Sequence record: AP019418.1
Direction: 5' to 3' (one strand)
DNA length: 64,000 nt
In this document: positions 1 through 64,000 of the stretch, in pieces
Position numbering within the stretch: position 1 is the stretch's first letter
Layout of the letters: the number at the start of each line of letters is the position of its first letter
Translations under genes and position numbers: made by a program
Notes under the pieces: generated by a model
Told to the model about the DNA's origin: nothing
The model's database searches: none
What the model saw: only the letters and a program-made list of their open reading frames with translations

Positions 1-99
1 TAGTAGAACGAACTCATCATATTTGTAATCATTGGTGACAATCAGTGCCGACTTATTGCGAGTGACAATACCTAAGCTATACGACATAATTAATTTTCC

Positions 100-1101
100 T
101 TATTTTAGAGTATGTTGGACCTTGTGGATGTCTTCCAGGCTAGTACCCAGACCAGAAGCCATGTAGATATGTTCCTGGCCTACACGCTTGTGGAAACCAA
201 GCAGAGCATCTACCGGATTTTCAATGGGGAAGTATTCGGTATTGTTGCAGTCCCAAGCAAACTCCCATTCTCCATCACGAATCTCTATTTTGTTAGCACT
301 GAGGTAAGTGATATTGATGGTATTTACAGTGGCATTACCACCAATGAGGTAGTACGATCCTTCATTGCTACGAACATCGATCCTACCGCCATCGATAGTG
401 TCCTGATAGTAGAAACCACGGTCGAAGAATAACTTCAGCATCGAAGTGAAGTAGCTGTTCAATACAGCTTGAGCATCTTTCTCTTCGGCCACCCATTTTC
501 CATCAACGATGTTATTCAGGTAATTACGATCATGATTGATCCCGACATTATCCACGATGTCAGCGTAGTTCTTATGGAACTTAGCAATCTCGTACAAACG
601 TTCCAGAGCAGCAAAACGGAAAGGGCTGGTGGGATGTAGAGCCAGAATGATCCGACCTACGTTCCACAAACCGGTCCCGTTGACCTCGTAACTTTCTTCG
701 AGGTAACCTTTGATACCACAGTTAACTTCAAGTTCATCTGCTGGGAAACCGGTGCGGAGCCGCCTACGGATAGCCAATAGTACCGATTCGGATTCTTCCG
801 GATCGAACAGGTCTATGCCGAAAGTAATCCAGCTACCACGTACTTTGTGCTGGTATGCCAGGCGTACAGTATCACCGAATGGAGAAATGAACCAGCGTTC
901 GTCTTCCGATACGACCAAATGGCAACCACATTGCCACAGGGTACTTAGAGGATCATTAGAGGCGAGAATGCGCTTGGTGTCGTTCATATCCGACGAAGTA
1001 TCATCTGGACTGCCACGTAGGTGTGTCAGAATAAACAGAAGCGATGATTCTGTAGTTTGAGCACTCAACATTGCGCGAGTGATGGTTGCATTGATGATCA
1101 T
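100..1101 (-). CDS. hypothetical protein (333 aa)
   Basis: ORF track; co-oriented with neighbours; no motif recognised. Confidence 0.75.
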   Translation of the reverse strand: MIINATITRAMLSAQTTESSLLFILTHLRGSPDDTSSDMNDTKRILASNDPLSTLWQCGCHLVVSEDERWFISPFGDTVRLAYQHKVRGSWITFGIDLFDPEESESVLLAIRRRLRTGFPADELEVNCGIKGYLEESYEVNGTGLWNVGRIILALHPTSPFRFAALERLYEIAKFHKNYADIVDNVGINHDRNYLNNIVDGKWVAEEKDAQAVLNSYFTSMLKLFFDRGFYYQDTIDGGRIDVRSNEGSYYLIGGNATVNTINITYLSANKIEIRDGEWEFAWDCNNTEYFPIENPVDALLGFHKRVGQEHIYMASGLGTSLEDIHKVQHTLK

Positions 1102-1172
1102 GAGATATCTTCCTTTTTGCAGTTTATGAATATATTGCTAAATAAAAAAATAATACGATGTAGAAAATAAAA

Positions 1173-1190
1173 GGGAGTCCGAAGACTCCC
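1173..1190 (-). terminator. intrinsic terminator
   Basis: GGGAGTC-TTCG-GACTCCC followed by TTTT on the minus strand. Confidence 0.85.
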
Positions 1191-1205
1191 ATTATTGCGT
1201 GTAAT

Positions 1206-2318
1206 CTATTTGATGATAACCGCTTTAGAAAGAGTTTCCATACTTCCAATAACTAATTTGGATTTCTCTTCTTCAGGGTTCTCCATTGCTTCATGCAGGA
1301 GTTCACCGATGGTTTTGGGTTGAACATCATCACTGATTTCACGCGAGCATGCCGAGTCGTCGTACATATCAAACACATTCAGATCATCATCATCCAGGGG
1401 CGTGATGTCATTCCATGAATAGCTTGATTCATCCGAGGTATCATCAGACTCACCATACTGTTCACTGAGGTCACGGTCCAGTTCAGCCTCATACATCTCG
1501 CTAATTGCTTTATCGTCTTCTTCTTGCGCCTTACGACGAGAAGTCTTGTAGAACGGAAGCAGGCGTTGCAGGACTTTATGGAACTTCTTCTTGCTGATCA
1601 ACCAGCTAACAGAGTAGCGAGACAGCTTTACTTCAGCTGCTTTGATAGTCGGATCGGAGTACAGCGCCATGACTAGCTTGTCCAGTTTGTGCAGATGATC
1701 TTTAAACGAGTTTGCATAAGCAGGATGTTCCCGAAGAGTGAACATCACAAACGAACGCATGTCAGTGATATAGTACTGACTGTGATGTTTGTTGATTTCG
1801 ATGTATACCGGATCTACTGCGCGGTTATAATCGAATTCCTCTGCCCAGGTAAGGCTACGTACTTTAGTAGGACGAGGACCTTCTGCCCAACGAACAGTCG
1901 GATGTTTCTCACGGATGTTCCAACCATGATTGCGATCATACTCGGTTGACTCTTCTTTGAACCAGGTGAAATTACCTTCACCGCGCGATACAATACCACG
2001 GCACCAACTGACGTTGATTGCCTTGTTACGGCTTTCAGTAAGATCACAGGGCATGTCCAGAATAGCGACATAACTGTTATGACCATTGGCCACAACGCCG
2101 AGAACAGTAGCTTCGAATGTCTCGTAGCGCTGTCCAGGATACACACGTTCATTCTCATCCAGGTAACGAAGGGAGCAGGATTCGAAGATAGCACGAGTAC
2201 CGGCAGGGAAATGGGCACGACCGAAAGGTTGTTCGGCCTTTCTTTCTTTACGACGGCTGATAACCCATTCCAGTTTTTCTTTGGTCAGACGGGTTACGGG
2301 TTCACGATATTGTTTCAT
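1206..2318 (-). CDS. probable homolog of phiKZ014 (early ribosome-binding protein), acidic C-terminal tail
   Basis: 370 aa ORF; about tenth gene downstream of DHFR (phiKZ gp004) by synteny; basic N-terminus and D/E-rich tail; identity is inferred, not aligned. Confidence 0.55.
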   Translation of the reverse strand: MKQYREPVTRLTKEKLEWVISRRKERKAEQPFGRAHFPAGTRAIFESCSLRYLDENERVYPGQRYETFEATVLGVVANGHNSYVAILDMPCDLTESRNKAINVSWCRGIVSRGEGNFTWFKEESTEYDRNHGWNIREKHPTVRWAEGPRPTKVRSLTWAEEFDYNRAVDPVYIEINKHHSQYYITDMRSFVMFTLREHPAYANSFKDHLHKLDKLVMALYSDPTIKAAEVKLSRYSVSWLISKKKFHKVLQRLLPFYKTSRRKAQEEDDKAISEMYEAELDRDLSEQYGESDDTSDESSYSWNDITPLDDDDLNVFDMYDDSACSREISDDVQPKTIGELLHEAMENPEEEKSKLVIGSMETLSKAVIIK

Positions 2319-2415
2319 GGTGTATTTTCCTTTTTACGATTAATTTGGATTATGTACATCCCAATGCATCCTTTCCAAGATACATTGGGATGGAGTCTCC
2401 GAAGAGACCCATCTA

Positions 2416-3018
2416 TTATTCCTGGGTCAGTTCCCCAAGACGACCTTCAGCTTTCATACGGCGGATTTCCGAAATGGACTTACCGTATTTTGCAGCCAGT
2501 TCCTTTACGGTGCCTTCAGGGGCAGGTTTATTCATGTTGCGAAAGTTTTGCTTGGCGATGTTGTAGTTTTGAGCTTGAAGAGTTCTCAGCTCAGAACGAA
2601 CCAGAGCATTGCCAATGCACTGAGAGGTGAAAGTGACCATGAAAGACTTCAGCTTATCACGGTACGTATTGACCCATGCACAGGATTCATCCACGTGCGT
2701 GCACATGTACTCGGCGGCTTTGGCATATTCCAACAAGCCGACTGCATCTGGTCCAACATCCTGGTAAACCATTTTGTTGAAAAGGCCCAGTGCGATATCA
2801 GATGCACGTTCAGCTGTAATGAAATCGATTGCATCATTAATGATCAACGTTTCCAGATCTTTGAACTTAACCGCATCGTTTTTGATCAACGCCAGCATAG
2901 CGTCAACCTTTACGGTCAACATCATGTCTTCATTACGACGATTGACCAGTTCATTGGTCTGCTCTTGGGTGAACACATGGTCCACGTTTTGGAAGACTTT
3001 CGACAGACGACTATCCAT
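2416..3018 (-). CDS. hypothetical protein with possible C-terminal HTH-like motif
   Basis: 200 aa; C-terminal TVKELAAKYGKSISEIRRMK. Confidence 0.6.
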   Translation of the reverse strand: MDSRLSKVFQNVDHVFTQEQTNELVNRRNEDMMLTVKVDAMLALIKNDAVKFKDLETLIINDAIDFITAERASDIALGLFNKMVYQDVGPDAVGLLEYAKAAEYMCTHVDESCAWVNTYRDKLKSFMVTFTSQCIGNALVRSELRTLQAQNYNIAKQNFRNMNKPAPEGTVKELAAKYGKSISEIRRMKAEGRLGELTQE

Positions 3019-3191
3019 TTATTTATCCTCATTTACAGTGAATGCAAACATAGTACATTTCGGTTTAGCCGGATGTTGACACCATTCCTTCGAAACCTTA
3101 CCTTCGGGTTTGGTCAGTTCATAATAGAACTCACCGCAAGCAGCAGCGAGTCCCATCAGAACTGCAAGAAAACCTACACCTATTTTGGTTT

Positions 3192-3590
3192 TCACTTAGC
3201 GATGATCCGTTGTACGAAATGTTGGAGATTTGCAACCAGCCGATCGAACTCTTCCTCGGTCAGCTGATCACGATGAGATTCCAGAAGTACTTCTACCTCC
3301 GGAAGAACGTTCAGAGCGATGTCCAGCTGGATACGCGAAATGAACTCTGCGACATCCAGTTCACGATCACGACGAAGATGATTTACCAGCTTGCGATGTT
3401 GTTCACTGTTACAGTAGGTGGAGATCTTATCGATAAGAATATCAGAGATACTGCTTTCGATCTGTTCGGCTACAGCCTGACCGTCTTCCTTTACGGTAGC
3501 TTTGACCGCGAGGATGGCAGCAACGGCTGTTGCGCCAACTGCCAGTGCAATAAGACCAAGACCAAGTGCGTTTTCTTTGATGAAGTTCAT
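3192..3590 (-). CDS. hypothetical protein with N-terminal TM helix
   Basis: 132 aa; ALGLGLIALAVGATAVAAILAV. Confidence 0.75.
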   Translation of the reverse strand: MNFIKENALGLGLIALAVGATAVAAILAVKATVKEDGQAVAEQIESSISDILIDKISTYCNSEQHRKLVNHLRRDRELDVAEFISRIQLDIALNVLPEVEVLLESHRDQLTEEEFDRLVANLQHFVQRIIAK

Positions 3591-3595
3591 ATTGA

Positions 3596-3937
3596 TTATC
3601 CTTTCAAAGTTGCATCATCATTGAAGATATCAGGACCCACCGAGAGACTTCCCAGAAGATCCGGAGCAATGTAAACAGAGTTGAGGGTTTCGTATACACC
3701 GGTAACAGCATCTACGTTAACCAGGCTAGAACTGCGCATGGGTACCCATTCACCGTTACGGAAGGCTTCACCGACCAGTACACGAACATCATCTACGTCA
3801 GTGCGGTTCGGCCATAGATCCTTACCTTCTACTATTTTTACATTACGAGCATGGTAGACCAGTTTACCATTCATGCGAGCAACGATATTCGGACGGCACA
3901 TGTTGTCGATTACTTTAACTGCTACGGACTTTTCCAT
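3596..3937 (-). CDS. hypothetical protein (113 aa)
   Basis: ORF track; operon context. Confidence 0.75.
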   Translation of the reverse strand: MEKSVAVKVIDNMCRPNIVARMNGKLVYHARNVKIVEGKDLWPNRTDVDDVRVLVGEAFRNGEWVPMRSSSLVNVDAVTGVYETLNSVYIAPDLLGSLSVGPDIFNDDATLKG

Positions 3938-3947
3938 TTTTATTTCT

Positions 3948-4097
3948 CTATTTAGTTACGAGCATTTCTTGACCATTGGGACCGATACGATGACCGAGGA
4001 TAACAGTTTCATTAGAAATAGTTTGCTCTTCAAACTTAGCGTTTACAAACAGTCCACCAAAAGTCAAACCAATAACCACTAGTGCGAATGCTTTCAT
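3948..4097 (-). CDS. small membrane protein (49 aa), not in ORF track
   Basis: MKAFALVVIGLTFGGLFVNAK...; AAGG RBS; first gene after early promoter at 4144-4151. Confidence 0.7.
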   Translation of the reverse strand: MKAFALVVIGLTFGGLFVNAKFEEQTISNETVILGHRIGPNGQEMLVTK

Positions 4098-4107
4098 TTT
4101 TAAAGTC

Positions 4108-4172
4108 CCTTTTTACATTAATTGAAGGTTAAATATCAAGTTAGTAATATACTGTTTAAATATGTTTGAATA
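4108..4172 (-). repeat. early promoter plus leader/RBS cassette, copy 1
   Basis: 4108-4154 is identical to 5959-6005 (47 bp); contains TATATTAC on the minus strand. Confidence 0.9.
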
Positions 4173-4187
4173 AGGGAGTAGTAGTTA

Positions 4188-4448
4188 TTACATATCGTGC
4201 AGGTAGGTCTCATCAATGATGGCACGGGCTAGCTCAATGAGACTATCTTCATCAACAACAATGTTACCATCTTTCCAGGTAGCGCTATGGGATAACCAGT
4301 TACGGTAATCCTTACCTCGTACAGGATTGATGCATACCTGACGAGTAGCTGCATCACGGTCACCACGGAAACCCATGATAGCACGTGCACGACGGATTGC
4401 TTCTTTCTCCAAGTCTTCGTCAGATTTAAAAGTCAGGAAAGTTGTCAT
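4188..4448 (-). CDS. hypothetical protein (86 aa)
   Basis: ORF track; AAGGA RBS. Confidence 0.75.
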   Translation of the reverse strand: MTTFLTFKSDEDLEKEAIRRARAIMGFRGDRDAATRQVCINPVRGKDYRNWLSHSATWKDGNIVVDEDSLIELARAIIDETYLHDM

Positions 4449-4493
4449 AGTTTGATTCCTTTTTACTGATTTAATAGGTTTAATTACACTGTT

Positions 4494-4525
4494 GTGATAT
4501 ACTGGTTAAAATGGTTTGAATGTAT
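4494..4525 (-). promoter_or_regulatory. early promoter variant (TATATCAC)
   Basis: upstream AT element nearly identical to 6003-6028. Confidence 0.7.
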
Positions 4526-4529
4526 TATT

Positions 4530-4862
4530 TCATTTCCACAGACGACAATAGTCATCTACATGTCGAGTGATTTCTGCAACAGCCCTGAGTCGCCGGCGGC
4601 CAGTTAATTTAGAGCAGTGTTTATTAACTAATGTATCAACAGTTTTACGTAACCTAACACAGCGTTCTTCATTAGGTATATCTTGTTCGATAAACAGGCT
4701 AGTTAATTTATGGATTTCCATATGGATTTTCTTACATACATCGTTAGCCGATTTTTCTTCATTTAATTTGTTGTATGATTCGACTAACTTAACAATAGTT
4801 GTAGCAACAGTAGTTGCGGCAACAAAAATTTGAATACCATTGATAAAATTTTTATTAAACAT
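4530..4862 (-). CDS. hypothetical protein (110 aa), hydrophobic N-terminus
   Basis: ORF track. Confidence 0.7.
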   Translation of the reverse strand: MFNKNFINGIQIFVAATTVATTIVKLVESYNKLNEEKSANDVCKKIHMEIHKLTSLFIEQDIPNEERCVRLRKTVDTLVNKHCSKLTGRRRLRAVAEITRHVDDYCRLWK

Positions 4863-4914
4863 TTTTAAACTCCAACTAATGTATTAAAAAAATATGTCTA
4901 TATTGAAAATAAAG

Positions 4915-4932
4915 CCCTCCCCGAAGGGAGGG
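4915..4932 (-). terminator. CCCTCCC-TTCG-GGGAGGG family terminator
   Basis: hairpin plus T-tract; motif recurs many times in the window. Confidence 0.85.
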
Positions 4933-4963
4933 TGTATGTCGCCAATAAGTGTTACTAATTTAT

Positions 4964-5176
4964 TTAGTTAGTTTGACCATACGTTCTTTCAAAGTTGTTT
5001 ACATCATAACCTGAGTGGTGTGTTGCAGAACCACCTGAAGTAGTATCTATAATCTTAACTACCACTTCATCATTTTCAATGTAAACCGACAGTTTATCTC
5101 GCATAAAATCCACGTGGTCATTTCGAGAACGTAGATATTTCATTACAGCTTCGCCACTGATTTTACTGTTAGCCAT
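4964..5176 (-). CDS. hypothetical protein (70 aa)
   Basis: ORF track. Confidence 0.7.
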   Translation of the reverse strand: MANSKISGEAVMKYLRSRNDHVDFMRDKLSVYIENDEVVVKIIDTTSGGSATHHSGYDVNNFERTYGQTN

Positions 5177-5178
5177 TA

Positions 5179-5415
5179 TTATTTCCTCGATTGATTCCAG
5201 TTAAAATTATCTTTTGCATTTTTAGTGAAGAACCCGTTACCCCAACCAAATGAGTATCTAAAGTCCTTGATTACACCAACATCCGAATCGATAACCTTAT
5301 ATTCAATGACTTTATCACTATTCTCCAGAATGACTAAGATCGCGATAAGATCTTTAGGATCACCTACAGTCAATTCATGTCTTTCAGACTCGTCTCTGTG
5401 GATAACGATGTACAT
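5179..5415 (-). CDS. hypothetical protein (78 aa)
   Basis: ORF track; GAGG RBS. Confidence 0.75.
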   Translation of the reverse strand: MYIVIHRDESERHELTVGDPKDLIAILVILENSDKVIEYKVIDSDVGVIKDFRYSFGWGNGFFTKNAKDNFNWNQSRK

Positions 5416-5432
5416 GGTACTTTATCCTCTAA

Positions 5433-5948
5433 TTATACCCATTTAGTTACTGGGAGTTCGAAGGTTTCACACAAGTCGAGTACTTTACGATGTTCCAAGT
5501 TATTTTCTGGATAGAAGGTAATGGGTGTAGTCGGACTACCCCAATTAACACGACATCCAGTTTCTTTATGGATTTCGCCAAGTACAGTATATGCACCTGC
5601 CCCATCTGCATAACCCATTTGATTAGGGTTAACGCAGATTTGAGTAAAACGCTCCGTCAATACTCGATTAATAGTGATGGTCAAGAGACGAACGAACTCA
5701 CGAGTCTTCTCGATGTCGTCTACCCAGAATTCCAGAAGGATCCATTTCCCATGAGGGTTATCATGCCCACCTTGGAAGAATACACAGAAACCTTCTTTTG
5801 CCTTATAAAACTCGTGATTGGTAATGTTACATTCAACCATTTGTTTCACTGCATGCCATACACGCTCGGTGACATAATCACCATAAAGTTCGATGCAGTG
5901 ACCACGGCCAGGGAATTGTTCTTTTTTAGAAAATTTAATTTCGAACAT
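5433..5948 (-). CDS. hypothetical protein (171 aa)
   Basis: ORF track; first gene after promoter cassette copy 2. Confidence 0.75.
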   Translation of the reverse strand: MFEIKFSKKEQFPGRGHCIELYGDYVTERVWHAVKQMVECNITNHEFYKAKEGFCVFFQGGHDNPHGKWILLEFWVDDIEKTREFVRLLTITINRVLTERFTQICVNPNQMGYADGAGAYTVLGEIHKETGCRVNWGSPTTPITFYPENNLEHRKVLDLCETFELPVTKWV

Positions 5949-5958
5949 GGTATAGATT

Positions 5959-6028
5959 CCTTTTTACATTAATTGAAGGTTAAATATCAAGTTAGTAATA
6001 TACTGGTTAAAATGGTTTGAATGTATTA
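5959..6028 (-). repeat. early promoter plus leader/RBS cassette, copy 2
   Basis: 47 bp identity with 4108-4154; TATATTAC at 5995-6002. Confidence 0.9.
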
Positions 6029-6042
6029 TCGGTAGGGGAGGG

Positions 6043-6456
6043 TTACCCTTTTAACTTTTTAATACTATTGGATAAGTACATGACACTACGGAAAATTTTG
6101 AATCTTGAAAAGTATTCACGTACTTCTTTTTTAGTCAATACAAGTCTTCCATCTTTGTTTACATTATCACCAAAGACAATTTCCTGAGTATTCTTCCATA
6201 AAGATCTATAAAGATAACAGCCGTGTGGTGCATCACACCAATCATAGATCTTAAGTTCAAATTCAACTTTGTCGACAATATCATCATCAAATAAAATAGT
6301 ATTTCCTTTACTATTTAATTCCATTAACTCATTTGCACAATTTATTGCAAACTCAACCGCTGCCCAGGTTCTACCACCGCTGAACATATCTTTACTTAAT
6401 TTATTTAGATCGATAGCATTATAAGTTGTTTTCTTAGTGTTTTTCATGGACTGCAC
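6043..6456 (-). CDS. hypothetical protein (137 aa)
   Basis: ORF track. Confidence 0.7.
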   Translation of the reverse strand: MQSMKNTKKTTYNAIDLNKLSKDMFSGGRTWAAVEFAINCANELMELNSKGNTILFDDDIVDKVEFELKIYDWCDAPHGCYLYRSLWKNTQEIVFGDNVNKDGRLVLTKKEVREYFSRFKIFRSVMYLSNSIKKLKG

Positions 6457-6498
6457 CCCTCAATAATAAATAGAATAATCTGTATTTAATTCACCTTT

Positions 6499-6506
6499 GT
6501 AATATA
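6499..6506 (-). promoter_or_regulatory. early promoter core TATATTAC
   Basis: exact motif just downstream of terminator 6538-6559. Confidence 0.75.
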
Positions 6507-6563
6507 CCCTTTAAATACATTTGAATACATGACATAAAGCCTTCCCCTGGGGGAAGGCTATTA

Positions 6564-7088
6564 TTATGTTTTAATCCAATGGGTATATGTACATAGGTCA
6601 GTTTCTTTAATAATGGTTGATTTCCATTTATCCCATTTAATGATTTCTTTAGGGAAATAAACACAACTACTATTATCGATTTCCATCTTGACAGTAGTAA
6701 TGTACATTTCGTCTAAAATATCCTTTTCAATGACTTCTTTATAAAGTTGAGAACCGCCAATGATCCATACATCCTTTCCAGTTTCTTTATTGAAATGAGT
6801 GGCATAAATAACAGCTGCACTTAGATTAGGGAGTACACCTAATTTATTATCACAGGATACTGGGTAATTACCGTTACGATATAAACTTGATGATACAACA
6901 ATGTTATTACGATTAGGTAACGGTTTACTACCTAAGGATAAGAAAGTATTTTTACCCATGATAACACAGCAACCAGTTGTCATTTCTTTAAAGAAAGCTA
7001 AATCCTCAGGTATATGCCAAGGTAATAGATTATTATATCCAATGACACCATTTAGGTCATGGGCAACGATTAATTTAATAGCCATCAA
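6564..7088 (-). CDS. folA: dihydrofolate reductase
   Basis: LIVAHDLNGVIG...LPWHIPEDLAFFKEMT...VIMGKNTF..L..KPLPNRNNIVVS...WIIGGSQLY. Confidence 0.97.
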   Translation of the reverse strand: MMAIKLIVAHDLNGVIGYNNLLPWHIPEDLAFFKEMTTGCCVIMGKNTFLSLGSKPLPNRNNIVVSSSLYRNGNYPVSCDNKLGVLPNLSAAVIYATHFNKETGKDVWIIGGSQLYKEVIEKDILDEMYITTVKMEIDNSSCVYFPKEIIKWDKWKSTIIKETDLCTYTHWIKT

Positions 7089-7591
7089 TTTTCCTTAGGC
7101 CAGAATTTACAAGATACTTCATTATCTTTAAATTCAATAGCCCAACTACAGCAAGTGAAATTAGTTTTAAACTTAAATGTAGACGCTAATAGGTAATTAA
7201 TTTGAGCCATTTGTAATAGCGTTAATTCACCATATACTTTCTCATCAATTAATACACCAGGTCTTTTATGTTTAATAACTAATTCATTCAACTTAATATC
7301 TTGTTCAATATAGAGGTATTCCACTTCGCCTTTTTCTAGTATGGGCATGTCCCAAAGAATCAGACTAATCTGCTGTGTGAATTCCTCAATATTAGTTGTA
7401 ATATCTAGTCCTTCATAACCTATCAATAGATTTATAAGTACTTGTAGGCTAATCAGATTAACAGGTAAGTCTTTTAAATCGTCTTCTTTAATAGTTGTTC
7501 TAAAATAAACAGTGCCATCTAAGTTTTTAACTAATAATCTATTTAATAGATGATTGACTTCTGATTTAATCTGATAATCCAGTTTGATCAT
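7085..7591 (-). CDS. hypothetical protein (168 aa)
   Basis: ORF track; overlaps DHFR start. Confidence 0.7.
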   Translation of the reverse strand: MIKLDYQIKSEVNHLLNRLLVKNLDGTVYFRTTIKEDDLKDLPVNLISLQVLINLLIGYEGLDITTNIEEFTQQISLILWDMPILEKGEVEYLYIEQDIKLNELVIKHKRPGVLIDEKVYGELTLLQMAQINYLLASTFKFKTNFTCCSWAIEFKDNEVSCKFWPKEN

Positions 7592-8150
7592 TAGCTAACT
7601 CCTTGAGTCTAGTCATGCCATTGCTAACTTCAATAATGTAACTAAAGTCAAAACTATATTTCATCATTTTGAATTCTTCTTTAAAGTTAGCGATATTTCC
7701 AGACAGAGCAATTTGTTCAAATCGACTAAAATCAGTGATAGTTTCATCAAACATTAGTTCTCTTGCGGTAATATCTGGATCATAGTTAGGATGATCAACT
7801 ACAGTACCTTCATGCTTTAAAGTACCTTGAAAATTCAAAGTCTTTTTAACATGGTCTACAGTTATTTTCCAACTAGTTGCAATATACCGAGCTTTAACTA
7901 AATTAGGAGCATACCTGTAAATACACCATTGTAATGGAGTGCCAACAGTTTGCGTATCATGCGTGGCTTTTATAACTTTAATAAAATTCTCAAGTTGATC
8001 AAATGTAACATTCCTAGTTACACCATCATTAGTGGTTATATTAAGAGATGGTCGAAGACCAGTACCAAGATCATTGGTGATGATTATATCCTCAACTAAA
8101 GCTTCATATAACTTTAGTCCTTCTTTTCTGGATCCAACATCATTACCCAT
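7566..8150 (-). CDS. hypothetical protein (194 aa)
   Basis: ORF track; overlaps both neighbours. Confidence 0.7.
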   Translation of the reverse strand: MGNDVGSRKEGLKLYEALVEDIIITNDLGTGLRPSLNITTNDGVTRNVTFDQLENFIKVIKATHDTQTVGTPLQWCIYRYAPNLVKARYIATSWKITVDHVKKTLNFQGTLKHEGTVVDHPNYDPDITARELMFDETITDFSRFEQIALSGNIANFKEEFKMMKYSFDFSYIIEVSNGMTRLKELANDQTGLSD

Positions 8151-8503
8151 TGTTTAGCTTCCTCTTTTGTTACCAGTTGATAAAGTTTATTAAATTCACG
8201 TTGACGCATTAATTTGTAATCTAGTATACGCCCATTATTTTTACGAATTAAAATAATAAAATCACCCGGACAGACAATTTTATCTTTATCTGGGCCTACA
8301 CGTAAAATACCATGACTAGATTCAGTTAGATTACATAATGGGCAAATCGCATTACTAAGAGTAGACTCTTTAGTAGGTATAGCATAACCAACAATAGCAC
8401 CTTGGTTGATATTATTGATAACGCCATCACCAGGTATATCACCGTTCTTTTTCCATTCGATTGCTTCAATTGGATCGGTGTATTTCGGTAGATAAAAAGA
8501 CAT
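8114..8503 (-). CDS. hypothetical protein with CPLC...H motif
   Basis: 129 aa; GGAG RBS; ICPLCNLTESSHG...VCPGDFII. Confidence 0.7.
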   Translation of the reverse strand: MSFYLPKYTDPIEAIEWKKNGDIPGDGVINNINQGAIVGYAIPTKESTLSNAICPLCNLTESSHGILRVGPDKDKIVCPGDFIILIRKNNGRILDYKLMRQREFNKLYQLVTKEEAKQWVMMLDPEKKD

Positions 8504-8847
8504 TCTTAATTAACTCCGATAAATAATAGTAGTATAGTAAAAAGCACTTAGGTATATTTCTATTTTAAGCTATATTGTTGATAAAATAAAACCTAAGGGT
8601 ACATAGTGGGTTATTATTTAAAGCTCTTAAATAGCATGGTAGAACGATATTGGACTATATAGCTGTAACCCTTAAGGCACTAAGGCTACAGAGGTTTTTA
8701 AGATAAAGATATCCAATGTACCATAATATGCTTTTACAATAGATCAACTAAATTCATTTAAAATGGGTCGTAAAAATACTTAGTTGATCTAAAGATATGT
8801 TGAATACTTTTTCACATGAACTTACGACTCACAATTGGAAATTAACA

Positions 8848-11136
8848 ATGTTAAAAACTATCATTAAACTAGACGGTACTGAAGAAGCATACTCACCTGC
8901 TAAGATTAATGGTTGGGGTGAATGGGCAGCCCAACATCTTGGCGATAAGGTGGATTGGAGTAGTGTTGTGATGGATGCTGTTCAAGCTCTTGGTGATAAA
9001 ACTTCATCACAAGAACTACAATTACAACTTATTGAAGAATGTTTAAATCGTAAGACATGGTCTTATTATCTAATGGCTGGTAGACTATATGCGATTTATC
9101 TTCGTAAGAAGTTCTATGGTCTAAATGGCATCCCAACTGTTAAAGCGCTTCAAACCAGGATGCGTAAAGATGGTATCATTGTTAAATTAGATTATAGTAG
9201 TAAAGAATACGCTCAGATTGAAAAGATCATTGATCACGATCTTGACCTACTTTGTCCGCATTTTTCACTTCATCACATTCGTGGAAAGTATGCTCTACGT
9301 AATCGTAAAACTGGTCAAGAATATGAGACTGCCCAGTTTGTATATATGCGAATGGCAATGGCTCTAGCTGAAAAAGAGCCAGCTGAAACTCGCATGACCC
9401 ATGTGGAGAATTACTATAAACTACTTTCTAATAAAATTCTTAGTGCGCCAACACCTAACTACGTTAACCTAGGTACTAAGCTTCGTGGTTTTGCATCATG
9501 TTGCCTATTTGCTTCTGGTGATAATGGTGTATCACTGGCAATGGGCGATTATATTGCTAACATCATGACCCAATCATCAGCAGGCATTGGTGTTAACTTA
9601 ATGACTAGGTCAATTGGTGATCCTATCCGTAATGGCCTAATCATTCACCAAGGTAAGAAACCATACATCGATGTAATTGGTAAAGCAGTAAGGGCTAACC
9701 TACAAAATGGTCGAGGTGGTGCTGTTACGTGTTACTACAGTGCTTTCGATCCTGAAGCAGATATGATTACTCAGCTACGTAATCCACGTTCTACTGAGGA
9801 TAGGAAGAACCGTGATCTTCACTATGCATTCCTAAGTAATAAGTTCTTTGCTAAGAAAGCGGCTCAGAAAGATGGCATGATCTTTGTATTCAATCCATTT
9901 ACTGCTCCAGATCTACATGATGCTTTCTATAGTGGTGATATTGATAAGTTTATTAAGCTTTATGAAAAATATGAAGCGGATCCTAAATTTGAGAAAACTT
10001 ATGTAAATGCTCGGGATCTTCTCAAATCAATGCTAGTTGAAGCATATGAGACTGGAACCATCTATTCAGCTCAAATTGATGAACTCAATCATCATACACC
10101 ATTTAAAGAACCTATTTACAGTTCTAACCTATGCCTTGAAATCGCAGAACCCACTAAGCCTTACTATCGAATGGAAGATCTTTATTCTAGTGAGGATCAC
10201 GGGCGCGGTGAGATTGCTACTTGTTCACTGGCTGCTATTGCAGTGGATAACGTTCCTGATAAGCAAACTTATGAAATGGCGGCTTACTACGCACTTAAGA
10301 TGATTGACTATTGTATCCTTAATGCAGAGTATGCTTTCCCACACCTTGCACTAACCGCTAAGAATCGAATGAGTGCTGGTGTTGGTATCATGGGTCTAGC
10401 CACACATATGGCACGTGCTGGCCTTAAATATAGCAGCGATGCTGGTAAAGCTGAAATCCACTTCATTGCTGAACGGCATATGTACTTCCTTATCAAGGCG
10501 TCACTTAAGATTTCTAAAGAACGCGGGAATGCGCCTTGGATTCATAAGACTAAATGGCCAGAGGGATGGACTCCACGTAAGACTTATAATAAGTCAGTGG
10601 ATACTATCATTGAAGGTGGCTTTGAAGAACTTTATCCATGGGATGAGCTAGAGAAAGAAATTAAGGAGAATGGTGGTATTGCACACTCCGTACTAGCTGC
10701 ATACATGCCTGGTGAAGCATCATCTAAGGCACTAGGGTCAACTAATGGTCCATACCCGGTACGTCGCCTAATTCTTAATAAGACTGATAATGGTGCACGT
10801 GTGCTATGGGCTGCTCCATATGGAGATGATGACTCCTATGTGTATGAATCAGCTTATGATATCCCCACTAAAGATCTTATTGATTGCTATGCCATTATTC
10901 AAAAGTGGACTGATCAAACAATCAGTGCGGACCTCTACCGACGCATTGTAGGTTCTGAAAAGATCTCTTCTAATGAAATGCTAGGTAATCACTTCTACAT
11001 GGTGAAACGTGGAATGAAAACCCGGTATTATGTAAATCTAGAAACAGCAGCAGGACTTGATATTAAATCACTTGAACGTGCTGTTGAGGTAACTAATACT
11101 GAAGTTGGGTGTGCAGGCGGTTCGTGCACTCTTTAA
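8848..11136 (+). CDS. nrdA: ribonucleoside-diphosphate reductase class Ia, alpha subunit
   Basis: N-terminal ATP cone (IIKLDG...SPAKI); ASCC; SNLCLEI with radical Cys; MPGEASS; YY pair; C-terminal CAGGSC; start placed at MLKTII rather than 8797. Confidence 0.97.
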   Translation: MLKTIIKLDGTEEAYSPAKINGWGEWAAQHLGDKVDWSSVVMDAVQALGDKTSSQELQLQLIEECLNRKTWSYYLMAGRLYAIYLRKKFYGLNGIPTVKALQTRMRKDGIIVKLDYSSKEYAQIEKIIDHDLDLLCPHFSLHHIRGKYALRNRKTGQEYETAQFVYMRMAMALAEKEPAETRMTHVENYYKLLSNKILSAPTPNYVNLGTKLRGFASCCLFASGDNGVSLAMGDYIANIMTQSSAGIGVNLMTRSIGDPIRNGLIIHQGKKPYIDVIGKAVRANLQNGRGGAVTCYYSAFDPEADMITQLRNPRSTEDRKNRDLHYAFLSNKFFAKKAAQKDGMIFVFNPFTAPDLHDAFYSGDIDKFIKLYEKYEADPKFEKTYVNARDLLKSMLVEAYETGTIYSAQIDELNHHTPFKEPIYSSNLCLEIAEPTKPYYRMEDLYSSEDHGRGEIATCSLAAIAVDNVPDKQTYEMAAYYALKMIDYCILNAEYAFPHLALTAKNRMSAGVGIMGLATHMARAGLKYSSDAGKAEIHFIAERHMYFLIKASLKISKERGNAPWIHKTKWPEGWTPRKTYNKSVDTIIEGGFEELYPWDELEKEIKENGGIAHSVLAAYMPGEASSKALGSTNGPYPVRRLILNKTDNGARVLWAAPYGDDDSYVYESAYDIPTKDLIDCYAIIQKWTDQTISADLYRRIVGSEKISSNEMLGNHFYMVKRGMKTRYYVNLETAAGLDIKSLERAVEVTNTEVGCAGGSCTL

Positions 11137-11142
11137 GTGTAT

Positions 11143-11168
11143 ACACCCTCCCTTAATTGGGAGGGTGT
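11143..11168 (+). terminator. hairpin/terminator after nrdA
   Basis: ACACCCTCCC-TTAATT-GGGAGGGTGT; near-identical to 12819-12840. Confidence 0.75.
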
Positions 11169-11236
11169 TATTCCCAATTTATACTAACCTCTATTATTTA
11201 TTGTAAGAAATATTTTTAAATTGTAAAGGAACTGAT

Positions 11237-12400
11237 ATGTCTACTAAATCTCAACTACCAAAGAAAATCTTCAATGTTGCTAAGAGTGATTATCATCTAC
11301 CGGAAATTATTCTTGGAGATGATCCAGGTCTACTAGATTCAATCCACACTCATTATCCTAAAATGTGGGAGCTATATAAGCGTCTAAAGATGCTTGATTG
11401 GGATGAGCTAGAATTTGACTTTTCCACTTGTCTAGTAGAATTTGAAACGTGTGATAAATCAACTTATGACATGATGATTAAGACACTGGCCTGGCAATGG
11501 GAAGCTGACTCTGTAGCCAGTCGTTCCATTGTTAATATTCTATCACCTGTCATGACAGATTCACGAGTATGGGCGGGATATGTACGTATTAATGATAATG
11601 AAGACGTACATGCTTTAACTTATTCTGAAATTGTACGTAATAGCTTTAAAGATCCTAAAGTTATTCTAGACGAAATTCTTAGGGTAGAAGAAGCACAAGA
11701 ACGAATGGTTGCAGTAGCCCGCACTATGGGTGAAGCACATGACGCAGTTCATGCGTATGCTCTTAATCAGGTACCCAATGATCAAGAACTTTACAATAAA
11801 GTATTCATGTTCTTCATCGCTCTATATTTCCTAGAACGTATCCAGTTCATGGCATCCTTTGCAGTAACCTTTGCTATTGGTCGTACTGGTGCATTCCAGC
11901 AAATTGCAGCCGCTGTTAAGAAAATTGCCCAAGACGAATTCGAAATCCATGCACAATATGGACAAGAAGTTATTCGTGCACTACTGGCAACTGAACGCGG
12001 TAAACTCGCTTACAGTCAATGTAAAGATAAAATCATTGAACTACTATGGGAAATTGTAAAGACTGAAGTTACCTGGGTTAATTATCTATTCTCTGAAGGT
12101 CGTGAACTAACTGGTGTTAATGCGACTAAACTTATTAACTGGGTACTTTTCAATGCTAATGCCGCAGCAACATTCCTAAGTATTGAAAATGATGTTGTAG
12201 AACAGTATCAAGTGGAGTTTAAAGAATCAGCTGGATTTGATTTTGTTTGGCCAGAGAAAAACCCACTTCTTTATATGGAAGACTACCTAGATATTTCATC
12301 AACCCAAGCATCTCCTCAGGAAGAAGAGAAGCCTGATTACATGGTCAACGTTGTAAATGATGTTGGTGAAGAAGAAGAATTTGAGGTTGACTTCTTATGA
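11237..12400 (+). CDS. nrdB: ribonucleoside-diphosphate reductase class Ia, beta subunit
   Basis: EADSV, NEDVHALTY, LERIQF, QDEFEIH diiron/tyrosyl motifs; PQEEEKPDYM C-terminal motif; adjacent to nrdA. Confidence 0.95.
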   Translation: MSTKSQLPKKIFNVAKSDYHLPEIILGDDPGLLDSIHTHYPKMWELYKRLKMLDWDELEFDFSTCLVEFETCDKSTYDMMIKTLAWQWEADSVASRSIVNILSPVMTDSRVWAGYVRINDNEDVHALTYSEIVRNSFKDPKVILDEILRVEEAQERMVAVARTMGEAHDAVHAYALNQVPNDQELYNKVFMFFIALYFLERIQFMASFAVTFAIGRTGAFQQIAAAVKKIAQDEFEIHAQYGQEVIRALLATERGKLAYSQCKDKIIELLWEIVKTEVTWVNYLFSEGRELTGVNATKLINWVLFNANAAATFLSIENDVVEQYQVEFKESAGFDFVWPEKNPLLYMEDYLDISSTQASPQEEEKPDYMVNVVNDVGEEEEFEVDFL

Positions 12401-12810
12401 TTAAGATTATCGCATTCGTAGTTTTAATGTGGTCCACTGTCCTATTTGCAGCAACTGAAGTAAAATCAACTACAGATGGTATTATTGCACATTCAGAATG
12501 TCAGCTAGTTGCTAAAGATAGTAGTGTTGTCGGCACTACTGTTGGAGGTGCGGTTGGAGCCACCGCAGGCGCTGTGTTAGGTCGAGCAATCTTTGGTAAA
12601 TCTGGAGGTTGGGTAGGTGGTTTAATCGGTGGTGCCGCAGGCGGCGCAGTCGGTAATAATGTTAGTGCTACTGAAACATTTCAATGTAAACTGATTGTTA
12701 ATACAGATGGCAAGCAGTACATGGTTCAAACAGTTACCAATGAAAAACCAAAGGTTGGTGATAAAGTCACTGTTGTTGAAATGAATGATGGTACACGAGA
12801 TATAATGTAG
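12397..12810 (+). CDS. glycine-zipper (SlyB/Pcp-like) envelope protein
   Basis: signal peptide; GTTVGGAVGATAGAVLG...GGLIGGAAGGAVGN; C-terminal beta domain (KVGDKV). Confidence 0.75.
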   Translation: MIKIIAFVVLMWSTVLFAATEVKSTTDGIIAHSECQLVAKDSSVVGTTVGGAVGATAGAVLGRAIFGKSGGWVGGLIGGAAGGAVGNNVSATETFQCKLIVNTDGKQYMVQTVTNEKPKVGDKVTVVEMNDGTRDIM

Positions 12811-12818
12811 ACATAATG

Positions 12819-12844
12819 ACCCTCCCTTAATTGGGAGGGTTTAT
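12819..12844 (+). terminator. intrinsic terminator
   Basis: ACCCTCCC-TTAATT-GGGAGGGT-TTTA. Confidence 0.8.
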
Positions 12845-12895
12845 GCTAACAATTCTATAGCACTCTTATTAACAGTCATCAACGAGAGAGTAGAC

Positions 12896-14779
12896 ATGAA
12901 TAAAATGCTAAACTTCCTAAACCGTACGCTATATAGCGGTACTGAAAAAGTATCTTCAAAAGCTACACCAAGTCTAGAACACTTTAAAACAAATGTTGAA
13001 CAAGTAGATAAAAAGATTCTACAACCCTTTAGTACTAAATTTAAAACCATTCTAAAAGAATGTTACAGTAATGAAGAGTGGGTTGAAGAACAATCATTTA
13101 TTGAAGAACCTATTGATCTTGGTTCAGCTGCACGCGGTCTTACCGAGCGCGGTATTATGCGTGGTGATTGGGGACGCTTAGCGCATTCCACTATTAAAGA
13201 AGCAGAAGGTATGATGCGTACTTATAGTGGTCGTCTAAATGAAGATATGGAGGCATCTGAAATTAATGAAGTAATTCAAGATATGCCTTATAACTTCACA
13301 GCTGGCTCAGCTAATACTAGCCGTTTAGAAGAAGATGATTCTATTTTTGTTGAAGCAGATACAACTGTAGTTGAACCTCTGTCTAAGCAGACTCTGCCAA
13401 AAGTAGCAGAACTTACTAACCAACTAGTAGAAGTTTATAACCGAATCACTGAAGAATTTACAGAAACTGGTATTGCTAAAGTTGAACAAGTTGAACAGCC
13501 AGCAGTTCTTGTAGCACTTGGTGAGATCATTAGTAGTTTTAATAAACTAATTGATGCTTCATGTGGTGCTCTACCAGTGGAAGAAACTGTTATTGTAGAG
13601 GAGGATCCGTTACCTGCCATTGTTACTGGTCCAACTACTGAACCCATTGATGGTGAAATTCCACCTGTTGATGCTATTAATAATTCTGCGGCATTAGAAG
13701 AGTTTATTGAAGAAGTACTAAGTACTAATCCAGAATTCATTAAATACCAAAGTATGAATGATAGTAATATTGATTCATATCTAACTGGAGATGACTGGAT
13801 TATACTAAAATTTAAAGATGGTTCTTATTATTTATACAATGCCCAGAGTGCTGGTGAAACAAATATAGAAATCATGAAAGATATGGCCGAAACTGGTAGT
13901 GGTCTTAATGGTTTTATAAATCGAGTTATTCGTGGCGGGTATGTAGAGAAGTCCATCATTAATACTCCCGGTTTTATACAAGTCTCAAATGAAGGTCTTA
14001 TCGACACCATTAAGAGTATCTTCGACTCTGGCCCTGAGATCAATCTTGATAAAAAGAAGAAAGCTATTGCTACACTGAAAAGTACCTATGGTGATGCCAA
14101 ATGGGTGGCAGAAGCAAAGCTTAAAACCGGCGAAGTAAAAGTATCGAGTTACGAGACGTTCGCGTCTAATGATCCTAAGACCGCAAAAGCCAATATCACT
14201 AATGCTGTAGCTAAAGCTGATCGTCACAACCAGAAAGTTCTGGATGAGAACAGTAAGATACTAGCCCCCGTGGTTAATCTGTTCAAAGGGAATGATTGGC
14301 AAGACCCTAAGAAAGTCGCTACTCTTCTGGCTGAATGGAAACCCAATGTAAAGACAAACTTCCAAGAACCCAAATGGCCAGATAATGCTGGTGCTAAGAT
14401 TAAGTTGCTTGATGCTACCGGTATTGTGGAAGCAGCTAACGTTATCATTGACGTTCTGTCTAACAACACTAAGACTATTGCGGACACTTGGGTAGCCCAG
14501 TATCCTGACCTATCTGTCAATGGGGATATCTACAAACATAAGCTATCCACTATTAAAGATAAAGATGCTCTTGAGGATGTATATCTGCTGGCTAAAAGGG
14601 CCGATAATGCCATTCTTAACATTCATGCATCGTACGACGACGCTAAGGTTGAATCTACATATCGAGTATTTGCTATCGACATGTTGAAACTAATGCAAGC
14701 ATCTGTCAGTAGCTTCCCAAGTGGTTCAACCGTAGAGAACACCAATGAACGCAATACGGTCATTGGTATTGAAGAATAA
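12896..14779 (+). CDS. virion head protein, phiKZ gp303-like, with KTSC-like module
   Basis: 627 aa; acidic N-terminal half with S/A-x-E motifs (SLE, ALE, SNE) as cut by the phiKZ head protease; WIILKFKDGSYYLY...GSGLNGFINR KTSC-like segment; position next to nrdAB. Confidence 0.6.
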   Translation: MNKMLNFLNRTLYSGTEKVSSKATPSLEHFKTNVEQVDKKILQPFSTKFKTILKECYSNEEWVEEQSFIEEPIDLGSAARGLTERGIMRGDWGRLAHSTIKEAEGMMRTYSGRLNEDMEASEINEVIQDMPYNFTAGSANTSRLEEDDSIFVEADTTVVEPLSKQTLPKVAELTNQLVEVYNRITEEFTETGIAKVEQVEQPAVLVALGEIISSFNKLIDASCGALPVEETVIVEEDPLPAIVTGPTTEPIDGEIPPVDAINNSAALEEFIEEVLSTNPEFIKYQSMNDSNIDSYLTGDDWIILKFKDGSYYLYNAQSAGETNIEIMKDMAETGSGLNGFINRVIRGGYVEKSIINTPGFIQVSNEGLIDTIKSIFDSGPEINLDKKKKAIATLKSTYGDAKWVAEAKLKTGEVKVSSYETFASNDPKTAKANITNAVAKADRHNQKVLDENSKILAPVVNLFKGNDWQDPKKVATLLAEWKPNVKTNFQEPKWPDNAGAKIKLLDATGIVEAANVIIDVLSNNTKTIADTWVAQYPDLSVNGDIYKHKLSTIKDKDALEDVYLLAKRADNAILNIHASYDDAKVESTYRVFAIDMLKLMQASVSSFPSGSTVENTNERNTVIGIEE

Positions 14780-14801
14780 CTTACTGAGTATGTAATGATA
14801 T

Positions 14802-14945
14802 GTAGAAATGATCCCTCCCCCTCGTTTCTACATTAGTCATAATAAATCGGAGCCAGTCCCCCTTCCAACTGGCTCCCAGAGAGTAAAACTCTTTGCTGGG
14901 CATTAATGACGATATATCGCCTCCCTTCGGGGAGGCTTTATATTT
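14802..14945 (+). ncRNA. candidate structured sRNA with two C-rich loops
   Basis: starts at TATG motif; stems 14801-11/14822-32 and 14849-57/14868-76; own terminator 14919-14936; no ORF. Confidence 0.7.
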
Positions 14946-14999
14946 TGTTTTTACGTGAGTATGTTAAAATATGTACAAATAACATAGAGTAATTATAAA

Positions 15000-15452
15000 A
15001 TGATTAAGAATGAACTTTTACCAGGGTTAATCTATGCCCAAAAAGAATTTGATAAAATTGCAGCTAATGTAAAAGACTATGATAAATATAAAAGACGTGA
15101 AGCTGGTAGGGCAAGCGCCGTTTTAAGAAGTCTAGTGAATAATATTGTAAATCAAAATAAACCATCTTCACTTGAACATGAAGGTAAAGTTAGTACTACT
15201 AATACTAATGAATATTTAGAAGAAGTTAATAATTACTTCTTTAACATTAATAATATTAAATTAATTTCTCCTAAACTCATAAAAGAGAAATTAACAATTG
15301 ATCTAATGAATATTTATGTTAAATGGAATATGATTGGAGTGGCTGGCCGAAATGATGTGCCAATTATTGAGCACAGAATTAATGATTGGTGCGAAGTGAC
15401 CGATGTCTACATTAATGGTAATAAGATAACTTCTTTACAATGGCCACGTTGA
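15000..15452 (+). CDS. hypothetical protein (150 aa)
   Basis: ORF track. Confidence 0.7.
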   Translation: MIKNELLPGLIYAQKEFDKIAANVKDYDKYKRREAGRASAVLRSLVNNIVNQNKPSSLEHEGKVSTTNTNEYLEEVNNYFFNINNIKLISPKLIKEKLTIDLMNIYVKWNMIGVAGRNDVPIIEHRINDWCEVTDVYINGNKITSLQWPR

Positions 15453-15510
15453 ATTTAAAATAAGTTGTAATAAAATACCTAGTATTACATGTTATGTATT
15501 GAAGCACAAT

Positions 15511-15595
15511 GCCCGAATGGTGAAATTGGTAAACACAGAAGACTTAAAATCTTCCGGCTACGGTCTTGTCGGTTCGAATCCGACTTCGGGCACCA
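15511..15595 (+). tRNA. tRNA-Leu(TAA)
   Basis: GCCCGAA/TTCGGGC acceptor stem; CT-TAA-AA loop; long variable arm; GTTCGAATC; encoded CCA. Confidence 0.97.
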
Positions 15596-15604
15596 ATTTA
15601 AATA

Positions 15605-15680
15605 CGGAGTGTAGCGCAGTTGGTAGCGCGCCTGCTTTGGGAGCAGGATGTCGGGAGTTCGAGTCTCCCCACTCCGACCA
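15605..15680 (+). tRNA. tRNA-Pro(TGG)
   Basis: CGGAGTG/CACTCCG; CCTGC-TT-TGG-GA-GCAGG; CCA. Confidence 0.97.
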
Positions 15681-15701
15681 TTTTAATAATAGGTAAATAG
15701 G

Positions 15702-15995
15702 ATGGATAATAAATGGATATCATGGGAACATCAAATTATAGGAACAGCTCTTTACGCTATTCTTAGTGACCCTGAATTAACTAATATTCAATTAGCTCAA
15801 GGCTTACACTATCTAACAGAAGCAAAGTCTTCTGTATTACATGTTTGTAATAATCATATTACATTCACTGTAACCTATCCACATGGCACATTTAGAACCA
15901 ATGTAATTAGAGAGTGCCCTGCTAGTGATACAAATACATTCAAATGGTCAGGTGTATTAGTCCGTCAAAAAGATGGAACATTCTTACCAGAATAA
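15702..15995 (+). CDS. hypothetical protein (97 aa)
   Basis: ORF track; lies between tRNAs. Confidence 0.7.
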   Translation: MDNKWISWEHQIIGTALYAILSDPELTNIQLAQGLHYLTEAKSSVLHVCNNHITFTVTYPHGTFRTNVIRECPASDTNTFKWSGVLVRQKDGTFLPE

Positions 15996-16002
15996 ATAAA
16001 AA

Positions 16003-16079
16003 GGGCCTATAGCTCAGTTGGTTAGAGCAGGCGACTCATAATCGCTTGGTCGCAGGTTCAAGTCCTGCTGGGCCCACCA
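16003..16079 (+). tRNA. tRNA with CAT anticodon, most likely tRNA-Ile2 (lysidine, reads AUA)
   Basis: body GCAGGCGACTCATAATCGCTTGGTCGC closely resembles enterobacterial ileX; G1-C72 paired and no run of three G-C pairs in the anticodon stem, so not an initiator. Confidence 0.85.
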
Positions 16080-16131
16080 TATACTAGCCTCCCACTTGGG
16101 GGAGGTTTTATACTGTCTCATTGAGGAAAAC

Positions 16132-16353
16132 ATGAATACAGTAATAATGTTGGTATTATCTATCAAAGTTGGATTATTTGGTTTCATTTCGACTAATGAA
16201 AGTAATATCCTATTTGAAAATAGGGAACAGTGTATTTCTCATCTGGATATTCTGGAACATAAATACAAGTCTCTTGAAGTTATTCGAAATGAGAATACTC
16301 TAAAGATAACCGAAAGAGATAACCATTCTATTTATATTTTTAAATGTCTCTAG
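16132..16353 (+). CDS. small protein with hydrophobic N-terminus (73 aa)
   Basis: GAGG RBS before ATG 16132; longer ORF start lies in a terminator. Confidence 0.65.
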   Translation: MNTVIMLVLSIKVGLFGFISTNESNILFENREQCISHLDILEHKYKSLEVIRNENTLKITERDNHSIYIFKCL

Positions 16354-16361
16354 GAAAATAC

Positions 16362-16649
16362 ATGGAACATCAAGAACAAAAAGAACTATTGAGACAACCA
16401 TTACAAACACTTTATAATCTTACTTTTAGTCCCCGTTTACGTAATGGAGCGAAGGCTCCCGATTGGATTCACCTGACCGATGAAGTAACCCTATTCCCAA
16501 ACGGATTAGATATTACAATCAACGCTGTTACACGTTGCATCAAATGGGAACTTATCGGCGAGGATGTAAGTAACATTACTTATGTTGAAGCTATGTTCTT
16601 TAATAAAGGTCTTAAAGCAGTTAAAGCCTATCTCAAACATACGGAGTAA
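16362..16649 (+). CDS. hypothetical protein (95 aa)
   Basis: AGGA RBS before MEHQ. Confidence 0.7.
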   Translation: MEHQEQKELLRQPLQTLYNLTFSPRLRNGAKAPDWIHLTDEVTLFPNGLDITINAVTRCIKWELIGEDVSNITYVEAMFFNKGLKAVKAYLKHTE

Positions 16650-16651
16650 AT

Positions 16652-16999
16652 ATGGATCATCTAACCCCAACGCAGAGCGCTGTATATTTCACATTTATTA
16701 GCCCTGAGTTTATAAAGCTAACTCTTGTTGAATCTTTTGTAGCGATCCACAAGAAACATCCAGAAGTAAAGCATTGCGTTAAGAAAAAGATTAGTGCTAA
16801 TGAAACGCAGTTTATCTTTATCTTCAAAGATGGGACTGATAATTTAATCATTACACGTAAAACTGAACCTTGCCCTGAACTGGATAGCCCAGTAGGCGAT
16901 AGTATTAAGTTGTCCGGCGAAGAACTTAAAAATATTCTTGCTAAGTACGATCGTCCCAAGGATGGTAACTATTTCAAGCACTGGACTGATCGCCCGTAA
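16652..16999 (+). CDS. hypothetical protein (115 aa)
   Basis: GGAG RBS; ORF track. Confidence 0.75.
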   Translation: MDHLTPTQSAVYFTFISPEFIKLTLVESFVAIHKKHPEVKHCVKKKISANETQFIFIFKDGTDNLIITRKTEPCPELDSPVGDSIKLSGEELKNILAKYDRPKDGNYFKHWTDRP

Positions 17000-17051
17000 T
17001 AAAATATTACTGGTTATGTAATACTATGTAGGAAGTCATGTCCATACGTTT

Positions 17052-17128
17052 GCGCTCATAGTTCAGTTGGTTAGAATACCCGCCTGTCACGCGGGTGGTC
17101 AGGGGTTCGAGTCCCCTTGGGCGCGCCA
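17052..17128 (+). tRNA. tRNA-Asp(GTC)
   Basis: GCGCTCA/TGGGCGC; CCCGC-CT-GTC-AC-GCGGG; CCA. Confidence 0.97.
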
Positions 17129-17134
17129 TTTAAT

Positions 17135-17210
<76 letters not shown>

Positions 17211-17216
17211 TATTCT

Positions 17217-17241
17217 AAAGAGTAGCTTCGGCTACTCTTTT
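17217..17241 (+). terminator. intrinsic terminator
   Basis: AAAGAGTAGC-TTCG-GCTACTCTTTT. Confidence 0.85.
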
Positions 17242-17294
17242 ATGTTGCCATGGGTTATCTTATGAATTAAAATGATTTACTTGAGAGCACACTC

Positions 17295-18302
17295 ATGTTT
17301 GAATTACTATTATCGCCAGATATAGGCGAAGAGTTACCCTTGGTTGGATTTAATGAAATTATTAAATTAGGTGATCTACCTGTAGCGTTAGCTGGTACAA
17401 TGTCATATGTGGATGGAAATACACTGTATGTTGGATCTGGTCATCATACTGAAGGACAAACAGCTGCAACTGTGTTCAGACGTTTTACCATATCGCCATT
17501 TGCCGATATAGGTGCAACTGCTTCTGGAACATTCTTACCAGGGGTATCTTTAGGATTTGGGACATTACATAAGAATAACTTTATTGTTTATGGCGGTATT
17601 ACTGGATGGAACTCGGCTGGTAATGGTGGTACGGGAACATCTAACTTTATACAACATTTTGATATAGCTACAGGCAATAGGGTTGAGCGATATAGTGGTC
17701 CCGTACCACTTTGGGGCACAGCCTCCGCATCAGATGGTAATGATCTTATTATGTGTGTTAACCCAGTTGGGGTAAATGCAATGCGGTTAAAACCATCGGG
17801 TAAGACATGGCTTAGTGGGCAAGATTATTCAGGTGGTGCTCGTTCAGGTCAACAGTTATTCTTTTATAATGGTTACTTTTACCATTTTGGTGGTTGGGAT
17901 AATACAAAGAACATACCTAATCTTGAAGTTTATCGATATAATGCAACTACCTTAATATGGGAGCAAACACCTTGGATGATTATACCTGCTGATAAAGGAA
18001 CAATCTGGCAAGGTAATGGTTATGTAGATGGGGACTATTTTAATTACCTTAACGCTGTTGATGTCGGCGGTGTAACTAAAATGTTTGCACAACGTTTTAA
18101 TATTAGGCGCCGGAAATGGGCTGAACCATTTGAACTAGGTATCGGATTCCTTAATATTTCATCTATAGCTAAAGGTCCGGATAATAGCATGATCATTGTA
18201 GGTGGATCTAAAATGCCAGTTGGTGGTGGAGCATATATGTTGAAAAGCCAATTGTTATCAGGTATCTATCAGGTAAAACTAGCGCCATTAATCATTGATT
18301 AA
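17295..18302 (+). CDS. kelch-like beta-propeller protein, possibly virion-associated
   Basis: 335 aa; repeated VYGG, FGGWDN, IVGG with downstream aromatic/W at kelch-like spacing. Confidence 0.65.
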   Translation: MFELLLSPDIGEELPLVGFNEIIKLGDLPVALAGTMSYVDGNTLYVGSGHHTEGQTAATVFRRFTISPFADIGATASGTFLPGVSLGFGTLHKNNFIVYGGITGWNSAGNGGTGTSNFIQHFDIATGNRVERYSGPVPLWGTASASDGNDLIMCVNPVGVNAMRLKPSGKTWLSGQDYSGGARSGQQLFFYNGYFYHFGGWDNTKNIPNLEVYRYNATTLIWEQTPWMIIPADKGTIWQGNGYVDGDYFNYLNAVDVGGVTKMFAQRFNIRRRKWAEPFELGIGFLNISSIAKGPDNSMIIVGGSKMPVGGGAYMLKSQLLSGIYQVKLAPLIID

Positions 18303-18354
18303 AATAATAATATTTATAACTATTTAGATAATTATACTGGCACGATGATATTAT

Positions 18355-18466
18355 GTAAGAGTACTATAATAAAGTATTCTTAAATCTATCCACTAAACAC
18401 ACTCGGTGGTAGAACTTATTATAGAGTGTGTCTAAATGCCAGGGGTTTGCCACCCCTGGTTATATT
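18355..18466 (+). ncRNA. candidate structured sRNA (two hairpins, possible pseudoknot, terminator)
   Basis: starts at TATG; stems 18356-65/18373-82, 18394-404/18424-34, 18439-46/18452-59 plus T-rich tail; no ORF. Confidence 0.6.
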
Positions 18467-18586
18467 CATTGTTACTATTATAAATTCATTTATAGATGAG
18501 AAAAGGTTTTATCACCTTTTCAAAATCGGCATTTAATTCCAGTTAAAAAACTGAATCTATGCTACATTGTAATAAAGGAGTCTATT

Positions 18587-19099
18587 ATGACTAACTCTAA
18601 TCAGTTTGTAAGAACTATTGTAAAGTACCAAGATATCCTAGATGCTTTAATTCAAAAAACGAATGAGAACTGGGTTAATTATCGATCTAATTCTATTGGT
18701 CATATTGTTATTCGTGAATACAGGACTGTTGGATTATTTGTAGGTCGGCAATGTGGTAGTACAACTGCATTGATTGAGTTTGCTAATCGTCATCCTGGCG
18801 AATGTCTAGCTGTATTTGTAGAAGATAAAATTAAACAGGCTGTACTGGCTAAGTTCCAGAATGCTAAAGATAATATTGTTTCTTGTTTAATTACACACCA
18901 ACTCCGTAAATATATTCATCAACCTGAGGAATCATCTATTCAAAAAGATATTAAAGAAGAATTAATATCGTCTGTAAAATATATTCTTGTTGACAATGCC
19001 TCATTTAATCTGAACCTACGCGGTATCACTGATAAAGAATTTAACCAGTGGGTTGCAGATACTTTTGGTACAGAGGTAATGGTGGTTCGTTTTAGTTAG
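18587..19099 (+). CDS. hypothetical protein with degenerate P-loop-like motif
   Basis: 170 aa; VGRQCGSTT after a beta strand; YILVDNA resembles Walker B. Confidence 0.55.
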   Translation: MTNSNQFVRTIVKYQDILDALIQKTNENWVNYRSNSIGHIVIREYRTVGLFVGRQCGSTTALIEFANRHPGECLAVFVEDKIKQAVLAKFQNAKDNIVSCLITHQLRKYIHQPEESSIQKDIKEELISSVKYILVDNASFNLNLRGITDKEFNQWVADTFGTEVMVVRFS

Positions 19100-19259
19100 A
19101 ATTAGTAACTTTGATAGTTTCTAATAAGATTAACTACACGTTATTTACATAATGTCATAACAAGAAATAAATAATACTCAGATTGTAATAATATGTAGTT
19201 ATTACATATCTATATTAGGTTGTCAGTAACTCATCTCTAATATAAAATCGCCATTTAAT

Positions 19260-19335
<76 letters not shown>

Positions 19336-19466
19336 ATTCATAGTTTTAGATTTAGTTATATTTCACTACTATGTAAACTATAAAGGCAGCTAATGCTGCC
19401 TTTATGTCGTCTTGTAAAAGTACCCAATAGTTGAATCTTATAGCTGAATACAAATAGGGTAAAGAC

Positions 19467-19652
19467 ATGTCACTTAAAGCATTGCAAGATATAGTTAGTA
19501 GTGTTCCTACAAATGAACAAAAGGAACGATTAGTTAAAGTTCGGAAAACGATGGAAGAGCTAAATGAGTCTATTAAGAATCAGATTCGTAATAAACGACC
19601 TAGTCAAGCTCTTCTCGACAAAACGATAAACTGGGGTACCAAGTATGGCTAA
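19467..19652 (+). CDS. hypothetical protein (61 aa)
   Basis: ORF track. Confidence 0.65.
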   Translation: MSLKALQDIVSSVPTNEQKERLVKVRKTMEELNESIKNQIRNKRPSQALLDKTINWGTKYG

Positions 19653-19935
19653 GACATTAGTTCGTGCAAAGCTGATTACTGAGGCTGGTCAATGGATGTC
19701 GTCTGACTGGGAATGTGGTTTCCGTGCATGTCGATTCGTGAAACTTGGTAATGATCATGTAAACATAAAAGACTTTGAGGCTATGATCACGGCATTCGAA
19801 GTTGGTGACATGTTAGTGATTTGGCCAAATGGGCTTAGAACTTCGTATAGTGTGGATAATTTCAATAAGTACTTTTCCCATATCAAAGATGAATACCATG
19901 AGACTGATCTCCGTCCACTCTTTTACCCCAAGTAG
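19645..19935 (+). CDS. hypothetical protein (96 aa)
   Basis: ORF track; overlaps upstream stop. Confidence 0.7.
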   Translation: MAKTLVRAKLITEAGQWMSSDWECGFRACRFVKLGNDHVNIKDFEAMITAFEVGDMLVIWPNGLRTSYSVDNFNKYFSHIKDEYHETDLRPLFYPK

Positions 19936-20406
19936 TTGAGCTTATGATAACTATATTCGTGTATAAATACATTACATTCGTTATACCCTTTAATTGATTG
20001 AAATCAAGCTACATAAAAGTGATTGAATGGTCCATGTAGGTGATAATTTTAATAAAGGTAAAGGATTTATCAGAGAATATCTCAGTGCATTTAGGTATTT
20101 TATCACTCGCCTATCTAAATCACATAAAGCCCTTTACCGAGGAATGTGAGAATGTTGGTTGCGATTGATAATACTGGGACAGAATATGATGTCGACCCAA
20201 CTGATGAAGTAGACGTAATGTTTGTATTTAGACCCACACTAAAATAACTTTATATGACTTAATACCCCTCTATATAGAGTGGTCTATTTATAAGTAAAAT
20301 TATACATAGAGTTAATATTATTTGTAGATTAGTTCTACACATAACTCAACTTGAAACCGGGTGTTAATAAAATTTAACACTACGGAAAACATAAAGGTGT
20401 ATAAAA

Positions 20407-21036
20407 ATGGCTTTTCATTTTACTGAAGTAGATTTAAATGATTTTATCAATGAATCAGGTAAAGACTTAAAAATAAATGTTGGTAAACAAACACTAGCAG
20501 TTTATGATATCGATAGGCTAAATATTGTTAATTCAACTATTAATAAACTAGTTTATAATGAACCTATAAGTGAAGAACACATAGATGCATCACTTACAGA
20601 TAATTCATTAAAAGAGCTTAATGATTATTTACTAAATGTTGGTGTTACTGAAAGCGCTAAAATGATGATTGATGCTGTGTTAGAATTAAGCGATTATCAT
20701 AAAAGTGATGAATACTTTAACCCAATGATGTATAAATTAAAAAGTATGCACACTAAAAATACAGATGGTGTTTATTTGATATTTTTACCAACGCCTACTA
20801 TCGATGATCAAATTAACACCATGCAAGGGTATATTATCAATAAATCCGGTAATCTCATTAGGACTACTGTACAGTCATGGCGATTTGAGAAAATTGAATT
20901 CAAAGACTTAGCCAAACATGATAGACGTTGGTTATTTATTGAATATTACATTAATGTTAAACAAACGAAAAATAATATAATCAAAGAGCAACAAGATGAA
21001 TTAACTAAATTTATTTATTATAGTACTCTAAGTTAA
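20407..21036 (+). CDS. hypothetical protein (209 aa)
   Basis: AAGGTG RBS; ORF track. Confidence 0.75.
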   Translation: MAFHFTEVDLNDFINESGKDLKINVGKQTLAVYDIDRLNIVNSTINKLVYNEPISEEHIDASLTDNSLKELNDYLLNVGVTESAKMMIDAVLELSDYHKSDEYFNPMMYKLKSMHTKNTDGVYLIFLPTPTIDDQINTMQGYIINKSGNLIRTTVQSWRFEKIEFKDLAKHDRRWLFIEYYINVKQTKNNIIKEQQDELTKFIYYSTLS

Positions 21037-21059
21037 AACAAATAAAAAAATAAATATAA

Positions 21060-21084
21060 GAGCTAGCCCCTAATGGGCTAGCTT
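21060..21084. terminator. bidirectional terminator
   Basis: AAGCTAGCCC-CTAAT-GGGCTAGCTT flanked by A/T tracts, between convergent genes. Confidence 0.8.
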
Positions 21085-21093
21085 TATGTTATC

Positions 21094-21231
21094 TTACTCT
21101 GCTACATCTTTTACATCAGGTTTATTATTCCAACGTACTGCTCTCGCAATACCATACGTAAGAATAAGAGCACCTACGGTGCCAATAGTGGTGCTAATAA
21201 TAATGCCAAGAGTTTTTGGATCAATATTCAT
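21094..21231 (-). CDS. small membrane protein (45 aa), not in ORF track
   Basis: MNIDPKTLGIIISTTIGTVGALILTYGIAR...; AGGA RBS; early-type promoter at about 21288-21315. Confidence 0.7.
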   Translation of the reverse strand: MNIDPKTLGIIISTTIGTVGALILTYGIARAVRWNNKPDVKDVAE

Positions 21232-21378
21232 ATTTAGTATCCTATTTACAATTAATAGAAAATATTACTTTTAGTAATATCAAGTTAATGATATACTGTT
21301 TAAATATGTTTGAATATAACTTTATTTATTATAATAAATAAAATAATACTTTCATATACACTATATGTAGAAGATTCC

Positions 21379-21455
21379 GCCGCTATAGCTCAGCTAGGTA
21401 GAGCAACGCACTTGTAATGCGTAGGTCCTCCGTTCGATTCGGAGTGGCGGCACCA
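21379..21455 (+). tRNA. tRNA-Thr(TGT)
   Basis: GCCGCTA/TGGCGGC; ACGCA-CT-TGT-AA-TGCGT; CCA; TATG motif at 21364-21367. Confidence 0.97.
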
Positions 21456-21803
21456 AATTTACTGAGGTTTAAACTATTCTTAAATATATTAGTTAGGATG
21501 GGATTGAACGCGAAAGACTCAGTAAATCATATTGCCCCTCCATATGGAGGGGCTTATGTTTGTCATTAATCAGGAAAATATAAAATGAGTCATCTATTAT
21601 TTATCATCCAAGAATACATTACTAATAAATTTGAGGTAACACGAATTGATATGAAGCCAGGTAATAGAATGTTACGTGTATGTTTATACGGTCAACATGA
21701 GGGAAAAGGTTTCGTCCGTATAGATTTATGGTCAGTTGGTTATCGCATTACAAAGAAATAATACTCCAGATTATTTAATATGTATTAATCAAAGGAGTTT
21801 ATA

Positions 21804-22214
21804 ATGAGTAATGAAACTAACTATCTAGGTTATGAATGGAAAACAGATATAACTACTTCAAATCTTAATAGAGTGGTTGATTTATATACACTTGAATTAA
21901 CATGGTTAAAAGAAGATTTTAATGATACTCTTTTTATAAAGTCTTATAAAGTGCTAGAGGGTCTATTAGAGGAACCGTCTAGGGCAATCCATGATGATAC
22001 AGTAACCGTTCAAGATCAATTAGATGAATTAAATACTGTTTTTAAATTAGTATTTGGAAAAGATAATGACGTAGAGTTATCAATTAATAATGATTCAATT
22101 ATTGTGATCGGTGCTACAGATACAACTAAAGAAAAATTAGAAGCAGAGGTGCGTGAGTTTGCATATAGAAAATCATTAATTGATGAACGTTATCCAGACA
22201 TTGTAACGGATTAA
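21804..22214 (+). CDS. hypothetical protein (136 aa)
   Basis: AAGGAG RBS. Confidence 0.8.
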   Translation: MSNETNYLGYEWKTDITTSNLNRVVDLYTLELTWLKEDFNDTLFIKSYKVLEGLLEEPSRAIHDDTVTVQDQLDELNTVFKLVFGKDNDVELSINNDSIIVIGATDTTKEKLEAEVREFAYRKSLIDERYPDIVTD

Positions 22215-22294
22215 AATACTTACAGCTATCTAGTATGTAACTAGGCGGATTGCCATTTGTAAATTATCTATTTAATCAAACTGAGGAAATACTA

Positions 22295-22684
22295 ATGAAA
22301 CAATTCTTTCAACTACTTCTAAGCCTACTTTTCAAACTACCGGTTCTATCATATTTTGCTGAGAAGAAACGACTAGAGAAAGAGAAAAAGGAAGAAGAAA
22401 AGCGTCAGCAAGAACAACGTCAAAAAGAACTACTTGACGAACAGCGTCGCGAACAAGAAGATCATTATCGAAAGACGGCTTACGATCGCCTAGCAAAACT
22501 TATTCATACTCGGTGGTATGATGAGTTTAATGCATATGAAAAGAAACTAGTTGATCTTGCCGTGTCTACTGGTAAAGCAGTTAGTGTTAAGTATGGTAAA
22601 GTTACTAAGATGCAACACCCTCATCAATTTAAACTACTTAATGATTGGCTGGATGATATTCCAGTAGAAGATTTTTCTAAGTGA
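22295..22684 (+). CDS. hypothetical protein, hydrophobic N-terminus plus charged coiled coil
   Basis: GAGG RBS before MKQFF; K/E/Q-rich helix. Confidence 0.75.
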   Translation: MKQFFQLLLSLLFKLPVLSYFAEKKRLEKEKKEEEKRQQEQRQKELLDEQRREQEDHYRKTAYDRLAKLIHTRWYDEFNAYEKKLVDLAVSTGKAVSVKYGKVTKMQHPHQFKLLNDWLDDIPVEDFSK

Positions 22685-22709
22685 GTTTAAATAAAAAAAT
22701 AAAGACATA

Positions 22710-22735
22710 TCCCCTCTCCATACGGAGAGGGGTTT
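22710..22735. terminator. bidirectional terminator at the strand-switch convergence
   Basis: CCCCTCTCC-ATAC-GGAGAGGGG with A/T tracts on both sides. Confidence 0.8.
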
Positions 22736-22744
22736 ATGCCGTAA

Positions 22745-23425
22745 TTATACACTTACTTTGATAAGATTTTTAATATCAGTAAAATGGGTATATGTTGCCT
22801 TTTTATCTTTGTGAACCAGTAAGCAACAGGTGCCTTCATTTACTGTATTGGTTTGTTTTAATGGGATATTTAAAGCATATTCAAACAGATCATCCATCCA
22901 GTTAAATACCATGAACTTACTGATAAGGACATGATCGAAATCAATTAATCCAATAAACGAATCGATCTCAAATTGATAATACTCTACAACCATTTTAGAC
23001 CATTCTTTGTTTATTGCCTCAATGACATTAGGATTATTTATTTTATTAAATAACTCAGTGCGTTCCTTAGTAGGTAAACTGAGGTAATAATTAATATTAC
23101 TCCTAACGATATCTGGATTAGTGATATCAATTTTTTCTGGTAAGTTATATTTACTATCTACATAATTCTTAGTTTCTGGCGTCATTCTCCAGCAACCATA
23201 ATCAGCAGTAGTACTTGATAGATCTACTCTAGCCTCTACTACTTTAGAAAATACATTTACATATAAATTAACAGATTCACATATATCAGGTCTGATTGAA
23301 TTAAAGTTTAAACTTTTAATAAGACCCCTAACTGGTCGAGTACCAATTAGACAATGCAATTCAAGCTTAACATTTTCCTCTTTAGCCATCTTAAATATAT
23401 CAGCAAAACTGAGCTTTTCTACCAT
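22745..23425 (-). CDS. hypothetical protein (226 aa)
   Basis: ORF track. Confidence 0.75.
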   Translation of the reverse strand: MVEKLSFADIFKMAKEENVKLELHCLIGTRPVRGLIKSLNFNSIRPDICESVNLYVNVFSKVVEARVDLSSTTADYGCWRMTPETKNYVDSKYNLPEKIDITNPDIVRSNINYYLSLPTKERTELFNKINNPNVIEAINKEWSKMVVEYYQFEIDSFIGLIDFDHVLISKFMVFNWMDDLFEYALNIPLKQTNTVNEGTCCLLVHKDKKATYTHFTDIKNLIKVSV

Positions 23426-23575
23426 TTAGAATATACCTTTTATTAATTGGACAAATAGATTAGATACACATAGCAATAGAATAAACCATAAACCTAGTCT
23501 TTGTAATTTATCTATACGCTTAGCTTTTTGTTTCCTCTTTAATCTAACTAATAATGTATTTTTAATATCATTCAT
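23426..23575 (-). CDS. small basic membrane protein (49 aa), not in ORF track
   Basis: MNDIKNTLLVRLKRKQKAKR...LGLWFILLLCVSNLFVQLI; stop abuts next ATG. Confidence 0.6.
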   Translation of the reverse strand: MNDIKNTLLVRLKRKQKAKRIDKLQRLGLWFILLLCVSNLFVQLIKGIF

Positions 23576-23594
23576 TAAATTATCTCAGATTTTT

Positions 23595-24125
23595 TTAGAC
23601 GGTGTATAAACCTTCAGTATTACATGTTGTTATGATGTTGTAAAGACGATGCCAATAGCGATCATACGTATTTTTACGTTTGTAGCTATTGGTGCGGATG
23701 ACTAGATTGGCGACCCAGTGATTCTGATCAATGGTCTCATGTAGATGCCCGAAATAAGCCCCCAGTTCAATTTCGAATGGGATCTTACACTCACGCCCCT
23801 TACACATTGCTTCACGTAATAAACGCATTGCAGAATTCTCTGCATTAGTGTCTTTAAATAAAAGACTAATGTATCCAGGGCTACCACCAGTTTCTTCATC
23901 AACATGGCCTGAACAACAATAAATAGTTGCAATATTGGTGAATTGGTTAAACCATTTAATCAATGGTCTACATGCTTCATCAATAAGATCTTCATATTCA
24001 GGTTTATACATTACTTTAACAGTATCATCTGCACGTTGTTTCACATGATGAAAATATTGCTCCCAATTTACATTAGTGTAATATAGCATATCCATATTAG
24101 AATTACTCATACAAATCAACCCCAT
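23595..24125 (-). CDS. hypothetical protein with T-x-x-CC-S-G-H motif (possible TYW3-like fold)
   Basis: 176 aa; RPLIKWFNQFTNIATIYCCSGH. Confidence 0.45.
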   Translation of the reverse strand: MGLICMSNSNMDMLYYTNVNWEQYFHHVKQRADDTVKVMYKPEYEDLIDEACRPLIKWFNQFTNIATIYCCSGHVDEETGGSPGYISLLFKDTNAENSAMRLLREAMCKGRECKIPFEIELGAYFGHLHETIDQNHWVANLVIRTNSYKRKNTYDRYWHRLYNIITTCNTEGLYTV

Positions 24126-24847
24126 ATGTTATTGGCATATTCGCGGTCATTGAAAATGCGGGTAAGATCCATCCGCTTTTGAATGCGCGCTAGTATCCAT
24201 TTTAGTTGTTTAGTTGATAGTTCTTGATTTTGCTTGTACTCACCTGTAGCATGGATGTAATAATCAAATTTACGACTTACAGTAGTAGTATGTGCACATG
24301 CAATAGCAAATGCTTCAAGTGCAGTTAGTTTGGTTGATCCATTATCATTACAATTAGGGATAAACTCAAGTACACTATTAACTGCATCTACACCACTACC
24401 CAAATGAGCCCAATCTTTCTTGGTGATGTTGATACCCATGTCTTTAAGAATAACTGTATATATGTCACCATTCTCCATAGTGAACATCATAGAAGTATTA
24501 CCATTAAACAACCTGCGTTCTATGACTGGCAAGATATTTACTTCAACTTTAAACCAATCAGCTAAATCAACACCTGCGGTAAGGGCATTCAATAGATCAT
24601 AAACATTATCTATAGTTCCAGCAAAAGCCATAGTTTTAACACGTTTGCCTTGCCAAGTAACAGTCGGATGAAAAATTATCTTGTGGCAATCATTGTAATA
24701 TACATCTACACCTTCAGCTTTAGCAGTTAGATCAATATAACCGTTATCTAATACTGGAAGTCGCCCAATGCTATCAGTTGCATTATTCCGCTCAATTAAT
24801 AGGCAGTCTGCAATCATGACTTTACCATCATTTACGATATATGTCAT
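24116..24847 (-). CDS. Ntn-hydrolase / proteasome-beta (HslV-like) fold protein
   Basis: MTYIVNDGKVMIAD, MAFAGT, HLGSG, TALEAFAIAC match the T1 / AD / G / GSG / A.eA..iA pattern. Confidence 0.55.
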   Translation of the reverse strand: MTYIVNDGKVMIADCLLIERNNATDSIGRLPVLDNGYIDLTAKAEGVDVYYNDCHKIIFHPTVTWQGKRVKTMAFAGTIDNVYDLLNALTAGVDLADWFKVEVNILPVIERRLFNGNTSMMFTMENGDIYTVILKDMGINITKKDWAHLGSGVDAVNSVLEFIPNCNDNGSTKLTALEAFAIACAHTTTVSRKFDYYIHATGEYKQNQELSTKQLKWILARIQKRMDLTRIFNDREYANNIWG

Positions 24848-24884
24848 TTTCACCCCTTATAATAAAATAAATAGGCTTAAGCGA

Positions 24885-25005
24885 AATAAAGCCCTCCCCG
24901 AAGGGAGGGCATTATCAATAGGTGGGATCTCGGCGGCACCTTCATTTGCGGACGGGAACGCTGAAGGGAGATAGTCCGGGAGATCCCGATTTGGGTATTC
25001 TTTAC
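24885..25005 (-). ncRNA. candidate GC-rich structured sRNA with UUCCCGUC apical loop
   Basis: TATG at 25008-25005; nested stems GGGATCTC/GAGATCCC, CCTTCA/TGAAGG, GCG/CGC; terminator 24891-24910. Confidence 0.65.
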
Positions 25006-25013
25006 ATATGGTA

Positions 25014-25394
25014 TTACTGCAAGTATTTGTTCCCCGCAGTATAATCACCATTGATCCAATTTTTGATTACAACACTGATCCCTTCATTTTCTTTAACGGT
25101 AACCCCCAACTCAAGATCGATTGATTGATAAGCTACAGCCGCCAGTGTTAACCGAAGATAAACGGATCCATCTTTTTCGATATCGTAGGATACTACGAAC
25201 CCGTCTTGTAGATTTTGTAGCTGGAATGTATTAGCATGTTGTGGGTGGAGACGATCCATATTGTACTCGACGACATCTAGTAGATATTGCCGAGCATCAG
25301 CAGCATTATCAAATCCGAGATCGCACAGACCGATCGGATAGCGAGCTTGCGTGCATGTAACTTTCATAGATACTACACGATGTTGTTTGCACAT
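25014..25394 (-). CDS. hypothetical protein (about 117-126 aa)
   Basis: ORF track; start uncertain. Confidence 0.7.
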   Translation of the reverse strand: MCKQHRVVSMKVTCTQARYPIGLCDLGFDNAADARQYLLDVVEYNMDRLHPQHANTFQLQNLQDGFVVSYDIEKDGSVYLRLTLAAVAYQSIDLELGVTVKENEGISVVIKNWINGDYTAGNKYLQ

Positions 25395-25535
25395 TATATT
25401 TTCCTCTTAGATGTCAAAAACCCTCCCCGATCAGGGGAGGGTATCTCATTGGTACTTCTTCAGCAAAACTGAAACTAAGATAAAAGAGCAATCGTAAAGG
25501 AACTACATAGAATAGTGTATTTCTTTTACTATTTT

Positions 25536-25949
25536 TTACACAACCTCTTTAGATGGGGGTTCTTTATGAATCCAGTCTAAAGTTGTTGGTAAACTATTAT
25601 CTGATCTGAAGGTACACACCGTCCGGAACCGAGAGTGATCAACTACAGATAATTGCCCGTTAATCGCAGCCTCATATTGCCTACACAACTTCACACACCT
25701 TTTCTCTAGATCAGTTGGTTCGTAACCTTCTTCTCTTGGTTCAGTGTATGGTCCATCCCAAAAGAATATTAATCTAAGATCAATCCCAGATTTATACTCC
25801 GCTTGGTATGAATATTGATGAACATCAAAATCATCTAATTCTTCAACTAGATGTGATGTTATTGTTCTAGGGTGTTCATGAGTTAATTCACTGTATATAT
25901 GTTTATTTCTAGGGTTTTGTAAATCAACTACGATAAGTTGACTAGTCAT
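25536..25949 (-). CDS. hypothetical protein (137 aa)
   Basis: start placed at MTSQLIV, next to upstream stop. Confidence 0.7.
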   Translation of the reverse strand: MTSQLIVVDLQNPRNKHIYSELTHEHPRTITSHLVEELDDFDVHQYSYQAEYKSGIDLRLIFFWDGPYTEPREEGYEPTDLEKRCVKLCRQYEAAINGQLSVVDHSRFRTVCTFRSDNSLPTTLDWIHKEPPSKEVV

Positions 25950-25950
25950 T

Positions 25951-26604
25951 TTAACTTTTATCCAGATGTCTATTACGAGTGCGTTCCACTGCTGTAGGTT
26001 CGACAGTGGCTCGCGGTAGATAAGTAATCTCCGGGAAAGTCTTATTAAGAGCATCTTCAATTAGCTCTTTAGCAATCTCTGCATCGATGTAATGGTTTAG
26101 AATAATACCACGATGATACAGGAAGAAGCTGTATTCATCATAACCATGGCGAAGACTTACTTTACCACGATACCCACCATAGGTTAGAGTATCTTCGTTA
26201 ATTTCATTCCGATAAATATCAAGTTGGATATTATTTTGAAGATGCATTTGAATGAAGTCATTACTATCACCGCCGAATAGGGTTGGTCGTTTCCGACCAG
26301 TAACAACATCTTGGATGGAATCCATTAGTCGGTTAATGTCTGTTTCTAATCGTTGGATATCACATTGAGAATTCATTGCTTCATGGAAACGAGTTACAAC
26401 TGCATTGAATTCTTCTTCAGTCCAACCACTGGTACGTTTTTCATAATCAACAATGATAATACCGAACCAGGCATAACCGTTAGAATGTTTTACTTTAACA
26501 CATAGATGAGGTACATTATCAGCACCTGACTGATGGTTAACAGTGTAATTATTATTACGGCTGATTACTAGTTTGATAAAAGGTAGACTAATGATTGACG
26601 CCAT
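25951..26604 (-). CDS. hypothetical protein (217 aa)
   Basis: AAGGA RBS. Confidence 0.75.
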   Translation of the reverse strand: MASIISLPFIKLVISRNNNYTVNHQSGADNVPHLCVKVKHSNGYAWFGIIIVDYEKRTSGWTEEEFNAVVTRFHEAMNSQCDIQRLETDINRLMDSIQDVVTGRKRPTLFGGDSNDFIQMHLQNNIQLDIYRNEINEDTLTYGGYRGKVSLRHGYDEYSFFLYHRGIILNHYIDAEIAKELIEDALNKTFPEITYLPRATVEPTAVERTRNRHLDKS

Positions 26605-26752
26605 GGAAATATTCCTTTTGTATTTTTTAAATTAAAGTAGGAGTTATTATTGAGTTTCAACTCAATACATCAATAACTCCAGTATGTTTTCAAAATTAAA
26701 TACATGTATTTACAGTTACATTGTAACCAGTTAGTTTTGCCAACAATACAAA

Positions 26753-26941
26753 TTAGCGAACCTGTTCGATTTTTTCAGAAACAATGAAAATATGTGCAAT
26801 ACGATCCTCATCAACATACCGATATCGAAATGAGGTATAACTAGATGACACATCCGTATCGTTTAAATAGGTGATATTAAAATCATCTACTTCCCTACCA
26901 TTAGCAGCCGCAACGGTATTTAGAATGTTGAGTAGACTCAT
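26753..26941 (-). CDS. hypothetical protein (62 aa)
   Basis: AAGGA RBS. Confidence 0.7.
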   Translation of the reverse strand: MSLLNILNTVAAANGREVDDFNITYLNDTDVSSSYTSFRYRYVDEDRIAHIFIVSEKIEQVR

Positions 26942-26964
26942 TTTACAGATTCCTTTTTAGTATA

Positions 26965-28491
26965 TTAATATTTCAATAGACTATTGATAAAAGCATTAGG
27001 GTCATAACGGTTATTTGAAAAAGCCGCCATTACATCACACCCTGGCTGATCTTTAAATCTGATATCTTCAGGAATATCGAAGTCAGGGAACATTAGTTTA
27101 ATATACTCCCTAACTTCTTGATCTCGTAGATATGGAATCTCCACCATGTAATCAACGCGACCTTTCCTTAGAAGTGCTTTATCAATATTCTCAGGATGGT
27201 TTGTAGTTAGAATGGTCATAGTCTCATCTAGTGGAACAATGCCATCTAGCCCATTTAATAGAGCTGACAAAGTTAATCCGCTAGCTGGTTGTTCATACGT
27301 GATTCCATTCTTCATGCACTTCTTTAATTTCCACCATCGGCGAATTGTGGTAAATAATGGATCTTTTTCATCGGCCCATTTTGAAACACCCAGTTCAGCC
27401 ATAGCATAAGCACTTATCCCAAAACCTTGATCATCGCTATTTTCATCAAAGATATAGATGGTGTCATTAAACCCAACTACAGAGTATCCTTCATAGTCAT
27501 CTTTAAGATCAACCCATGCAGACGGATATTTTTCAATTAAATCAATAAAAGAATATTTCCTCTCTAATTCCTTTATCTCTTTATCTAGTTTTACAGGATC
27601 ATTTAAAACACGATCTTTAACTGCCGGGGTATCATCGAAATCTTCAATTAGAAGAATATTACCTTTAGGTAGTGTAGTAAATGCCCGCCTAAGACTATCA
27701 TTGGTCATAGAGGCTAATGACAGTGCACTAACATTTTTATTAAAATGTGAGGCAATCGCTTTACTGATTGAGGTTTTACCAGTACCAGGAGGACCTGTTA
27801 GAACACAAGTGAATTTATAGGGTAGTCCACGATCATCGTACCATTTCCGATCAGAATAGAATTCTTCAATCTTATTAAGGAATTCTTCTTTGATCTCTTT
27901 ACGCAAAATCACCGTGTTGATATCGCGTTTAGTAACTTCAATCTCATTGCCCCAACGGTTACCATCCCAATGTGAAATAGTCAGACCCCTTTCATTTGGG
28001 CGCCAATGGTAAGCATCTACTAAATCAATAATTAGTTTACTACTCCTAGATAATCCACGGATAGTAATATCCATTTGATCTCGACTGGCATTTTGACTAT
28101 CCCGGCGTGCTTTTACAAACCAGAATAACCTACCTTTAAACAGAAAGAAATGTAAGCCAAAACCAACACCAATTTTCTGTTTAGTTGCACTATAACTTTG
28201 CTCATCAACATTAGTTGAAAAACGTCGATTAAATCCAGCTAATGGCTGCTTAATATACCATTCCATGAAACAATCAAAGTTCTTCTCGTTCAGCCCATTA
28301 CCCATGTTGGTAATATGTAGACTAACTGTAAACTGATTTAATGCGAACCTAGCTAGTTTACTTGGTAAGCCTCTTAGAGTGGTCCAGAATAAACCACCAA
28401 TTGCCATTCCGATAGCTCCACCCATAACCATATTCTTCTGAGAGATATCGATGAACATGGCGTAATATTGCAATAAGGTTTCTATAATCAT
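26965..28491 (-). CDS. BCS1-like membrane-anchored AAA+ ATPase
   Basis: N-terminal TM; LTGPPGTGKT; LLIEDFD; SGLTLSALLNGLDG; TTNHPENIDKALLRKGRVD. Confidence 0.9.
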   Translation of the reverse strand: MIIETLLQYYAMFIDISQKNMVMGGAIGMAIGGLFWTTLRGLPSKLARFALNQFTVSLHITNMGNGLNEKNFDCFMEWYIKQPLAGFNRRFSTNVDEQSYSATKQKIGVGFGLHFFLFKGRLFWFVKARRDSQNASRDQMDITIRGLSRSSKLIIDLVDAYHWRPNERGLTISHWDGNRWGNEIEVTKRDINTVILRKEIKEEFLNKIEEFYSDRKWYDDRGLPYKFTCVLTGPPGTGKTSISKAIASHFNKNVSALSLASMTNDSLRRAFTTLPKGNILLIEDFDDTPAVKDRVLNDPVKLDKEIKELERKYSFIDLIEKYPSAWVDLKDDYEGYSVVGFNDTIYIFDENSDDQGFGISAYAMAELGVSKWADEKDPLFTTIRRWWKLKKCMKNGITYEQPASGLTLSALLNGLDGIVPLDETMTILTTNHPENIDKALLRKGRVDYMVEIPYLRDQEVREYIKLMFPDFDIPEDIRFKDQPGCDVMAAFSNNRYDPNAFINSLLKY

Positions 28492-29348
28492 ACTAGCATC
28501 CCTCTGGATAGCTTAGGAAAATATTGTCCACAGATCATGTATTCACGTTCTAGAAAATCTAGAGTATGACTTTCAAATATTTCACCTACATCTTTACCAT
28601 AGATTTCCGTATACCCATTTTTGAATACGGCCATTACATAAACATCAGACATAGTCATGCCGTAGTTATAAATTTGATTGTCTCTGTATTTTGGATGAAA
28701 TAGGTCATATAAAAAACGAGTCATTGAACTATTGGCAACAGTTGTCACCCCTTTCTGCTTTAAGGCATAACGTACTTGTTTAACCACATAGTTAACTTTA
28801 GAGCGCTCGCCAAATACCGTCAGTTTATCTACATTGCAATTACGATATCCCATAACATCAGGATTAGCTATCACGGTGTGTTTTGGAACACGTACATCAA
28901 AGATAATGCCATTAGGGGATAGAATAATCTTTTCATGGTTAAATAGAACATGAAATAAATGTCGTTCTGGTTTAGTGATTTTGATACTTAACCCAATCAC
29001 TCCACTAATCTTTCTTTCTAGATCTTCTAGTGACTGCATCACCATGTGATATTGATTGAAGAAAGCATTGTTCTTATATTGATCTAATTCAAAGTATTTC
29101 CAACTTCCACGAAAATGAATAGCATGGCTTTTGGTATAACCTTTAGTTAATCGACACTTGAGTTTGTCAAACCAGCTTTCAAGATAACTCTCGACTGTAA
29201 AACCAAGTGGGTTATTATTAATAAGTTTATTGGAATATGATAAGCTAAATCTGTACATAGTTCGACGATGCATTTTATATTCCTGCCAAATAAAGAAAAA
29301 ATAAAGGGCTCCGAAGAGCCCTTTATGTATTAGATTTTTACAGACCAA
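28488..29348 (-). CDS. hypothetical protein (true start probably MHRR, about 261 aa)
   Basis: ORF track; annotated start overlaps a terminator. Confidence 0.65.
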   Translation of the reverse strand: MVCKNLIHKGLFGALYFFFIWQEYKMHRRTMYRFSLSYSNKLINNNPLGFTVESYLESWFDKLKCRLTKGYTKSHAIHFRGSWKYFELDQYKNNAFFNQYHMVMQSLEDLERKISGVIGLSIKITKPERHLFHVLFNHEKIILSPNGIIFDVRVPKHTVIANPDVMGYRNCNVDKLTVFGERSKVNYVVKQVRYALKQKGVTTVANSSMTRFLYDLFHPKYRDNQIYNYGMTMSDVYVMAVFKNGYTEIYGKDVGEIFESHTLDFLEREYMICGQYFPKLSRGMLV

Positions 29349-30202
29349 CTTTGCTCGAATTCCTGATATAGGAAATTGTCTGACGCATTATCCCAATTTT
29401 CTCGATCAGTTACACCATAATAATGGAATTCTAGTTCAGTAGGTCCACCAACAAAACCATTCTTAGCATAGCTATAAACTTTGCCATTGGTTAGCTTAAT
29501 CAGTGTATCCACATAGAAACTATTACGGTTCCATATTTCATTGTGGATGTACTTAAATACCACACTGTGGATATACTTAAATTGCGCACTTGGTTTTCCG
29601 AGTACACTCCAATAGAATTTACGGATACCTATTTCGGTCTTGAAATTAAACTCTCCGTTGCGAATGTTGTTAGAAACAATACGTGCCAGTTTATTAACCC
29701 GATTTTCTTCACCGATTAGATAGATCCCGGAAACACTACATCCATCTCCTATTGATCCATTATTAACTAGTGGATCAACACCATATTCATCAGTGAAAAT
29801 GGTTTTGATAACCTCTTTACCTTCTCGACGCACTAACATATTCAGGTGACCATCTTCGATATATGACATATGGCTAGGCTGAATATATTCACTTGTATCG
29901 ACGATAACATCATTCGCCATTACATTAAACTGTAGATGGTTTACCAGATCACTAATACCTTTAAAACGAATGGCTTGGTTCGCTGTATTTAGATCGACAT
30001 ACACCACGACATCAATAATGCCTTGTTTTAGTGATTTGTCATCTTTGTCAGTAGTTGTATCAATTTTTACGTAATTTTGATATAGTTCACTAAAACAAGA
30101 TATGATGTCATCATGTAGTTTAATTACATCAGATCCATTTCGTTCAAGCGCTTTAAGCGATACGTTAAAACCAATACGAATTTTATTAGAACGACGTGCC
30201 AT
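29330..30202 (-). CDS. hypothetical protein (290 aa)
   Basis: AGGTG RBS. Confidence 0.75.
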   Translation of the reverse strand: MARRSNKIRIGFNVSLKALERNGSDVIKLHDDIISCFSELYQNYVKIDTTTDKDDKSLKQGIIDVVVYVDLNTANQAIRFKGISDLVNHLQFNVMANDVIVDTSEYIQPSHMSYIEDGHLNMLVRREGKEVIKTIFTDEYGVDPLVNNGSIGDGCSVSGIYLIGEENRVNKLARIVSNNIRNGEFNFKTEIGIRKFYWSVLGKPSAQFKYIHSVVFKYIHNEIWNRNSFYVDTLIKLTNGKVYSYAKNGFVGGPTELEFHYYGVTDRENWDNASDNFLYQEFEQSWSVKI

Positions 30203-30243
30203 GGTTATATCACCTATGTTAAATTAATGAATTATTTATTCAA

Positions 30244-30606
30244 TTACCGTACTACATCTGTGATTAGAATAAGTTCACCATCACTATTGATAACACTATA
30301 GCTTTTTACAATTTCGATGCGCTTACTAATAATCTTATTCTCTAGATCTACTTTTACGATATTAACACGAATTACCTTATTCGATTGATCATGCATTTCT
30401 TTAAAAATGCATTCGATATTTTTACCAATGACAGCTTTTAATTTTTCAATGCTGTCAATGGATGAATATTTAAAACTATATGCTTCTGCCAGGGTTTTTG
30501 CATTACCCACAACCGTAGTTAGGGTACCCCAATAATCATAAACATACAACGCAGTATCACTATTGGGATTATCGATAATTTCAATTATAAAATCCACTTG
30601 TATCAC
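30244..30606 (-). CDS. hypothetical protein (120 aa)
   Basis: AGGAG RBS, GTG start; follows early promoter 30634-30641. Confidence 0.75.
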   Translation of the reverse strand: MIQVDFIIEIIDNPNSDTALYVYDYWGTLTTVVGNAKTLAEAYSFKYSSIDSIEKLKAVIGKNIECIFKEMHDQSNKVIRVNIVKVDLENKIISKRIEIVKSYSVINSDGELILITDVVR

Positions 30607-30661
30607 TCCTATTAGTTTATTGATAGTACACTTGTAATATAGATCTTAAATAAATTATGAT

Positions 30662-31126
30662 CTAACCATTTAAAATAGATAAAGCCTCTATATGCCAATG
30701 GTGTATTAGTTCTTCTTTACTAATAATATTATTGAAGTAGTTTAACCGATGTGATACCATTAATTTAGAATACATATCGACTTCACTACTTACCTTAATC
30801 ACCCCAGTCTCTAATAATTGCAGAGAGCCAACATACGCAAATAAAGTTGGTTTTAAATACCAGTGTTCCCTATATTGTTTTTGATCAGGTACATTTCCTA
30901 TAATGTAGTCAGTAGAATTACTTCGGTATGCGTAAATAGTTGATTTAGAACCAAGTAAATTAAGATCGATATCATAACTCCCGCTTTTAGCTGCAATACA
31001 TTCAATAACTGATGGGGCCACACATATACGGTTGGTTACACTGTCTTCGCCATCAGCTCTATTACTTGGAATATATGGCCTTAATAAAACATAATCCCCA
31101 AGGTATACTGTCGATATGTGATACAT
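30662..31126 (-). CDS. hypothetical protein, possible ADP-ribosyltransferase-like fold
   Basis: MYHIS...LRPYIP...ED...RICVAPSV pattern. Confidence 0.4.
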   Translation of the reverse strand: MYHISTVYLGDYVLLRPYIPSNRADGEDSVTNRICVAPSVIECIAAKSGSYDIDLNLLGSKSTIYAYRSNSTDYIIGNVPDQKQYREHWYLKPTLFAYVGSLQLLETGVIKVSSEVDMYSKLMVSHRLNYFNNIISKEELIHHWHIEALSILNG

Positions 31127-31141
31127 AATTAACCTATTTAA

Positions 31142-31669
31142 TTAAAACAGATAACGCTCTGTTACTGAACGATATTGTGACATGATGTTTAATGGATCAA
31201 CATCCACTGGTGCTTTAGTGACAGTTAAGCGAGCACCTTTTAAAAATTCACCAATATCTAATTTCCTTACAGTAACATCATGGATAGTGTTTTTCGTAAT
31301 CCACTCAGTATCAATGCTATTGTGAGGATTATTATTCTTAATCCATTTGTCAGAGTCCCTAAATGGAATGGTATAAACATACACAACCATTTTTAAAATA
31401 TCACTTTTATCGATATTATTTTGACAATAGATTGTAATATCCCTATCAACAGTAGCATATCTATCACTATCAAATAACTTTTCGATAGCGCTACCAATAC
31501 CTAAATAAGATGCATCTTTTTCAGATGACGTTGCATATAGGTATTGGTTAGACTCAATACCATCCCACATAACAAGTTCACCAGATCTTTTAAATCCTGG
31601 CATTAATTCATCTTGTTTATAAAGAGAACCATGGTAAAGTAATTCTGGTTTATTCATAATAAAATCCAC
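31142..31669 (-). CDS. possible ADP-ribosyltransferase-fold protein
   Basis: LYHGS...LMPG...YLYATS...VYVY...TEW, resembling Arr/ART-type motifs. Confidence 0.45.
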   Translation of the reverse strand: MDFIMNKPELLYHGSLYKQDELMPGFKRSGELVMWDGIESNQYLYATSSEKDASYLGIGSAIEKLFDSDRYATVDRDITIYCQNNIDKSDILKMVVYVYTIPFRDSDKWIKNNNPHNSIDTEWITKNTIHDVTVRKLDIGEFLKGARLTVTKAPVDVDPLNIMSQYRSVTERYLF

Positions 31670-31703
31670 TATGCTTTATAAGAGTTATGGTTATCAATTA
31701 ACT

Positions 31704-32060
31704 TCAAGGTAGTAGTGTGGCAGTATTGAAGTGATTGGTTACTGCTTCGATCAGCATTTGCTCGATGTTGATTTTGTAGTATTCTGGTTCTTCGTTCAAT
31801 TCCCAAATAATAGTCGCACGTAATAGTGCAGGTGCTATGAATCTAACTACCTTACCATGTGTGTCAAACTCTACATTGAACATTGCATATTGTTCAGTAG
31901 TATGATTTTTATAGAAAATGAAATTACCAGCGTAACTGCGAACCTCTATTTCACCATGAATACTGGAGTAGGTTTCCTGGTGGAATACTTTACCTTTAAG
32001 GCGTGTATTCTCTTCAATGATATTTACCAATTCTTTCAATTTGTCTTTATCTAGTTGCAT
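31704..32060 (-). CDS. hypothetical protein (118 aa)
   Basis: ORF track. Confidence 0.75.
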   Translation of the reverse strand: MQLDKDKLKELVNIIEENTRLKGKVFHQETYSSIHGEIEVRSYAGNFIFYKNHTTEQYAMFNVEFDTHGKVVRFIAPALLRATIIWELNEEPEYYKINIEQMLIEAVTNHFNTATLLP

Positions 32061-32100
32061 TTGTAGGTTCCTATTAATAAATGTATACGATGGATATCTT

Positions 32101-32463
32101 TTACGATTTCCGGTGCTTATCCATATCTAGTTTTATATCAGTATATATCTTGAATCTATTAGATAGGCTATCCATATCTACGCGCAATGCCCGAATATGC
32201 ATATCAGTATCTTTTGGTTTACCTTCAGACTCCCATACAGCTTCTGCGATAACAAATGCTACATTGTTCAAATAGTATTCGACTTCATGTTCATCGAGTA
32301 AAAGAGCATCATGGAAACCAATACGTGATAAAATGGCATAATCACGCTGATTAACATCTCTCCAACCTTTACGTACTAAATAACTTTTACCAATTCCACC
32401 TTTGCCACTTTCACTAATAATTTCTACAATGAACTTATCATGCCATTTATAATCCACAATCAT
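32101..32463 (-). CDS. hypothetical protein (120 aa)
   Basis: AAGGAG RBS. Confidence 0.75.
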   Translation of the reverse strand: MIVDYKWHDKFIVEIISESGKGGIGKSYLVRKGWRDVNQRDYAILSRIGFHDALLLDEHEVEYYLNNVAFVIAEAVWESEGKPKDTDMHIRALRVDMDSLSNRFKIYTDIKLDMDKHRKS

Positions 32464-32470
32464 TACTCCT

Positions 32471-33004
32471 TTATTTAATCAGCTCCATCACTAGAGGAAT
32501 GGATAGGCTTATGCCATTAGCCATTTTAGCTAGGATACTATGGACATCGTTTGCTTCTTGGACATTGGTGCAAGGTATAGAGATAGCGTCACCATAGTAA
32601 GGACTGTAGTTAATACGGTTGCCATATACACCACTTACAAAACTATAATCTAATCCATCCGTAGTGGTCATAATAACTACAACATGATCATCCCCAACCA
32701 TACCGGATTCCAGATAGTCACATAGTTCCAGTTTTTGTTGCATACCTCGTTGACAGATCCACACTTCATGGTATCGATGATAGGGATATGGGGCACATGC
32801 TACATCATTTTCACTAACGAAGTACATAGTCCCCCAGTTGTAAGATTGGAATTGGGTTGTTTGTTTATGGGCTTCCCATACCTCCTCCATACAAAAGGTA
32901 TGTTTATTAACCCATAGACCATCGTTATTAAGACTATCAACGATTCCATCGCGAACACGTACTACACGAAGTGTTTTTGCCATTTTTAATACCCCTGAAT
33001 TCAC
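32471..33004 (-). CDS. hypothetical protein (177 aa)
   Basis: ORF track. Confidence 0.7.
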   Translation of the reverse strand: MNSGVLKMAKTLRVVRVRDGIVDSLNNDGLWVNKHTFCMEEVWEAHKQTTQFQSYNWGTMYFVSENDVACAPYPYHRYHEVWICQRGMQQKLELCDYLESGMVGDDHVVVIMTTTDGLDYSFVSGVYGNRINYSPYYGDAISIPCTNVQEANDVHSILAKMANGISLSIPLVMELIK

Positions 33005-33015
33005 GGAGGAATCAC

Positions 33016-33477
33016 TCAGTAAACACCATTAACAATAGCCTCGCGGAAACGAGACCATTCGGTTTGTCCAATTGCGAATACACGTTCTTTAGGGCGCCAT
33101 AGATGATCACCGCAGTCAAGACCCAAGTAAAGCATATTGGCTTTCCAATGATTGCGATGAACACGTAAATTAGCTGACGTACTGAACTCACGCATTACTT
33201 CTTTTACATTAAGATGAGTTAGTGTATCGCTAATCATACCTGACAAACTGATACCAATTGCTTTACGAACTCGGATCAGATCGGCAGTCATTTTACGCCA
33301 AGTTATCAGATGTTCATAGTACTCATCTGGTGTCATGTTGTTTTTATAGTTCAATGCACCTGGAGTCATTGACATCCAGTTAGTGAATTGCGATGTCATG
33401 TAATACATCCAATCACTATTATGACGGAGTTCTTTAAGCTTCTCTTGTATTACGATGTTAGTAGTTGCTTTGGGCAT
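33016..33477 (-). CDS. hypothetical protein (153 aa)
   Basis: GAGGG RBS. Confidence 0.75.
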   Translation of the reverse strand: MPKATTNIVIQEKLKELRHNSDWMYYMTSQFTNWMSMTPGALNYKNNMTPDEYYEHLITWRKMTADLIRVRKAIGISLSGMISDTLTHLNVKEVMREFSTSANLRVHRNHWKANMLYLGLDCGDHLWRPKERVFAIGQTEWSRFREAIVNGVY

Positions 33478-33507
33478 TATTAATCCCTCAGGGCTTGATG
33501 GATGAAG

Positions 33508-33615
33508 TTACTTTAGACAATTAGCGAAAAACTTCGGACGATGTACCTTCAACTATTTAACGAACTTATCCAGTCCGGCTTCACGCACGAGCTTTTGTTC
33601 CTTAGACTTAGCCAT
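33508..33615 (-). pseudogene. 35-codon frame interrupted by in-frame TAG
   Basis: MAKSKEQKLVREAGLDKFVK*LKVHRPKFFANCLK*; start coupled to upstream stop. Confidence 0.35.
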
Positions 33616-34045
33616 TTACGTATCCCTCGTCAGATACATAAGTGCGTTCAGGGCTGAATACATACTTGATTTTATTGATCACAGCTGTAATATAAACCTG
33701 ATATTCTTTTGAAATAGATTCCATCAGTTCAATAGATACGGAATTTGAACTCTGAATAAGCTTACTTACCTTCTCTAGTTCATCAAGGTCACTACCGCAA
33801 ATTATACCAACATCACTGAAGCTGATAACTGGATAGTGTTTCCAAATATAAGAACGCAGTTTACCAAGATGAATTACTTGAATTGTTTCATCGCACCATT
33901 GTTTCTTTTTCTTATTGTAGTATTTAACATGACGTTCGATGAAGACGCGATTACCAGAAACAGAGGGGTATGTATTCAGTGCATAACCATACGTATGGGC
34001 GGTGTTATTTGGATCTTGTCGCCATTTTGGAATAAATGCTTTCAT
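33608..34045 (-). CDS. hypothetical protein (145 aa)
   Basis: AAGGA RBS. Confidence 0.75.
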   Translation of the reverse strand: MKAFIPKWRQDPNNTAHTYGYALNTYPSVSGNRVFIERHVKYYNKKKKQWCDETIQVIHLGKLRSYIWKHYPVISFSDVGIICGSDLDELEKVSKLIQSSNSVSIELMESISKEYQVYITAVINKIKYVFSPERTYVSDEGYVNG

Positions 34046-34103
34046 TTGTATTTTCCTTTTTACGAAATAGAAGCCCTCCCGAAGGAGGGCAATTATACTA
34101 TTA

Positions 34104-34418
34104 TTAAATTACGTATCTAGCTACTTCTTTTAATTTCTCGCCGGGCGTGGCCAGATAATCGACATTATATTTAATAGCAATTACACCAACGTGTTCTTTT
34201 CTCAATAGTTGTTCTACCTGATCACATAATTTATAAATAGTTCCATCTTCTACATCTTCGTATAATGGATATTGGCTATAAATATTATCAGGTGTAAGTA
34301 CAGACAGTTTCAATTCCCCGTCTTTATCAATGACTGGGTGATATGTCTGTTTAAGACCTTTACAATGATAGTGATAGGTAATGCGCTGCTGTTTAGTGGT
34401 CATGTAAAGATACCTCAA
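34104..34418 (-). CDS. hypothetical protein (about 99-104 aa)
   Basis: ORF track. Confidence 0.7.
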   Translation of the reverse strand: MRYLYMTTKQQRITYHYHCKGLKQTYHPVIDKDGELKLSVLTPDNIYSQYPLYEDVEDGTIYKLCDQVEQLLRKEHVGVIAIKYNVDYLATPGEKLKEVARYVI

Positions 34419-34936
34419 ATAAACCGTTGGGTAGTTCCGTCTTTAAAGACAGTTAGTTGATTAACATCTTTCAATGAATTATCTGCAATATTCTTAGCCA
34501 ATAGCAGTAGATCATTGTGATATGTTTTAATGAGAACTTTAAGCCTCTCCCTCTGTTTATAGCGGAAACCTTTATTAATCACAGTAACTCCATCCGGGTT
34601 ATTTTTATAATTCAGTACAGTGATTGGTGTATTCGGTACAAAGACAGCTAACTCATCATCGAATACAATATAAACCATCACTTTATAATTATTAACCGAT
34701 TCTTGGAATTGTTGTGTGATTACATTATAGTCTTTTGTGCGATGACTAAGAAATAGCTCTCTATTAGCTCGGCAGAAACTATGTCGTGCTTCTTTATCAG
34801 CACTCATAACAGCGATACCACGGATAATGAATTTATTATCTAAGGTATATTTTCTTTGAGACATTGCATAATCGACTACATCAACATCACCGCCGAATAG
34901 TACGGCATTTTCACCATATCCACAAATAAGAGCCAT
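34415..34936 (-). CDS. hypothetical protein (173 aa)
   Basis: ORF track. Confidence 0.75.
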   Translation of the reverse strand: MALICGYGENAVLFGGDVDVVDYAMSQRKYTLDNKFIIRGIAVMSADKEARHSFCRANRELFLSHRTKDYNVITQQFQESVNNYKVMVYIVFDDELAVFVPNTPITVLNYKNNPDGVTVINKGFRYKQRERLKVLIKTYHNDLLLLAKNIADNSLKDVNQLTVFKDGTTQRFI

Positions 34937-34950
34937 TTATAATTACCTGT

Positions 34951-35310
34951 TTAAAAATTATATTCAATAAATTGGAGAGTGAATAGTTCACTACATTCCC
35001 ATGTACGACTTGCTAATTTATATTTACCTTTAACAGGTAAGTCATATTCATGTAATGCCTTTTCTACTGAACCTGCCTCATGATTGGCTAATAGCACCTG
35101 TCTAGCTTTTATGATTTCTGAGCAATTAACTAACTCATAATCATCTCGCTTTGGTGTCCAAATGGCAACATTGGTGCCTGGCTTTCTAGCATACCAGAGT
35201 ACATCATGGCCCTCTGGATTAATAATAGAGATGTATAGCTGACGTGCAGCGGGTAACCATAAGTTACGTGGATCATATTCTCCATTAACATCAAAGAATT
35301 TAAATATCAT
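34951..35310 (-). CDS. hypothetical protein (119 aa)
   Basis: ORF track. Confidence 0.75.
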   Translation of the reverse strand: MIFKFFDVNGEYDPRNLWLPAARQLYISIINPEGHDVLWYARKPGTNVAIWTPKRDDYELVNCSEIIKARQVLLANHEAGSVEKALHEYDLPVKGKYKLASRTWECSELFTLQFIEYNF

Positions 35311-35546
35311 AGAGTTGGAACCGGTTTTGATGGATCAGCAATTAATGCAGATTCATCTACATAAACCATTGCAAAGTTTTCACCTTCTTTACGAATACCA
35401 GTAGAAGGTGTTTTCGATGGATCATAGACGATGATCTGACACTGCTGCCCAGCTGTTAAATAAGTTGGACCAGTTAATGCATTGGGTTTTGGGTGAGGGA
35501 TATCAATTTTAGTAATACAATATTGACCAGTACGAAACTCACGCAT
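35307..35546 (-). CDS. small SH3-like hypothetical protein (79 aa)
   Basis: GAGG RBS; FRTGQYC...LTAGQQCQII beta pattern. Confidence 0.6.
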   Translation of the reverse strand: MREFRTGQYCITKIDIPHPKPNALTGPTYLTAGQQCQIIVYDPSKTPSTGIRKEGENFAMVYVDESALIADPSKPVPTL

Positions 35547-35558
35547 TATATTAACCTC

Positions 35559-36245
35559 TTAATGAATAATTGCGGTAGAAGGACGACATGTCATAGTTTT
35601 GAAAATATCTGTCGGATAGATATTGCCAGCCTGCCCAAATGGTTTATCTGCTAAAAGAAATTGTGGACAAACTGTTTGTAGGTAACCACTATCGGTGGGT
35701 AGAAATCCTTCAATGTCACTGATTAGAATTTGCCAGATCGGTAATTGGTTATAATAGTCATCCATATTGTAATATGCATGTAGTTTACCACCAAAACCAT
35801 AAACAAATTGATGCGCATCGATTGGACGAATACCAAACTTCGGTTGCCGACCCATTCGTTGATCTTCTTCGAATGCACTTAGAAGATCTGCAATTTCTAC
35901 ACCACCTGTAATTTGCTTAACTTCTTTTAATTTTTCAAAAATGGCATAGATAGTGTTAATAGCTGATTCCTTAGTAATACAGGCAGTGATTACTAGTTCA
36001 GGAAACAGGGAATCTTCTTTATTACATCCGCACGTGTAATATACAACATTCGAACCAATATCACCATCTCGTTCAAGCACAATAAATGGTTGTTTGGACC
36101 GCTTCATTTGTTCTTCGATTTGCTTTCGACTATTTTCACGAATAGCTGAATATTCATAACTAGTCTTAAAAATAGGTGCTTTATAGTCTGTTCCTTTCGG
36201 CTCTACTAAATCACTTGCCGATTTGATAACTAACGGATTACTCAT
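35559..36245 (-). CDS. hypothetical protein (228 aa)
   Basis: AAGGA RBS. Confidence 0.75.
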   Translation of the reverse strand: MSNPLVIKSASDLVEPKGTDYKAPIFKTSYEYSAIRENSRKQIEEQMKRSKQPFIVLERDGDIGSNVVYYTCGCNKEDSLFPELVITACITKESAINTIYAIFEKLKEVKQITGGVEIADLLSAFEEDQRMGRQPKFGIRPIDAHQFVYGFGGKLHAYYNMDDYYNQLPIWQILISDIEGFLPTDSGYLQTVCPQFLLADKPFGQAGNIYPTDIFKTMTCRPSTAIIH

Positions 36246-36290
36246 TGTATATTTCCTTTTCTTATATAAGAAAGGGAGGTATTACCCTCC

Positions 36291-36626
36291 CTAGTTAAGC
36301 ATTAGATATTTAGGTTCAGTAGTGGCTCGGATCTTGGCAATAAGAGCTTTCTGATCGCTAACCTTACTAATGGGATATTCTAATAAACGTAAATCCATAT
36401 CCCGATGTACTAAACCTAACATCGCCTTATTTTGATGACTATTATTACGTAATGCAGCGATATGTTTATCAACTTCATTACTAACAGTCTTTGAAAGTCC
36501 TACCAAATACTTCCCAGTTGCAATGTGTTCAATAACGTAAACACCTGCTCCAACTATTTCGCTTCTTTTCCCACGACCGTGCGAAGTACTTGACCAACTA
36601 TAACACTTATCATCAACTATAAACAT
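36291..36626 (-). CDS. stand-alone GIY-YIG-like domain protein, probably degenerate
   Basis: GVYVIEHIATGKYLVG...H...L.NNSHQN...terminal LN. Confidence 0.65.
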   Translation of the reverse strand: MFIVDDKCYSWSSTSHGRGKRSEIVGAGVYVIEHIATGKYLVGLSKTVSNEVDKHIAALRNNSHQNKAMLGLVHRDMDLRLLEYPISKVSDQKALIAKIRATTEPKYLMLN

Positions 36627-36669
36627 GGCTAATTCCCGTCCTATAACTATCTAATTGGACGGTCAAGTA

Positions 36670-37032
36670 TTAGCTACCAGTCCATGAATACTTATCATAA
36701 ACTAACCACATTGAATGGATCTTATTGATGATATTAAAAATAGGTTCTTGGACCTCTTCAAAATCACCTAGATCAGCTGCCAGATTGGCCATATATTGGA
36801 ATAGCCACTCAGTTGATACATCTACTAGATTGGTGAATGGAATACTGGCATATGGGATTTGCTTTGACATACCAAACTGATAAATTTTAGCAAACCATAC
36901 ATCCAGCATTGCAACATCTGCTTTAAGCATCCAATTAATTTCAGCCGGATGTGCACCATAGGTGATGTTAAACAAATCACCAGTAACTGTTTTAACCAGC
37001 ATCTCTATTTCAGCAGAATTAAATTCAATCAT
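36670..37032 (-). CDS. hypothetical protein (120 aa)
   Basis: ORF track. Confidence 0.75.
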   Translation of the reverse strand: MIEFNSAEIEMLVKTVTGDLFNITYGAHPAEINWMLKADVAMLDVWFAKIYQFGMSKQIPYASIPFTNLVDVSTEWLFQYMANLAADLGDFEEVQEPIFNIINKIHSMWLVYDKYSWTGS

Positions 37033-37033
37033 C

Positions 37034-37411
37034 TCAACCCACCTTTAGTTTACTGCAATATAGTCTAAACTTAAGAATATCCTCTACTAAGTTAGACCAC
37101 AGTGTATACCTATTTCGTGATGCATTTACTTCTTCAATCTTAGCATTTATATTTTGACGAAGAACTTTGTAATGCTGATATGCATTAGTCGCATGTTTAG
37201 AGAACATGATAATAATATCATCAGGACTTTTATTTAGCGCATCAGCTAGTGAATCATCATCATATATTTCAATAAGCGCATTAACGATACGATGATGAAG
37301 ATGGGTTAGTAATTGGTAAATGTGATATTCGCTACCAATATAATTACCTTTTATAAAAGCTCTTTTACTGTAGAAGATCTGTGCAGTATCTCTTATGCAT
37401 TCAAGTTTCAT
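37034..37411 (-). CDS. hypothetical protein (125 aa)
   Basis: ORF track. Confidence 0.7.
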   Translation of the reverse strand: MKLECIRDTAQIFYSKRAFIKGNYIGSEYHIYQLLTHLHHRIVNALIEIYDDDSLADALNKSPDDIIIMFSKHATNAYQHYKVLRQNINAKIEEVNASRNRYTLWSNLVEDILKFRLYCSKLKVG

Positions 37412-37620
37412 TGTGCATTAACCTGATGTAGATGAACATAAAATCCATTACTAGGACCACTATTAGATGGATAAACTAACAGATGGTCTCCATTAACAGA
37501 TTCGATTATAACTACAGTACCAGCTTTACATAGTGTAAGATCATAACCGCATTCACCGGTGCTATTAATAATATCTGTATTGACTACAACTTTGTCACCG
37601 GCTTTAAATGAATTTGACAT
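37408..37620 (-). CDS. small SH3-like hypothetical protein (70 aa)
   Basis: GAGGTGG RBS; FKAGDKVVV...AGTVVII. Confidence 0.7.
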   Translation of the reverse strand: MSNSFKAGDKVVVNTDIINSTGECGYDLTLCKAGTVVIIESVNGDHLLVYPSNSGPSNGFYVHLHQVNAQ

Positions 37621-37628
37621 ATACCACC

Positions 37629-37931
37629 TCAGTTATATGCGTGAAGAATATCATCCATATCTGTACATTGTACAGTTTCAATTTGATTATAATTGTCGGC
37701 ATTTAAAACTCTAAAGCCGCCTTCGGGATTACCCTCATCAACGCCTAATACGGTTAGGTCATCACCTTCATTAGCAAACTTCCATTCTAAATAGCCATTC
37801 TTTTTACAGGTTCTCATGATCCATATGTCTTGTGTTGCTTGTAGGATCATACCAACTTGAACTTTATTTTTAGCAATAAGGTTAATGCCATTAACTAGCG
37901 CGTTTGCTAGACAGCTCACTGTTGTACTCAT
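37629..37931 (-). CDS. hypothetical protein (100 aa)
   Basis: GAGG RBS. Confidence 0.7.
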   Translation of the reverse strand: MSTTVSCLANALVNGINLIAKNKVQVGMILQATQDIWIMRTCKKNGYLEWKFANEGDDLTVLGVDEGNPEGGFRVLNADNYNQIETVQCTDMDDILHAYN

Positions 37932-37987
37932 TTCTTTTTACCTCTTTACCACTTTTATCTTCAGTTAACCATGACTTGTTAAAGATA

Positions 37988-38140
37988 CTATTTATGATGG
38001 GATTGAATTTCGGTGATTCTTTCTTTTTCTGATCTGTATCCATCGATATCACCTATACTAATAATTTTATTAATACCAACTAATGTACTACTTAAAATAG
38101 CTATAATCAAAAACAGTGCTACATATTTGATTCCTTCCAT
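37988..38140 (-). CDS. small membrane protein (50 aa), not in ORF track
   Basis: GAGG RBS; MEGIKYVALFLIIAILSSTLVGI... Confidence 0.65.
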   Translation of the reverse strand: MEGIKYVALFLIIAILSSTLVGINKIISIGDIDGYRSEKERITEIQSHHK

Positions 38141-38222
38141 TTTGAGTACCTCAGATAATGACTATCTAACTTAGCATGGTTATTATATATTTTTAAATTT
38201 ACTTATAATAAACCATTTTTTA

Positions 38223-38525
38223 TTATGGCAATAGTTCACTGTATTTAGAATAGTTATCAATCACCCATTGGTTAGACATATACTTAGGAGTATCACCTAG
38301 TAGTTTAGTATAGGTTAGAAGATAGATTATTTGTGCTTTATTAAAATCTAATCCAGCCTCTTCCCAACCAGCGCGGTACTGCTCCACCTTATCACCATGT
38401 GCGCTAATGAGCCCAGTACAGGACTCAATATACCGATCTTCACCAGCAAATACAGTGCTAATGAATTTATCAGTATTAGCCAACATATACGATGCCGAGT
38501 CAATCACTTTATTTTTCATATTCAT
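38223..38525 (-). CDS. hypothetical protein (100 aa)
   Basis: ORF track. Confidence 0.75.
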   Translation of the reverse strand: MNMKNKVIDSASYMLANTDKFISTVFAGEDRYIESCTGLISAHGDKVEQYRAGWEEAGLDFNKAQIIYLLTYTKLLGDTPKYMSNQWVIDNYSKYSELLP

Positions 38526-38589
38526 TTTTGAATTACCTATTTATATTAAAAGGATATAAAAGCCTCCCCGAAGGGAGGCCATTATGTTG

Positions 38590-39024
38590 TTACACTGTGA
38601 AACGAATCGATACCCCACAAATAGGACTATTTGAATCTGTCCAAATTTTAGCTGTACCATCATTTTTAATAGTTACACAATAACCCCAGCGAAGATTATT
38701 TATTTTAGTGGTATACCCACTTTTAAATACAGTCACATCTTTATAAAGCTGTGGGATAGTTGGTACTTTTTTAGACTGCATTTTACCAGATAAATCGCGA
38801 TAGTAGAGTTTATCTACAATCACATTATCAAATTTTTTATAATCACCAAAGACTTCAGATAGATTAAACTCCACCCCATCTGTTTTTAGTGGGGCTGTCA
38901 TAAAACTACCTTGCTCAGTTGTAACCATACTGATGGCAACATCATGGTCTAATAGAAATCGAGTTTCACCAATAGTTTTCTTATATACTGGGAAACTTCC
39001 TAACGGTTGTAGAACACTCATCAT
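38590..39024 (-). CDS. hypothetical protein (144 aa)
   Basis: AGGAG RBS. Confidence 0.75.
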   Translation of the reverse strand: MMSVLQPLGSFPVYKKTIGETRFLLDHDVAISMVTTEQGSFMTAPLKTDGVEFNLSEVFGDYKKFDNVIVDKLYYRDLSGKMQSKKVPTIPQLYKDVTVFKSGYTTKINNLRWGYCVTIKNDGTAKIWTDSNSPICGVSIRFTV

Positions 39025-39057
39025 TAACTCCTGATTGACGGTCTATAAAATTGACCA

Positions 39058-39504
39058 TTATAAACCTTTATAGCATTCTACGCTAATTTTCTTTATGGTC
39101 ATATCAAACTCACTATCAACATACTCATTGTCATGATAGTACTCATCTGAATAACCTATGAGTTTTTTCTGGTTATGATAATTTAAAAAGAAAATAACAC
39201 GCATTACAATACAAGCATGTTCGGGATGATTAAGATATAATTCTTTCTTATCTAGGTCTAAATAAAGTGTTTTTATTTGAACTGGTTCATTAGTGAAAAC
39301 TAGTTTTACAGGGTTATCCAACTGTATTACCTTAGGTTCACTATTAAAAAATGTATCGCCAGATTCACCTAAGTAATACGTAATTGATTTAACGTAATAG
39401 GTTATATCTTCGGTTTTCTCTAACCGGGTTATACAATAACCAGTTATGACTGAAAGAACAAATAATGATGAAATAACTAATATAATCTCAGTCACATTGA
39501 TCAC
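39058..39504 (-). CDS. hypothetical protein with N-terminal TM helix (148 aa)
   Basis: IILVISSLFVLSVITGYCI; resembles 42673-43107. Confidence 0.7.
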   Translation of the reverse strand: MINVTEIILVISSLFVLSVITGYCITRLEKTEDITYYVKSITYYLGESGDTFFNSEPKVIQLDNPVKLVFTNEPVQIKTLYLDLDKKELYLNHPEHACIVMRVIFFLNYHNQKKLIGYSDEYYHDNEYVDSEFDMTIKKISVECYKGL

Positions 39505-39784
39505 CTATATAAAGTGTTGTTATATCGATACACTGTGAAACAGAATGTTTACATGGAATAAATATTTCATCGATGGCTAAATCATTATCGATAGGTTGAA
39601 TACTTTCTAATCTACCAAATCCATCACAGTTAAATTTAAGTGCTGGATAACCTTCAATGCCCATGCTAACCCAACTATTTCTATTTTTAGTTACATGGTT
39701 GAATTTAAAATTACGCATCTTTCCTAGAAATTCAATTGTCCATGTAGCATCCTTCTGTTTCTTCAAATGGTAATATTTATTCAT
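39488..39784 (-). CDS. hypothetical protein (98 aa)
   Basis: ORF track. Confidence 0.7.
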   Translation of the reverse strand: MNKYYHLKKQKDATWTIEFLGKMRNFKFNHVTKNRNSWVSMGIEGYPALKFNCDGFGRLESIQPIDNDLAIDEIFIPCKHSVSQCIDITTLYIGDQCD

Positions 39785-39862
39785 TAGTATTCACCATTAT
39801 CAAGATTAGTTTCATTCTATTAAATAGATAGGGGGTCTAAAGACCCCCATTTTCATAATTAA

Positions 39863-40282
39863 TTAGAATGCAGAAATGGTCAACTCATTGCACTTAGCGG
39901 CAGCGAGTTTTTCCCAATCTTCTTCATGTTCCATCAAGCATTCAATCACTACATGCATGGACCATGACTCGCCATCAATATTTGCAAATACAAAGAAACC
40001 ATCATCAAGCTCAGTGATACCACTAATCAGATTATTTTTGATCAGGTAGACCAATTGATCATTAACGATTTTAACTTCATGATCAATGAGATGGCTGACA
40101 TATTTGCTAGTGATGTCAAACACTTCTTTTGATGAAAGCGACCCATTTCGTTTGACAGCAGTTAGGCTCCAATTAACCAAAGATGGTGAATACCAATGAA
40201 GACCATGCACATTCATCAAAACTGGATGTTTGTTATCCATAGCTTTTACAGAATAAGCCCAATACTTTTCATTAAGGTACAT
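39863..40282 (-). CDS. hypothetical protein (139 aa)
   Basis: AAGGA RBS. Confidence 0.75.
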   Translation of the reverse strand: MYLNEKYWAYSVKAMDNKHPVLMNVHGLHWYSPSLVNWSLTAVKRNGSLSSKEVFDITSKYVSHLIDHEVKIVNDQLVYLIKNNLISGITELDDGFFVFANIDGESWSMHVVIECLMEHEEDWEKLAAAKCNELTISAF

Positions 40283-40307
40283 TTATATTTCCTTTTTTCC
40301 AGATTGA

Positions 40308-40586
40308 TTATTTTATTACAATGCCTTCGGCATTGCGTACTGCTTCTTTAGCAAATTGAACATCTCCAAATACATGTTCAATAAACTTTGATGCATCTGA
40401 CCCAGCTACATCACTTGATGGTAGTTTTACAGTCTTGGTAATCTTACCAGGATAATAGAGGATGATATCCCACCCATCCCTTTCTTTAACAGAACGAATT
40501 TTTAGAATAGGTTCTTCTTTACCAAGGTGTTCAAGACTAACGCCACTTTTGACAGCGGCTTCAAATACTACATCAGAGATAGACAT
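40308..40586 (-). CDS. hypothetical protein (92 aa)
   Basis: ORF track. Confidence 0.75.
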   Translation of the reverse strand: MSISDVVFEAAVKSGVSLEHLGKEEPILKIRSVKERDGWDIILYYPGKITKTVKLPSSDVAGSDASKFIEHVFGDVQFAKEAVRNAEGIVIK

Positions 40587-40613
40587 ATTAGTTACCTTCT
40601 TAAAAGAAAGCGG

Positions 40614-40847
40614 TCATGCGACCGCATCTTTAATCAGCGAGATAATTCGCGCTGATGGTTCGCGCCAAAATTCAATACGTACATCATTGAATTGGCTATC
40701 GTGATGCATGAAAGCTGATGATTGCTTTGCTGCATCGTGATTCATAATAGAACGTAGCTGGATAATATTTTTGTCTTTGAGTCGGATACCATCCAGATCA
40801 ATGACTTTCAGTCCAGAGTTCATAGTCTTTACAGTTACATGTTGCAT
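40614..40847 (-). CDS. hypothetical protein (77 aa)
   Basis: AAGGA RBS. Confidence 0.7.
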   Translation of the reverse strand: MQHVTVKTMNSGLKVIDLDGIRLKDKNIIQLRSIMNHDAAKQSSAFMHHDSQFNDVRIEFWREPSARIISLIKDAVA

Positions 40848-40886
40848 TTACAATTTCCTTTTAGTTAGATTAAAAATATGAATAAA

Positions 40887-41099
40887 TTACTTTTTCTTCC
40901 ACACATTTACTTCTACGATGGCATTACGTTTCATCCGACGGCGGATAGATTTGACAGCCTTCTCAGTTGACTCATTCCAACCACCACCATAGATCGTGTG
41001 ATATTCATTGATCTGTGTGTGCAGGTCATGGGTAGCCATAACCGCACCAAGTCCACGAGACTCGTAATACTCGATCAGAGCGTTCGATGGATCACTCAT
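40887..41099 (-). CDS. hypothetical protein (70 aa)
   Basis: ORF track. Confidence 0.7.
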   Translation of the reverse strand: MSDPSNALIEYYESRGLGAVMATHDLHTQINEYHTIYGGGWNESTEKAVKSIRRRMKRNAIVEVNVWKKK

Positions 41100-41173
41100 G
41101 AGTTAACCCTGTCGTAGTGATAAGAATAGATGGAACTAGTAACGTGGTTCACCGTTACCTTCGAAATATACTG

Positions 41174-41596
41174 TCACGGCAGTTCAACCGCTATAGTTAG
41201 ATCTTCTTTGAATTCCTCGAACTCCTCATCAGTTAACTGACGAGAAGAGGTCATGCAACGACCGGGATATTGATACCAGGTAATACAGACATCTTTCCAG
41301 ATCAATGCAACTTCATCCAATCTAGAAAGACGGAACGTCTCAAGTACGTCCGTCTTCAGGGTAGGTCCACCGGGATAAGGGTTTAGTCGCTCGTGAGCAA
41401 CTTTACTGATCTCTTTGAGGAGATCGTAGAGCGGACCATCTGAGACGACGATCCAATTGGAGGCAAGAGCAATGTCCTCTTCCGGGATACTTGCCCAGTA
41501 CTCACGCTCACAGTCATCCATATCCTCGTCAAGCGGTTTACCGCCAACTAGGGAATATGCATATTGTGCTACTTCAACTAGACGTGTATTTTTCAT
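41174..41596 (-). CDS. hypothetical protein (140 aa)
   Basis: AGGA RBS. Confidence 0.75.
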   Translation of the reverse strand: MKNTRLVEVAQYAYSLVGGKPLDEDMDDCEREYWASIPEEDIALASNWIVVSDGPLYDLLKEISKVAHERLNPYPGGPTLKTDVLETFRLSRLDEVALIWKDVCITWYQYPGRCMTSSRQLTDEEFEEFKEDLTIAVELP

Positions 41597-41616
41597 AGTT
41601 TGATCCTAATTAAATT

Positions 41617-42147
41617 CTAGAACATCAAAACACCTACTTCAGTATCCTTAAGTACTGGTAGGCTAGTAGTGATGACTAATTTGATATTACGTTTGGCCAT
41701 TCCTTCACTGGCATTAAGGATAGCTGCCATAACTCCATTACTACCTGTGCGTGCACGCACTACTTTATCAACATCTTCGGCAATAATAACAGATCCATTT
41801 GGAAAATCTCTAATGAGATTAGCAAATTCAGGATGTTCTAAAACATCGGACCGATCAACTAAATAAATTTTATCGTCCCAGCCTCTATGATTCAGTATTT
41901 CTTTAGTGAGGTTTGACTTACCTGTATCGGGTTTACCAAAAATAGTTAATACATTAGAACTAGATTCAGAAAATATATTCCAAAGTTCTGCTGGTGTAAA
42001 ATTGAAGTAAGGATAAAACTTATGGACATCACCAACTGGTTGATATTCTAGACATGTTTCTACAGTTATAGCCAGTATGCCATTTGCTGTAAGGTGAATC
42101 CTCCTAAGATATTTGGATGGTTTATTATTTAAATAATCATTAGGCAT
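41617..42147 (-). CDS. truncated AAA-type ATPase domain
   Basis: IFGKPDTGKS Walker A; IIAEDVD Walker B; AAILNASEG; ITTS; lacks Arg-finger region. Confidence 0.7.
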   Translation of the reverse strand: MPNDYLNNKPSKYLRRIHLTANGILAITVETCLEYQPVGDVHKFYPYFNFTPAELWNIFSESSSNVLTIFGKPDTGKSNLTKEILNHRGWDDKIYLVDRSDVLEHPEFANLIRDFPNGSVIIAEDVDKVVRARTGSNGVMAAILNASEGMAKRNIKLVITTSLPVLKDTEVGVLMF

Positions 42148-42188
42148 TGAATTTTCCTTTTTAAATAATGAAATTAACTATAGTGTTA

Positions 42189-42548
42189 TTATTTACCAAT
42201 AGATACAATTACCTCTTTTAATTTACCATGGTCATTAATTGCCATTTGACAAGTGGGGCATGGGTATGCATCCAGTGGCCTACCATCAGCACCGACACGT
42301 GCAACATAGATCCTATATCCTTTTCCCTTGGAGAGGATGATAGAACGCAACTCACTATGCATCTCACAACGTAGATCGGACAATCCTGCTTTTAGAGAAT
42401 AACGTTTCTGAACAGGATGTGTTTTACCATACATATTTTGGCTTTCACTAATGATCCTACCACGTTTATCAGTAATGACTGAATAAACACGTTGACGATG
42501 TTTTACATAAGGGATCTCGCGACACTTTTCCAAAGCATAATCCAACAT
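42189..42548 (-). CDS. cytidine/dCMP deaminase-fold protein
   Basis: HSE...YPCPTC zinc motif; start placed at MLDYALEK after early promoter 42592-42599. Confidence 0.75.
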   Translation of the reverse strand: MLDYALEKCREIPYVKHRQRVYSVITDKRGRIISESQNMYGKTHPVQKRYSLKAGLSDLRCEMHSELRSIILSKGKGYRIYVARVGADGRPLDAYPCPTCQMAINDHGKLKEVIVSIGK

Positions 42549-42672
42549 AATTGATTTACCTATTTGAAATTTAGATAGTTTTATCACATTTGTAATATAC
42601 TGTTTAAAATGCTTTAAATACAAAAAAATAAAATATAAGCCCTCCCGCAATGGGAGGGCAATATAATAACTA

Positions 42673-43107
42673 TTACAATTTATTCGCCATTTTACCTGGT
42701 ACTATAACCCAGTGTAAATTACATTTAATGTGTTTATTTTTAAGAGACATTCCTGAGATACACACATCCTCTTTGGTTATGCTAATTTTAAATAAAGCTT
42801 CCCATTTATTAGCTGTGATGATTTCATCAACAGTGTGATGGAATTTAAGTGTGTTATCTAATACTGAAATATAAAAGTCTTTATTGGGTTGACCTTTAGT
42901 TAAATCAATTATTAACCTATTATTTAATTTAGGTGAAAAAGTTGTTAATGTACCATCTTCATTATTTTCAGATATATAAGAGCAACCAGTAACAATGAAG
43001 ACATTATCATTTACACTATTGGCATAAATTATTTTTGGGTGTTTAAAAATATTAATTAGATAAACAATAATTGCTGACAGGATTAGTGCAATTACTATAT
43101 CAGCCAT
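42673..43107 (-). CDS. hypothetical protein with N-terminal TM helix (144 aa)
   Basis: IVIALILSAIIVYLINIF. Confidence 0.7.
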   Translation of the reverse strand: MADIVIALILSAIIVYLINIFKHPKIIYANSVNDNVFIVTGCSYISENNEDGTLTTFSPKLNNRLIIDLTKGQPNKDFYISVLDNTLKFHHTVDEIITANKWEALFKISITKEDVCISGMSLKNKHIKCNLHWVIVPGKMANKL

Positions 43108-43109
43108 TA

Positions 43110-43484
43110 TTAACCCCTATTAACAAAGATAAAATAATCTCGTAGTTCACCAGCTAAATCTAATGGTTGATAATTATCACTACCATCATCATAAGGGATA
43201 TAATCAGCACCTGCTTCTACAGCCGCTAAATATTCTTCCTCACCAACTGCTGGAATTAAATGAAACGCTGGGCAATCGTCATTATTGCCATCTAGTATAT
43301 CTAGCATGCCTGTAATGACACTATCTGCTACAGCCCTGTCCCGATCAGCTGGCTCTGTAAATTGATCAAGTTTAGAGTTATTGATAGCATTATCACGCAT
43401 ATTGACAACACTACTAATAAATAGTTCTTTAACTTGTTCCTGTGTTACAGGTTTAACATTACCATCGCCTTCAAAATAGATCAT
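43110..43484 (-). CDS. hypothetical protein, paralog of 43529-44215
   Basis: shared LDGN...P.F.LIP.V...G..Y.P...D..G.LR motif. Confidence 0.75.
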   Translation of the reverse strand: MIYFEGDGNVKPVTQEQVKELFISSVVNMRDNAINNSKLDQFTEPADRDRAVADSVITGMLDILDGNNDDCPAFHLIPAVGEEEYLAAVEAGADYIPYDDGSDNYQPLDLAGELRDYFIFVNRG

Positions 43485-43528
43485 AATTACATACCTTGTT
43501 ATCAGTAGCTTATAAATTTATTAGTTCA

Positions 43529-44215
43529 TTAACGCATTATTCGACTGATATCATCAGCTATTTGTGATTGTATCTTTTCCGCTTTTTCTTTAGCTTTTTC
43601 TACTAACATAGCAAGTTGCTCTTGCATAAAATTACCCGAGTAATACTTAACAGGTTTCTCACCTGCTAAACTAAGGAAATGGTTCAATAGTGCATGTGGT
43701 CCTTTGAAAGGTTCCGTAAATGTCTTAGAAACTTGATAACGTAGATTACCAGAAATATCAACTGCATCACACTTTGCACGGATATTATCTTTTAAATTTT
43801 CAACTGGGTTTACTGGCCAATAATTCTCACCAATACTTATTAGGTAGTCAATATCCTCTTGAGTAACATTAGGTATAAGTTTGAATCCGGGTATATTTGG
43901 ATCATTGCCATCTAGGCCAGCTGCGATGCTATATATAAATCCATCAAGCATATCTCTGATAGATAGTGCCTTATCTGTATTTTGAGTATCGGTATACTGT
44001 TTATGCCAGTAATTACGTGTGCTTTGAAGCCAATTTACAAAGAGAGAAGTTTGTTCCTCTTTTGTATATTCTCTCGGATCATCTACTTTCTCCCATTCTT
44101 TTTGTTTATTTATCTTAGGAGTCTTAGTTTTCTTTACAGGTTGTTCAATCGGTGAATCTGAAACCTTTGTTTCAAATCCTATACCAACTATAGTTTTATC
44201 GGTTGTATTGATCAT
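43529..44215 (-). CDS. hypothetical protein, paralog of 43110-43484
   Basis: LDGNDPNIPGFKLIPNV...GENYWP...DISGNLR. Confidence 0.75.
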   Translation of the reverse strand: MINTTDKTIVGIGFETKVSDSPIEQPVKKTKTPKINKQKEWEKVDDPREYTKEEQTSLFVNWLQSTRNYWHKQYTDTQNTDKALSIRDMLDGFIYSIAAGLDGNDPNIPGFKLIPNVTQEDIDYLISIGENYWPVNPVENLKDNIRAKCDAVDISGNLRYQVSKTFTEPFKGPHALLNHFLSLAGEKPVKYYSGNFMQEQLAMLVEKAKEKAEKIQSQIADDISRIMR

Positions 44216-44442
44216 AGAACATGAAACCTTTGTATATAGTTTGGTTTTATGCGTTTAGTAAATTGCGCTGAATGCTCAATGTAATAAATGCATTTATCAT
44301 TAAGTGAATACACTGTATAATAGGTTTTAGCACATATATGTCGTATGCCAATAGTAACACATATTTCCCAACCGATCTTTGTAAATACATAACCTAACTG
44401 ATTAGGCTCTATTTCTAAACATCTTTTGTCGAAGTTAACCAT
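44212..44442 (-). CDS. hypothetical protein (76 aa)
   Basis: GAGG RBS; coupled to next gene. Confidence 0.65.
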   Translation of the reverse strand: MVNFDKRCLEIEPNQLGYVFTKIGWEICVTIGIRHICAKTYYTVYSLNDKCIYYIEHSAQFTKRIKPNYIQRFHVL

Positions 44443-44882
44443 TGTGGCTTCCTCGGAATAGTTCGCAAGTACTGAACAATAAGTCGCGCGAATTCATCCA
44501 TATCGTCTTCAACTAGAATTAACTCATCCAATGTATACCAGCCATCATCAGTTGTTTCAATTAGATTAGAATCATCTTTGATTTCTCTATCTAAGATGGC
44601 GTATAATCTAGTTGGTCCAAAATCAGGCTCTTCTATAACCCCAAGATGTATCAAAGAATTTCTATTATTAGTATCATCTGTGATAGTTGGCTGAACACTA
44701 ATATTGGAAGTTTCCTCTGGGAAGTTATAACTATCTAAAATAGCAAAATCAGTTAATTGTCTAATAGCCTTTCTAGTGAAATCATAAACCTTCACTATGG
44801 GATGAATCACATAGGTTAGTTTATCATTAACTAAACGTTGCCTTAAATTAATAAATGCGCAGTTATTCATCGACATACTCAT
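44415..44882 (-). CDS. hypothetical protein (155 aa)
   Basis: ORF track. Confidence 0.7.
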   Translation of the reverse strand: MSMSMNNCAFINLRQRLVNDKLTYVIHPIVKVYDFTRKAIRQLTDFAILDSYNFPEETSNISVQPTITDDTNNRNSLIHLGVIEEPDFGPTRLYAILDREIKDDSNLIETTDDGWYTLDELILVEDDMDEFARLIVQYLRTIPRKPQWLTSTKDV

Positions 44883-45237
44883 GTACCATTTTAATAGTTT
44901 TCAAAAATACTTCTTGATTATTACTATCATCTGCTTTTAGAATAACAGGATGACACATAAATTCATTTTCCAATGATACTCGATAATATTCATTAATTGT
45001 CTGAATGAAATCAAGCGGGGGATAAATAATAATATCCTTATCTGTTTCGGCGTAATTAACTACATTTGGTTCATGTTTAAATTTGGATTTATTTAATTTA
45101 TAAACAAAGTATTTTATATCATTTTTATCTACTTGTGATACAAATACAATTCGTTCATACATTGATAAATCAATATCTTTACCAATATTGATAGACAGTG
45201 GCATACCAATAAATGAGCGTTTAATATTTTCATTCAT
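44863..45237 (-). CDS. hypothetical protein (124 aa)
   Basis: first gene after early promoter 45277-45284. Confidence 0.7.
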   Translation of the reverse strand: MNENIKRSFIGMPLSINIGKDIDLSMYERIVFVSQVDKNDIKYFVYKLNKSKFKHEPNVVNYAETDKDIIIYPPLDFIQTINEYYRVSLENEFMCHPVILKADDSNNQEVFLKTIKMVHEYVDE

Positions 45238-45276
45238 TTTTTAATTACCTATTTAATAGTTTAATGTTGTATTAGT

Positions 45277-45306
45277 GTAATATAGATTTCAAAAAAAATT
45301 TAATGT
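45277..45306 (-). promoter_or_regulatory. early promoter, subtype B
   Basis: GTAATATAGATTTCAAAAAAAATTTAATG is identical to 61387-61415. Confidence 0.8.
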
Positions 45307-45340
45307 AAAAGCCCTCTCCTTTGGGAGAGGGTTTATGACT

Positions 45341-45448
45341 TTATTTATATTTTTTCTTATGAGTGTGATAAATATAGCTAAATAGCATACCGATTGACAT
45401 TGATACAGCTACCATACCCACATAGAAAAGTTCATTACTAAGTTGCAT
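45341..45448 (-). CDS. small membrane protein (35 aa), not in ORF track
   Basis: GAGG RBS; [21 protein letters not shown] then KKKYK. Confidence 0.6.
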
Positions 45449-45530
45449 TAGATTTCCTCAAATAGTTTAATTTATCCCACCTAGTTTTAACCGTCCAGTC
45501 GGTTAAAAAGAGGACCCGAAGGTCCTCTAA

Positions 45531-45770
45531 TTATTTCTTATAACTCTCAGGGCATCCCATTTTGAGTTTGCCATCCTTTGGGTCTTCAGCGAATAATACT
45601 TCATCTGGACACTTCTTAACAGGAGTGTCCTTCGCCTTATCTTCCCATTCTACAACAGGCATTTCTAATTTCTTACGAAATTGATACGTATCATAAAGAA
45701 CATACGTAATCATTCCCATAAGAGAGATTACCCATACCCATGCAACAATTAGGATGATTCTAGTTATCAT
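45531..45770 (-). CDS. membrane-anchored hypothetical protein (79 aa)
   Basis: N-terminal TM; C-terminal C..C pair. Confidence 0.7.
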   Translation of the reverse strand: MITRIILIVAWVWVISLMGMITYVLYDTYQFRKKLEMPVVEWEDKAKDTPVKKCPDEVLFAEDPKDGKLKMGCPESYKK

Positions 45771-46137
45771 ACAACTCCTCGCCGACTATATTGAAACACC
45801 CATTACTGAGTTTTTCAGTCAGCATCTCACCAAGATCACTTCCCTCGCTCTTTGCCAAAAGCTTAAGTGCGGGATCAGTGAGATTTTGGTATATTACATC
45901 GACATTATCCAATGCGATATTAATAGCGAGTGCCTTATCACTCTGGTTTTTATCTATGGCAATGGATAGTTCATCTTGCAGTATTGCATACATCTCCAAT
46001 GGCTCACCGCCATTAGTGTAGAATTGAACCATATTCTTTGCCAAGCTGTGCAGCACGTAGCAAGATGACACGGTTACGGGTTGTGCATTAACCGACATTG
46101 CTACCATAGTGATAATGAGCGAGAAGACGTATTTCAT
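45760..46137 (-). CDS. secreted two-Cys helical protein (family member)
   Basis: signal peptide ending VNA; TVSSC...NGCFNIVGE. Confidence 0.75.
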   Translation of the reverse strand: MKYVFSLIITMVAMSVNAQPVTVSSCYVLHSLAKNMVQFYTNGGEPLEMYAILQDELSIAIDKNQSDKALAINIALDNVDVIYQNLTDPALKLLAKSEGSDLGEMLTEKLSNGCFNIVGEELYDN

Positions 46138-46169
46138 CCTATTTTCCTTTTGAAAGTATTCGATATGAA

Positions 46170-46625
46170 TTAAATGAGTTCAACAATTACCATGTGAGTG
46201 AATTTCTCACCAATATGCTTCATGCAGTAATTGCCATAATACCCGCTGATAAAAGCTGCCAGATTAGGAGTAGTCACATTGTAACCTTGACTACGGATAT
46301 AATCATGGATCTCTTTACTGTTAAGGTCATTATTGATTTTATTAAGACTATTGAATACGAATGTTAACGCAATCCAATTATTGGTATCCAACTCATCTTT
46401 GAGTTTAGCAGAGTTGTTGAGCATAAGCACACCAACTTCATCTGCGCTATGACCTTCACTCATTCGAAATACAGCTTGTTTAGTAATGGTTTCAACCATT
46501 GCACACGACTGCACAGTGAGTTGAGCATCTTTTTTACCAATCTTGATTTCAGCCATTGCGGTATTGAACATGATACCGGTAATGGCAATGAGACCAGCGA
46601 AAGCTGCTGCAATTACATTTTTCAT
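46170..46625 (-). CDS. secreted two-Cys helical protein (family member)
   Basis: signal peptide ending AMA; TVQSC...NYCMKHIGEKF. Confidence 0.75.
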   Translation of the reverse strand: MKNVIAAAFAGLIAITGIMFNTAMAEIKIGKKDAQLTVQSCAMVETITKQAVFRMSEGHSADEVGVLMLNNSAKLKDELDTNNWIALTFVFNSLNKINNDLNSKEIHDYIRSQGYNVTTPNLAAFISGYYGNYCMKHIGEKFTHMVIVELI

Positions 46626-46642
46626 TTTAAATCCTTCTTTAT

Positions 46643-47026
46643 TTATTTAATGGTAAGAATAGTAATTTTTTCAGGATTTACTGGAACTTTAATTTTAGAT
46701 TTATGTTGGAGAAACTCAACAACCACCATAGACTTATCCATTTTATACACTTCACATACTTTGACAAGCCTATCTACTACGCAACCAATTTTACCGGCAT
46801 TTTGAGAAAAGAAAGATTTTGCTTTTCTAATAGCCTCGCGTTTCTCAAGCATTTCCATATGCATATTTTCAATATGTTTATCGCGTTGAACACGATTAAA
46901 CTTACGCATATGTCGTTCGATCTTACTAATTTCAGAAGAGTGTAATGAATAAGCAGCAGCTTCTTTCAGTTTCTCATATACTTCCACTGCCATTACCACG
47001 TGATCATCTTCAAAATTTCTTTTCAT
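46643..47026 (-). CDS. hypothetical protein (127 aa)
   Basis: ORF track. Confidence 0.7.
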   Translation of the reverse strand: MKRNFEDDHVVMAVEVYEKLKEAAAYSLHSSEISKIERHMRKFNRVQRDKHIENMHMEMLEKREAIRKAKSFFSQNAGKIGCVVDRLVKVCEVYKMDKSMVVVEFLQHKSKIKVPVNPEKITILTIK

Positions 47027-47039
47027 ATCTATGCCTTTT

Positions 47040-47834
47040 TCACTGTTTGATTAAATTTGACACTGCTTCTTGTTTACATTGAGTATTCATCCATAATGCA
47101 ATGTCTTTGGGTTCTTGTCCAGTTTCCACCATATCGATAATGATACGGGTATTACGTTGTGCTTTCTCACGGGCATTTAACATATCAGGATCATTAATAA
47201 TGAATTCCCTACCCATAACTGGATCTAATCCAATATAAGCTTTAGATGCAATAGTTCTCACCATTGCTTCATATTGGTCACATCCACGTTCAGTTAATAC
47301 AAGGTTATCTGCATTGGCACTACCGCCAAATAGCAAACCTAGGAATCCATAGAAAAAAGTGTGACGTATTGTCTTCCAACAAATACGCATCTCTTCATTT
47401 TTTGTATAAAGCTTTTCCCAATCAAACATTAAATAGAAACTTTCTTTTTGGATAGAAGGGTGTAACCAAATAGGTTTAATACTTACTTCAAGAAGTTTAC
47501 TATTTGGATTTTTACCAATAAAGATAACTTCAACAATGGCTCGTGCTAAAGCATCTTTTTCTTTACCATTCCATCCAAATTTTATTTCATCAGCCGTGAT
47601 ATAAAGACGTATTCCGTCACCCACGTATTTGGGTAACCAAACAGCTTTACCTAGTTGCATTGGAACACTATTAGGGATCCCCCCAACCATCCAGGTAGCA
47701 TTGGTGAAATGAATAGCGACATCATCATTTAACCACTTTAGAATAGCTGGCCTTACCCAGCTATCTACCAAATTACCACATGTCAATGCAGCTAGCATAG
47801 CCATGAGTATAATGACAATATAAATACTAACCAT
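47040..47834 (-). CDS. membrane protein fused to a secreted two-Cys module
   Basis: N-terminal TM; internal signal-like MRICW...GLLFGGSANA then TERGC...TQC. Confidence 0.65.
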   Translation of the reverse strand: MVSIYIVIILMAMLAALTCGNLVDSWVRPAILKWLNDDVAIHFTNATWMVGGIPNSVPMQLGKAVWLPKYVGDGIRLYITADEIKFGWNGKEKDALARAIVEVIFIGKNPNSKLLEVSIKPIWLHPSIQKESFYLMFDWEKLYTKNEEMRICWKTIRHTFFYGFLGLLFGGSANADNLVLTERGCDQYEAMVRTIASKAYIGLDPVMGREFIINDPDMLNAREKAQRNTRIIIDMVETGQEPKDIALWMNTQCKQEAVSNLIKQ

Positions 47835-47837
47835 ATT

Positions 47838-48197
47838 CTACTCCAAGTTAAATTTAGTACCAATTGCTTCAACACAGTTTTCAGCTAGCCTATCTAGAAT
47901 AGCTCCATTGGTAAATCCTTTTCGTTTATTTACGCGAATATCAACTAAGTTTAATTTAGCATATACGGTACCTGCATAGAACTCTAAGTCATCCATATCC
48001 TTACGAGAGATCATATCTAACTGCATCATTATCTCAAATTGGGATAGGTTCTTATCATAAAGCTCAGTTGCTTTTTGTGAAAGATTTACTGCCACATTAC
48101 ATGATTTCTTAGTAATACCCACTTCTACAGCGTGGGCAGGCTGACATGCAATGGACAGGATTGGCAGGAAAAGGAATAATAGCCAATTCTTAAGCAT
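47838..48197 (-). CDS. secreted two-Cys helical protein (family member)
   Basis: signal peptide ending AHA; TKKSC...ENCVEAIGTKF. Confidence 0.75.
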   Translation of the reverse strand: MLKNWLLFLFLPILSIACQPAHAVEVGITKKSCNVAVNLSQKATELYDKNLSQFEIMMQLDMISRKDMDDLEFYAGTVYAKLNLVDIRVNKRKGFTNGAILDRLAENCVEAIGTKFNLE

Positions 48198-48209
48198 GTT
48201 GTACCTCCA

Positions 48210-48617
48210 TTATTTTAGAGTAAGTGGTTTTGCTTCAAACGCACCTGCCGCTACACAACGCTGGAAATAACCATCAATGATGAATTTCTCAGGAGTGGTC
48301 TTATAGACTTTAGCAGCATTTGTTGCACGTGGCAAACTTGCCTCAATTGCCATTTTATCTACCTTAGACCATAGGTAAAATAGACCAGTGAGTTCTTCAA
48401 CTTTAGACTGGTTGGTCTTTAGATCTTTAGTGTTATTAAGGATATAATGAATCCTTTCATAAGTCTTCATTTGCACTTCAGTTACAGATGCACCTTTTAC
48501 AAACAATTCATCTGCCTGTTTTACAAACTCGATGCATGAATCACGATTAGTGTACATGACAGCCGAGTTAGCAGTGATAGTTACAATAGACAACATAAAT
48601 ACAATTACATATTTCAT
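48210..48617 (-). CDS. secreted two-Cys helical protein (family member)
   Basis: signal peptide; TNRDSC...QRC. Confidence 0.7.
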   Translation of the reverse strand: MKYVIVFMLSIVTITANSAVMYTNRDSCIEFVKQADELFVKGASVTEVQMKTYERIHYILNNTKDLKTNQSKVEELTGLFYLWSKVDKMAIEASLPRATNAAKVYKTTPEKFIIDGYFQRCVAAGAFEAKPLTLK

Positions 48618-48643
48618 AATGAATTACCTCAAAATTAATTTTA

Positions 48644-48907
48644 TTAACTATTGGTTTCACCACGAGTATTGAATTCTAAATCCAATACAACTTTAGTAAA
48701 TTCTTCCAGTGCACCACCCTCGTAGATGAGTGGGTCACTGTCACCCCGGTACATGCTACCTACCGGTACTTGACCACGAAACACCATCAGCATATCGTTT
48801 TTTACTATGACATGATGTTCATCCCCGACAGCAATGTCTTGGATGTGTCTCCAGCGTTCACGCAGTAAGCTGCAAGCGCACCATACGGATTTCAAACGTT
48901 CAGTCAT
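48644..48907 (-). CDS. hypothetical protein (87 aa)
   Basis: GAGGG RBS; follows early promoter 48941-48948. Confidence 0.7.
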   Translation of the reverse strand: MTERLKSVWCACSLLRERWRHIQDIAVGDEHHVIVKNDMLMVFRGQVPVGSMYRGDSDPLIYEGGALEEFTKVVLDLEFNTRGETNS

Positions 48908-49025
48908 TGTATTGCCCTCTTGGTTATTAAATTCATATTTGTAATATAGCTTTTTAAATAGTTTAAATACAAAAAAAGATAAATAAAACCCTCCCCGAAG
49001 GGAGGGTGTATATTAAGTAATTATT

Positions 49026-49682
49026 TTAACATACAATTTCATTATCAGAAAATAGTTTATTATATTCTTTTAGTGCATCCCCACCAACCATAGTACACCT
49101 GCCATAGAGAACAGATATAGCCAGATCTTTAATAGCGGGGTGACAATTATTTAACTTACTGATTAGTTGAGCTTTCTCAGTCAGATACAGTTCAGCAAAA
49201 TCAGGCTTATCATTAACAATCGACCACATGTTTGAAATGGAATCTAGTAACTTAAGAGATTGACCACTCCATGAAATGCGAGAAAGTCTTTCATGTTGTA
49301 AACTAATCCTAGTTTTACGATTACCTTCGTAAGTTACATTTGTTAGTTCAGTTACTAAATTAACAACAGGGATTGAGAATAGTTTAGTTAGATCAGAAGC
49401 AGTTACAGCAGTATCCTCAATTACATCATGTAACCATGCTGCTTTATAAGCAGCGTGAGATAGGTCGAATAATTGCGCCATCTCAGCTACTTGTAATAAA
49501 TGATGCCAGTAAGGTTTTCCTGAACCATCTCGCAATTGACCAACAGCAGTATGTGCCGCAATGGCATATGATGCAGCCATTGCATTACCCGCATTGGAAT
49601 ATTTGCCATTACCTAGATGGTTAGTTAAGAGAATATTCTCTTTCCCTCCTTCTAGAATATCGATAATTTCATTCATTAGCAT
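49026..49682 (-). CDS. RelA/SpoT-type HD hydrolase (small alarmone hydrolase, Mesh1-like)
   Basis: AH..Q.R..SGKPY..H...VA; AAWLHDVIEDT; LKLLDSISNM; no synthetase domain. Confidence 0.85.
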   Translation of the reverse strand: MLMNEIIDILEGGKENILLTNHLGNGKYSNAGNAMAASYAIAAHTAVGQLRDGSGKPYWHHLLQVAEMAQLFDLSHAAYKAAWLHDVIEDTAVTASDLTKLFSIPVVNLVTELTNVTYEGNRKTRISLQHERLSRISWSGQSLKLLDSISNMWSIVNDKPDFAELYLTEKAQLISKLNNCHPAIKDLAISVLYGRCTMVGGDALKEYNKLFSDNEIVC

Positions 49683-49712
49683 AGCTATATTCCTATTTAA
49701 ATTATTGGAAAC

Positions 49713-50147
49713 CTAATATAGGTCTTCACTAAATAAATATTTAGTTACTAATCTATTTTCTAATTCAGCTCGATATAACTGATTATTATTCTTAGCGATA
49801 ATTACTGCTTCTTCCCTAGAGTGGAAGTTTTCATACTGATCAATAAAACCTTGTTCATGATCATCTCCTGCATATTCATGCAATACCTTAAGACCACCAT
49901 ACATTAGCTGTTGTTGAGTCATTATGATTGATGAATGCCTCGCTGCAATGAAATAAACATCCTTCCATCTATTGCAGGCGGCAACTATCCTTAATTTCAC
50001 ATCGGGATGTTGTTCCCACCACCATAGACCAGTTTCCTCATTCCAATACCTTTCTTTCATTTGAGTTTTTCTAAACTCACCTTGTATGTCTAAAAGTCTA
50101 AATGCCTCTTCTTTAGACATAGCTTGTAGAATAGGATACTTATCCAT
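49713..50147 (-). CDS. conserved phage hypothetical protein
   Basis: RIVAAC...ARH...EQGFIDQ...SREEA..IA...Q...LFSEDLY pattern. Confidence 0.75.
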   Translation of the reverse strand: MDKYPILQAMSKEEAFRLLDIQGEFRKTQMKERYWNEETGLWWWEQHPDVKLRIVAACNRWKDVYFIAARHSSIIMTQQQLMYGGLKVLHEYAGDDHEQGFIDQYENFHSREEAVIIAKNNNQLYRAELENRLVTKYLFSEDLY

Positions 50148-50197
50148 TTAATACAGATACCTAATTGCGAAATAGAAAGAGCCCCGAAGGGCTCTTA

Positions 50198-50554
50198 TTA
50201 TACAAGTAGCTTTTCAATAGTGAAGCTTGTCCAGACCATTGCCCTATAACCAACACTCTCTTCAGTATAAGTGATATCATCAAACTTATTAGGTGGCATG
50301 AAACCACGTTGTGTACTAGCATCAGTCACAACAAGATTAGAATCTTTTAAAGTTTCATTTAGAGCCTTAAGTTTATCCTTACTAATTGATCCCTTAACAT
50401 GGAACTTAAAATAAGCATAGCCTTTATGATTGATACGACAACTGTCAAGAACAGTTTGTTTATCATTCATTTGACTCATCAGATCACTAATAACTGCATC
50501 ATCTACAGGAGTATCATCATTGACAATATTGATTAATTCAATATAAGTTGGCAT
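50198..50554 (-). CDS. hypothetical protein (118 aa)
   Basis: AAGGA RBS; followed by terminator 50177-50195. Confidence 0.8.
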   Translation of the reverse strand: MPTYIELINIVNDDTPVDDAVISDLMSQMNDKQTVLDSCRINHKGYAYFKFHVKGSISKDKLKALNETLKDSNLVVTDASTQRGFMPPNKFDDITYTEESVGYRAMVWTSFTIEKLLV

Positions 50555-50611
50555 TCTTTTTGTTTCCTTAATTAGATAAACTACATAAGATAATTTTTAA
50601 TTGATATTCTA

Positions 50612-51511
50612 TTAAATTTTTAATAGGAGCCCACTGTGATTAAATGAGATAATACAGTTATGTCCCATCATGGCAATATGATAAGATATTATATTATCAC
50701 GTGTATCATTTGAAATCTTGTTCACCTTAAATTCATTCATGATCGCATTATGAATGGCTAAGTCTTTTTCTCGATACTGCTTTGAGAAAAACATAATATC
50801 ATTATGATTAATATTGATAGTATCCATTGTATTAAGAAAATCTTCAACATCAAACTTTTTAATAGTTTCAGATTTTCCAACACAACGCTCGGTTTTATCA
50901 ATTAATGAAAAACCAATAGTCCTAATTGGTTCATCCTTATTATGGAAGCTATAATTGGTAATACTCATACCTACCAATAGTCCATTTTTATCTACATTAA
51001 CTACTTTAGAATCAGTGTACTTATAAATATCATTGATTGCATAACCAGCTGAATATAATACATCTTTAAAATGACTAGTTACTTTATCAATAATAAAGTT
51101 TTGATAATCTGATTGATATAGTTTATCACTATATTCAAGCTTTTTGATAATATCACTTAGTTCATGATACACATTAGTAAAACTATTCGAAAAATAATTA
51201 TCTTTTATTCCTAACCTAGTTAACAGATCTAGCTGGATTTCTTTTTTAGATAGTTTCGTAGAATTACTAAGTTTTTCAATGACGGATGTAATTGTACGTA
51301 GATCAATTGCTAGTGAAAGTGATTTAAAGATATTATTAATTGGTGTATCAGATAGCTTTGAAATAGCTATTAGTAGATTATCTAATTCATCATTAGTAAT
51401 TTTCAGTTCTTTCACAATGTCATTATATTCAATTAGTTTACCATCAATAATATTACAGATTAGAAGTTTATGTAATTCTTTAATAGTGGTATTAACTTGT
51501 AGATTATTCAT
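50612..51511 (-). CDS. hypothetical protein (299 aa)
   Basis: ORF track. Confidence 0.75.
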
Positions 51512-51531
51512 TTTTTTACCTTTTAGTTAAT

Positions 51532-51969
51532 TTAAAATTTATTTACAGTTCTAAGAAAATATTCAGATGGATCGTCGAAGAAGACAATACTATCAACAAC
51601 ACTATTTTGTCGAGTACACCTTACTTTGATAAGATTATATTCTCTGAATTTATTAAGACCCCAAGCTTCTTTAGCACGATGGCGTAATCCACTACCAACA
51701 ATAGCCCCATACCTAGTTTGTTCAACAAATAAATAAACATCCCAGCCATGATGATTATCATGGTATTTTGCGTAGTATTTATTGTCTTTAGTTTTGTTTA
51801 AACTAAGACTATACCTTTCTGTCTGTAGTTGATTAATATTCGATTTAATCATTTCATTTAATTTGGGTTCCACTATATGAATGACATCGCCAGCAGTAGT
51901 GGCCATTACCTTTAGTTTGTGATGCACGTTCGTAAGAACGTCCTCCCAAATGTTAGTAACTACGTCCAT
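51532..51969 (-). CDS. hypothetical protein (145 aa)
   Basis: first gene after early promoter 52015-52022. Confidence 0.75.
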   Translation of the reverse strand: MDVVTNIWEDVLTNVHHKLKVMATTAGDVIHIVEPKLNEMIKSNINQLQTERYSLSLNKTKDNKYYAKYHDNHHGWDVYLFVEQTRYGAIVGSGLRHRAKEAWGLNKFREYNLIKVRCTRQNSVVDSIVFFDDPSEYFLRTVNKF

Positions 51970-52080
51970 CTATTAAAACCTCGACACATTAATTTGATTT
52001 TGTAATACACACATGTAATATATATCTCAAATAAAATTTAGTGCAATAGCCCTCCCCGAAGGGAGGGCCATATGCTCTTA

Positions 52081-52410
52081 TTATCGATTAACTACACGAT
52101 AATTATCAATAATAAACTCGATGTACTGTTCGACATCATGTAAGAAGCAGTTGTAACTATACCGATCAAGTTTATTTAAAGCTTCAGTTAGAACTGGTTC
52201 GATATAGATATTTATTTCAGCTATTGATGGAATCTCAACATACTTGTTTTCATATTCGGTAAGCTGCTCCTTTACCTTAGCCATTTGCTTTTTGTAAATG
52301 TATTCCATCGACCATTCTTTATAAATGGAACGTGCCCCATCAAAGAGATGGTAACCAAATGCAATACCACCAAGCACCAGAACACCAGTGGAAATAGTTG
52401 ACATATTCAT
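52081..52410 (-). CDS. early membrane-anchored protein, probable phiKZ gp241 counterpart
   Basis: N-terminal TM; own early promoter (52447-52454) and terminator (52049-52069); sixth gene after thyA (gp235) by synteny. Confidence 0.5.
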   Translation of the reverse strand: MNMSTISTGVLVLGGIAFGYHLFDGARSIYKEWSMEYIYKKQMAKVKEQLTEYENKYVEIPSIAEINIYIEPVLTEALNKLDRYSYNCFLHDVEQYIEFIIDNYRVVNR

Positions 52411-52538
52411 GACATATCTCCTTTTTTCAAGATTGAATTCACATTAGTAATATACTGTTAAAATATGTTTGAATACAAAAAATAAAATATAAAGCCTCCC
52501 CGAAGGGAGGACTTTATGGTGACTTTGTAAAAGACTTA

Positions 52539-53066
52539 TTATAGTTGAAAGTCTTTATCTTCTTCAATGATTTCATAACCTGGTAAATTAACTATATTTT
52601 TATTTAAACGAACTCGTTCATCTACTAGGTATTTAACTACTTTAAGTAATTGACTTATCGACAGGTCATTATTTTCATCAGTATCTGATTTAAAAATACG
52701 ACCACTGGTAGGTGAAGCATTCGTAAAACAAATACCTTCATTATCTTTATAAATATCATAATACCATACGACATATGGATTATTGGTATTACTTATGACA
52801 AATACTAAAAACAGATCTTCATCATCACCTTGACCATTCAGGATCCCGATATTTTTTCGATGCGTTATACCACCTGTAATAACTAGGCCGTTGACATCAT
52901 CACTGAATTTAAATATATCATACCCACCTTCAAGTTTACCATTTTCAAAATACTGTAATAGCGCACCACCTACTACAGCACCCCATGAAAAGAAGTTATC
53001 TTTATTTAAATGCTCAACCATCTTAAAAATCCTCTTTAGGTTCAGTGATCCGAGAATAAAGAACAA
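52539..53066 (-). CDS. hypothetical protein (about 160 aa from MVEHL)
   Basis: GAGGA RBS before MVEH. Confidence 0.7.
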   Translation of the reverse strand: MFFILGSLNLKRIFKMVEHLNKDNFFSWGAVVGGALLQYFENGKLEGGYDIFKFSDDVNGLVITGGITHRKNIGILNGQGDDEDLFLVFVISNTNNPYVVWYYDIYKDNEGICFTNASPTSGRIFKSDTDENNDLSISQLLKVVKYLVDERVRLNKNIVNLPGYEIIEEDKDFQL

Positions 53067-53207
53067 ACATATCAGTTAGGATATTTCTATCTAGAATGGT
53101 ACGTGTAAGTAAGATTCCATATTGAAATATACCTGTAGTATACAAATTATAAAACAACATAAAAAGAGAGAGGATAAATTCCTCTCTCTTTATGCAACTA
53201 AATAGTT

Positions 53208-53330
53208 TTATTCTTTTTGCTTTTCTTTAGCTTCACGTTTAGCTTTGAGTTCTGCATTATTAAGCCGCCAAGCAGCTTGCATAGTAGCTAGATTGACAAA
53301 CTTAGGCTGTTGCTTATTTTTAACTTTCAT
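53208..53330 (-). CDS. small basic protein (40 aa), not in ORF track
   Basis: MKVKNKQQPKFVNLATMQAAWRLNNAELKAKREAKEKQKE. Confidence 0.6.
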   Translation of the reverse strand: MKVKNKQQPKFVNLATMQAAWRLNNAELKAKREAKEKQKE

Positions 53331-53401
53331 TTGCTAATTCCAAATTTATTTCAAATGGTTAATCTAAACTATTAAATTGCTTCATATTCTTCATGCATAA
53401 T

Positions 53402-53695
53402 TTAATCCTCAGTCAGCGTAGTATAATCTACATAAAGATCATTGAGTTGCTCTTTTAATGAAATATTTATTTTTAATTCATTAAGAGTAATCCTATTCCA
53501 ATGTTTACGCGGATTACCACATAGCATACAACGAGACCTACCGCAGTTAAACGGATTATGTTTACGCCATTTACCTTTAGCCTTTGCTGAAGGATTAGTG
53601 TCATTATAACGACTCTCGGCTAGTGAAACATAATAATTAACTATACGAGTATTGTGATGACGATTAAGTTGTGCAGATAGTTTGTTGCTTGACAT
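53402..53695 (-). CDS. small basic Cys-rich protein
   Basis: HNPFNCGRSRCMLCGNPRK, possible zinc site. Confidence 0.7.
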   Translation of the reverse strand: MSSNKLSAQLNRHHNTRIVNYYVSLAESRYNDTNPSAKAKGKWRKHNPFNCGRSRCMLCGNPRKHWNRITLNELKINISLKEQLNDLYVDYTTLTED

Positions 53696-53794
53696 ATTTA
53701 TACTCCACCTTAATACCCCTACCCCAATATGGAGTAGGGTAAAGTATGTAGTAGAGTAAATTTAATACATTAACTTTTAACATTCTAAACTTCA

Positions 53795-54295
53795 TTAATT
53801 TTCCACAATATCCTGGATGGTACGTAGACTTTCTTGCATTGTCAGTAAGAAATTACGATAAGGTTCACTGGTGTCCAAAAAAGGTGGCATGTTTAACCTA
53901 TTAGTAACCTCTTCTAGAAATTCTTTATACTTATAAAGATTAATAGTGAATTTATTACAATCTGGATCAGTAGTAGTTGGGATAATATAATTACGAATAA
54001 TGTAGTAAATATGAAAACTGCTACCATATTCAATTAAAGTATAAGGATTATCATCAATGAATTTCTGTGCTTCTTTTCCTTTTAAGGCGAAATCTTCTCG
54101 TTCAACGATTTCATGAAGTAGCGGCCCTAAGAATTGCATTGGAATCACACCATACATTTTAGTGAATTCCTTAATATCTTTATATGTTACTTTTGGATTA
54201 GGATATACCTCACGATTCCTACCAATATTTCTAACTAGATATAGTTTTTCTTTTACTAAGATATTTTCGATGCATAGTTCATCTTTAAATAGCAT
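53795..54295 (-). CDS. hypothetical protein (166 aa)
   Basis: AAGGA RBS. Confidence 0.75.
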   Translation of the reverse strand: MLFKDELCIENILVKEKLYLVRNIGRNREVYPNPKVTYKDIKEFTKMYGVIPMQFLGPLLHEIVEREDFALKGKEAQKFIDDNPYTLIEYGSSFHIYYIIRNYIIPTTTDPDCNKFTINLYKYKEFLEEVTNRLNMPPFLDTSEPYRNFLLTMQESLRTIQDIVEN

Positions 54296-54344
54296 AAAAT
54301 ATTTTCCTTTTAATAAGATGGTATTAAACTTTTTTCTTTATTGA

Positions 54345-55178
54345 CTAATATTTTCTTCGTTCGATATCCTGTAGTTTCGCGAATGTGTCGAGCTTGTATT
54401 GGTCAACAAAATGCCAGGCTAGATCGGTAAGTGTATAGATGTCCGGACGTTCGTATTTACCGAAGTCTGGTTTCTCACGACTCAATTGAAAATCGATGAA
54501 CTGATCTAATATAGGGCAACGATCTATCAGATCCTGTTCAATAGACCCAACCTTATCATTAACCAGTTCTTGGATACGTTTATAAATGATAGGATCTGAC
54601 AGAAGAGGCAGTAGGTCATGGAATACCATCGGCGGATGTTCCAGACTTTCACGGACCCACATTGCAGCCAACAGAGGACGAAGAGAATAGAAGTATTTCT
54701 TCATCCGGATCTTCTCATCTGACAACCAACGCATTTTGGTTTGTTTGGCCATCGAGATATAGTGCATGTAACTCGATTCAGGGATGAAGTGTTTTAGCGC
54801 AGCATCGCGGATTAACATGTAGTCCCGATCAACCTTACGGTAAACGATTGGGGAGTTTAGCCATTCCAAGAGAGTGGGGTTAGACTTGTAAGCAAGCTGA
54901 AGAGTCTTAGTGATACTCCAACCAGCTAGGTCTAGTTCTTTAGACACCATCTCTTCAATAGTATCACGTGCTTCATTATCCACACGAACATAATGACTCG
55001 GATGGTTAACGTAAATGAAACGAACGTCATAGTCACTATTGGTTGAAGCAAAGCCCCATCCACGACTACCGGACTCACAAGCATAAATAATCTTTACACC
55101 ATATTTCTTTTCGATACGGTCTAGTTCTACATTAATCGTTACCCGCATCTCATCGTTAACTGGATGACGTTGATCCAT
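54345..55178 (-). CDS. Pol-beta superfamily nucleotidyltransferase (RlaP/YcgL-like)
   Basis: ACESGSRGWGFASTNSDYDVRFIY; DLAGW; KSNPTLLEWLNSPIVY; KKYFY.LRP.LA. Confidence 0.9.
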   Translation of the reverse strand: MDQRHPVNDEMRVTINVELDRIEKKYGVKIIYACESGSRGWGFASTNSDYDVRFIYVNHPSHYVRVDNEARDTIEEMVSKELDLAGWSITKTLQLAYKSNPTLLEWLNSPIVYRKVDRDYMLIRDAALKHFIPESSYMHYISMAKQTKMRWLSDEKIRMKKYFYSLRPLLAAMWVRESLEHPPMVFHDLLPLLSDPIIYKRIQELVNDKVGSIEQDLIDRCPILDQFIDFQLSREKPDFGKYERPDIYTLTDLAWHFVDQYKLDTFAKLQDIERRKY

Positions 55179-55585
55179 TATCCACCAACCTTTTCAAATT
55201 TGAGTTTTTCTTCTTTACCTGTGTCCAGATACATGAACATCGATGTACCCAGCAAGTTGTATACAAACCAACCTTTGCTCACAAGTTCCTCTTCGAATTT
55301 CAGTGGTGCCGATAGTTCGCATATAGCCTCGTACGGGATGACAATAGGCTCTTTCTCGGGCTTAGTAAGAATCAGTGCATGATCTGCAAGCTTCAACCAT
55401 TGTTTGCGACTACTGATACCAAGACCAATACTAAACTCTTCACCTGGATCTTTTCCGTTAAAAAGGCTACAGCGAGTTTCTTTGGTTACTCTATTACCGG
55501 CGATACCGATCGTGAGAGGATCAGGAAAGACCCCCATCAGTTCAATAACCATTTCAAGTTGACGCTTCAGTTCAGTGTTGTTCAT
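55178..55585 (-). CDS. hypothetical protein (135 aa)
   Basis: TAATG coupling to nucleotidyltransferase. Confidence 0.75.
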   Translation of the reverse strand: MNNTELKRQLEMVIELMGVFPDPLTIGIAGNRVTKETRCSLFNGKDPGEEFSIGLGISSRKQWLKLADHALILTKPEKEPIVIPYEAICELSAPLKFEEELVSKGWFVYNLLGTSMFMYLDTGKEEKLKFEKVGG

Positions 55586-55718
55586 AGGACAAATTCCTTT
55601 GTATTGTATTTACGTACTACATCGGTCCACTAGGTAGGAGTCTGTGCATAGTAGTATTCGTTGAATATCCCAAATGAACCATAGGGAAATAAAGCCTCCC
55701 CAAAGGGAGGCATTTATG

Positions 55719-56021
55719 TTAGACAGCAACTTTACCAGCAATGTGTGGATGATATTCGTAGTTCTCGATAACAAAATCATCTACACCAATTTCCCGAATA
55801 TCTTTACCAATAGCTTCTTGTTTGAAACAAATAGTTGGTAGAACTTTCGGTTCACGAGTTAATTGAAGATCAGTTTGTTCTTGGTGGTTAGAGTAAATAT
55901 GTACATCGCCGCCAGTCCAGATAAACTCTTCAGCAATCATATTCATTTGGTTAGCCAGCATATGAGTAAGCAGACTATAGAACGTGATGTTAAAGGGTTT
56001 TCCTAAGAAAGTATCGACGCT
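55719..56021 (-). CDS. thyA: thymidylate synthase, exon 2
   Basis: SVDTFLGKPFNI..YSLL...GDVHIYSNH...P..KVAV; continues YQR of exon 1. Confidence 0.93.
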   Translation of the reverse strand, partial: SVDTFLGKPFNITFYSLLTHMLANQMNMIAEEFIWTGGDVHIYSNHQEQTDLQLTREPKVLPTICFKQEAIGKDIREIGVDDFVIENYEYHPHIAGKVAV

Positions 56022-57111
56022 CTCTTATGTTCACCCAGGGTCGTTAATCCTGAGCCGTTTACTTAAATGACTTTATAACCAGAATACTTTGGATTCTTGC
56101 TGTTAATTCGGTATGTTATTGTACCCTGTGATACTCCGAGAGCCTTAGCTGCATCGGCCTGGGATAAATAAACAACACCGTCCACTTCAAGTTTGTTTGA
56201 GTTAGTTGGCTTTATACTGCGTTTGTTATCCGCCAACTTTTTTCTGGTTTCTTCGGAATGTGTTTTACCGTAGAATGGATTACGTTCGCCTGTTCTCTGA
56301 GAAGCTATCTCCGACATCCTGGCTCTTGTCTCATCACTAGCTTTAATGCCAAGACGGTAAGTGTTACCCGTGTGTAACTCGGATAGAGCTACCTTAACTT
56401 CTTCTGTGTGAGTACGACCATACATCCCATTCTGCTCACCTGGTCGACCATACTTTTCCTGACGAGCCTCGGCTCCAATCTCATCAAGTCTGATACGTAT
56501 TGTATCACTCCGCTTCTCGATGATTTGTTCTTTGAGGTTATGCCTGGTTAAGTTATCACCACCCTTGGAGTGTCTACCAATATTAAGAAGGTTACCTTCT
56601 TCTTCATGCTTGGTTATCCACATCTGTTCGAGTGTAAATGCTGATTCCCGACTTTCACAACGATAGTACTTTAACGAGAATCTTTCACCGTTATCGTATT
56701 CTTGTTGTAATGGGTAGTTATGGTGCTTGGAATTACTAAGGTCTCTGAAATGTCGTTGAACGCGCTTAACTAAATCTCGCGCACTTCCGACATATACCTT
56801 TCCTTCTTTGGTGAATAGGCAATACACATAAGCTACGTCATTAATAACACCCTCCTTATCTGGCGGAGTCATTAAGTAAACCGCTGCATGTCTCCATGCA
56901 GGACAGACTATATCACGATCTCTTAAAAAGAGACCCCTACCTTTTCGGACCACTTGGTCCTACTCTACTCCCTTCCTCTTCTCAGAGTGGTTTCGATAGT
57001 CGTTAGGCATTTATGACCGTAGTCAATTTAGCACGGGATTGTCTCATAGAGAGTTTCCCCGTTTAGATAGGTTATTCGACTAGGATTGCTCCTAGAAGGC
57101 GCTAGTATTTA
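56022..57111 (-). mobile_element. group I intron in thyA
   Basis: 5' splice site after U with P1 GCGU/UA paired to UAGCGC; GACUA...AUAUAGUC P7; AAACGGGGAAAC and GACAAUCCCGUG core motifs; terminal G; splicing restores YQR-SxD. Confidence 0.93.
56063..56872 (-). CDS. intron-encoded GIY-YIG homing endonuclease (I-TevI/I-BmoI-like, NUMOD3 repeats)
   Basis: YVY...VYVGS...R...H; LEQ.WI; NLLN; two GxxNxxYGxTHxEE NUMOD3 repeats; C-terminal HTH; start placed at MTPPD. Confidence 0.9.
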   Translation of the reverse strand: MTPPDKEGVINDVAYVYCLFTKEGKVYVGSARDLVKRVQRHFRDLSNSKHHNYPLQQEYDNGERFSLKYYRCESRESAFTLEQMWITKHEEEGNLLNIGRHSKGGDNLTRHNLKEQIIEKRSDTIRIRLDEIGAEARQEKYGRPGEQNGMYGRTHTEEVKVALSELHTGNTYRLGIKASDETRARMSEIASQRTGERNPFYGKTHSEETRKKLADNKRSIKPTNSNKLEVDGVVYLSQADAAKALGVSQGTITYRINSKNPKYSGYKVI

Positions 57112-58182
57112 ACGCTGGTAGAGCTGGCAGCTCAATGCACGTTTAGGAACACCAAGTTTATCCCACAGTGCGTGATCAGTTTCCGGTTGCGCACCTTCAA
57201 GGAAAATACGTTGAGCTTCAGTGTCGTTAAGTTTGACCCAGTCATACCGTTCTTCTAGCGTCAGTTCACGAGTCCAGAACTGAAAGAAGCTATGACATGG
57301 TGGGAGCGCCTGTTCATCAACGAGTTGCGGTGACCACGCACAAACGATGATTCGACGGGAATCAGGGTTTGTCTTAAGTTGATCAATCACGTCTTGAATT
57401 TGATCAATACGACGTGTTACAACACAGCGGTCATTCTCCATACACGTACCAGGAATATCAACTACGAAGTTAAAGCCACGCTTCTCATAATCCACCCACT
57501 CATATTTAGGGATTACACGAGTGTCTTCAAGATCACGCCAAGTCTTACCGTAAACGGCACCTAGATCGCCCCCGATGAGTTTCAGAGGCTTAACTCCAAA
57601 TAGCAATTTATATAGTCGTTTACCATATTCATATTTAATTAGTTCTGGTGTTACACTCTCATCGAAATCTATAGTAGATACTGCCAGCCATTGGCTAGTG
57701 TTAACACCAATTACATGCGTAGCATCAATATTAATGGTTGGATATTGATTCCAAAAGCTAGCTATCTCATCATCACTTAAAGAAGCTTCAAACTCATCTC
57801 TAGTTTGAATGATTACTTCATCATCTAAACAATGAAAATAAAGGGCAAATGGGCCACCAACTTTCTTTAGAATAGCTGAGTCAAGCTCTTCTTGATTTAA
57901 CTCACGATACATCGCGGTATTTGGTTTAACCCATTCATTCCAAATGCGTACGCCATTTTCAATTAAATAATCTACACGAGTATCACCAGAAAGCATCCAG
58001 AACAATTCATGGATAACAGATGGAAGATGAATTTTCTTAGTAGTTACTACGGGTAGAACGTTGTTACGTAAACTATAACGTTCTTGTTGACCAAACATGC
58101 TCTGAGTACCAGTACCAGTACGGTCACCTTTATGCACACCGTGTTCTTTAACTAAACGAATTGAATTAAGATATTGTTCCAT
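57112..58182 (-). CDS. thyA: thymidylate synthase, exon 1, with large insertions
   Basis: DRTGTG; TTKK; ELFWMLSG; IWNEW; GDLGAVYG; SRRII; ALPPCH; LYQR followed by TAA inside the intron. Confidence 0.95.
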
Positions 58183-58382
58183 TACTTGATCCTCGGATTG
58201 TCTACTAGTCCACAGTTGAACCAGAGATGTTTATCATGGCGGCGATCATCACTAATAGATACGATCGTACCCTTACCATCTTTAAAGTTAATAATCAATG
58301 CCCGAACTCGACCATGGGTGAGAGCATTGAAAATTTTGTACGACTTTACACTGAATGCGATTCTTTCATCAAGACGATCCAT
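58182..58382 (-). CDS. hypothetical protein (66 aa)
   Basis: TAATG coupling to thyA. Confidence 0.7.
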   Translation of the reverse strand: MDRLDERIAFSVKSYKIFNALTHGRVRALIINFKDGKGTIVSISDDRRHDKHLWFNCGLVDNPRIK

Positions 58383-58409
58383 ATTTCATTCCTCTAACCT
58401 TACTGGTAA

Positions 58410-58703
58410 TCACAGATCAACCTCTATCCGTTTGTATTTGATATTAACTGGAATACCTAATTCATTTTTTACAAGATTAAATGAGTTTTTCGATGGAGTG
58501 TATGTAGCAACTATAACGGCTTGGCTATCAGCTACAACTACATCTCGCCATTCCATGTGCATGTTATCGAAATCATCTTTACCCATAATCAAGTAATAAG
58601 ACGTATCATTATGCGTAATGGTATTTTCAAACGGTCTAATTACAAAAGCACTTAAACTAGACTGTATACGGTGTCCTACTTGTTCAAGTGTAACTGTATA
58701 CAT
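58410..58703 (-). CDS. hypothetical protein (97 aa)
   Basis: AGGAGG RBS. Confidence 0.75.
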   Translation of the reverse strand: MYTVTLEQVGHRIQSSLSAFVIRPFENTITHNDTSYYLIMGKDDFDNMHMEWRDVVVADSQAVIVATYTPSKNSFNLVKNELGIPVNIKYKRIEVDL

Positions 58704-58808
58704 AAAACCTCCTAGACGGCATACGGGAGTCCCGAAGGACCCCCTAAGCGCAACTAACCAATCGGCCAGTATTTTGCCTATAATATTAGTCTATTAAAAG
58801 TATTTTTA

Positions 58809-59516
58809 TTACAGACCAATACGAGTCAAAATTTCAGCCCAACCTTTCTCTTTAGCATATCGCAATAGGCTATTTTCAATATGGGTCTCACTATAGACAA
58901 TAGGCTCATGACCACCTTGCACATGATACATTGTTAATGGTTCCACCACATGTTGACTAGACCAAGCATCGTATAAACGATCATTGATTTTAATCACCAC
59001 ATATACCATCAATTTATCGTCGATGTCAAGATCAATACCTGCTACAAATGCATTAACATTGGAACGCACTTGGTCAGCAGTTAGTTGCACTTGCAGCCCG
59101 CCATGTACTTCAAATTCGATATCACAGATATTCTTATTTAACCAAGTATACACTGCCTGATTAGCATATGTCTCAATTGGATCACTACTACGTAAATCTA
59201 ATAATGGTCCATATGTTTCTAATGATGAGACACTGGTATCAACTAGGTCATTCAATGAGTATTCGGTACTAGAACAACTATCTAAAACACAGATAGTGTT
59301 ATCCTCGATATGGATAGGTAATACCTTGAATACCACATTAGCAACATTAGGTAATGAGGTACCTGGTTCAGAACTATTGAATGGAGTATAAAATAATCGA
59401 TCAGCCACTTCATTATCAATAGTTGATACATCCATTGGAACGAATCCATTAAGATCTTGTTTGATTACGTCATTGTGTCCAATTCCAGAAAAAGATAAAT
59501 ACATTTTCTCAGACAT
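58809..59516 (-). CDS. hypothetical protein (235 aa)
   Basis: ORF track. Confidence 0.75.
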   Translation of the reverse strand: MSEKMYLSFSGIGHNDVIKQDLNGFVPMDVSTIDNEVADRLFYTPFNSSEPGTSLPNVANVVFKVLPIHIEDNTICVLDSCSSTEYSLNDLVDTSVSSLETYGPLLDLRSSDPIETYANQAVYTWLNKNICDIEFEVHGGLQVQLTADQVRSNVNAFVAGIDLDIDDKLMVYVVIKINDRLYDAWSSQHVVEPLTMYHVQGGHEPIVYSETHIENSLLRYAKEKGWAEILTRIGL

Positions 59517-59524
59517 ATCCGTAC

Positions 59525-59782
59525 CTATTTATTTACACAGATTAGAGTATGTTCTACTTTACTAGTACTAGAAGAAAAATAACGTAATAGAACACCATCA
59601 CTGATTTTTACAGTCTCTACATTATTACGAATAGCACTTGCTTTAGCTAGTTTTTGAATGCGCTCAATCGCGCTAAAACAAGTAGCCATGTCAGAGAACT
59701 CAGCGGTTGACTGCGATGCACCATTGGCTTGATAACCAGCGATACTGATACTACTAAAAAGAATTGCTAAAGTTGCATTCAT
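59525..59782 (-). CDS. small secreted/membrane protein with F...C..A and C-terminal C
   Basis: 85 aa; hydrophobic N-terminus. Confidence 0.65.
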   Translation of the reverse strand: MNATLAILFSSISIAGYQANGASQSTAEFSDMATCFSAIERIQKLAKASAIRNNVETVKISDGVLLRYFSSSTSKVEHTLICVNK

Positions 59783-60687
59783 TTCTTACCACCTTTAATA
59801 ACAGTGAGTTTTGGTGTACCGGTAGGACGAGAAGGTTTATTAATAATAACCTGCGAATTGGAAGAATTATTGAAATCCTCAACCATCTTATTTACATCAT
59901 TGTCAAATGAATTAGATGTATTATCACCCGAGTCCACAGTTGATTCACTAACCACATTTGAAATAGGGTAACTGAGGAGTTCCATCATAAGTACATTGAT
60001 GTTATCCTGATAGTTTTCATTACGTGTACAATTAATAACCCGCTCACACCAATCCATAATTAATTCTGGTGCATTCTGTTTAATTACAGTTACCGCTACT
60101 CTAATATGTGCATCTAATTCTGGATTACTAAATTCAGTTACTCTGTTAATGGCGCTTTCAATCATCTGATCATGCTCATTCTCAGATGTATTCCTTACAA
60201 CTAACTTACCATTAGTGGTATCGGCTTTATTTTTAAAATTAACCTCAGTGACATTACCTACGGTAGTTAATACTGGGTTTTTGTCAACTACATTATTAAC
60301 AGTTCCTTCTAATGTTGCACGAATAGTATCTGCATTGAGATATCTATCTACTAGTGGCATTTCAAAGAATGCGTTAGAATTATCATCAATAGGTGTAACT
60401 ACACCCAATACTGCATAAAGAGGAAGTTTAATACTGACCCCAACTCCATTTACTGTTACATTGAAAGAGATATATTCGTCACTGATATAAAAATTCTTTG
60501 CACAGCGTGGATGGATATTGAAAGTGATAGTGTGATCTTCTTTCGCATGCTTTAGAGCTACCTCAGATAAATCAGGTACTAATTGAGTATGTGCTACAAT
60601 TAGAATATCTCTGAAGTTATTCTCAAGAAACCAATCATAGGTAGCTCGAAGAATATGGCCAGTGAGTAATGATTTTACCTTTAGCAT
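59779..60687 (-). CDS. sspB: SspB-like ClpXP adaptor
   Basis: LRATYDWF...ITFNI...F...FNVTVNG...LPLYAVLGV SspB core; C-terminal RPTGTPKLTVIKGGKK resembles the SspB ClpX-binding tail. Confidence 0.8.
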   Translation of the reverse strand: MLKVKSLLTGHILRATYDWFLENNFRDILIVAHTQLVPDLSEVALKHAKEDHTITFNIHPRCAKNFYISDEYISFNVTVNGVGVSIKLPLYAVLGVVTPIDDNSNAFFEMPLVDRYLNADTIRATLEGTVNNVVDKNPVLTTVGNVTEVNFKNKADTTNGKLVVRNTSENEHDQMIESAINRVTEFSNPELDAHIRVAVTVIKQNAPELIMDWCERVINCTRNENYQDNINVLMMELLSYPISNVVSESTVDSGDNTSNSFDNDVNKMVEDFNNSSNSQVIINKPSRPTGTPKLTVIKGGKK

Positions 60688-60709
60688 ATTTGCATTACCT
60701 TTAAATAAA

Positions 60710-61177
60710 TTATAGGAAGATATCTTCTACTGAGGGCACTATATTCTTTTCTTTTACAAGTTCAGTAGATTTGGTATAATGTGCATTAAATAGTTTCTTT
60801 AAATCTGCTTTTTCATATTTTACAGTATCTGCTAATTTCCAAATAGTAAGACCTAGATGAATACTAACTGAATTAACATGTTTTACGCATAGATCAATTA
60901 ATTTGTTAAACTCTTCTAATTCATTTTTAATCAACGTTGCATCTAAAGCTTGGTGCAAACGATTAGATAATTTAACTTTATCTTTGTCAATTGTAAAGTT
61001 ATTTTCAATATCCTTAGCACTCATCGGTGGTTCAACTTTATACCACACATTGGTTAGTTTACCGTCCACACGCGTCGTGATGGGATGTTTATAATCAGTC
61101 CAACTTCTATGTAGATTATGTTTATCATCAAGAACATCTACAGTAACTTTCTCATTACCTGTAAAGAATGGATACAT
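60710..61177 (-). CDS. hypothetical protein (155 aa)
   Basis: TAATG coupling to upstream small ORF. Confidence 0.75.
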   Translation of the reverse strand: MYPFFTGNEKVTVDVLDDKHNLHRSWTDYKHPITTRVDGKLTNVWYKVEPPMSAKDIENNFTIDKDKVKLSNRLHQALDATLIKNELEEFNKLIDLCVKHVNSVSIHLGLTIWKLADTVKYEKADLKKLFNAHYTKSTELVKEKNIVPSVEDIFL

Positions 61178-61350
61178 TAGGTTGCCTTTATTTTATCAAT
61201 GAGTAATTTTAATAGTTCATCATTAGTTAAATTGTCTTTATTTTTAATAATGTCTTTTAGTTTAAACATATTGAAAGTATACCACAACCACTTATGAATT
61301 ATATAACAAATCACTATAACTAATAATAGTAGTGAATGTAATGCTAGCAT
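61177..61350 (-). CDS. small membrane protein (57 aa), not in ORF track
   Basis: MLALHSLLLLVIVICYIIHKWLW...; first gene after early promoter 61387-61394. Confidence 0.65.
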   Translation of the reverse strand: MLALHSLLLLVIVICYIIHKWLWYTFNMFKLKDIIKNKDNLTNDELLKLLIDKIKAT

Positions 61351-61451
61351 TATAACTACCTATTTTGATATGACTTGACCAAATATGTAATATAGATTTC
61401 AAAAAAAATTTAATGCAATAAAGGAGAGCTAAATAGCTCTCCTATTTATGC

Positions 61452-61742
61452 TTATTTATTTTTCTTTCTTGACTTATCTTTAATAACTAAGTCTAATGCT
61501 TCAAACATTTTAACAGCAGTTAAATGGTCGATAGAGTATGCCTTTTTACGTAAACGTCCAATAGCTACTGTATACTGGTATTCAGATAAACCATCACTCA
61601 TATTGTCAATAATTGATAGTGCTTCTTTATAAAGCCTGTTACACTTTATCGTGTGTTTGATGGCATAATAACCCCAGTTAATTAAAGCCATCATTATAAT
61701 CAGAAACAAAATACCTATAATTACTGTCATGATATCATTCAT
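61452..61742 (-). CDS. membrane-anchored hypothetical protein (96 aa)
   Basis: N-terminal TM. Confidence 0.7.
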   Translation of the reverse strand: MNDIMTVIIGILFLIIMMALINWGYYAIKHTIKCNRLYKEALSIIDNMSDGLSEYQYTVAIGRLRKKAYSIDHLTAVKMFEALDLVIKDKSRKKNK

Positions 61743-62052
61743 TTGCTGTTTCCCTATTATTACATTTTAATATAATCAATGAGTTGATATCGTAAATAAA
61801 AGATGTAAAAATATGTTGATTTGTTATTTTAGATGATTCTTTATCTATAATGTCTTGGACAGCATTTTGATAGAAAAAATAACTTATGCCATTGGGCATT
61901 TTATCTAATACATATCTAACCTTATAAACACCCATCCAGTGAATATAATGATTTTTTATATTAATAATGAAAGTTACACATGTTGATATAGCCGTTAGTG
62001 TTATCATTGATATAACAAATACTTTATACATTTGCAACCCACAGATTCTCAT
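61735..62052 (-). CDS. membrane-anchored hypothetical protein (105 aa)
   Basis: N-terminal TM; resembles 61452-61742. Confidence 0.65.
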   Translation of the reverse strand: MRICGLQMYKVFVISMITLTAISTCVTFIINIKNHYIHWMGVYKVRYVLDKMPNGISYFFYQNAVQDIIDKESSKITNQHIFTSFIYDINSLIILKCNNRETANE

Positions 62053-62087
62053 CTAGATGAAATAAACCAGCCCCGAAGGGCTGGTAT

Positions 62088-62456
62088 TTATTTTACAACC
62101 ACAGCTTTACCGTAGTTGTTATCCATACAGGTTTTAAATGATGTAACGTATGCATCACGTGGGCTTTGTCTACGTGAATACACAACGTGCACCTCTTTAA
62201 TTGCTGCTGGGAGAACATTGTAAAGAACGTTATCTTTGTTCTTCACGCCGTACCCTTTTAGGGATCGTAGGTTTTCTTCCCATTGTAAAATGGGTGTTTT
62301 ACGCTGACGTGCTTCTGCTGTGGCATGTGCTATAAGTGCAACACCATTACAGTAATTCTCGTCAACTACCAACGATGCAGCTAGTGGGTTTGATACGTAT
62401 AACAACGTACTTAATACGGCCACTAACTTCATTACGTGTGTTAAACATTGCATCAC
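62088..62456 (-). CDS. secreted two-Cys helical protein (family member)
   Basis: signal peptide ending PLAA; ENYC..VA..A..TA.ARQ...FKTC. Confidence 0.75.
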   Translation of the reverse strand: MMQCLTHVMKLVAVLSTLLYVSNPLAASLVVDENYCNGVALIAHATAEARQRKTPILQWEENLRSLKGYGVKNKDNVLYNVLPAAIKEVHVVYSRRQSPRDAYVTSFKTCMDNNYGKAVVVK

Positions 62457-62509
62457 GTTGTACCTAGGTTGCTAAGATCAGAATATAAAGCTACTAAAAT
62501 AGCCTTAAA

Positions 62510-63109
62510 TCATTCTACAACCTTAACGTTACCATCTTCAATAACTAGATCTTTACCTACAACATCGGCAAGATCTAACTTATCTTTTACTTCCAGTTTC
62601 TTGATACTGTGTACAAAACGGAATACAGATAGACGAAGAATTAGTTCTTCTGGTACATCAACAACATCAATAAAGTATTCTGATGGGTTGATATCACAAT
62701 TGACATATTCCCAACTTTGTCTTAGTTCAGTTTCATTCTCAGTTACTTGTGCATCAAGAACTTCTTCAAAGTTAATATTGGCAATATTAGTATCATTATC
62801 ATTCAGATAAGTAAATTGAAGACTAGCATTATTAATGAATTCTTCTTCAACTACAGTTAGTGCACGTTGAGCGTGAATGGGTAGATGATATCGAATACAC
62901 CCATTAATAATAACCTCATTTGCCTTTTCAATATAACGTTCTTCTTTGAATTTTACATTAGATACGACGTAATCTAGGATTGCCTTGTAATATTCTTTAT
63001 GATCTGGGTGGCTCTTTTCAATCCACTGTCGGCTACTTACGCTAATTTTTTTCTCGGCTAGAAAATCTCGGAATTTAGCACGATCGATATAAGCGGTACG
63101 TTTTTTCAT
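62510..63109 (-). CDS. hypothetical protein (199 aa)
   Basis: AGGA RBS. Confidence 0.75.
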   Translation of the reverse strand: MKKRTAYIDRAKFRDFLAEKKISVSSRQWIEKSHPDHKEYYKAILDYVVSNVKFKEERYIEKANEVIINGCIRYHLPIHAQRALTVVEEEFINNASLQFTYLNDNDTNIANINFEEVLDAQVTENETELRQSWEYVNCDINPSEYFIDVVDVPEELILRLSVFRFVHSIKKLEVKDKLDLADVVGKDLVIEDGNVKVVE

Positions 63110-63121
63110 CAGTAGTTCCTA

Positions 63122-63637
63122 TTATTTAACATTTCTAGGTGTTAGTTCGATATGTGAACAGATCACATAAGATGCACATGCCAGTACATCTAAACCATAA
63201 TACTCATCATAATGGAAATATCCTCTGAGATTACCTTGTTTAGTAAAGGTGTATTCATCAGCTAAATCTAACTCGTTACTTGTCTCTAGCACATTGATTA
63301 ATTTATCATATTCAACTTTTAGTGCTATATCAGTACAGATTATTTGCTTGATATATTTATCAGAGTTTGGATCATTTTTATAATCTAAAGTATCAGTTAA
63401 TACAGTGGTTAATGCTAGAATAACATAGTCATGGTAACTTTCCGGTTGTTTAATCTCACCTTCAGGTATTTCAATCCATTCCCAACCATGTCGTAATATA
63501 TTTAGCATTACATGCCACTTACTGGTTTCATTACTAACCACAGCTATTGGTGAATCATTATAAGGTTTATACAAACCTGTTGTTTTTAAAAGATCTTTTT
63601 TAATAGCAGCTATATATAACGGGCGGTTTTCTGACAT
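63122..63637 (-). CDS. hypothetical protein (171 aa)
   Basis: ORF track. Confidence 0.75.
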   Translation of the reverse strand: MSENRPLYIAAIKKDLLKTTGLYKPYNDSPIAVVSNETSKWHVMLNILRHGWEWIEIPEGEIKQPESYHDYVILALTTVLTDTLDYKNDPNSDKYIKQIICTDIALKVEYDKLINVLETSNELDLADEYTFTKQGNLRGYFHYDEYYGLDVLACASYVICSHIELTPRNVK

Positions 63638-63646
63638 TTTTATAAC

Positions 63647-63976
63647 TCACATATATTTCAAATGTTTGCCAATTGGTCTGTTAGGGTTATACATATAACC
63701 ACGACCTGCTGCTGCCCTAATTACTAATTTCTGCATATCTGTTAATTTTCTATAATTATCACCAATTAATTTAAGTATAATACTTTCTATAGAATCATTA
63801 GTTAATTCAGAAGGATCTGTTACTTTGAAATAATTATATACTAATTCTCTTTTAACTAGAAAATCAACTCTTCGTTTTTCTTTAATTCGTTTATAACGTT
63901 GCGATACATGGATAAATGAAAATAAAACAACTATCCAGAATAAGGTCAAAAGTAGGTACTCATCAACTACATTCAT
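63647..63976 (-). CDS. membrane-anchored hypothetical protein (109 aa)
   Basis: N-terminal TM then basic segment. Confidence 0.7.
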   Translation of the reverse strand: MNVVDEYLLLTLFWIVVLFSFIHVSQRYKRIKEKRRVDFLVKRELVYNYFKVTDPSELTNDSIESIILKLIGDNYRKLTDMQKLVIRAAAGRGYMYNPNRPIGKHLKYM

Positions 63977-64000
63977 TTTTAATCCCTATCTTTTTTTTTC

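Follow-up and report, generated by a model that had tools for sequence, protein, structure and literature searches.

In a phiKZ-type Pseudomonas phage, the intergenic region that separates the homologues of PHIKZ303 and PHIKZ302 encodes a small RNA (sRNA) whose predicted fold is conserved in three phage genera and presents two open, C-rich loops. Judged by locus identity, the published transcript, and the fold, this 141-nt RNA (14802 to 14942, plus strand) is the equivalent of the published phiKZ transcript TU237, and its existence was already known; the homologues, the covariation, and the conservation of the loops are new beyond that transcript. The evidence favors action in trans through contacts between the loops and G-rich RNA, and we assign a probability of about 0.42 to an independent phage sRNA gene whose loops pair in trans with such RNA. 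Nucleus-building lytic jumbo phages transcribe for themselves, and their regulatory RNAs are almost wholly uncharacterized. Support for this sRNA now exceeds the transcript alone and includes a fold backed by covariation and conserved loops that are open to mutation or blocking, while homologues in three genera make comparative target prediction feasible. It is one of the most tractable candidates for the study of sRNA function in jumbo phages.

The window, by which we mean the whole 64-kb stretch of DNA that was analyzed, is the final 64 kb of the genome of a phiKZ-type Pseudomonas phage and is equivalent to positions 215096 to 279095 of PA02. Over a 1.2-kb stretch around the sRNA locus, PA02, OMKO1, and others were 100% identical to the window, and most Phikzvirus genomes were 95 to 99% identical to it. 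The gap that contains the sRNA spans 220 bp (14780 to 14999). It is preceded by the PHIKZ303 homologue, which encodes a virion (head) structural protein (12896 to 14779, plus strand), and followed by the PHIKZ302 homologue (15000 to 15452, plus strand), and it is located immediately 5' of a tRNA island with seven tRNA genes, which begins with tRNA-Leu at 15511. The gap maps onto positions 273952 to 274163 of the minus strand of phiKZ with 94% identity, and the flanking genes are shared. ARAGORN detected no tRNA or tmRNA in the gap, Rfam gave no gathering-level match within 14750 to 15000, and a covariance model search found no second copy of the sRNA in the 64-kb window. The initial description of the gap as free of open reading frames (ORFs) holds in a useful sense. 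The 32-amino-acid ORF at 14808 to 14906 is not conserved, since its ATG is replaced by ATA in phiKZ and 124.01 and the ORF is missing from Pawinskivirus and phiPA3; a small-peptide reading was rejected on these grounds, and the predicted sRNA is non-coding. A tRNA-like or T-box-like reading was likewise unsupported, given the blank ARAGORN result in the gap and loops that, by eye, are unlike the anticodon loops of tRNA-Pro and tRNA-Leu.

The likely first base of the sRNA (+1) is G14802, the final G of a TATG motif (14799 to 14802, plus strand). The motif was invariant in 12 of 12 sequences compared, as was the TAGA that follows it, and the phiKZ non-virion RNA polymerase initiates at the G of TATG (Yakunina et al. 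2015, PMC4666361). The distance from G14802 to position 14942 in the U-tract is 141 nt, equal to the published transcript length, so that the start, end, and size proposed from the letters of the window agree with experiment. The documented start motif (PMC4666361) and the agreement in length thus both uphold the proposed +1 position. A promoter-like element, TAACTTACT (14777 to 14785, plus strand), overlaps the stop codon of the PHIKZ303 homologue and is found approximately 21 nt 5' of the start, where it would contribute to initiation. This upstream element, TAANTTAC(T/C), is similar to AAanTTACc, the motif of phiKZ middle promoters, whose center lies near -24 (PMC4666361). Pawinskivirus, phiPA3, and most Phikzvirus genomes keep the element, phiKZ proper being an exception. 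Single-mismatch copies of the arrangement TAAT-NN-TATGTAG lie 5' of the tRNA-Asp/tRNA-Asn pair (at 17019) and 5' of the second tRNA-Asn (at 19186), and the sRNA therefore seems to share its promoter type with the tRNA genes of the phage.

Experimental data for the corresponding RNA come from phiKZ. Using ONT-cappable-seq, Putzeys et al. (microLife, 2024, PMC10914365) identified TU237, a 141-nt primary transcript located 5' of PHIKZ302, which has its own start site and is ended by terminator T131 with some read-through. Both its length and its abundance were confirmed by northern blotting, by which a full-length read-through form was also visible. The short and full-length forms have a common 5' end, and conditional termination was proposed by the authors. 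In the text of that report available to us, TU237 is termed a putative regulatory ncRNA that results from premature termination and is one of 17 phiKZ ncRNA candidates derived from 5' untranslated regions (UTRs); the same text offers neither a model of its structure nor an analysis of its loops, and it neither compares the RNA across genera nor assigns it a function. The 141-nt species seen by both methods corresponds to the discrete, separately initiated plus-strand sRNA of about 140 nt that the sequence-only reading had predicted. An earlier differential RNA sequencing (dRNA-seq) study of early phiKZ infection offered one 75-nt sRNA, by prediction only, and a northern blot did not confirm it. 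Our search of the literature after Putzeys et al. 2024 returned no paper that assigns a function to TU237.

The minimum-free-energy fold of the plus strand comprises three hairpins, a junction, and a terminator (-57.7 kcal/mol, z = -7.3), and none of 200 shuffled sequences matched it. Hairpin 1 has a 12-bp stem (14800 to 14811 paired with 14822 to 14833, plus strand) that holds one U-G pair, U14809-G14824, and carries loop 1, UCCCUCCCCC, at 14812 to 14821; if the RNA begins at G14802, the stem is 10 bp long. Hairpin 2 (14849 to 14876, plus strand) is a perfect 9-bp stem formed by GGAGCCAGU (14849 to 14857) and ACUGGCUCC (14868 to 14876), with loop 2, CCCCCUUCCA, at 14858 to 14867, the core of which is CCCUUCCA. 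Hairpin 3 (14877 to 14895, plus strand) has 7 to 8 bp, including 14878 to 14884 with 14888 to 14894, and a loop of AAA. In the minimum-free-energy fold, a helix of GUCAU (14836 to 14840) and AUGAC (14906 to 14910) closes a three-way junction domain that extends from 14836 to 14910 on the plus strand. The intrinsic terminator, identified by a consensus scan and published as T131 (14919 to 14952, plus strand), consists of the hairpin GCCUCCC-UUCG-GGGAGGC (14919 to 14936, -14.1 kcal/mol) and the U-rich UUUAUAUUUUGUUUUU that follows. The three hairpins, the GUCAU/AUGAC helix, and the UUCG terminator had all been noted before any folding was done by program, and every one of them was found in the sequence and in the same architecture in the computed fold. 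Loops 1 and 2 each had an unpaired probability of 1.0 in the predicted ensemble. When 10-nt windows with at least seven C or at least seven G were collected, 49 clusters were obtained in the 64 kb, compared with 28 in shuffled sequence. Most of these clusters are arms of terminator hairpins; the two C-rich clusters at the sRNA locus are unusual in that they are located in loops and have no G-rich partner.

Homologues of the sRNA were found in two further genera, and all of the phages found to bear it infect P. aeruginosa. Within the genus of the window, the sRNA differs from the phiKZ RNA by few bases. BLAST returned a match of 72% identity to the 5' half of the sRNA in P. aeruginosa phages of approximately 300 kb, namely PS119XW, which is classified as Pawinskivirus, phiLBG22, PA1C, BRkr, and others. 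At the syntenic position in phiPA3 (Miltoncavirus), flanked by the gp303-like gp375 and by gp374, a third homologue was identified. A covariance model built from a plain MAFFT alignment of Phikzvirus and Pawinskivirus sequences recovered the phiPA3 element, which had not been included in the model, with 57.9 bits and an E value of 3e-12. With the same model and by reading by eye, the element was not found in the syntenic gaps of 201phi2-1 and Phabio, and two scans of IMG/VR with hairpin-2 patterns gave PA7, phiPA3, and chance matches in GC-rich coding DNA, with no further relatives. Seven distinct homologues from Phikzvirus and Pawinskivirus, each folded independently, adopted the same architecture with the closing helix at the same position. 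The independent fold of phiPA3 retained the three hairpins, with the junction closed differently.

To compare the stems, a structural alignment of eight distinct sequences from three clades, covering 39 pairs, was made by hand and fitted to the structure (N was treated as a gap); it replaced the MAFFT alignment, which had mis-registered the diverged closing helix. Standard pairs occupied 96.0% of the cells in this alignment, and 10 of the 39 pairs were altered on both sides. In controls whose 3' partners were shifted by 1 to 3 columns, only 35 to 51% of the cells paired and between none and two pairs were altered on both sides. Hairpin 1 has two pairs changed on both sides together with G-U intermediates, and the closing helix has five, appearing as GACCACAGC/GUUGUGGUC in PS119XW, GAUCACAGC/GUUGUGAUC in PA1C, and CUCGGC/GUCGAG in phiPA3. 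The pair that closes loop 2 is U-A, U-G, or C-G, and the adjacent G-C pair is C-G in phiPA3. Hairpin 3 has one pair changed on both sides (A-U, G-C, or U-A) and one mismatch in Pawinskivirus. At least seven pairs are G-U in some sequence, and because the minus strand would have A-C mismatches in their place, the functional strand is the plus strand. Taken together, the alignment shows a fold that is conserved in three phage genera and, to the extent that aligned sequences can reveal it, a scaffold under selection. Reliance on a hand-fitted alignment of three clades is partly offset by the agreement of the independent folds on the three hairpins and by the recovery of phiPA3 with a model derived from the unfitted MAFFT alignment. 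The sequence-only reading had staked its proposal on stems and C-rich loops that are conserved and covary in relatives, and this is the pattern that was found.

The loops differ in how strictly they are kept. The loop-2 core, CCCUUCCA, was invariant in eight of eight distinct sequences, although the pairs that close it covary. Loop 1 is UCCCUCCCCC in the window, UCCUUCCCCC in phiKZ proper, UCACUCCU in Pawinskivirus, and CCUACUCCU in phiPA3, and only CUCC is common to all four versions. This conserved part is, at the level of sequence, the core of the anti-Shine-Dalgarno sequence. C-to-U changes occur in the loops, and pairing to G would persist after them. In the window, loop 1 includes CCCUCCCC, the complement of GGGGAGGG, and the window has 8 copies of GGGGAGGG where 0.36 would be expected. 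The seven copies outside the sRNA fall within six intergenic hairpins, of which five have the terminator form CCCUCCC-NNNN-GGGAGGG and one, at 6035, is weaker. Furthermore, CCUCCCC of loop 1 is complementary to seven bases of the 3' arm of the sRNA's own terminator, GGGGAGG at 14929 to 14935. Loop 1 had been described as the exact complement of the 3' arm shared by many terminators; this is correct for the window, whereas the complementarity is lost in phiKZ proper and in the other genera. Conserved loops of this kind are equally compatible with a protein-binding site.

To look for partners of the loops, duplexes with the 82 annotated phage start regions in the window were computed. The best of them had 5 to 6 bp and energies of -9 to -10.5 kcal/mol. 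Mean pairing energies for start regions and internal controls were -4.8 and -3.3 for loop 1 and -4.9 and -3.8 for loop 2, respectively. No convincing target was found among these 82 start regions, and the suggested prediction against phage ribosome-binding sites was thus unproductive. The idea of anti-Shine-Dalgarno loops fared in two ways: the loops are indeed unpaired and conserved, but phage start regions pair with them barely better than internal controls do. Phage Shine-Dalgarno sites are A-rich (AGGA, GAGG, and AGGAG) and fit the loops poorly. Because of this A-richness and because the duplexes reach only 5 to 6 bp, GC-rich host messages would be the more likely partners if the sRNA pairs with ribosome-binding sites.

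A trans-acting sRNA could be produced and act as follows. The non-virion RNA polymerase would start at the conserved TATG, with G14802 as +1, pass through hairpin 1 and then through the three-way junction with hairpins 2 and 3, and mostly stop at the intrinsic terminator. The product would be an abundant RNA of approximately 141 nt, and a minority of polymerases would continue into PHIKZ302 and the tRNA genes. Literature and sequence together show these steps of initiation, termination, and read-through. The stems would form a scaffold, kept by compensatory change, that holds the two C-rich loops permanently single-stranded; comparison across the three genera shows such a scaffold keeping the loops open in the predicted structures. 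The working surface would then be CCCUUCCA and the CUCC core, which would most likely serve as seeds for stretches of the GGAG or GGAA type, for example, in the ribosome-binding sites of host mRNAs or in other G-rich RNA. As an outcome, translation or stability would be altered during infection. The riboregulator reading is plausible, and the open, conserved loops on a covarying scaffold give it a better foundation than it had.

Several other explanations have to be weighed against a trans-acting sRNA. The RNA may be a cis-acting leader, whose terminator conditionally limits transcription into PHIKZ302 and the tRNA island and whose short form is a by-product; in a variant of this, loop 1, which resembles the 5' arm of the terminator, could pair with GGGGAGG at 14929 to 14935 and so favor read-through. 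We consider the leader, with its variant included, possible and worth keeping in mind, if doubtful. It would account for the short and full-length forms with a common 5' end and for the conditional termination that, in the available text, the authors suggest (PMC10914365). The seven complementary bases between loop 1 and the terminator, the presence of tRNA-Leu 0.05 to 0.9 kb downstream in all three genera, and the matching promoter-like motif before the tRNA-Asp/tRNA-Asn pair and the second tRNA-Asn also fit it. However, the gene directly downstream is PHIKZ302 in Phikzvirus, tRNA-Leu in Pawinskivirus, and gp374 in phiPA3, a difference between genera which argues against a gene-specific leader, and in phiPA3, tRNA-Leu is preceded by another promoter-like site, the second there. 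The pairing of loop 1 with the terminator, 7 bp in the window, falls to 5 bp including a G-U in the other genera. It would be a pseudoknot; the predicted ensemble, which was obtained with tools that model nested pairs only, contains no nested alternative in competition with the terminator. A leader would also leave the invariant loop 2 and the conserved three-way junction unexplained. Invariant loop sequence on covarying stems is a pattern typical of protein-binding RNAs, and the loops could be recognized by a protein of the host or the phage, with the RNA serving as decoy or scaffold. We regard this as rather unlikely. Such a protein could be a factor whose usual ligand is the C-rich 3' tail of 16S rRNA, GAUCACCUCCUUA, to which the top of hairpin 1, GAUCCCUCC, is similar. 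The lack of a good RNA target among the phage genes (82 start regions in the window) is in keeping with a protein ligand, but there is no known candidate protein, and the likeness to the 16S tail is short, of low complexity, and variable between genera.

Invasion of terminator stems, which the sequence-only reading had also proposed, would make the sRNA a trans-acting antiterminator, with loop 1 entering the GGGAGGG 3' arms of CCCUCCC-NNNN-GGGAGGG terminators. Six further hairpins in the window do hold the complement of loop 1, and five of them are of the terminator type. Nevertheless, the full complementarity between loop 1 and GGGGAGGG is limited to the lineage of the window's phage: phiKZ proper and the two other genera have lost it, and only a CUCC/GGAG core is conserved. 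In addition, the target arm would be sequestered within milliseconds by its adjacent perfect partner, closed by a tetraloop. A precedent for the mechanism was not found in the literature searched. The proposal is weak, and we consider it improbable. The probability is lower still that the hairpins form a 3'UTR or stability element of PHIKZ303 or that the function lies on the minus strand, with GGA-rich, RsmA-like loops. The hairpins begin 20 nt past the PHIKZ303 stop codon, and the minus strand also folds well (z = -4.6). Against both stands the primary 5' end, mapped on the strand of PHIKZ302 according to the available text (PMC10914365). A conserved promoter motif separates the stop codon from hairpin 1, and the at least seven G-U pairs would turn into A-C mismatches on the minus strand. 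The minus-strand RsmA sponge was rejected on account of the G-U pairs and the published strand.

The homologues outside Phikzvirus differ from the window RNA in one further respect. The phiPA3 and Pawinskivirus RNAs have approximately 45 extra nt between junction and terminator, and in both, an identical UCUCCUUGUUGUGUUGAUG, with (GUUGGCA) next, is located just 5' of the terminator. When the phiPA3 RNA was scanned against Rfam at permissive settings, the best match was Pseudomon-1/ErsA (RF01719), with 22.9 bits and an E value of 0.011 against a gathering threshold of 50 bits. The alignment covers the 5' single-stranded region of ErsA. The ErsA sequences used for comparison came from Pseudomonas genomes, with more than 115 loci among the matches listed, and P. 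aeruginosa's own ErsA was not among them. Between GAUUCUCCU-UGUUGUGUUGAUGGUUGGCAUAAC of phiPA3 and GAUGCUCCUAUGUUGUGUUAAGUGUUGGCAGAUA of ErsA, 26 of 34 positions are identical. In shuffle tests, the similarity of phiPA3 was significant both to the commonest ErsA variant (p = 3e-4; 0 of 3,000 dinucleotide shuffles) and to the P. delhiensis variant (p = 0.008). For Pawinskivirus, p was 0.01 to 0.02 with the commonest variant, and the similarity to the P. delhiensis variant was not significant. The window RNA gave p = 0.55 with both variants (local alignment) and does not contain the ErsA-like segment. When 218 kb of phage sequence was searched with an ErsA profile, the phiPA3 site was the only match (E = 0.22). 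The window contains no match to ErsA, and the remainder of the phiPA3 RNA is unrelated to it. Loop 1 of the window and the C-rich loop in the terminator hairpin of ErsA have the 8-mer CCCUCCCC in common, a match that was not significant. The idea that the sRNA is a sponge of ErsA was dropped, since its pairing with ErsA was no better than with shuffled ErsA.

The matched part of ErsA corresponds to its domain II, a 34-nt, U-rich, unstructured region that pairs with the amrZ, anr, and fleN messages (PMC5819304, PMC8575079, and PMC13613067). One tentative reading, which we would not rate as probable, is a modular sRNA family of jumbo phages whose ancestral form, as in phiPA3 and Pawinskivirus, mimics this domain and whose phiKZ lineage deleted the module. 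The copied domain II would lie single-stranded just before the terminator, as a mimic of a host regulator of envelope stress and biofilm, and the phiKZ lineage would keep only the 5' scaffold and the C-rich loops. The likeness is suggestive, for a comparison that lay outside P. aeruginosa's own ErsA. Host ErsA shifts to the 30S and pellet fractions by 10 min of phiKZ infection, as seen by Grad-seq, and the two observations could be linked (PMC8545117). If the ErsA-like module of the relatives is genuine, a virulent phage would here have copied a host sRNA's seed, and the module would provide a direct test of phage access to Hfq-dependent host networks.

Among known RNAs, the window sRNA is closest to TU237 with its terminator T131, with which it shares locus, strand, the 141-nt length, and the terminator. 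The stable RNAs of the T4 tRNA cluster (species 1 and 2, rnaC/rnaD) are excised from a tRNA precursor. They are likewise small, structured, abundant RNAs within a phage tRNA island, a likeness drawn without sequence comparison, whereas the window sRNA has its own start and terminator. The S. aureus RNAs RsaE and RNAIII present unpaired C-rich loops on stable stems and have demonstrated targets. By analogy, the C-rich loops of the window sRNA could pair with G-rich ribosome-binding sites, although there is no sequence relationship between these RNAs and the window sRNA. The 'cuckoo', CcsR, and AbcR sRNAs are related to ar14, an alphaproteobacterial RNA with two hairpins whose C-rich loops have the consensus CCUCCUCCC. 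Hairpins 1 and 2 of the window align to ar14 (RF02344) with 19.9 bits and an E value of 0.07 against a gathering threshold of 58.8 bits, and the window sRNA is not a member of that family. The host clade of ar14 is a different one, and the phage RNA adds a three-way junction and a third hairpin; the resemblance to ar14 is one of design, not descent.

The promoter-like motif of the 141-nt sRNA, TAAT-NN-TATGTAG, recurs with one mismatch at window positions 17019-17032 and 19186-19199 (both plus strand), where the first copy lies immediately 5' of the tRNA-Asp/tRNA-Asn pair and the other immediately 5' of the second tRNA-Asn. A similar motif, TAATATGTAGAG, precedes the tRNA-Leu of phiPA3 (about position 5832 of its locus, L041). 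This recurrence before tRNA genes suggests that the stable RNAs of the phage have a promoter type in common. A second conserved stretch containing TATG, AAAATATGTAC, is found between the sRNA terminator and the start codon of the PHIKZ302 homologue (14943-14999, plus strand) and could represent a separate promoter of PHIKZ302. If it drives this gene separately, the sRNA would be wholly independent of PHIKZ302.

In phiPA3 and Pawinskivirus, a single-stranded segment, UCUCCUUGUUGUGUUGAUG(GUUGGCA), lies directly 5' of the terminator of the sRNA homologues and is similar to domain II of the host sRNA ErsA, the domain that binds its targets. It is located at 4974-5006 in phiPA3 (L041), at 4150-4168 in PS119XW (L002), at 751-769 in homologue locus L008, and at 741-759 in both L009 and L010. 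Comparison of the phiPA3 segment with ErsA yielded an Infernal E value of 0.011 and, in a shuffle test, a P value of 3e-4. Phikzvirus has a deletion of this segment, which is therefore absent from the sRNA of the window.

The top of hairpin 1 together with loop 1 reads GAUCCCUCC (14810-14818, plus strand). The universal 3' tail of 16S rRNA is GAUCACCUCC, and the window sequence equals this tail minus one base, a match that is short and of low complexity. At the corresponding position, the Pawinskivirus sRNA has UCACUCCU.

The sRNA is absent from the syntenic gap of 201phi2-1, 3' of the gp303 homologue (L043, 5296-5385). This gap holds a short unit extending from a promoter-like site, TATATGTAAC, to a terminator. 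The stem of the latter, CCCACAGC/GUUGUGGG, resembles the closing helix of the Pawinskivirus RNA, GACCACAGC/GUUGUGGUC; this could reflect a remnant or be coincidental.

A family of nearly identical terminator hairpins, CCCUCCC-(UUCG or similar)-GGGAGGG, occupies intergenic sites in the window at 4913-4935, 24890-24909, 25419-25443, 48987-49009, and 52048-52067; on the transcribed strand, a U-tract follows each of them. The terminator of the sRNA itself, GCCUCCC-UUCG-GGGAGGC, is of the same type.

The other published phiKZ noncoding RNA (3'UTR_PHIKZ298/5'UTR_PHIKZ297, phiKZ 270595-270485) falls between the homologues of PHIKZ298 and PHIKZ297, in a gap (about 18350-18470, plus strand) inside which lies a hairpin, GCCAGGGG-UUUGC-CACCCCUGG (18438-18460, plus strand). 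A group I intron match at 56884-57121 (minus strand) exceeded the Rfam gathering threshold (69.4 bits, E = 1.6e-15). ARAGORN assigned the tRNA whose anticodon is CAT (16003-16079, plus strand) to Met, whereas the PA02 record gives tRNA-Ile; two copies of tRNA-Asn(GTT) are present, at 17135 and 19260. Finally, the gene at 49026-49682 (minus strand) is annotated as a GTP pyrophosphokinase in the PA02 record and, if this annotation is true, would be a phage alarmone-synthetase-like gene.

Follow-up and report, generated by a model that had tools for sequence, protein, structure and literature searches.

Fold, conservation and genomic context of 3'UTR_PHIKZ298, a published small RNA in the leader of PHIKZ297 of phiKZ-type jumbo phages

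RNAs C and D (species 1 and 2) of phage T4 are small stable RNAs encoded among the T4 tRNA genes and co-expressed with them; they are cut from the tRNA precursor transcript, and their function was long unknown. phiKZ serves as the model of nucleus-forming jumbo phages and is a possible agent for phage therapy; its small RNAs have been catalogued, yet to our knowledge none of them has a known function. One of these, 3'UTR_PHIKZ298, was recovered by Grad-seq as an RNA of approximately 100 nt from the spacer downstream of PHIKZ298 (Gerovac et al. 2021, mBio; PMC8545117). It was abundant on northern blots, where the probe also showed longer mRNA-like species, it sedimented in light fractions 3-4, apart from ribosomes, and it was read as a fragment of the PHIKZ298 3' UTR with two stem-loops, the second being a terminator (PMC8545117). 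Using ONT-cappable-seq and a northern blot, Putzeys et al. (2024, microLife; PMC10914365) re-annotated the RNA to 270595-270485(-), tied a transcription start site to it and described it as also derived from the 5' UTR of PHIKZ297, with processing kept as a contributing route. Other short RNAs derived from phiKZ 5' UTRs were reported as well (17 candidates), for instance 71 nt before PHIKZ221 and 141 nt before PHIKZ302 (PMC10914365). Detection, termination and read-through of the RNA are taken here from these published texts (PMC8545117, PMC10914365). Added to them are a three-hairpin fold with covariation, block-wise conservation, a link to the gp297 leader, natural deletions and a promoter class.

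Compared by description with T4 RNAs C and D, the phiKZ RNA has a start and a terminator to itself and is followed by a protein gene. It is like the other phiKZ 5'-UTR-derived RNAs in having a promoter, a terminator within 250 nt, and an abundant short RNA with a minor read-through mRNA. It is unrelated to them in sequence and structure: covariance model R1 matches only the RNA itself in a window that also holds the 141-nt RNA and another candidate. With bacterial 5'-leader attenuators and riboswitches (trp-type, T-box) it shares a terminator placed between promoter and start codon and the pairing of short and read-through transcripts; however, a conserved anti-terminator, a leader peptide and an Rfam match are all absent from it.

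The locus and the published RNA

The window, that is, the whole stretch of 64,000 nt that was analysed, is assigned by its sequence to a phiKZ-type jumbo phage. Among Pseudomonas jumbo phages, 54 records match positions 17200-19400; phiKZ (NC_004629), in reverse orientation, does so at 99.7%, and by blastn the spacer at 18303-18586 is 100% identical to NC_004629 270365-270648(-). Coordinates were converted as w = 288951 - phiKZ coordinate, which places the published 270595-270485(-) base for base on window positions 18356-18466 (+). With identical sequence and with the published ends at 18356 and 18466, the RNA is the same molecule as 3'UTR_PHIKZ298. A sequence-only reading had proposed a compact plus-strand ncRNA running from a TATG start to a terminator, and the published mapping agrees with this at both ends; the molecule is no new candidate, having first been reported in 2021 and re-mapped in 2024. 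The features of the locus are as follows.

17295-18302, plus strand: PHIKZ298 homologue, Kelch-type virion/tail protein (NC_004629 annotation; phrog_19623; weak Kelch/NanM Pfam matches)
18326-18355, plus strand: promoter, with ATAC at 18334-18337, 14 nt, and TATG at 18352-18355; G18355 is the expected +1
18355-18466, plus strand: ncRNA of 111-112 nt, 3'UTR_PHIKZ298 (papers; coordinate mapping; covariance model R1, 136.9 bits)
18356-18382, plus strand: 5'-terminal hairpin 1 (arms 18356-18365/18373-18382; predicted fold with 10 bp including one G-U, 7-nt loop)
18383-18393, plus strand: single-stranded linker, of which 18385-18393 is complementary to the loop of hairpin 2
18394-18434, plus strand: hairpin 2 (arms 18394-18404/18424-18434; predicted fold with a 19-nt loop)
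18438-18466, plus strand: intrinsic terminator (stem 18438-18460 with 9 bp, 6 of them G-C, a 5-nt loop and an interrupted U tract)
18467-18586, plus strand: distal leader of PHIKZ297; contains the ribosome-binding region and, at 18500-18521, a conserved hairpin
18587-19099, plus strand: PHIKZ297, 170 aa, ATG at 18587 (NC_004629 annotation; phrog_2586)

PHIKZ298 and PHIKZ297 both lie within the phage tRNA region. The former was conditionally essential for adsorption in a Tn-seq preprint (PMC12676376). The gp297 protein has a Walker-A-like GxxxxGST without the lysine and an hhhhD motif; no named family for it was found in the ESM Atlas, which gave distant P-loop leads only (ResIII, Gp16). In PhiPA3 and Psa21, homologues are encoded within or close to the tRNA gene clusters, and 201phi2-1 and EL have further ones. 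Downstream of tRNA-Asn-2, reference phiKZ carries the HNH endonuclease gene PHIKZ296 (approximately 775 bp extra), which is missing at window positions 19336-19466 when these are compared with 5196-6042 of the retrieved reference phiKZ segment, and is also missing from MKR2, GUMS and others. The window, being without PHIKZ296, therefore represents a close relative of phiKZ and not the reference strain itself.

Over 18300-18600, no Rfam covariance model (including tRNA and T-box) matched at an E of 1 or better, and model R1 found no second copy of the RNA in the 64-kb window or in PA1C, phiHQ, BRkr, PhiPA3, Psa21 and 201phi2-1.

Fold and promoter class

A 119-nt stretch of the plus strand folds at -40.3 kcal/mol (z = -5.95), with 0 of 200 shuffles as stable; the opposite strand of the same stretch gives z = -4.66. 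Hairpin 1 and the terminator are present as the sequence-only reading had described them, and the published 3' end at 18466 lies at the end of the latter. Hairpin 2 with its 19-nt loop is present too, but an A-C mismatch at the third pair had gone unmentioned, so that the solid stem comprises 8 bp (18397-18404/18424-18431). The U tract of the terminator has 5 T in 8 bases and is interrupted by two A; the terminator was also called by a simple scan, and it sits between the TATG at 18352-18355 and the PHIKZ297 ATG at 18587.

The top of hairpin 2 (18401-18415, CUC-GGU-GGUAGA) resembles a tRNA D-arm, with CUCAGUCGGUAGA in the neighbouring tRNA-Asn; since the Rfam tRNA model has no match, this likeness may be chance or a very old remnant. 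A T-box-like reading, in which UGGU would face the NCCA end of a tRNA, was rejected, as no model matched and the terminator is not involved. A pairing of the 3' arm of hairpin 2 with the gp297 start region, seen in long folds, was rejected because it is not kept in T2P.

The predicted TATG start is present at 18352-18355. TATG is the late motif of the phiKZ non-virion RNA polymerase, with its G as +1 (PMC4666361), and the +1 predicted from the motif (G18355) differs from the published 5' end (18356) within the 1-2-nt tolerance of long reads. The window holds 10 instances of the arrangement ATAC-N14-TATG, where 4.9 are expected, and in its TATGTA form, with spacings of 10-18 nt allowed, all seven matches in the window have a 14-nt spacing:

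15475-15496, plus strand: promoter site of tRNA-Leu
18334-18355, plus strand: promoter site of the ncRNA
19174-19195, plus strand: promoter site of tRNA-Asn-2
21346-21367, plus strand: promoter site of tRNA-Thr
21761-21782 and 22216-22237, plus strand: promoter sites of two ORFs
25026-25005, minus strand: promoter site of another small RNA candidate

The layout is one of fixed spacing, with an AA-rich stretch, ATAC, 14 nt, TATG and a transcript start of GUA. The ATAC element resembles a published middle-promoter motif centred near -24 (PMC4666361), and from its motifs this promoter type looks like a middle-type element joined with the late TATG. Control of the second tRNA-Asn by the ncRNA, as had been suggested, is unlikely: a promoter of the same class lies directly upstream of that tRNA, with its own start at 19195, and no read-through from the ncRNA element is therefore needed.

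Conservation, natural losses and the link to gp297

GenBank records of the region fall into a phiKZ type (29 records identical, 6 at 98-99%) and a KTN4/T2P/OMKO1 type (11 records). For the latter type, blastn aligns only 18326-18466 within the spacer, that is, from -30 to the mapped 3' end, at 84-85%. Identity to KTN4, T2P and OMKO1 is 84-87% in the RNA, 77-80% in the promoter and 55-57% in the distal leader, compared with 70% in the gp297 gene and 92-97% in gp298; the RNA is thus more constrained than the gene 3' of it. The near-invariant, gap-free alignment between the clades stops at 18466, and no conservation of the spacer from the gp298 stop codon to -30 was seen.

Individual pairs were examined in a ten-sequence alignment that holds six distinct sequences and essentially one deep evolutionary split, and thus has small comparative power. 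Hairpin 1 is kept by covariation, with two pairs changed on both sides yet still paired (A-U to G-C via G-U, and G-U to U-A). Hairpin 2 shows three one-sided changes, each of which turns a pair into a G-U wobble: two C-to-U in its 5' arm and, at the closing pair, one A-to-G in its 3' arm. Read from the other strand, the C-to-U changes would leave A-C mismatches, which places the RNA on the plus strand, as had been argued earlier from G-U pairs. The terminator stem is invariant save for one G-U to G-C change. The linker is near-invariant between the clades, the exceptions being U18385G and, in T2P, the bulged U18389C, and in the loop of hairpin 2 positions 18405-18413 and 18419-18423 are invariant and 18414-18418 variable. 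The RNA is better conserved than a bare terminator would need, and the invariant linker and 5' part of the loop hint at an additional function.

A 36-aa GTG ORF at 18426-18536, annotated as a hypothetical protein in several GenBank records, overlaps hairpin 2 and the terminator. In KTN4 it ends after 16 codons, which rules out a coding reading; the RNA is therefore non-coding and the ORF is probably a spurious call. No relatives of gp298 were found in IMG/VR and metagenomes, and the terminator pattern is absent from IMG/VR. One metagenome match to the pattern of the hairpin 2 3' arm and terminator 5' arm was set aside as chance, as it lies in G+C-rich coding DNA and is without a match to R1.

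More distant relatives separate the RNA from gp298. The gp297 homologues of PhiPA3 (gp367, 63% to gp297) and 201phi2-1 (gp436) do not adjoin gp298 homologues. Nevertheless, both are preceded by ATAC and then by a G-UAG start (TATG in PhiPA3, ATTG in 201phi2-1), and these starts open a 5' hairpin of 5-6 bp with a stem sequence different from that of phiKZ. In PhiPA3 the motifs of the distal leader recur as well, together with a counterpart of the 18500-18521 hairpin in which pairs have changed. This phage has neither hairpin 2 nor the +111 terminator, and R1 finds nothing in its genome; the terminator module is thus specific to Phikzvirus.

Three relatives with genomes of 300 kb (PA1C, phiHQ and BRkr) have lost the RNA and gp297 together, with three different end points, and R1 finds no copy elsewhere in their genomes:

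PA1C: 18371-18978 missing; TATC replaces TATG
phiHQ: 18320-19117 missing
BRkr: 18308-19175 missing

PA1C (retrieved segment 2448-2579) retains the promoter region together with 15 nt from the 5' end of the RNA and then jumps into the last third of gp297; by sequence comparison, this stretch is a decaying remnant of the ncRNA module. Taken together, the promoter and 5' hairpin before gp297 homologues without gp298 and the joint loss indicate that the RNA belongs to the gp297 leader, although the joint deletion could reflect mere adjacency. In the laboratory, the ncRNA/gp297 region was non-essential by Tn-seq (PMC12676376).

Further observations concern the distal leader and gp297 itself. The hairpin at 18500-18521 is flanked by the conserved motifs UAGAUGA and AUCGGCAU and is kept in KTN4, T2P, OMKO1 and PhiPA3 via changed pairs (G-C to U-A; A-U to G-C); with no U tract 3' of it, it is not a terminator. 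At 18558-18561, 26 nt ahead of the start codon of PHIKZ297, there is a second TATG, which PhiPA3 shares and which is replaced by TATA in the KTN4 clade; it may serve as a proximal late promoter, from which transcription would bypass the terminator. The UAUCCACUAA motif in the PhiPA3 leader was considered as a homologue of the linker and rejected, as alignment sets it opposite the KTN4 distal leader. The gp297 protein of the KTN4 clade is 63% identical to that of phiKZ, as distant as the PhiPA3 protein, which suggests allelic exchange.

Explanations for the RNA

The RNA is probably the product of a promoter-proximal terminator, or attenuator, in the gp297 leader. The phage non-virion RNA polymerase would start at G18355, from a strong stable-RNA-type promoter of the class that also precedes tRNAs; the 5' hairpin would cap the transcript, and the linker and hairpin 2 would follow. 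Most transcripts would then stop at the intrinsic terminator (18466), leaving an abundant, stable RNA of approximately 111 nt that is not associated with ribosomes, and a minority would read through into 120 nt of structured leader and then PHIKZ297. The same terminator must also end PHIKZ298 transcripts. Attenuation of the 170-aa gene, as the sequence-only reading had it, fits the position of the terminator in the PHIKZ297 5' UTR: as the ncRNA lies within this UTR, premature termination must lower read-through into PHIKZ297. That attenuation is the purpose of the element, and that it is constitutive, we infer. The reading had also proposed that an upstream CUGGCA could pair with UGCCAG and so open the terminator in longer transcripts. 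This hexamer lies at 18337-18342 (one base off from the 18338-18343 given), upstream of the transcription start, and is CUAGUG or CCAGUG in the KTN4/T2P clade with an invariant partner; the proposal therefore fails. Additionally, no fold that opens the terminator was found when the RNA or the full leader was folded. With no conserved anti-terminator found, conditional control is unsupported.

Alternatively, the RNA could be a trans-acting sRNA, for which the gp297 leader is just the site of production and which targets mRNAs of host or phage by base pairing, with the linker (18386-18397) or the 5' half of the hairpin 2 loop (18405-18413) as its seed. Its abundance, stability and sedimentation outside the ribosome fractions would suit such a role, and the Hfq range (3-8) begins in the fractions where the RNA sediments (3-4). 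Conservation of the unpaired linker and loop segments equals that of the stems, with the rest of the loop varying, the RNA is better conserved than the gp297 gene, and its promoter class is common to stable RNAs (tRNAs). However, 12-mers complementary to the seeds are not more frequent in the phiKZ genome than reversed controls (33 vs 47 and 22 vs 21), the 3' tail offers no clean poly-U Hfq site, and the RNA is naturally dispensable and has been lost only along with gp297. On balance, a role in trans is unlikely.

A pseudoknot or structural switch would pair the linker (18385-18393) with the loop (18406-18413), as an H-type pseudoknot or an alternative hairpin, and would modulate termination or RNA stability. 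The complementarity had been pointed out beforehand and is present: 8 bp with U18389 bulged, at -8.0 kcal/mol. Duplexes this stable arise in 2.7% of composition shuffles, and likewise in 2.7% of native segments of the window that have this geometry. The pairing is thus modestly unusual, before correction for the several pairings that a reader could have tried. Seven of the eight pairs do not vary between the clades, and in T2P the linker change hits the bulged base; on the other hand, U18385-A18413 is broken in the KTN4 clade (three of six distinct sequences), there is no covariation, and RNAalifold favours a weak nested inner helix that extends hairpin 2 with the same loop bases and that the T2P A-to-G change keeps. 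By a crude energy estimate, the pseudoknot comes within approximately 2 kcal/mol of the nested fold in phiKZ (-11.8 vs -14.0 kcal/mol) and is the lower of the two in T2P (-10.7 vs -8.4 kcal/mol). The alternative linker/loop hairpin has a probability of approximately 0.7 in T2P and is part of the minimum-energy structure of the full leader in phiKZ and KTN4, but its probability is approximately 0 in the 112-nt RNA of phiKZ. Under standard pseudoknot loop rules, an intact hairpin 2 of 11 bp would leave a connecting loop of 0 nt and is sterically impossible; the geometry would become feasible only on opening of the 3-4 weak pairs at the base of hairpin 2, giving a 7-8-bp stem and a 3-4-nt crossing loop. 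Finally, neither alternative touches the terminator stem, so that no mechanism links them to read-through. Of what was claimed earlier, the complementarity therefore stands; the pseudoknot is plausible but unproven, and a pseudoknot or switch as the explanation of the RNA is improbable.

A broader proposal, to be taken as speculative, is that the ncRNA is more than a by-product. Made from a tRNA-class promoter, it would use its invariant CCAC linker and GGUGG loop as a pseudoknot or switch or as seeds, and would either tune read-through into gp297, a P-loop-like protein whose gene is located within or close to the tRNA gene clusters of three or more further chimallivirus genera, or have a trans effect on host RNA or the translation machinery.

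The original proposal of a pure PHIKZ298 3' UTR processing fragment, protected by hairpins and without its own promoter, has several observations behind it. Downstream of the PHIKZ298 stop codon this terminator is the first one reached, the northern probe shows longer transcripts and early-infection dRNA-seq gave no transcription start here (PMC8545117), and processing was kept as a contributing route by Putzeys et al. (PMC10914365). Against this, a start was later mapped by cap-enrichment sequencing (PMC10914365), an invariant TATG stands exactly at the 5' end with an upstream element common to six other starts, gp297 homologues without an adjacent gp298 also stand behind this promoter and 5' hairpin, and the spacer from the gp298 stop codon to -30 is not conserved. 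We regard processing alone as very improbable. Least credible is a functionless by-product, in which the terminator and a stabilising 5' hairpin would merely leave a long-lived RNA: the region is non-essential in the laboratory and lost in three natural relatives, and no target, partner or phenotype is known, but the RNA is 84-87% identical next to a leader of 55-57%, compensatory changes occur in it and its unpaired segments are invariant.

Overall, the promoter-proximal terminator product of the gp297 leader is the best explanation of this RNA. A blind reading of the sequence recovered the published ends of one phiKZ small RNA, which validates the approach and is no discovery. For phiKZ, the comparative additions narrow the experiments needed for finding the function of the ncRNA.

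Follow-up and report, generated by a model that had tools for sequence, protein, structure and literature searches.

A spacer of about 160 nt between two genes of a giant Pseudomonas phage stands out from its surroundings by its high G+C content, and raises the question of whether it encodes a functional RNA and, if so, whether that RNA works on its own or serves the gene behind it. In the phiKZ-like phages the DNA is transcribed within a protein shell, by the phages' own polymerases. Many short RNAs have been catalogued in these phages, none of them with a known function, and the RNA considered here was previously a single unvalidated line in a supplementary table. An initial reading of the bare sequence (the sequence-only reading) had proposed a GC-rich, structured, non-coding RNA with its own start and terminator, belonging to an undescribed set of late phage sRNAs.

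Here we follow up that proposal. The molecule itself is already known, as an unvalidated candidate of the middle class (Putzeys et al., 2024). What is new is strong comparative evidence that it represents a family of functional, structured RNAs in phiKZ-like jumbo phages, for which relatives have not been described. A conserved and covarying fold, its presence in several genera and its multi-domain expansion in one lineage place this RNA among the best-supported jumbo-phage ncRNA candidates for a first functional study, and the alignment and structure form a ready seed for Rfam.

Genomic setting

The stretch of DNA analysed (the window; 64,000 nucleotides of record AP019418.1) comes from a phiKZ-type Pseudomonas phage. 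Over the 801 bases round the element, identity is 100% to Pseudomonas phage PA02 and 99.8% to phiKZ (AF399011, 262776–263576), where these bases span PHIKZ288 and PHIKZ289; the minus strand of the window corresponds to the plus strand of phiKZ. The element occupies the spacer from the PHIKZ288 stop codon (window 25014) to the PHIKZ289 start (24847). A full-text literature search for PHIKZ288 or PHIKZ289 returned no phiKZ paper naming either gene. PHIKZ289 has a weak match to the HslV peptidase family (phrog_1040, E = 5e-5), and its N-terminal Met-Thr is invariant across relatives, which fits an N-terminal-nucleophile hydrolase. PHIKZ290 (23595–24110, minus) matches the tRNA methyltransferase family TYW3, but below threshold (18.5 bits; cutoff 27 bits). 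One intergenic space further upstream of the element (25416–25505, minus) lies the published candidate 5′UTR_PHIKZ288, an 89-nt RNA running from P129 to T118, with a TATG start and a CCCUCCCC/GGGGAGGG terminator; Table S7 of Putzeys et al., 2024 includes it without a validation entry.

Transcript boundaries and promoter class

The ends of phiKZ transcripts have been mapped by ONT-cappable-seq (Putzeys et al., 2024; microLife, PMC10914365; bioRxiv 10.1101/2023.10.13.562163; Tables S3–S7), and the published coordinates were carried to the window by sequence alignment. Promoter P130 has its transcription start site (TSS) at 263172 (window 25004), the −50 to +1 sequence ending in ...ACCATATGT, and is classed by the authors as a ‘middle promoter’ (Table S3). 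Terminator T119 is intrinsic (−18.6 kcal/mol), with its 3′ end at 263292 (window 24884). The unit from P130 to T119, TU198, is 120 nt long and contains no gene; Table S7 gives it as a ‘5′UTR-derived’ ncRNA candidate of PHIKZ289 with an RNAfold energy of −46.6 kcal/mol and an empty validation column (Putzeys et al., 2024). The start that had been placed at 25005 therefore exists and lies 1 nt away, and ‘undescribed’ no longer applies to an RNA that is already TU198 (P130–T119) in that table. Earlier dRNA-seq of early phiKZ infection predicted one unconfirmed sRNA, and earlier Grad-seq of phiKZ found two; all of these differ from TU198.

The promoter carries a AAATACTT box at a fixed spacing 5′ of TATG, as do the middle promoters P132 and P133, whose experimental-validation entry in Table S3 reads ‘Wicke et al. 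(2021)’ (PMC10914365). An A(A/G)TAC(T) box lies about 12 nt 5′ of TAT(G/A) in all main-type homologs, the spacing of P132 and P133, and the middle-type box is conserved in 9 homologs and in Viktualia. This conservation supports the published middle class and contradicts the label ‘late’ given in the sequence-only reading. The locus thus shows what marks a phiKZ middle-promoter transcript, namely the box, the fixed spacing, the TATG and a TSS just after it, and, from the published mapping and a terminator scan, what marks a stand-alone sRNA gene, its own TSS and a Rho-independent terminator that together give a discrete 120-nt RNA.

Transcription does not always end at T119. At most 5′UTR terminators of this kind the short RNA is predominant and the full-length mRNA minor, and reads initiated at P130 reach at most 264292, which covers PHIKZ289, while reads from the upstream promoters P128 and P129 stop by 263293 (Table S5; PMC10914365). 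The next TSS past T119 is P131 at 264056, and none is mapped between T119 and PHIKZ289 (PMC10914365), so that read-through of T119 is the sole mapped source of PHIKZ289 mRNA. Since P128 and P129 transcripts run through the element to end at T119, it is also the 3′ UTR of PHIKZ288 transcripts.

Composition and fold

G+C content over 24921–24990 is 61.4%, as compared with 35.9% for the whole window, which bears out the GC-richness first noticed there; only 0.05% of 70-nt windows are as G+C-rich, the remainder of them including tRNA genes. Further short non-tRNA islands of at least 58% G+C lie at 3458–3563, 12517–12613, 13115–13191, 38353–38422 and 48706–48778 (window 36% G+C).

The minimum-free-energy fold of the minus strand is a set of nested stems (−46.3 kcal/mol, z = −4.4, with none of 200 shuffles as good); the z-score of the plus strand is only −2.6. 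Inspection of the sequence, folding and the terminator scan recovered each of the minus-strand features that had been described, from the TATG and the nested stems to the capped loop and the UUCG terminator (Table 1). The RNA begins with the T at 25004 and ends on the last U of UUUAUUU at 24884. The terminator hairpin, GCCCUCCC-UUCG-GGGAGGGC, occupies 24910–24891 and its U-rich run 24890–24884, and its stem covaries between phages.

The terminators of seven of the loci compared (L003, L028, L029, L031, L035, L037 and L039) and phiKZ T120 consist of a hairpin followed by UUUAUGCCG(U) rather than a plain U-run, and this terminator string is common to many phiKZ-like phages. When the Psa21 element was compared by BLAST with 201phi2-1, Noxifer and Phabio, the terminator part alone matched.

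Table 1. Features of the locus in window coordinates, and Viktualia-type units in the coordinates of their own sequences
Feature	Position	Strand	Remarks
PHIKZ288, upstream gene	25014..25394	−	P128/P129 transcripts cross the element and end at T119 (TU195, TU197, Table S5)
Promoter P130, middle-type	25005..25028	−	AAATACTTGCAG box 25028–25017; TATG 25008–25005
TATG	25008–25005	−	followed by TAAAG
Transcript, ~120 nt (TU198, 5′UTR_PHIKZ289 ncRNA candidate)	24884..25004	−	published TSS/TTS, Tables S3–S5 and S7
Leader	25004–24988	−	
Conserved core (short leader, P1, P2, P3a, P3b, 3′ tail)	24917..24998	−	covariance model R1, 72.8 bits
P1, outer stem GGGAUCUC/GAGAUCCC	24987–24980 with 24931–24924	−	
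P2	24978–24976 with 24936–24934	−	5 bp in most relatives
J2/3, asymmetric internal loop ACUAUCUC	24968..24975	−	faces UG bulge 24938–24937; AUCUC invariant 13/13
P3a, CCUUCA/UGAAGG	24967–24962 with 24944–24939	−	
P3b, inner stem GCG/CGC	24961–24959 with 24950–24948	−	
Apical loop UUCCCGUC	24951..24958	−	CCCGUC invariant in 13/13 members
Single-stranded 3′ tail ACCUAUU	24917..24923	−	invariant in 9/9 main-type; GCCUA in Viktualia type
Terminator T119, 8-bp GC stem, UUCG loop, UUUAUUU	24884..24910	−	also ends PHIKZ287/288 transcripts
PHIKZ289, gene 3′ of terminator	24116..24847	−	reached solely by read-through; no TSS mapped from T119 to gene start
Viktualia-type unit, L030 (Viktualia)	1536–2015		
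Viktualia-type unit, L148	~7230–7710		
Viktualia-type unit, L128	~9800–10290	−	
Viktualia-type unit, L143	~3170–3650		

A conserved and covarying RNA family

Comparative sequence analysis shows conservation of the fold across at least 13 related giant phages, whose RNAs form a structured family without a match in Rfam. Besides phiKZ the members are T2P, RVTF4, D6, Psa21, Viktualia and seven uncultivated jumbo-phage contigs. In T2P the flanks are about 82% identical to phiKZ (81.9% over 801 nt), while the 88-nt core carries 3 substitutions, all at unpaired positions, and the terminator stem is altered by compensating substitutions. RVTF4, D6 and Psa21 were reached through synteny with PHIKZ289 (gp289 identity to phiKZ 74%, 39% and 39%); a homologous element is present in each, with helix sequences that all differ and loops that are identical. 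Between phiKZ and Psa21 or D6 gp289 is only about 39% identical, yet long stretches of the RNA are invariant. A core far less diverged than its flanks, with stretches that are invariant where gp289 has diverged, indicates that selection acts on the RNA itself. Four additional distinct copies were retrieved with a motif pattern; the uncultivated jumbo-phage contigs that carry them are 50 to 315 kb long.

A covariance model (R1; 84 positions, 21 pairs) was built from nine sequences. In the window it gives a single match of 72.8 bits, with no second copy in the 64 kb even at E ≤ 10. It also detects sequences outside its training set, scoring 30.7 bits for Viktualia, which was found by synteny, and 31.7, 29.6 and 20.6 bits for three jumbo contigs. 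The helices of these three contigs are independent evidence because the pre-filter used unpaired motifs only.

In the alignment of 13 sequences, which was fitted to the model and whose members represent perhaps six or seven lineages, 96.9% of the cells are standard pairs and 15 of the 21 pairs show changes on both sides; analyses that were not fitted to the model agree. The covariation score is 0.56 as against 0.19 ± 0.02 for shuffles, none of 500 reaching it, and a control in which the 3′ partners were slid by 1–3 columns gave 32–48% pairing. When 5 sequences were aligned by plain MAFFT and folded with RNAalifold, the stems of the sequence-only reading came back together with the short P2, with compensatory changes in 16 of 32 pairs, and folding of single sequences gave the same architecture in 8 of 9. 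Four motifs are invariant in all 13 members, namely AUCUC, CCCGUC, the GCC after P3a and the CCUA in the tail, and all are G-poor and either unpaired or at a helix end. The published ends, the fold and the covariation together uphold the proposal of a structured non-coding RNA with its own start and terminator, and also its expectation that pairing would be conserved in relatives.

The search with a model built from relatives, which the sequence-only reading had suggested, yielded homologs in jumbo phages. At gathering thresholds Rfam 15 finds tRNAs and one group I intron in the window (RF00028, 69.4 bits, at 56884–57121 on the minus strand) and leaves the element unmatched. A permissive search of 24800–25100 (E ≤ 10) gave at best 18.5 bits against a 55-bit cutoff, from the terminator only, and a known Rfam family is rejected on both counts. 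ARAGORN found no tRNA or tmRNA at the element, either in the window or in ten relative loci. Homologs in bacteria or unrelated viruses were also sought, the motif-pattern scans covering viral, metagenome and genome collections; the matches of three motif patterns outside jumbo phages all failed the reporting thresholds of the covariance model, and a pattern match in 201phi2-1 failed the model as well.

Changing neighbours and a larger version of the RNA

The genes on either side of the RNA are not the same from phage to phage. The upstream gene belongs to one of three unrelated families: PHIKZ288 in the phiKZ group, a protein of about 100 aa in six phages, and a membrane protein in D6. The first gene past the terminator belongs to four unrelated families across the members, being gp289 in the phiKZ group, a membrane protein of 56–77 aa in seven phages (one of them without gp289), and members of two further unrelated families in the Viktualia-like phages. 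In a wider comparison of synteny, gp289 and PHIKZ291-like proteins were confined to the same few phages. The RNA is the most conserved feature of the locus, more so than any neighbouring protein, and is not tied to one neighbour. Its spacing also varies across members, with the core lying about 11 to about 105 nt from the TSS and about 6 to about 260 nt from the terminator.

The longest of these distances are found in Viktualia and three contigs, where about 105 nt separate the core from a middle-type promoter and about 260 nt separate it from the following terminator. Between this promoter and terminator extends a conserved, non-coding unit of about 470 nt, with the core as one of its domains. 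Several blocks of the unit are invariant, the lengths of its indels are not multiples of three, compensatory change is seen at 28 predicted pairs, and Rfam gives no match to it. Two small CDS annotated over it in Viktualia (L030 1586–1867 and 1947–2036) are probably spurious. Searches with nhmmer for its other domains in the phiKZ window and the main-type loci found none, the matches in the phiKZ window being the core and generic terminators. The phiKZ RNA therefore looks like a minimal version of the Viktualia-type unit.

How might the RNA act?

We favour the view that the locus is a self-contained gene for a structured ncRNA of about 120 nt, an independent trans-acting RNA of the middle phase with candidate patches for binding a partner, and put this at a little short of an even chance. 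A conserved middle-type phage promoter starts transcription at window 25004, the RNA folds into a rod of four covarying helices, and the intrinsic terminator frees a defined 120-nt unit (TU198) at 24884, being leaky enough for some polymerases to pass into PHIKZ289. The helices may serve as a scaffold that displays three invariant, single-stranded patches, pyrimidine-rich and G-poor: the AUCUC of the internal loop, the CCCGUC of the apical loop and the CCUA of the tail. With these patches as its working surface the RNA would bind, in trans, a partner that could be a protein or else a purine-rich (Shine-Dalgarno-like) RNA, and it would be an independent middle-phase regulator or a component of an RNP, and not a switch for the gene behind it. 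Three observations argue for a function in trans: the neighbouring genes change, the distances to promoter and terminator vary, and no conserved pairing was seen to compete with the terminator. Within the 64-kb window, however, no duplex between the RNA and a translation-initiation region was better than those of shuffled seeds. One candidate target, the Shine-Dalgarno site of PHIKZ272, has a 9-nt complement to the apical loop; it did no better than shuffles, is absent in Psa21 and D6, and was rejected. PHIKZ272 (36291–36626, minus) is a mobile GIY-YIG homing endonuclease whose Shine-Dalgarno region lies in a small hairpin, and its T2P copy is 100% identical, as against about 82% for the two genomes in the region compared, which suggests recent mobility.

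The layout of promoter, RNA, terminator and gene, and the passage of T119 by P130 transcripts only, count against a role in trans and fit a leader that acts in cis. In such a 5′ leader, or attenuator, the binding of an effector (for instance a metabolite, a protein of the phage or its RNA polymerase) would set the passage of T119, and the 120-nt RNA would be a terminated by-product. We regard this as a serious rival, though the less probable of the two. The order of elements is the expected one, with a promoter, a structured domain, an intrinsic terminator and a gene without a TSS of its own, and Putzeys et al., 2024 group TU198 among RNAs arising from premature termination in the 5′UTR (PMC10914365). 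Reads from P130 extend to 264292 while those from P128 and P129 end at 263293, although the absence of read-through from the latter two may merely reflect limits of read length. Covarying stems (15/21 pairs; 96.9% of cells) combined with invariant junction and loop bases are the pattern of riboswitch aptamers and of protein-binding leaders, and the segment from the terminator to the Shine-Dalgarno site (CGUCUYAAGGAG) is alike in RVTF4 and the Viktualia type. Against this, inspection of nine aligned homologs revealed no mutually exclusive antiterminator, and a linker parts the core from the terminator, a distance that grows to about 260 nt in Viktualia-like phages. Pairing of P3a with a terminator arm was checked by eye across homologs, and the similarities were inconsistent from phage to phage; neither a leader hairpin competing with P1 nor a pairing of the tail with GGUG, checked in the same way, was consistently conserved. 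Nor is the downstream gene of one consistent family, and no riboswitch or leader in Rfam 15 matches even at E ≤ 10.

A broader idea embraces the Viktualia type. The core could represent, in minimal form, a new class of functional RNA among the Pseudomonas jumbo phages that form a nucleus, either as a sensor through which an effector controls termination by the non-canonical phage RNA polymerase, or as the conserved module of a larger RNP or ribozyme-like RNA, of which a version of about 470 nt would survive in Viktualia-like phages. We consider this unlikely, if still worth bearing in mind.

The remaining explanations fare worse. The RNA might mimic a surface of host RNA (for instance an anti-Shine-Dalgarno or decoding-site strand, or a tRNA minihelix) and thereby sequester some host factor or defence nuclease. 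J2/3 (GGAACAUCUCC) resembles what we take to be the 3′ end of E. coli 16S rRNA (GGAUCACCUCC), the CCCGUC(AC..CAU) loop resembles what is presumably the 5′ strand of 16S helix 44, and in most members P1 and P2 amount to 12 bp followed by ACC. The rRNA likenesses are short, however, and drawn from E. coli rather than Pseudomonas rRNA; phiKZ itself has 8 + 3 bp and not 7 + 5; its 3′ end is an ACCU inside a longer transcript and not CCA; and the negative ARAGORN result at the element, in the window and in ten relative loci speaks against a tRNA-like shape, so that we find such a decoy improbable. Less probable still is a purely passive role, in which the structure stabilises the PHIKZ288 mRNA from its 3′ UTR or extends the terminator, without sequence-specific function. 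The P128 and P129 transcripts, which end at T119, do carry the element in their 3′ UTR, but the element has a dedicated conserved promoter, its unpaired bases are invariant across genera while the stems vary, and the upstream gene is not conserved. A coding role, through the 64-aa ORF (24857–25051, minus), which overlaps the end of PHIKZ288, or through a short leader peptide, can practically be dismissed, in line with the sequence-only reading that had seen no credible ORF: the near-identical T2P alone has a similar ORF, and RVTF4, D6 and Psa21 lack it, substitutions occur as base-pair compensations, the internal AUG lies within helix P3a without a Shine-Dalgarno sequence and is absent from other members, and the flanking ORFs tested have no Pfam match.

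Comparison with known systems

Base-pairing sRNAs with C-rich loops, such as those of the RsaE type, target Shine-Dalgarno regions. The phage RNA resembles them in having G-poor, C-rich unpaired motifs on a stable scaffold and a Rho-independent terminator; it differs in that the 64-kb window yielded no complementary target that is conserved. The put RNAs of phage HK022 mediate processive antitermination in cis. The resemblance to put is that the nascent transcript folds between a phage promoter and a terminator, from where it could act over varying distances. In contrast to put, the short terminated RNA and not read-through predominates at most such 5′UTR terminators (PMC10914365), and transcripts that contain the element and come from the upstream promoters are not seen to pass T119. 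With transcription-attenuating riboswitches and protein-binding leaders the element shares the layout, the covarying stems and the invariant junction and loop bases, whereas the lack of an overlapping antiterminator, the variable spacing to the terminator, the inconsistent gene family and the absence of a match in Rfam set it apart.

Within the nucleus-forming Pseudomonas jumbo phages, the sRNA005 of 201phi2-1 and the sRNAgp182 of phiKZ are likewise short RNAs derived from a 5′UTR, with conservation across genera reported. They sit upstream of a tail gene and are tied to that one conserved gene (PMC11512511), and they differ from the present element in locus and sequence. The sequence-only reading had also joined the element in one family with another at about 14802, which is the northern-validated 141-nt 5′UTR_PHIKZ302 RNA (274148–274007, phiKZ minus strand; PMC10914365). 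In the window this RNA is read from the plus strand, at about 14800–14941 (within 14798–14945); it starts after TATG, has two C-rich apical loops and a generic terminator, and folds very strongly (z-score −6.9); Table S7 of the preprint prints the opposite strand for it. The likeness in TATG-type promoter, strong fold, C-rich loops and terminator is real. The C-rich loops are, however, a loose theme, and TATG starts and terminators of this type occur generically in phiKZ. The two RNAs lie on opposite strands and show no homology, R1 being blank at the second site at E ≤ 10; with one match of R1 in the window, paralogy is ruled out and the proposed family falls. The closest comparison is with TU198, which is the same molecule: where Putzeys et al., 2024 only list the RNA, the present analysis adds its covariation, the distribution of the family and the larger version of the Viktualia type.

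Follow-up and report, generated by a model that had tools for sequence, protein, structure and literature searches.

Among nucleus-forming jumbo phages, phiKZ serves as the model, and it is considered for use in phage therapy. Some 70% of its genes lack an assigned function and can be spared in laboratory culture (PMC12676376), and the locus analyzed here raises the question of what a row of diverged genes, each apparently encoding a small exported protein with two cysteines, would do for such a phage. The stretch of DNA analyzed (64,000 nucleotides of record AP019418.1, hereafter the window) belongs to a phiKZ-species genome. A sequence-only reading had picked out five ORFs in an array and a sixth standing apart, and had taken them for one diversified periplasmic family with a shared architecture of signal peptide, helical body, and a cysteine toward either end of the mature chain. 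All six ORFs were found where that reading had placed them, on the minus strand and with the cysteines as it had described; the array members are gp252, gp251, gp249, gp248, and gp247, and gp229 lies apart.

Organization and expression of the array

On sequence grounds, gp246.1 to gp253.1 form one predicted operon, enclosed by two hairpin terminators and lying behind an early-type promoter motif. A terminator scan placed a G+C-rich hairpin followed by a T run at 48988..49007 (minus strand), 3′ of gp246, where it would end the preceding transcription unit, and a second hairpin, which would close the operon, at 45312..45331 (minus strand); the next early-type promoter core is found beyond the latter, at 45277-45285. 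Between the hairpins, all on the minus strand, gp246.1 (48644..48907, 87 aa) is the first gene and is followed by gp247 (48210..48617, 135 aa), gp248 (47838..48197, 119 aa), the two-part protein gp249 (47040..47834, 264 aa), gp250 (46643..47026, 127 aa), gp251 (46170..46625, 151 aa), gp252 (45760..46137, 125 aa), and gp253 (45531..45770, 79 aa), which shares its first 11 nt with the end of gp252. The last ORF before the terminator, gp253.1 (45341..45448, 35 aa), comes from the phiKZ RefSeq annotation mapped to the window. gp253 has a transmembrane segment near its N terminus and two cysteines in its tail, and small proteins of this kind, with a transmembrane segment and two cysteines, lie 3′ of the array in other phages too. 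Outside the array, gp229 (62088..62456, minus strand; 121-122 aa) carries a signal peptide and Cys35 and Cys109, counted from the ATG at 62453, and the window holds further small exported two-cysteine proteins.

Not every gene in the operon belongs to the array family. Neither gp246.1 nor gp250 has a signal peptide; gp246.1 is a non-member, and gp250, which has no family match, was rejected as one. As conserved partners of the array both were also dismissed, neither being kept in other lineages, and gp246.1 is missing from the divergent relative L018. A protein of about 150 aa that lies between family members in Psa21, RVTF4, and D6 gave no match when considered as a relative of gp249 or gp250. 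The array ORFs themselves are real genes under purifying selection: against a relative in which amino-acid identity ranges from 59-96% between genes, dN/dS comes to 0.03-0.23 and all cysteines are kept, values that rule out strong diversifying selection.

The promoter-like motif (48941..48983, minus strand) lies 33 nt upstream of the gp246.1 start and consists of a T-rich/ATTTAAA stretch and the conserved core TATATTAC. The core occurs 16 times versus 7.8 expected, with 15 of the occurrences on the coding strand, and an extended form of the motif is common to 10 sites, mostly just after terminators. In phiPA3, HPP-Temi, L013, and L018, family genes are immediately preceded by the same motif. 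It fits the early promoters published for jumbo phages (PMC7598289, PMC8244752) and is consistent with a putative early promoter, used by the virion RNA polymerase. The early class of the operon rests on this motif and one proteomics paper, in which gp059 of phage Churi was detected 15 min after infection as a non-structural protein (PMC11849849); Churi gp059 is 100% identical to gp248. In the mass-spectrometry-based annotation of phage 201phi2-1, gp367 and gp343 are unmarked as virion proteins and neighboring genes are marked. A transposon insertion in phiKZ orf252 gives viable phage (PMC12676376), and gp252 is dispensable in laboratory culture. The genome region that contains the array is largely non-essential and has been proposed to hold host-interacting or defense-related functions (PMC12676376).

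The array family and its distribution

Pairwise comparison of the six proteins by BLASTP and phmmer gives nothing but a weak gp251-gp252 match. In leave-one-out hhalign comparisons, three of the proteins align with the family: gp248 (E 6e-17, 98.8%), gp251 (E 1e-12, 97.8%), and gp252 (E 9e-7, 91%), with ten unrelated window proteins as a control giving P 0.12-0.7. By these profiles gp248, gp251, and gp252 are clear homologues. As a single sequence, gp247 reaches no more than 21%; a profile of gp247-type proteins matches the rest of the family with Prob 75% and E 2.5e-5 over 101 columns in register, and gp247 itself, which is nearest to PS119XW gp302, has a BLASTP match to P0010 at 2e-5, so that it is a probable homologue of the other three. 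Judged by sequence, the four are paralogues in one small protein family, gp247 probably so. No kinship of gp229 or of the C-terminal domain of gp249 to the array family was detected in the same leave-one-out hhalign and profile comparison.

What the family keeps is its cysteines. Both are invariant in 34 of 34 sequences of about 20% identity, within the motifs [ILV]-T-x-x-x-C and C-x-x-x-x-G, and are spaced either 72-75 (short-type) or 86-100 residues (long-type) apart. Long-type members in the array are gp247 (signal peptide ANS|A; Cys28 and Cys121), gp251 (AMA|E; Cys41/Cys134), and gp252 (VNA|Q; Cys26/Cys114). For export signals we used 35 sequences, comprising gp229, 33 members of the family drawn from phiKZ and further phages, and gp249 translated from an internal Met; 33 of them pass a simple n/h/c heuristic for a signal peptide, and in all 35 exactly two cysteines follow an AXA-type site. 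The mature proteins span pI 4.2 to 9.5, and many long-type members end in basic, Pro-rich tails.

gp248, of the short type, departs from this plan. Its Cys18 (LSIAC) fits the PROSITE PS00013 lipobox pattern, behind a positively charged n-region; the pattern matches in 9 of 13 short-type members, and in 10 of 13 a cysteine stands at the end of the h-region. UniRef names gp248 "Lipoprotein". Because of this lipobox cysteine, gp248 and most of its orthologues are probably lipoproteins. The route of cleavage in gp248 is nevertheless ambiguous, since a type I site (AHA|V) lies five residues past the lipobox cysteine, ahead of the pair Cys33/Cys108. As Cys18 is conserved in the orthologues, the mature form may have three cysteines; on this point the sequence-only reading, which had exactly two in every mature part, is corrected.

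The family is confined, by sequence, to Pseudomonas chimalliviruses, with 1-4 copies in each. A HMMER family profile searched against 1.84 billion representatives gave 28 matches at E<=1e-3: a Cys-rich protein of 560 aa, which we read as a false positive, two short fragments, and otherwise proteins with a signal peptide and two cysteines. All relatives found are on phage or phage-like contigs, and entries labeled bacterial are on contigs of phage-genome size or tiny fragments. tblastn with gp247, gp249, gp251, and gp252 retrieved phiKZ-species phages only, and a word-indexed homologue search retrieved few array-family relatives. Neither Pfam nor NCBIfam nor PADLOC gave a match for the array proteins, and searches of PDB sequences brought no significant match for gp249 or for the profiles of the family and of gp229. 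Record MT995928 carries MazF, methylase, and defense names; these are unsupported, with no match in Pfam, NCBIfam, or PADLOC. The six proteins are kept separate in PHROG, with function unassigned (15284, gp248; 22400, gp251; 26535, gp252; 27482, gp247; 22383, gp249; 16193, gp229), the sole link being a weak one from gp251 to phrog_15284 (E 0.0026). The gp248-like family, which has no earlier description in the literature and no Pfam entry, is newly defined here.

A predicted fold shared with gp249 and gp229

The helical body of these proteins, a guess in the sequence-only reading, is now backed by two confident models, of gp248 (pLDDT 95.4) and gp229 (pLDDT 88.7), which supersede a crude propensity-based script for secondary structure and periodicity. 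In both, the chain opens with a short strand, runs through four or five helices, and ends in a second strand that pairs with the opening one. One cysteine stands at the start of helix 1 and the other at the end of the last helix, beside the two-stranded sheet that joins the termini, a placement that fits a single closing disulfide between the two invariant cysteines. The order of elements and the placement of cysteines are identical in the two models.

Agreement between the predicted structures, a check proposed in the sequence-only reading, was examined by fold matching with the gp248 and gp229 models, BFVD entries of gp251 and gp249 length, and a gp229 orthologue, and speaks for a common fold, with TM 0.72-0.93 within the array family. 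The gp248 model matches its orthologues in BFVD with TM 0.80-0.93, a 151-aa entry (A0A494W8Q1) with TMq 0.74 and prob 1.0, and a 264-aa entry (A0A494WC04) over 85 columns with rmsd 1.7 and TMq 0.72; both entries are unnamed and were taken as gp251 and gp249, respectively, from their length and accession series. It also matches a gp229 orthologue (TM 0.78), and reciprocal matches between the gp229 family and gp248 orthologues have TM 0.68-0.81 and prob 0.99-1.0. Together, these models indicate that the C-terminal domain of gp249 and the gp229 family share the predicted fold of the array family.

gp249 consists of an N-terminal hydrophobic segment, about 135 aa of unassigned fold, a signal-like stretch inside the chain that ends in ANA|D (residues 149-178, window 47301-47390), and the two-cysteine domain (residues 179-264, window 47043-47300; Cys185/Cys253). 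By sequence the match of this domain to the family is marginal (HMM E 0.013, hhalign out of register), and it carries the first cysteine motif only. We considered whether gp249 might be an artefact of two fused ORFs and ruled this out, as it is a single ORF with all four cysteines in the divergent relative L018; upstream of Met149 there is only a poorly spaced purine stretch. gp229 reaches a Prob of only 3-38% against the array family by sequence profile, and its motifs deviate, D replacing T in the first and the G of the second being shifted by one position. Its own relatives form 70 clusters that share 39-96% identity with gp229 (below 61% in 68 cases) and lie on contigs of up to 318 kb. We describe gp229 as a family of its own, with the same predicted fold but far better conserved than that of the array. 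The proposal of one diversified family with a shared architecture accordingly stands by profile for four proteins, and for the gp249 domain and gp229 by predicted fold only, and it is on this mixed basis that the six PHROG families are joined here.

The resemblance of gp229 and the gp249 domain to the array family might also be generic, without common origin or function, because a signal peptide, helices, and one cysteine pair are frequent in small exported proteins. The failure of the sequence profiles for both, and the additional two-cysteine exported proteins in the window, would fit this. Against it stand the matching element order and cysteine placement of the gp248 and gp229 models, the reciprocal fold matches, the close fold match of the gp249 domain, and an N-terminal motif, hydrophobic-x-hydrophobic-[T/D]-x-x-x-C, that the array family, gp229, and the gp249 domain have in common and in register. 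We consider a merely generic likeness very unlikely.

A proposed role in the envelope of the infected cell

How might such proteins act? Each is predicted, from its Sec-type signal peptide, to be exported to the periplasm. In gp248 and most orthologues the lipobox cysteine would instead receive a lipid anchor, and in gp249 the positively charged N-terminal flank of the second hydrophobic segment would leave the two-cysteine domain outside the cytoplasm. A host periplasmic oxidase would then close the single possible disulfide and staple both ends of the bundle. Versions of a single binding module, some soluble, some tethered by lipid, and some anchored in the membrane, would occupy the periplasm of the freshly infected cell. 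Their ligand in the envelope would be a lipid or else a protein, such as the lysin of an incoming tail or a receptor. Such binding would shield the cell from a second attack, through superinfection exclusion or protection from lysis from without, in the manner of the soluble T4 Spackle and the lipoprotein T5 Llp. Such proteins probably change or guard the envelope of the infected cell. Of the functions considered, the best guess, at less than even odds, is that they are, by this analogy, accessory envelope factors, for example in superinfection exclusion; the explanation as a whole, comprising shared family and fold, export, an early operon, and an accessory envelope role, has in our estimate a probability of about 0.5.

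T4 Spackle (gp61.3) is an early periplasmic helical bundle of 75 aa in its mature form, with a disulfide between Cys29, seven residues past the cleavage site, and Cys81 (PMC7677548). As is predicted for the phiKZ proteins, it is the product of an early gene with a cleaved signal peptide, a small helical bundle, and an accessory function, and in both a cysteine soon after the cleavage site pairs with one near the C terminus, a pair that is predicted for phiKZ. Spackle differs in being a flat bundle without terminal strands, encoded by a single gene and without a lipoprotein form, and it inhibits the gp5 tail lysozyme in the periplasm, whereas binding of a tail lysin is only proposed for the phiKZ proteins. 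No Spackle chain appears when the family profile is searched against all PDB chain sequences (E<=10), there is no Pfam or PHROG link either, and Spackle is absent among the best 50 of the 109 Foldseek PDB matches of the gp248 model; the likeness is therefore one of architecture only. T5 Llp and the Cor-type phage lipoproteins block receptors and so exclude superinfecting phages; Llp is produced soon after infection. Between Llp/Cor and the phiKZ family we found no relation in sequence or fold, and a lipobox is present in the short subfamily only.

A different solved fold comes closer. Among the top seven PDB matches of the gp248 model, four are saposin or saposin-like chains (TM 0.50-0.68, prob 0.41-0.87), led by saposin A 4uex (prob 0.87, TM 0.60/0.68, rmsd 3.2 over 82 columns) and followed by saposin C 2gtg, Na-SLP-1 3s63, and saposin A 2dob, and saposin chains are also among the top weak PDB matches of the family sequence profile (E about 1.1). 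With E values of 0.7-1.3, the structural match falls short of significance, and helical bundles of small size readily match one another. The predicted topology is saposin-like, and saposins are the best solved topology-keeping matches among those listed. Both groups have four or five helices, the first and last tied by a disulfide (predicted here). Saposins have six conserved cysteines and three disulfides; the phiKZ family, in contrast, has two cysteines in the mature domain, one predicted disulfide, and a terminal two-stranded sheet. Furthermore, saposins are eukaryotic lipid-binding proteins, whereas the phiKZ family is a phage set for which lipid binding is only proposed.

This topology raises the possibility that the proteins handle lipids, binding or extracting phospholipid, LPS, or lipoprotein acyl chains in the manner of saposins and so remodeling the membranes of the infected cell. 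Such an activity would serve the phage's own needs (envelope stability in a long cycle, vesiculation, or the timing of lysis) and not the blocking of other phages. Besides the fold and weak profile matches, a predicted lipid anchor on one member and membrane anchor on another are compatible with it, as are the basic, Pro-rich tails of many long-type members. We nonetheless think it unlikely, if conceivable: the saposin match lacks significance, no more than one of the three defining disulfides of saposins is predicted here, and paralogues of about 20% identity with so wide a pI range suit varied protein targets better than a common lipid. Still more doubtful is an extension of this idea, in which the array proteins would be the tip of a wide superfamily of exported saposin-like phage proteins that move or bind envelope lipids; both models also match "lipoprotein" or "exported protein" entries from unrelated phages of Burkholderia, Salmonella, Vibrio, Sphaerotilus, and Escherichia.

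Exported paralogues that have diverged within an array and vary in copy number, in a region proposed to be host-interacting or defense-related (PMC12676376), could also be immunity-type neutralizers, each paralogue blocking another toxin that acts in the periplasm (T6SS effectors, bacteriocins, or effectors of host defense systems) and so keeping the cell alive until burst. The spread of pI and the copy number of 1-4 fit many functions. With no PADLOC, Pfam, or NCBIfam match, no cognate toxin gene nearby, no T6SS immunity-like protein among the best 50 of the 109 PDB fold matches of the gp248 model, and every relative on a phage or phage-like contig, we judge this doubtful as well. The same profile of early, exported, small, and helical describes T4 RI, and the array proteins might, like RI, be periplasmic sensors or antiholins that delay lysis under further phage attack. 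Lysis-inhibition-like behavior of phiKZ has indeed been discussed, yet the part of its holin gp142 that lies in the periplasm is only a small domain, and the regulator gp143 is cytoplasmic (PMC12894885). Furthermore, the array is distant from the lysis cassette gp141-144 and has no fold or sequence match to RI, and a role in lysis control seems highly improbable.

To our knowledge, work on phiKZ has been almost wholly concerned with the cytoplasm, that is, with the nucleus, ribosomes, and polymerases; at least six phiKZ genes now point to the envelope instead. Lipoprotein, soluble, and membrane-anchored forms can be told apart by prediction, those of the array within a putative early operon. 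If the proposed superinfection exclusion or envelope protection is true, the family would matter for the competition between jumbo phages and other phages on a shared host. If lipid handling is true, it would be a new activity for phage proteins, and a wide saposin-like superfamily, if real, would be the first viral saposin-like lipid handling in bacteria. Under either reading, this compact and well-defined family lends itself to structural work.

Two-cysteine proteins of the array

Pseudomonas phage PA02 and phiKZ match the array region of AP019418.1 with 100% identity, and the ORFs of the region carry the RefSeq names PHIKZ252 (45760-46137), PHIKZ251 (46170-46625), PHIKZ249 (47040-47834), PHIKZ248 (47838-48197) and PHIKZ247 (48210-48617), with PHIKZ229 (62088-62456) lying at a distance, all on the minus strand and all with numbers only, not functional names. 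The ORFs, their hydrophobic N-termini and their Cys positions all match the sequence-only reading, which had described an array of exported, helical, two-cysteine proteins. A simple signal-peptide heuristic, which asks for a positively charged n-region, 9-26 uncharged residues in a row and small residues at -3 and -1, is satisfied by 33 of 35 sequences; the 35 consist of 33 members of the family, from phiKZ and other phages, together with gp229 and with gp249 taken from an internal Met. Counted after the predicted cleavage site, exactly two Cys are present in the mature part of all 35, as proposed. On the same inspection gp250 (46643-47026, minus strand), inside the array, displayed neither signal-peptide nor Cys-pair features. 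The record of phage U5 (MT995928) labels gp247 a MazF-family protein, gp248 a DNA methylase and gp249 a methyltransferase, labels unsupported by Pfam, NCBIfam and PADLOC.

Compared pairwise, gp247, gp248, gp249, gp251, gp252 and gp229 have almost no similarity, and PHROGs places each of them in a separate family. Orthologues of gp248 at 25-40% identity occur in phiPA3, Phabio, 201phi2-1, PS119XW, HPP-Temi, Psa21, D6 and RVTF4, where their neighbours include more proteins of the same layout. A family profile built from the window proteins and retrieved relatives, searched against 1.84 billion representative proteins, returned only 28 matches at E ≤ 1e-3; these include two short fragments and a Cys-rich protein of 560 aa, taken to be a false positive, while the remaining proteins, 104-178 aa long, have two Cys behind a signal peptide. 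When mature parts alone are aligned, both Cys are invariant across 34 sequences, in the contexts [ILV]-T-x-x-x-C and C-x-x-x-x-G, with a spacing of 72-75 in the short type (gp248) versus 86-100 in the long type (gp247, gp251 and gp252). Leave-one-out hhalign comparison with the family gave 98.8% for gp248, 97.8% for gp251 and 91% for gp252. For gp247 the value was 21% as a single sequence and 75% as a gp247-type profile (E 2.5e-5, 101 columns in register), and gp247 is related to PS119XW gp302 (BLASTP 2e-5); ten unrelated proteins from the window, compared with the family, gave P 0.12-0.7. By profile, the proposal of one shared family stands for gp248, gp251 and gp252 and probably for gp247, and it does not extend by sequence to the C-terminal part of gp249 or to gp229, neither of which has a significant profile match.

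The gp249 C-terminal part nevertheless carries the first family motif, as L-T-E-R-G-C. The second hydrophobic segment of gp249, which ends in ANA|D, is flanked on its N-side by three positive charges, and because of this positive flank the two-Cys domain should lie outside the cytoplasm, anchored or released. A relative with a gp249 of 69% identity likewise encodes it as one ORF and retains all four Cys.

The gp229 family is separate from the array family and far better conserved, with 70 clusters, mostly at 40-60% identity to gp229, that occur on contigs up to 318 kb. Its profile reaches only 3-38% probability against the array family, in an alignment that is in register through the first Cys; gp229 itself matches phrog_2315 (E 2.4e-5). 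The genome part around gp229 is rich in small membrane-directed genes: four small proteins (57, 96, 105 and 109 aa) at 61177-62052 and 63647-63976 on the minus strand each have one N-terminal transmembrane segment. An 85-aa protein (59525-59782, minus strand) with a signal-peptide-like N-terminus, Cys35/Cys82 and its own PHROG is a further small two-Cys protein of the exported kind and has no match to the family profile. Elsewhere in the window, a 58-aa ORF with a lipobox (Cys20; 3019-3195, minus strand) shares 4 nt with the end of the gene for a 132-aa protein (3192-3590, minus strand) whose N-terminus holds a transmembrane segment. This layout is like that of a spanin pair, although in the literature gp141 and gp141.1 are the phiKZ spanins (PMC12894885). 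In PHROGs, parts of tail-associated lysin families weakly match a 137-aa protein (12397-12810, plus strand) that has a signal peptide and Cys35/Cys97.

Of 13 short-type members, 10 have an additional Cys at the end of the hydrophobic region and nine, gp248 (Cys18) among them, fit the classical lipobox pattern; the UniRef cluster of gp248 is labelled 'Lipoprotein'. The short type is taken to be lipid-anchored, since a Cys lost to signal peptidase I would have no reason for conservation; an AXA site lies a few residues after the lipobox Cys, and the signal peptidase route is ambiguous in silico.

Predicted fold and nearest structures

The mature part of gp248, modelled from a 27-sequence alignment (mean pLDDT 95.4, pTM 0.85), consists of a strand (2-4), five helices (7-25, 30-43, 48-59, 61-69 and 74-87) and a final strand (92-94), residues 10 and 85 of the model being the Cys. 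For gp229 (52 sequences; pLDDT 88.7, pTM 0.81) the model shows these elements in an identical order, its Cys being residues 11 and 85. In BFVD the gp248 model matches its own orthologues at TM 0.80-0.93, a PS119XW 121-aa protein (TM 0.78, prob 1.0), a 151-aa entry (TM 0.74) and a 264-aa entry (85 aligned columns, rmsd 1.7, TMq 0.72). The latter two are probably gp251 and gp249, whose lengths they equal, the tables giving these entries no name. The PS119XW protein is also the best BFVD match of the gp229 model, at 58% identity, and is therefore assigned as the gp229 orthologue; reciprocally, the gp229 model matches the gp248 orthologues of Psa21 (TM 0.81, rmsd 2.1) and phiPA3 (0.68). Since the two models match each other's families in this way, the superposition of predicted structures, on which the sequence-only reading had staked its common architecture, came out favourable, through BFVD matches at TM 0.68-0.93. 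In the models the terminal strands pair and each Cys sits 6-8 residues off its strand, in the adjoining helix, from which we infer that the two Cys are adjacent in three dimensions.

Entries labelled 'Lipoprotein' or 'Exported phage protein' from unrelated phages (BcepSauron, Sphaerotilus phage R1, Vibrio phage NF, Salmonella Vi II-E1, Pseudomonas POR1 and PPpW-3, and Escherichia ep3) match the gp248 and gp229 models at TM 0.43-0.62, and this fold may be common among phage proteins that are exported.

Against the PDB, the gp248 model found nothing at E 1e-3 or better. Among the matches listed, the best that keeps the topology is saposin A (4uex; prob 0.87, TM 0.60/0.68, rmsd 3.2), followed by saposin C, saposin-like Na-SLP-1 and another saposin A, and saposin chains are also among the top weak PDB matches of the family sequence profile (E about 1.1). 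We take the phiKZ family to have a saposin-like topology rather than saposin membership; the three defining disulfides of saposins are absent from it. T4 Spackle is absent from the best 50 of 109 PDB fold matches of the gp248 model; going by its published description, as an early gene product that loses its signal by cleavage and forms a helical bundle of 75 aa with a Cys29-Cys81 disulfide, it has the same architecture as the phiKZ family (PMC7677548).

Probable early transcription, and distribution

A terminator scan placed a hairpin at 49007-48988 (minus strand); after it, 33 nt upstream of gp246.1 (48644-48907), comes an AT-rich element with TATATTAC at its end. A second hairpin at 45331-45312 (minus strand) closes the unit from gp246.1 to gp253.1 (45341-45448). 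The TATATTAC core, presumably that of early promoters, occurs 16 times in the window versus 7.8 expected, 15 of the 16 on the coding strand. Ten sites, all on the minus strand and mostly just downstream of a hairpin terminator, have the extended AT-rich motif ending in this core (4144, 5995, 6499, 30634, 42592, 45277, 48941, 52015, 52447 and 61387) and are probably the early promoters of the window. Family genes of phiPA3, HPP-Temi and two metagenomic relatives have the same motif immediately upstream, and the motif agrees with what has been published on the early promoters of the virion RNA polymerase (PMC7598289, PMC8244752, PMC5312081). In phage Churi, the non-structural proteins detected at 15 min after infection include gp059, which is 100% identical to gp248 (PMC11849849). 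Transposon insertion into orf252 leaves phiKZ viable, and the orf184-304 region is described as largely non-essential and possibly host-interacting (PMC12676376).

By sequence, the family has one copy in phiPA3, Phabio and 201phi2-1, two in Psa21, RVTF4 and D6, three in PS119XW, HPP-Temi and one metagenomic contig, and four in phiKZ and a divergent relative. The fold search adds members missed by sequence in 201phi2-1 (BFVD B3FJU6, 161 aa) and Phabio (A0A1Y0SWC8, 157 aa), at TM 0.75-0.79 and prob 1.0; both sit outside the fetched loci, in phages with one member by sequence. A neighbour-joining tree places gp248 in a short clade and pairs gp251 with gp252 and gp247 with PS119XW gp302. Against the divergent relative, dN/dS is 0.03-0.23 for all operon genes, which indicates purifying selection, and every Cys is kept.

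Genes between family members are not conserved across lineages. In Psa21, RVTF4, D6 and a metagenomic contig, a conserved protein of ~150 aa that lacks a signal peptide, with no counterpart in phiKZ, lies between short and long members. In several phages the array is followed by a small protein that combines a transmembrane part with a short tail holding two Cys (fetched loci L005:6348-6518, L009:4368-4538 and L004:5351-5506); the tail reads C-x-x-Y-P-L-x-C in PS119XW, HPP-Temi and Phabio. In phiKZ, gp253 (45531-45770) resembles this protein in layout and position, with no evident sequence relation.

All relatives found are on phage or phage-like contigs, those labelled P. aeruginosa on contigs of phage-genome size and those labelled Klebsiella on fragments of 210-640 bp. 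Partial 'Klebsiella pneumoniae' proteins (P0003-P0006, P0115-P0117 and others) share 90%-identity clusters with phiKZ proteins, and four compared with gp248 are 86-91% identical; these entries look like phiKZ reads contaminating assemblies. In the KEN19 record the gp252 gene is matched in two pieces, that is, with one break.

Possible roles in the infected cell envelope

The interpretation offered by the sequence-only reading gained partial support: for a common fold, from the predicted structures, and for probable export, from the signal peptides. Early timing, export signals, dispensability and the presence of diverged soluble, lipid-tethered and membrane-anchored paralogues together point to an accessory role of the array proteins in the cell envelope just after infection. 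Literature searches on gp229 and gp247-252 found no paper. Superinfection exclusion is the function of T4 Spackle and of T5 Llp, the two best-studied precedents for early accessory envelope proteins, and by analogy with them it would be the most likely role of the family, at a probability of roughly one in three. Lipid handling, which the saposin-like fold suggests, ranks after superinfection exclusion as a distinctly less probable role; neutralising periplasmic toxins is less likely again, and control of lysis we regard as improbable. Whichever role they serve, the proteins add a new compact family (or superfamily) to the early envelope proteins encoded by phages, and their fold has not been described for proteins of that kind.
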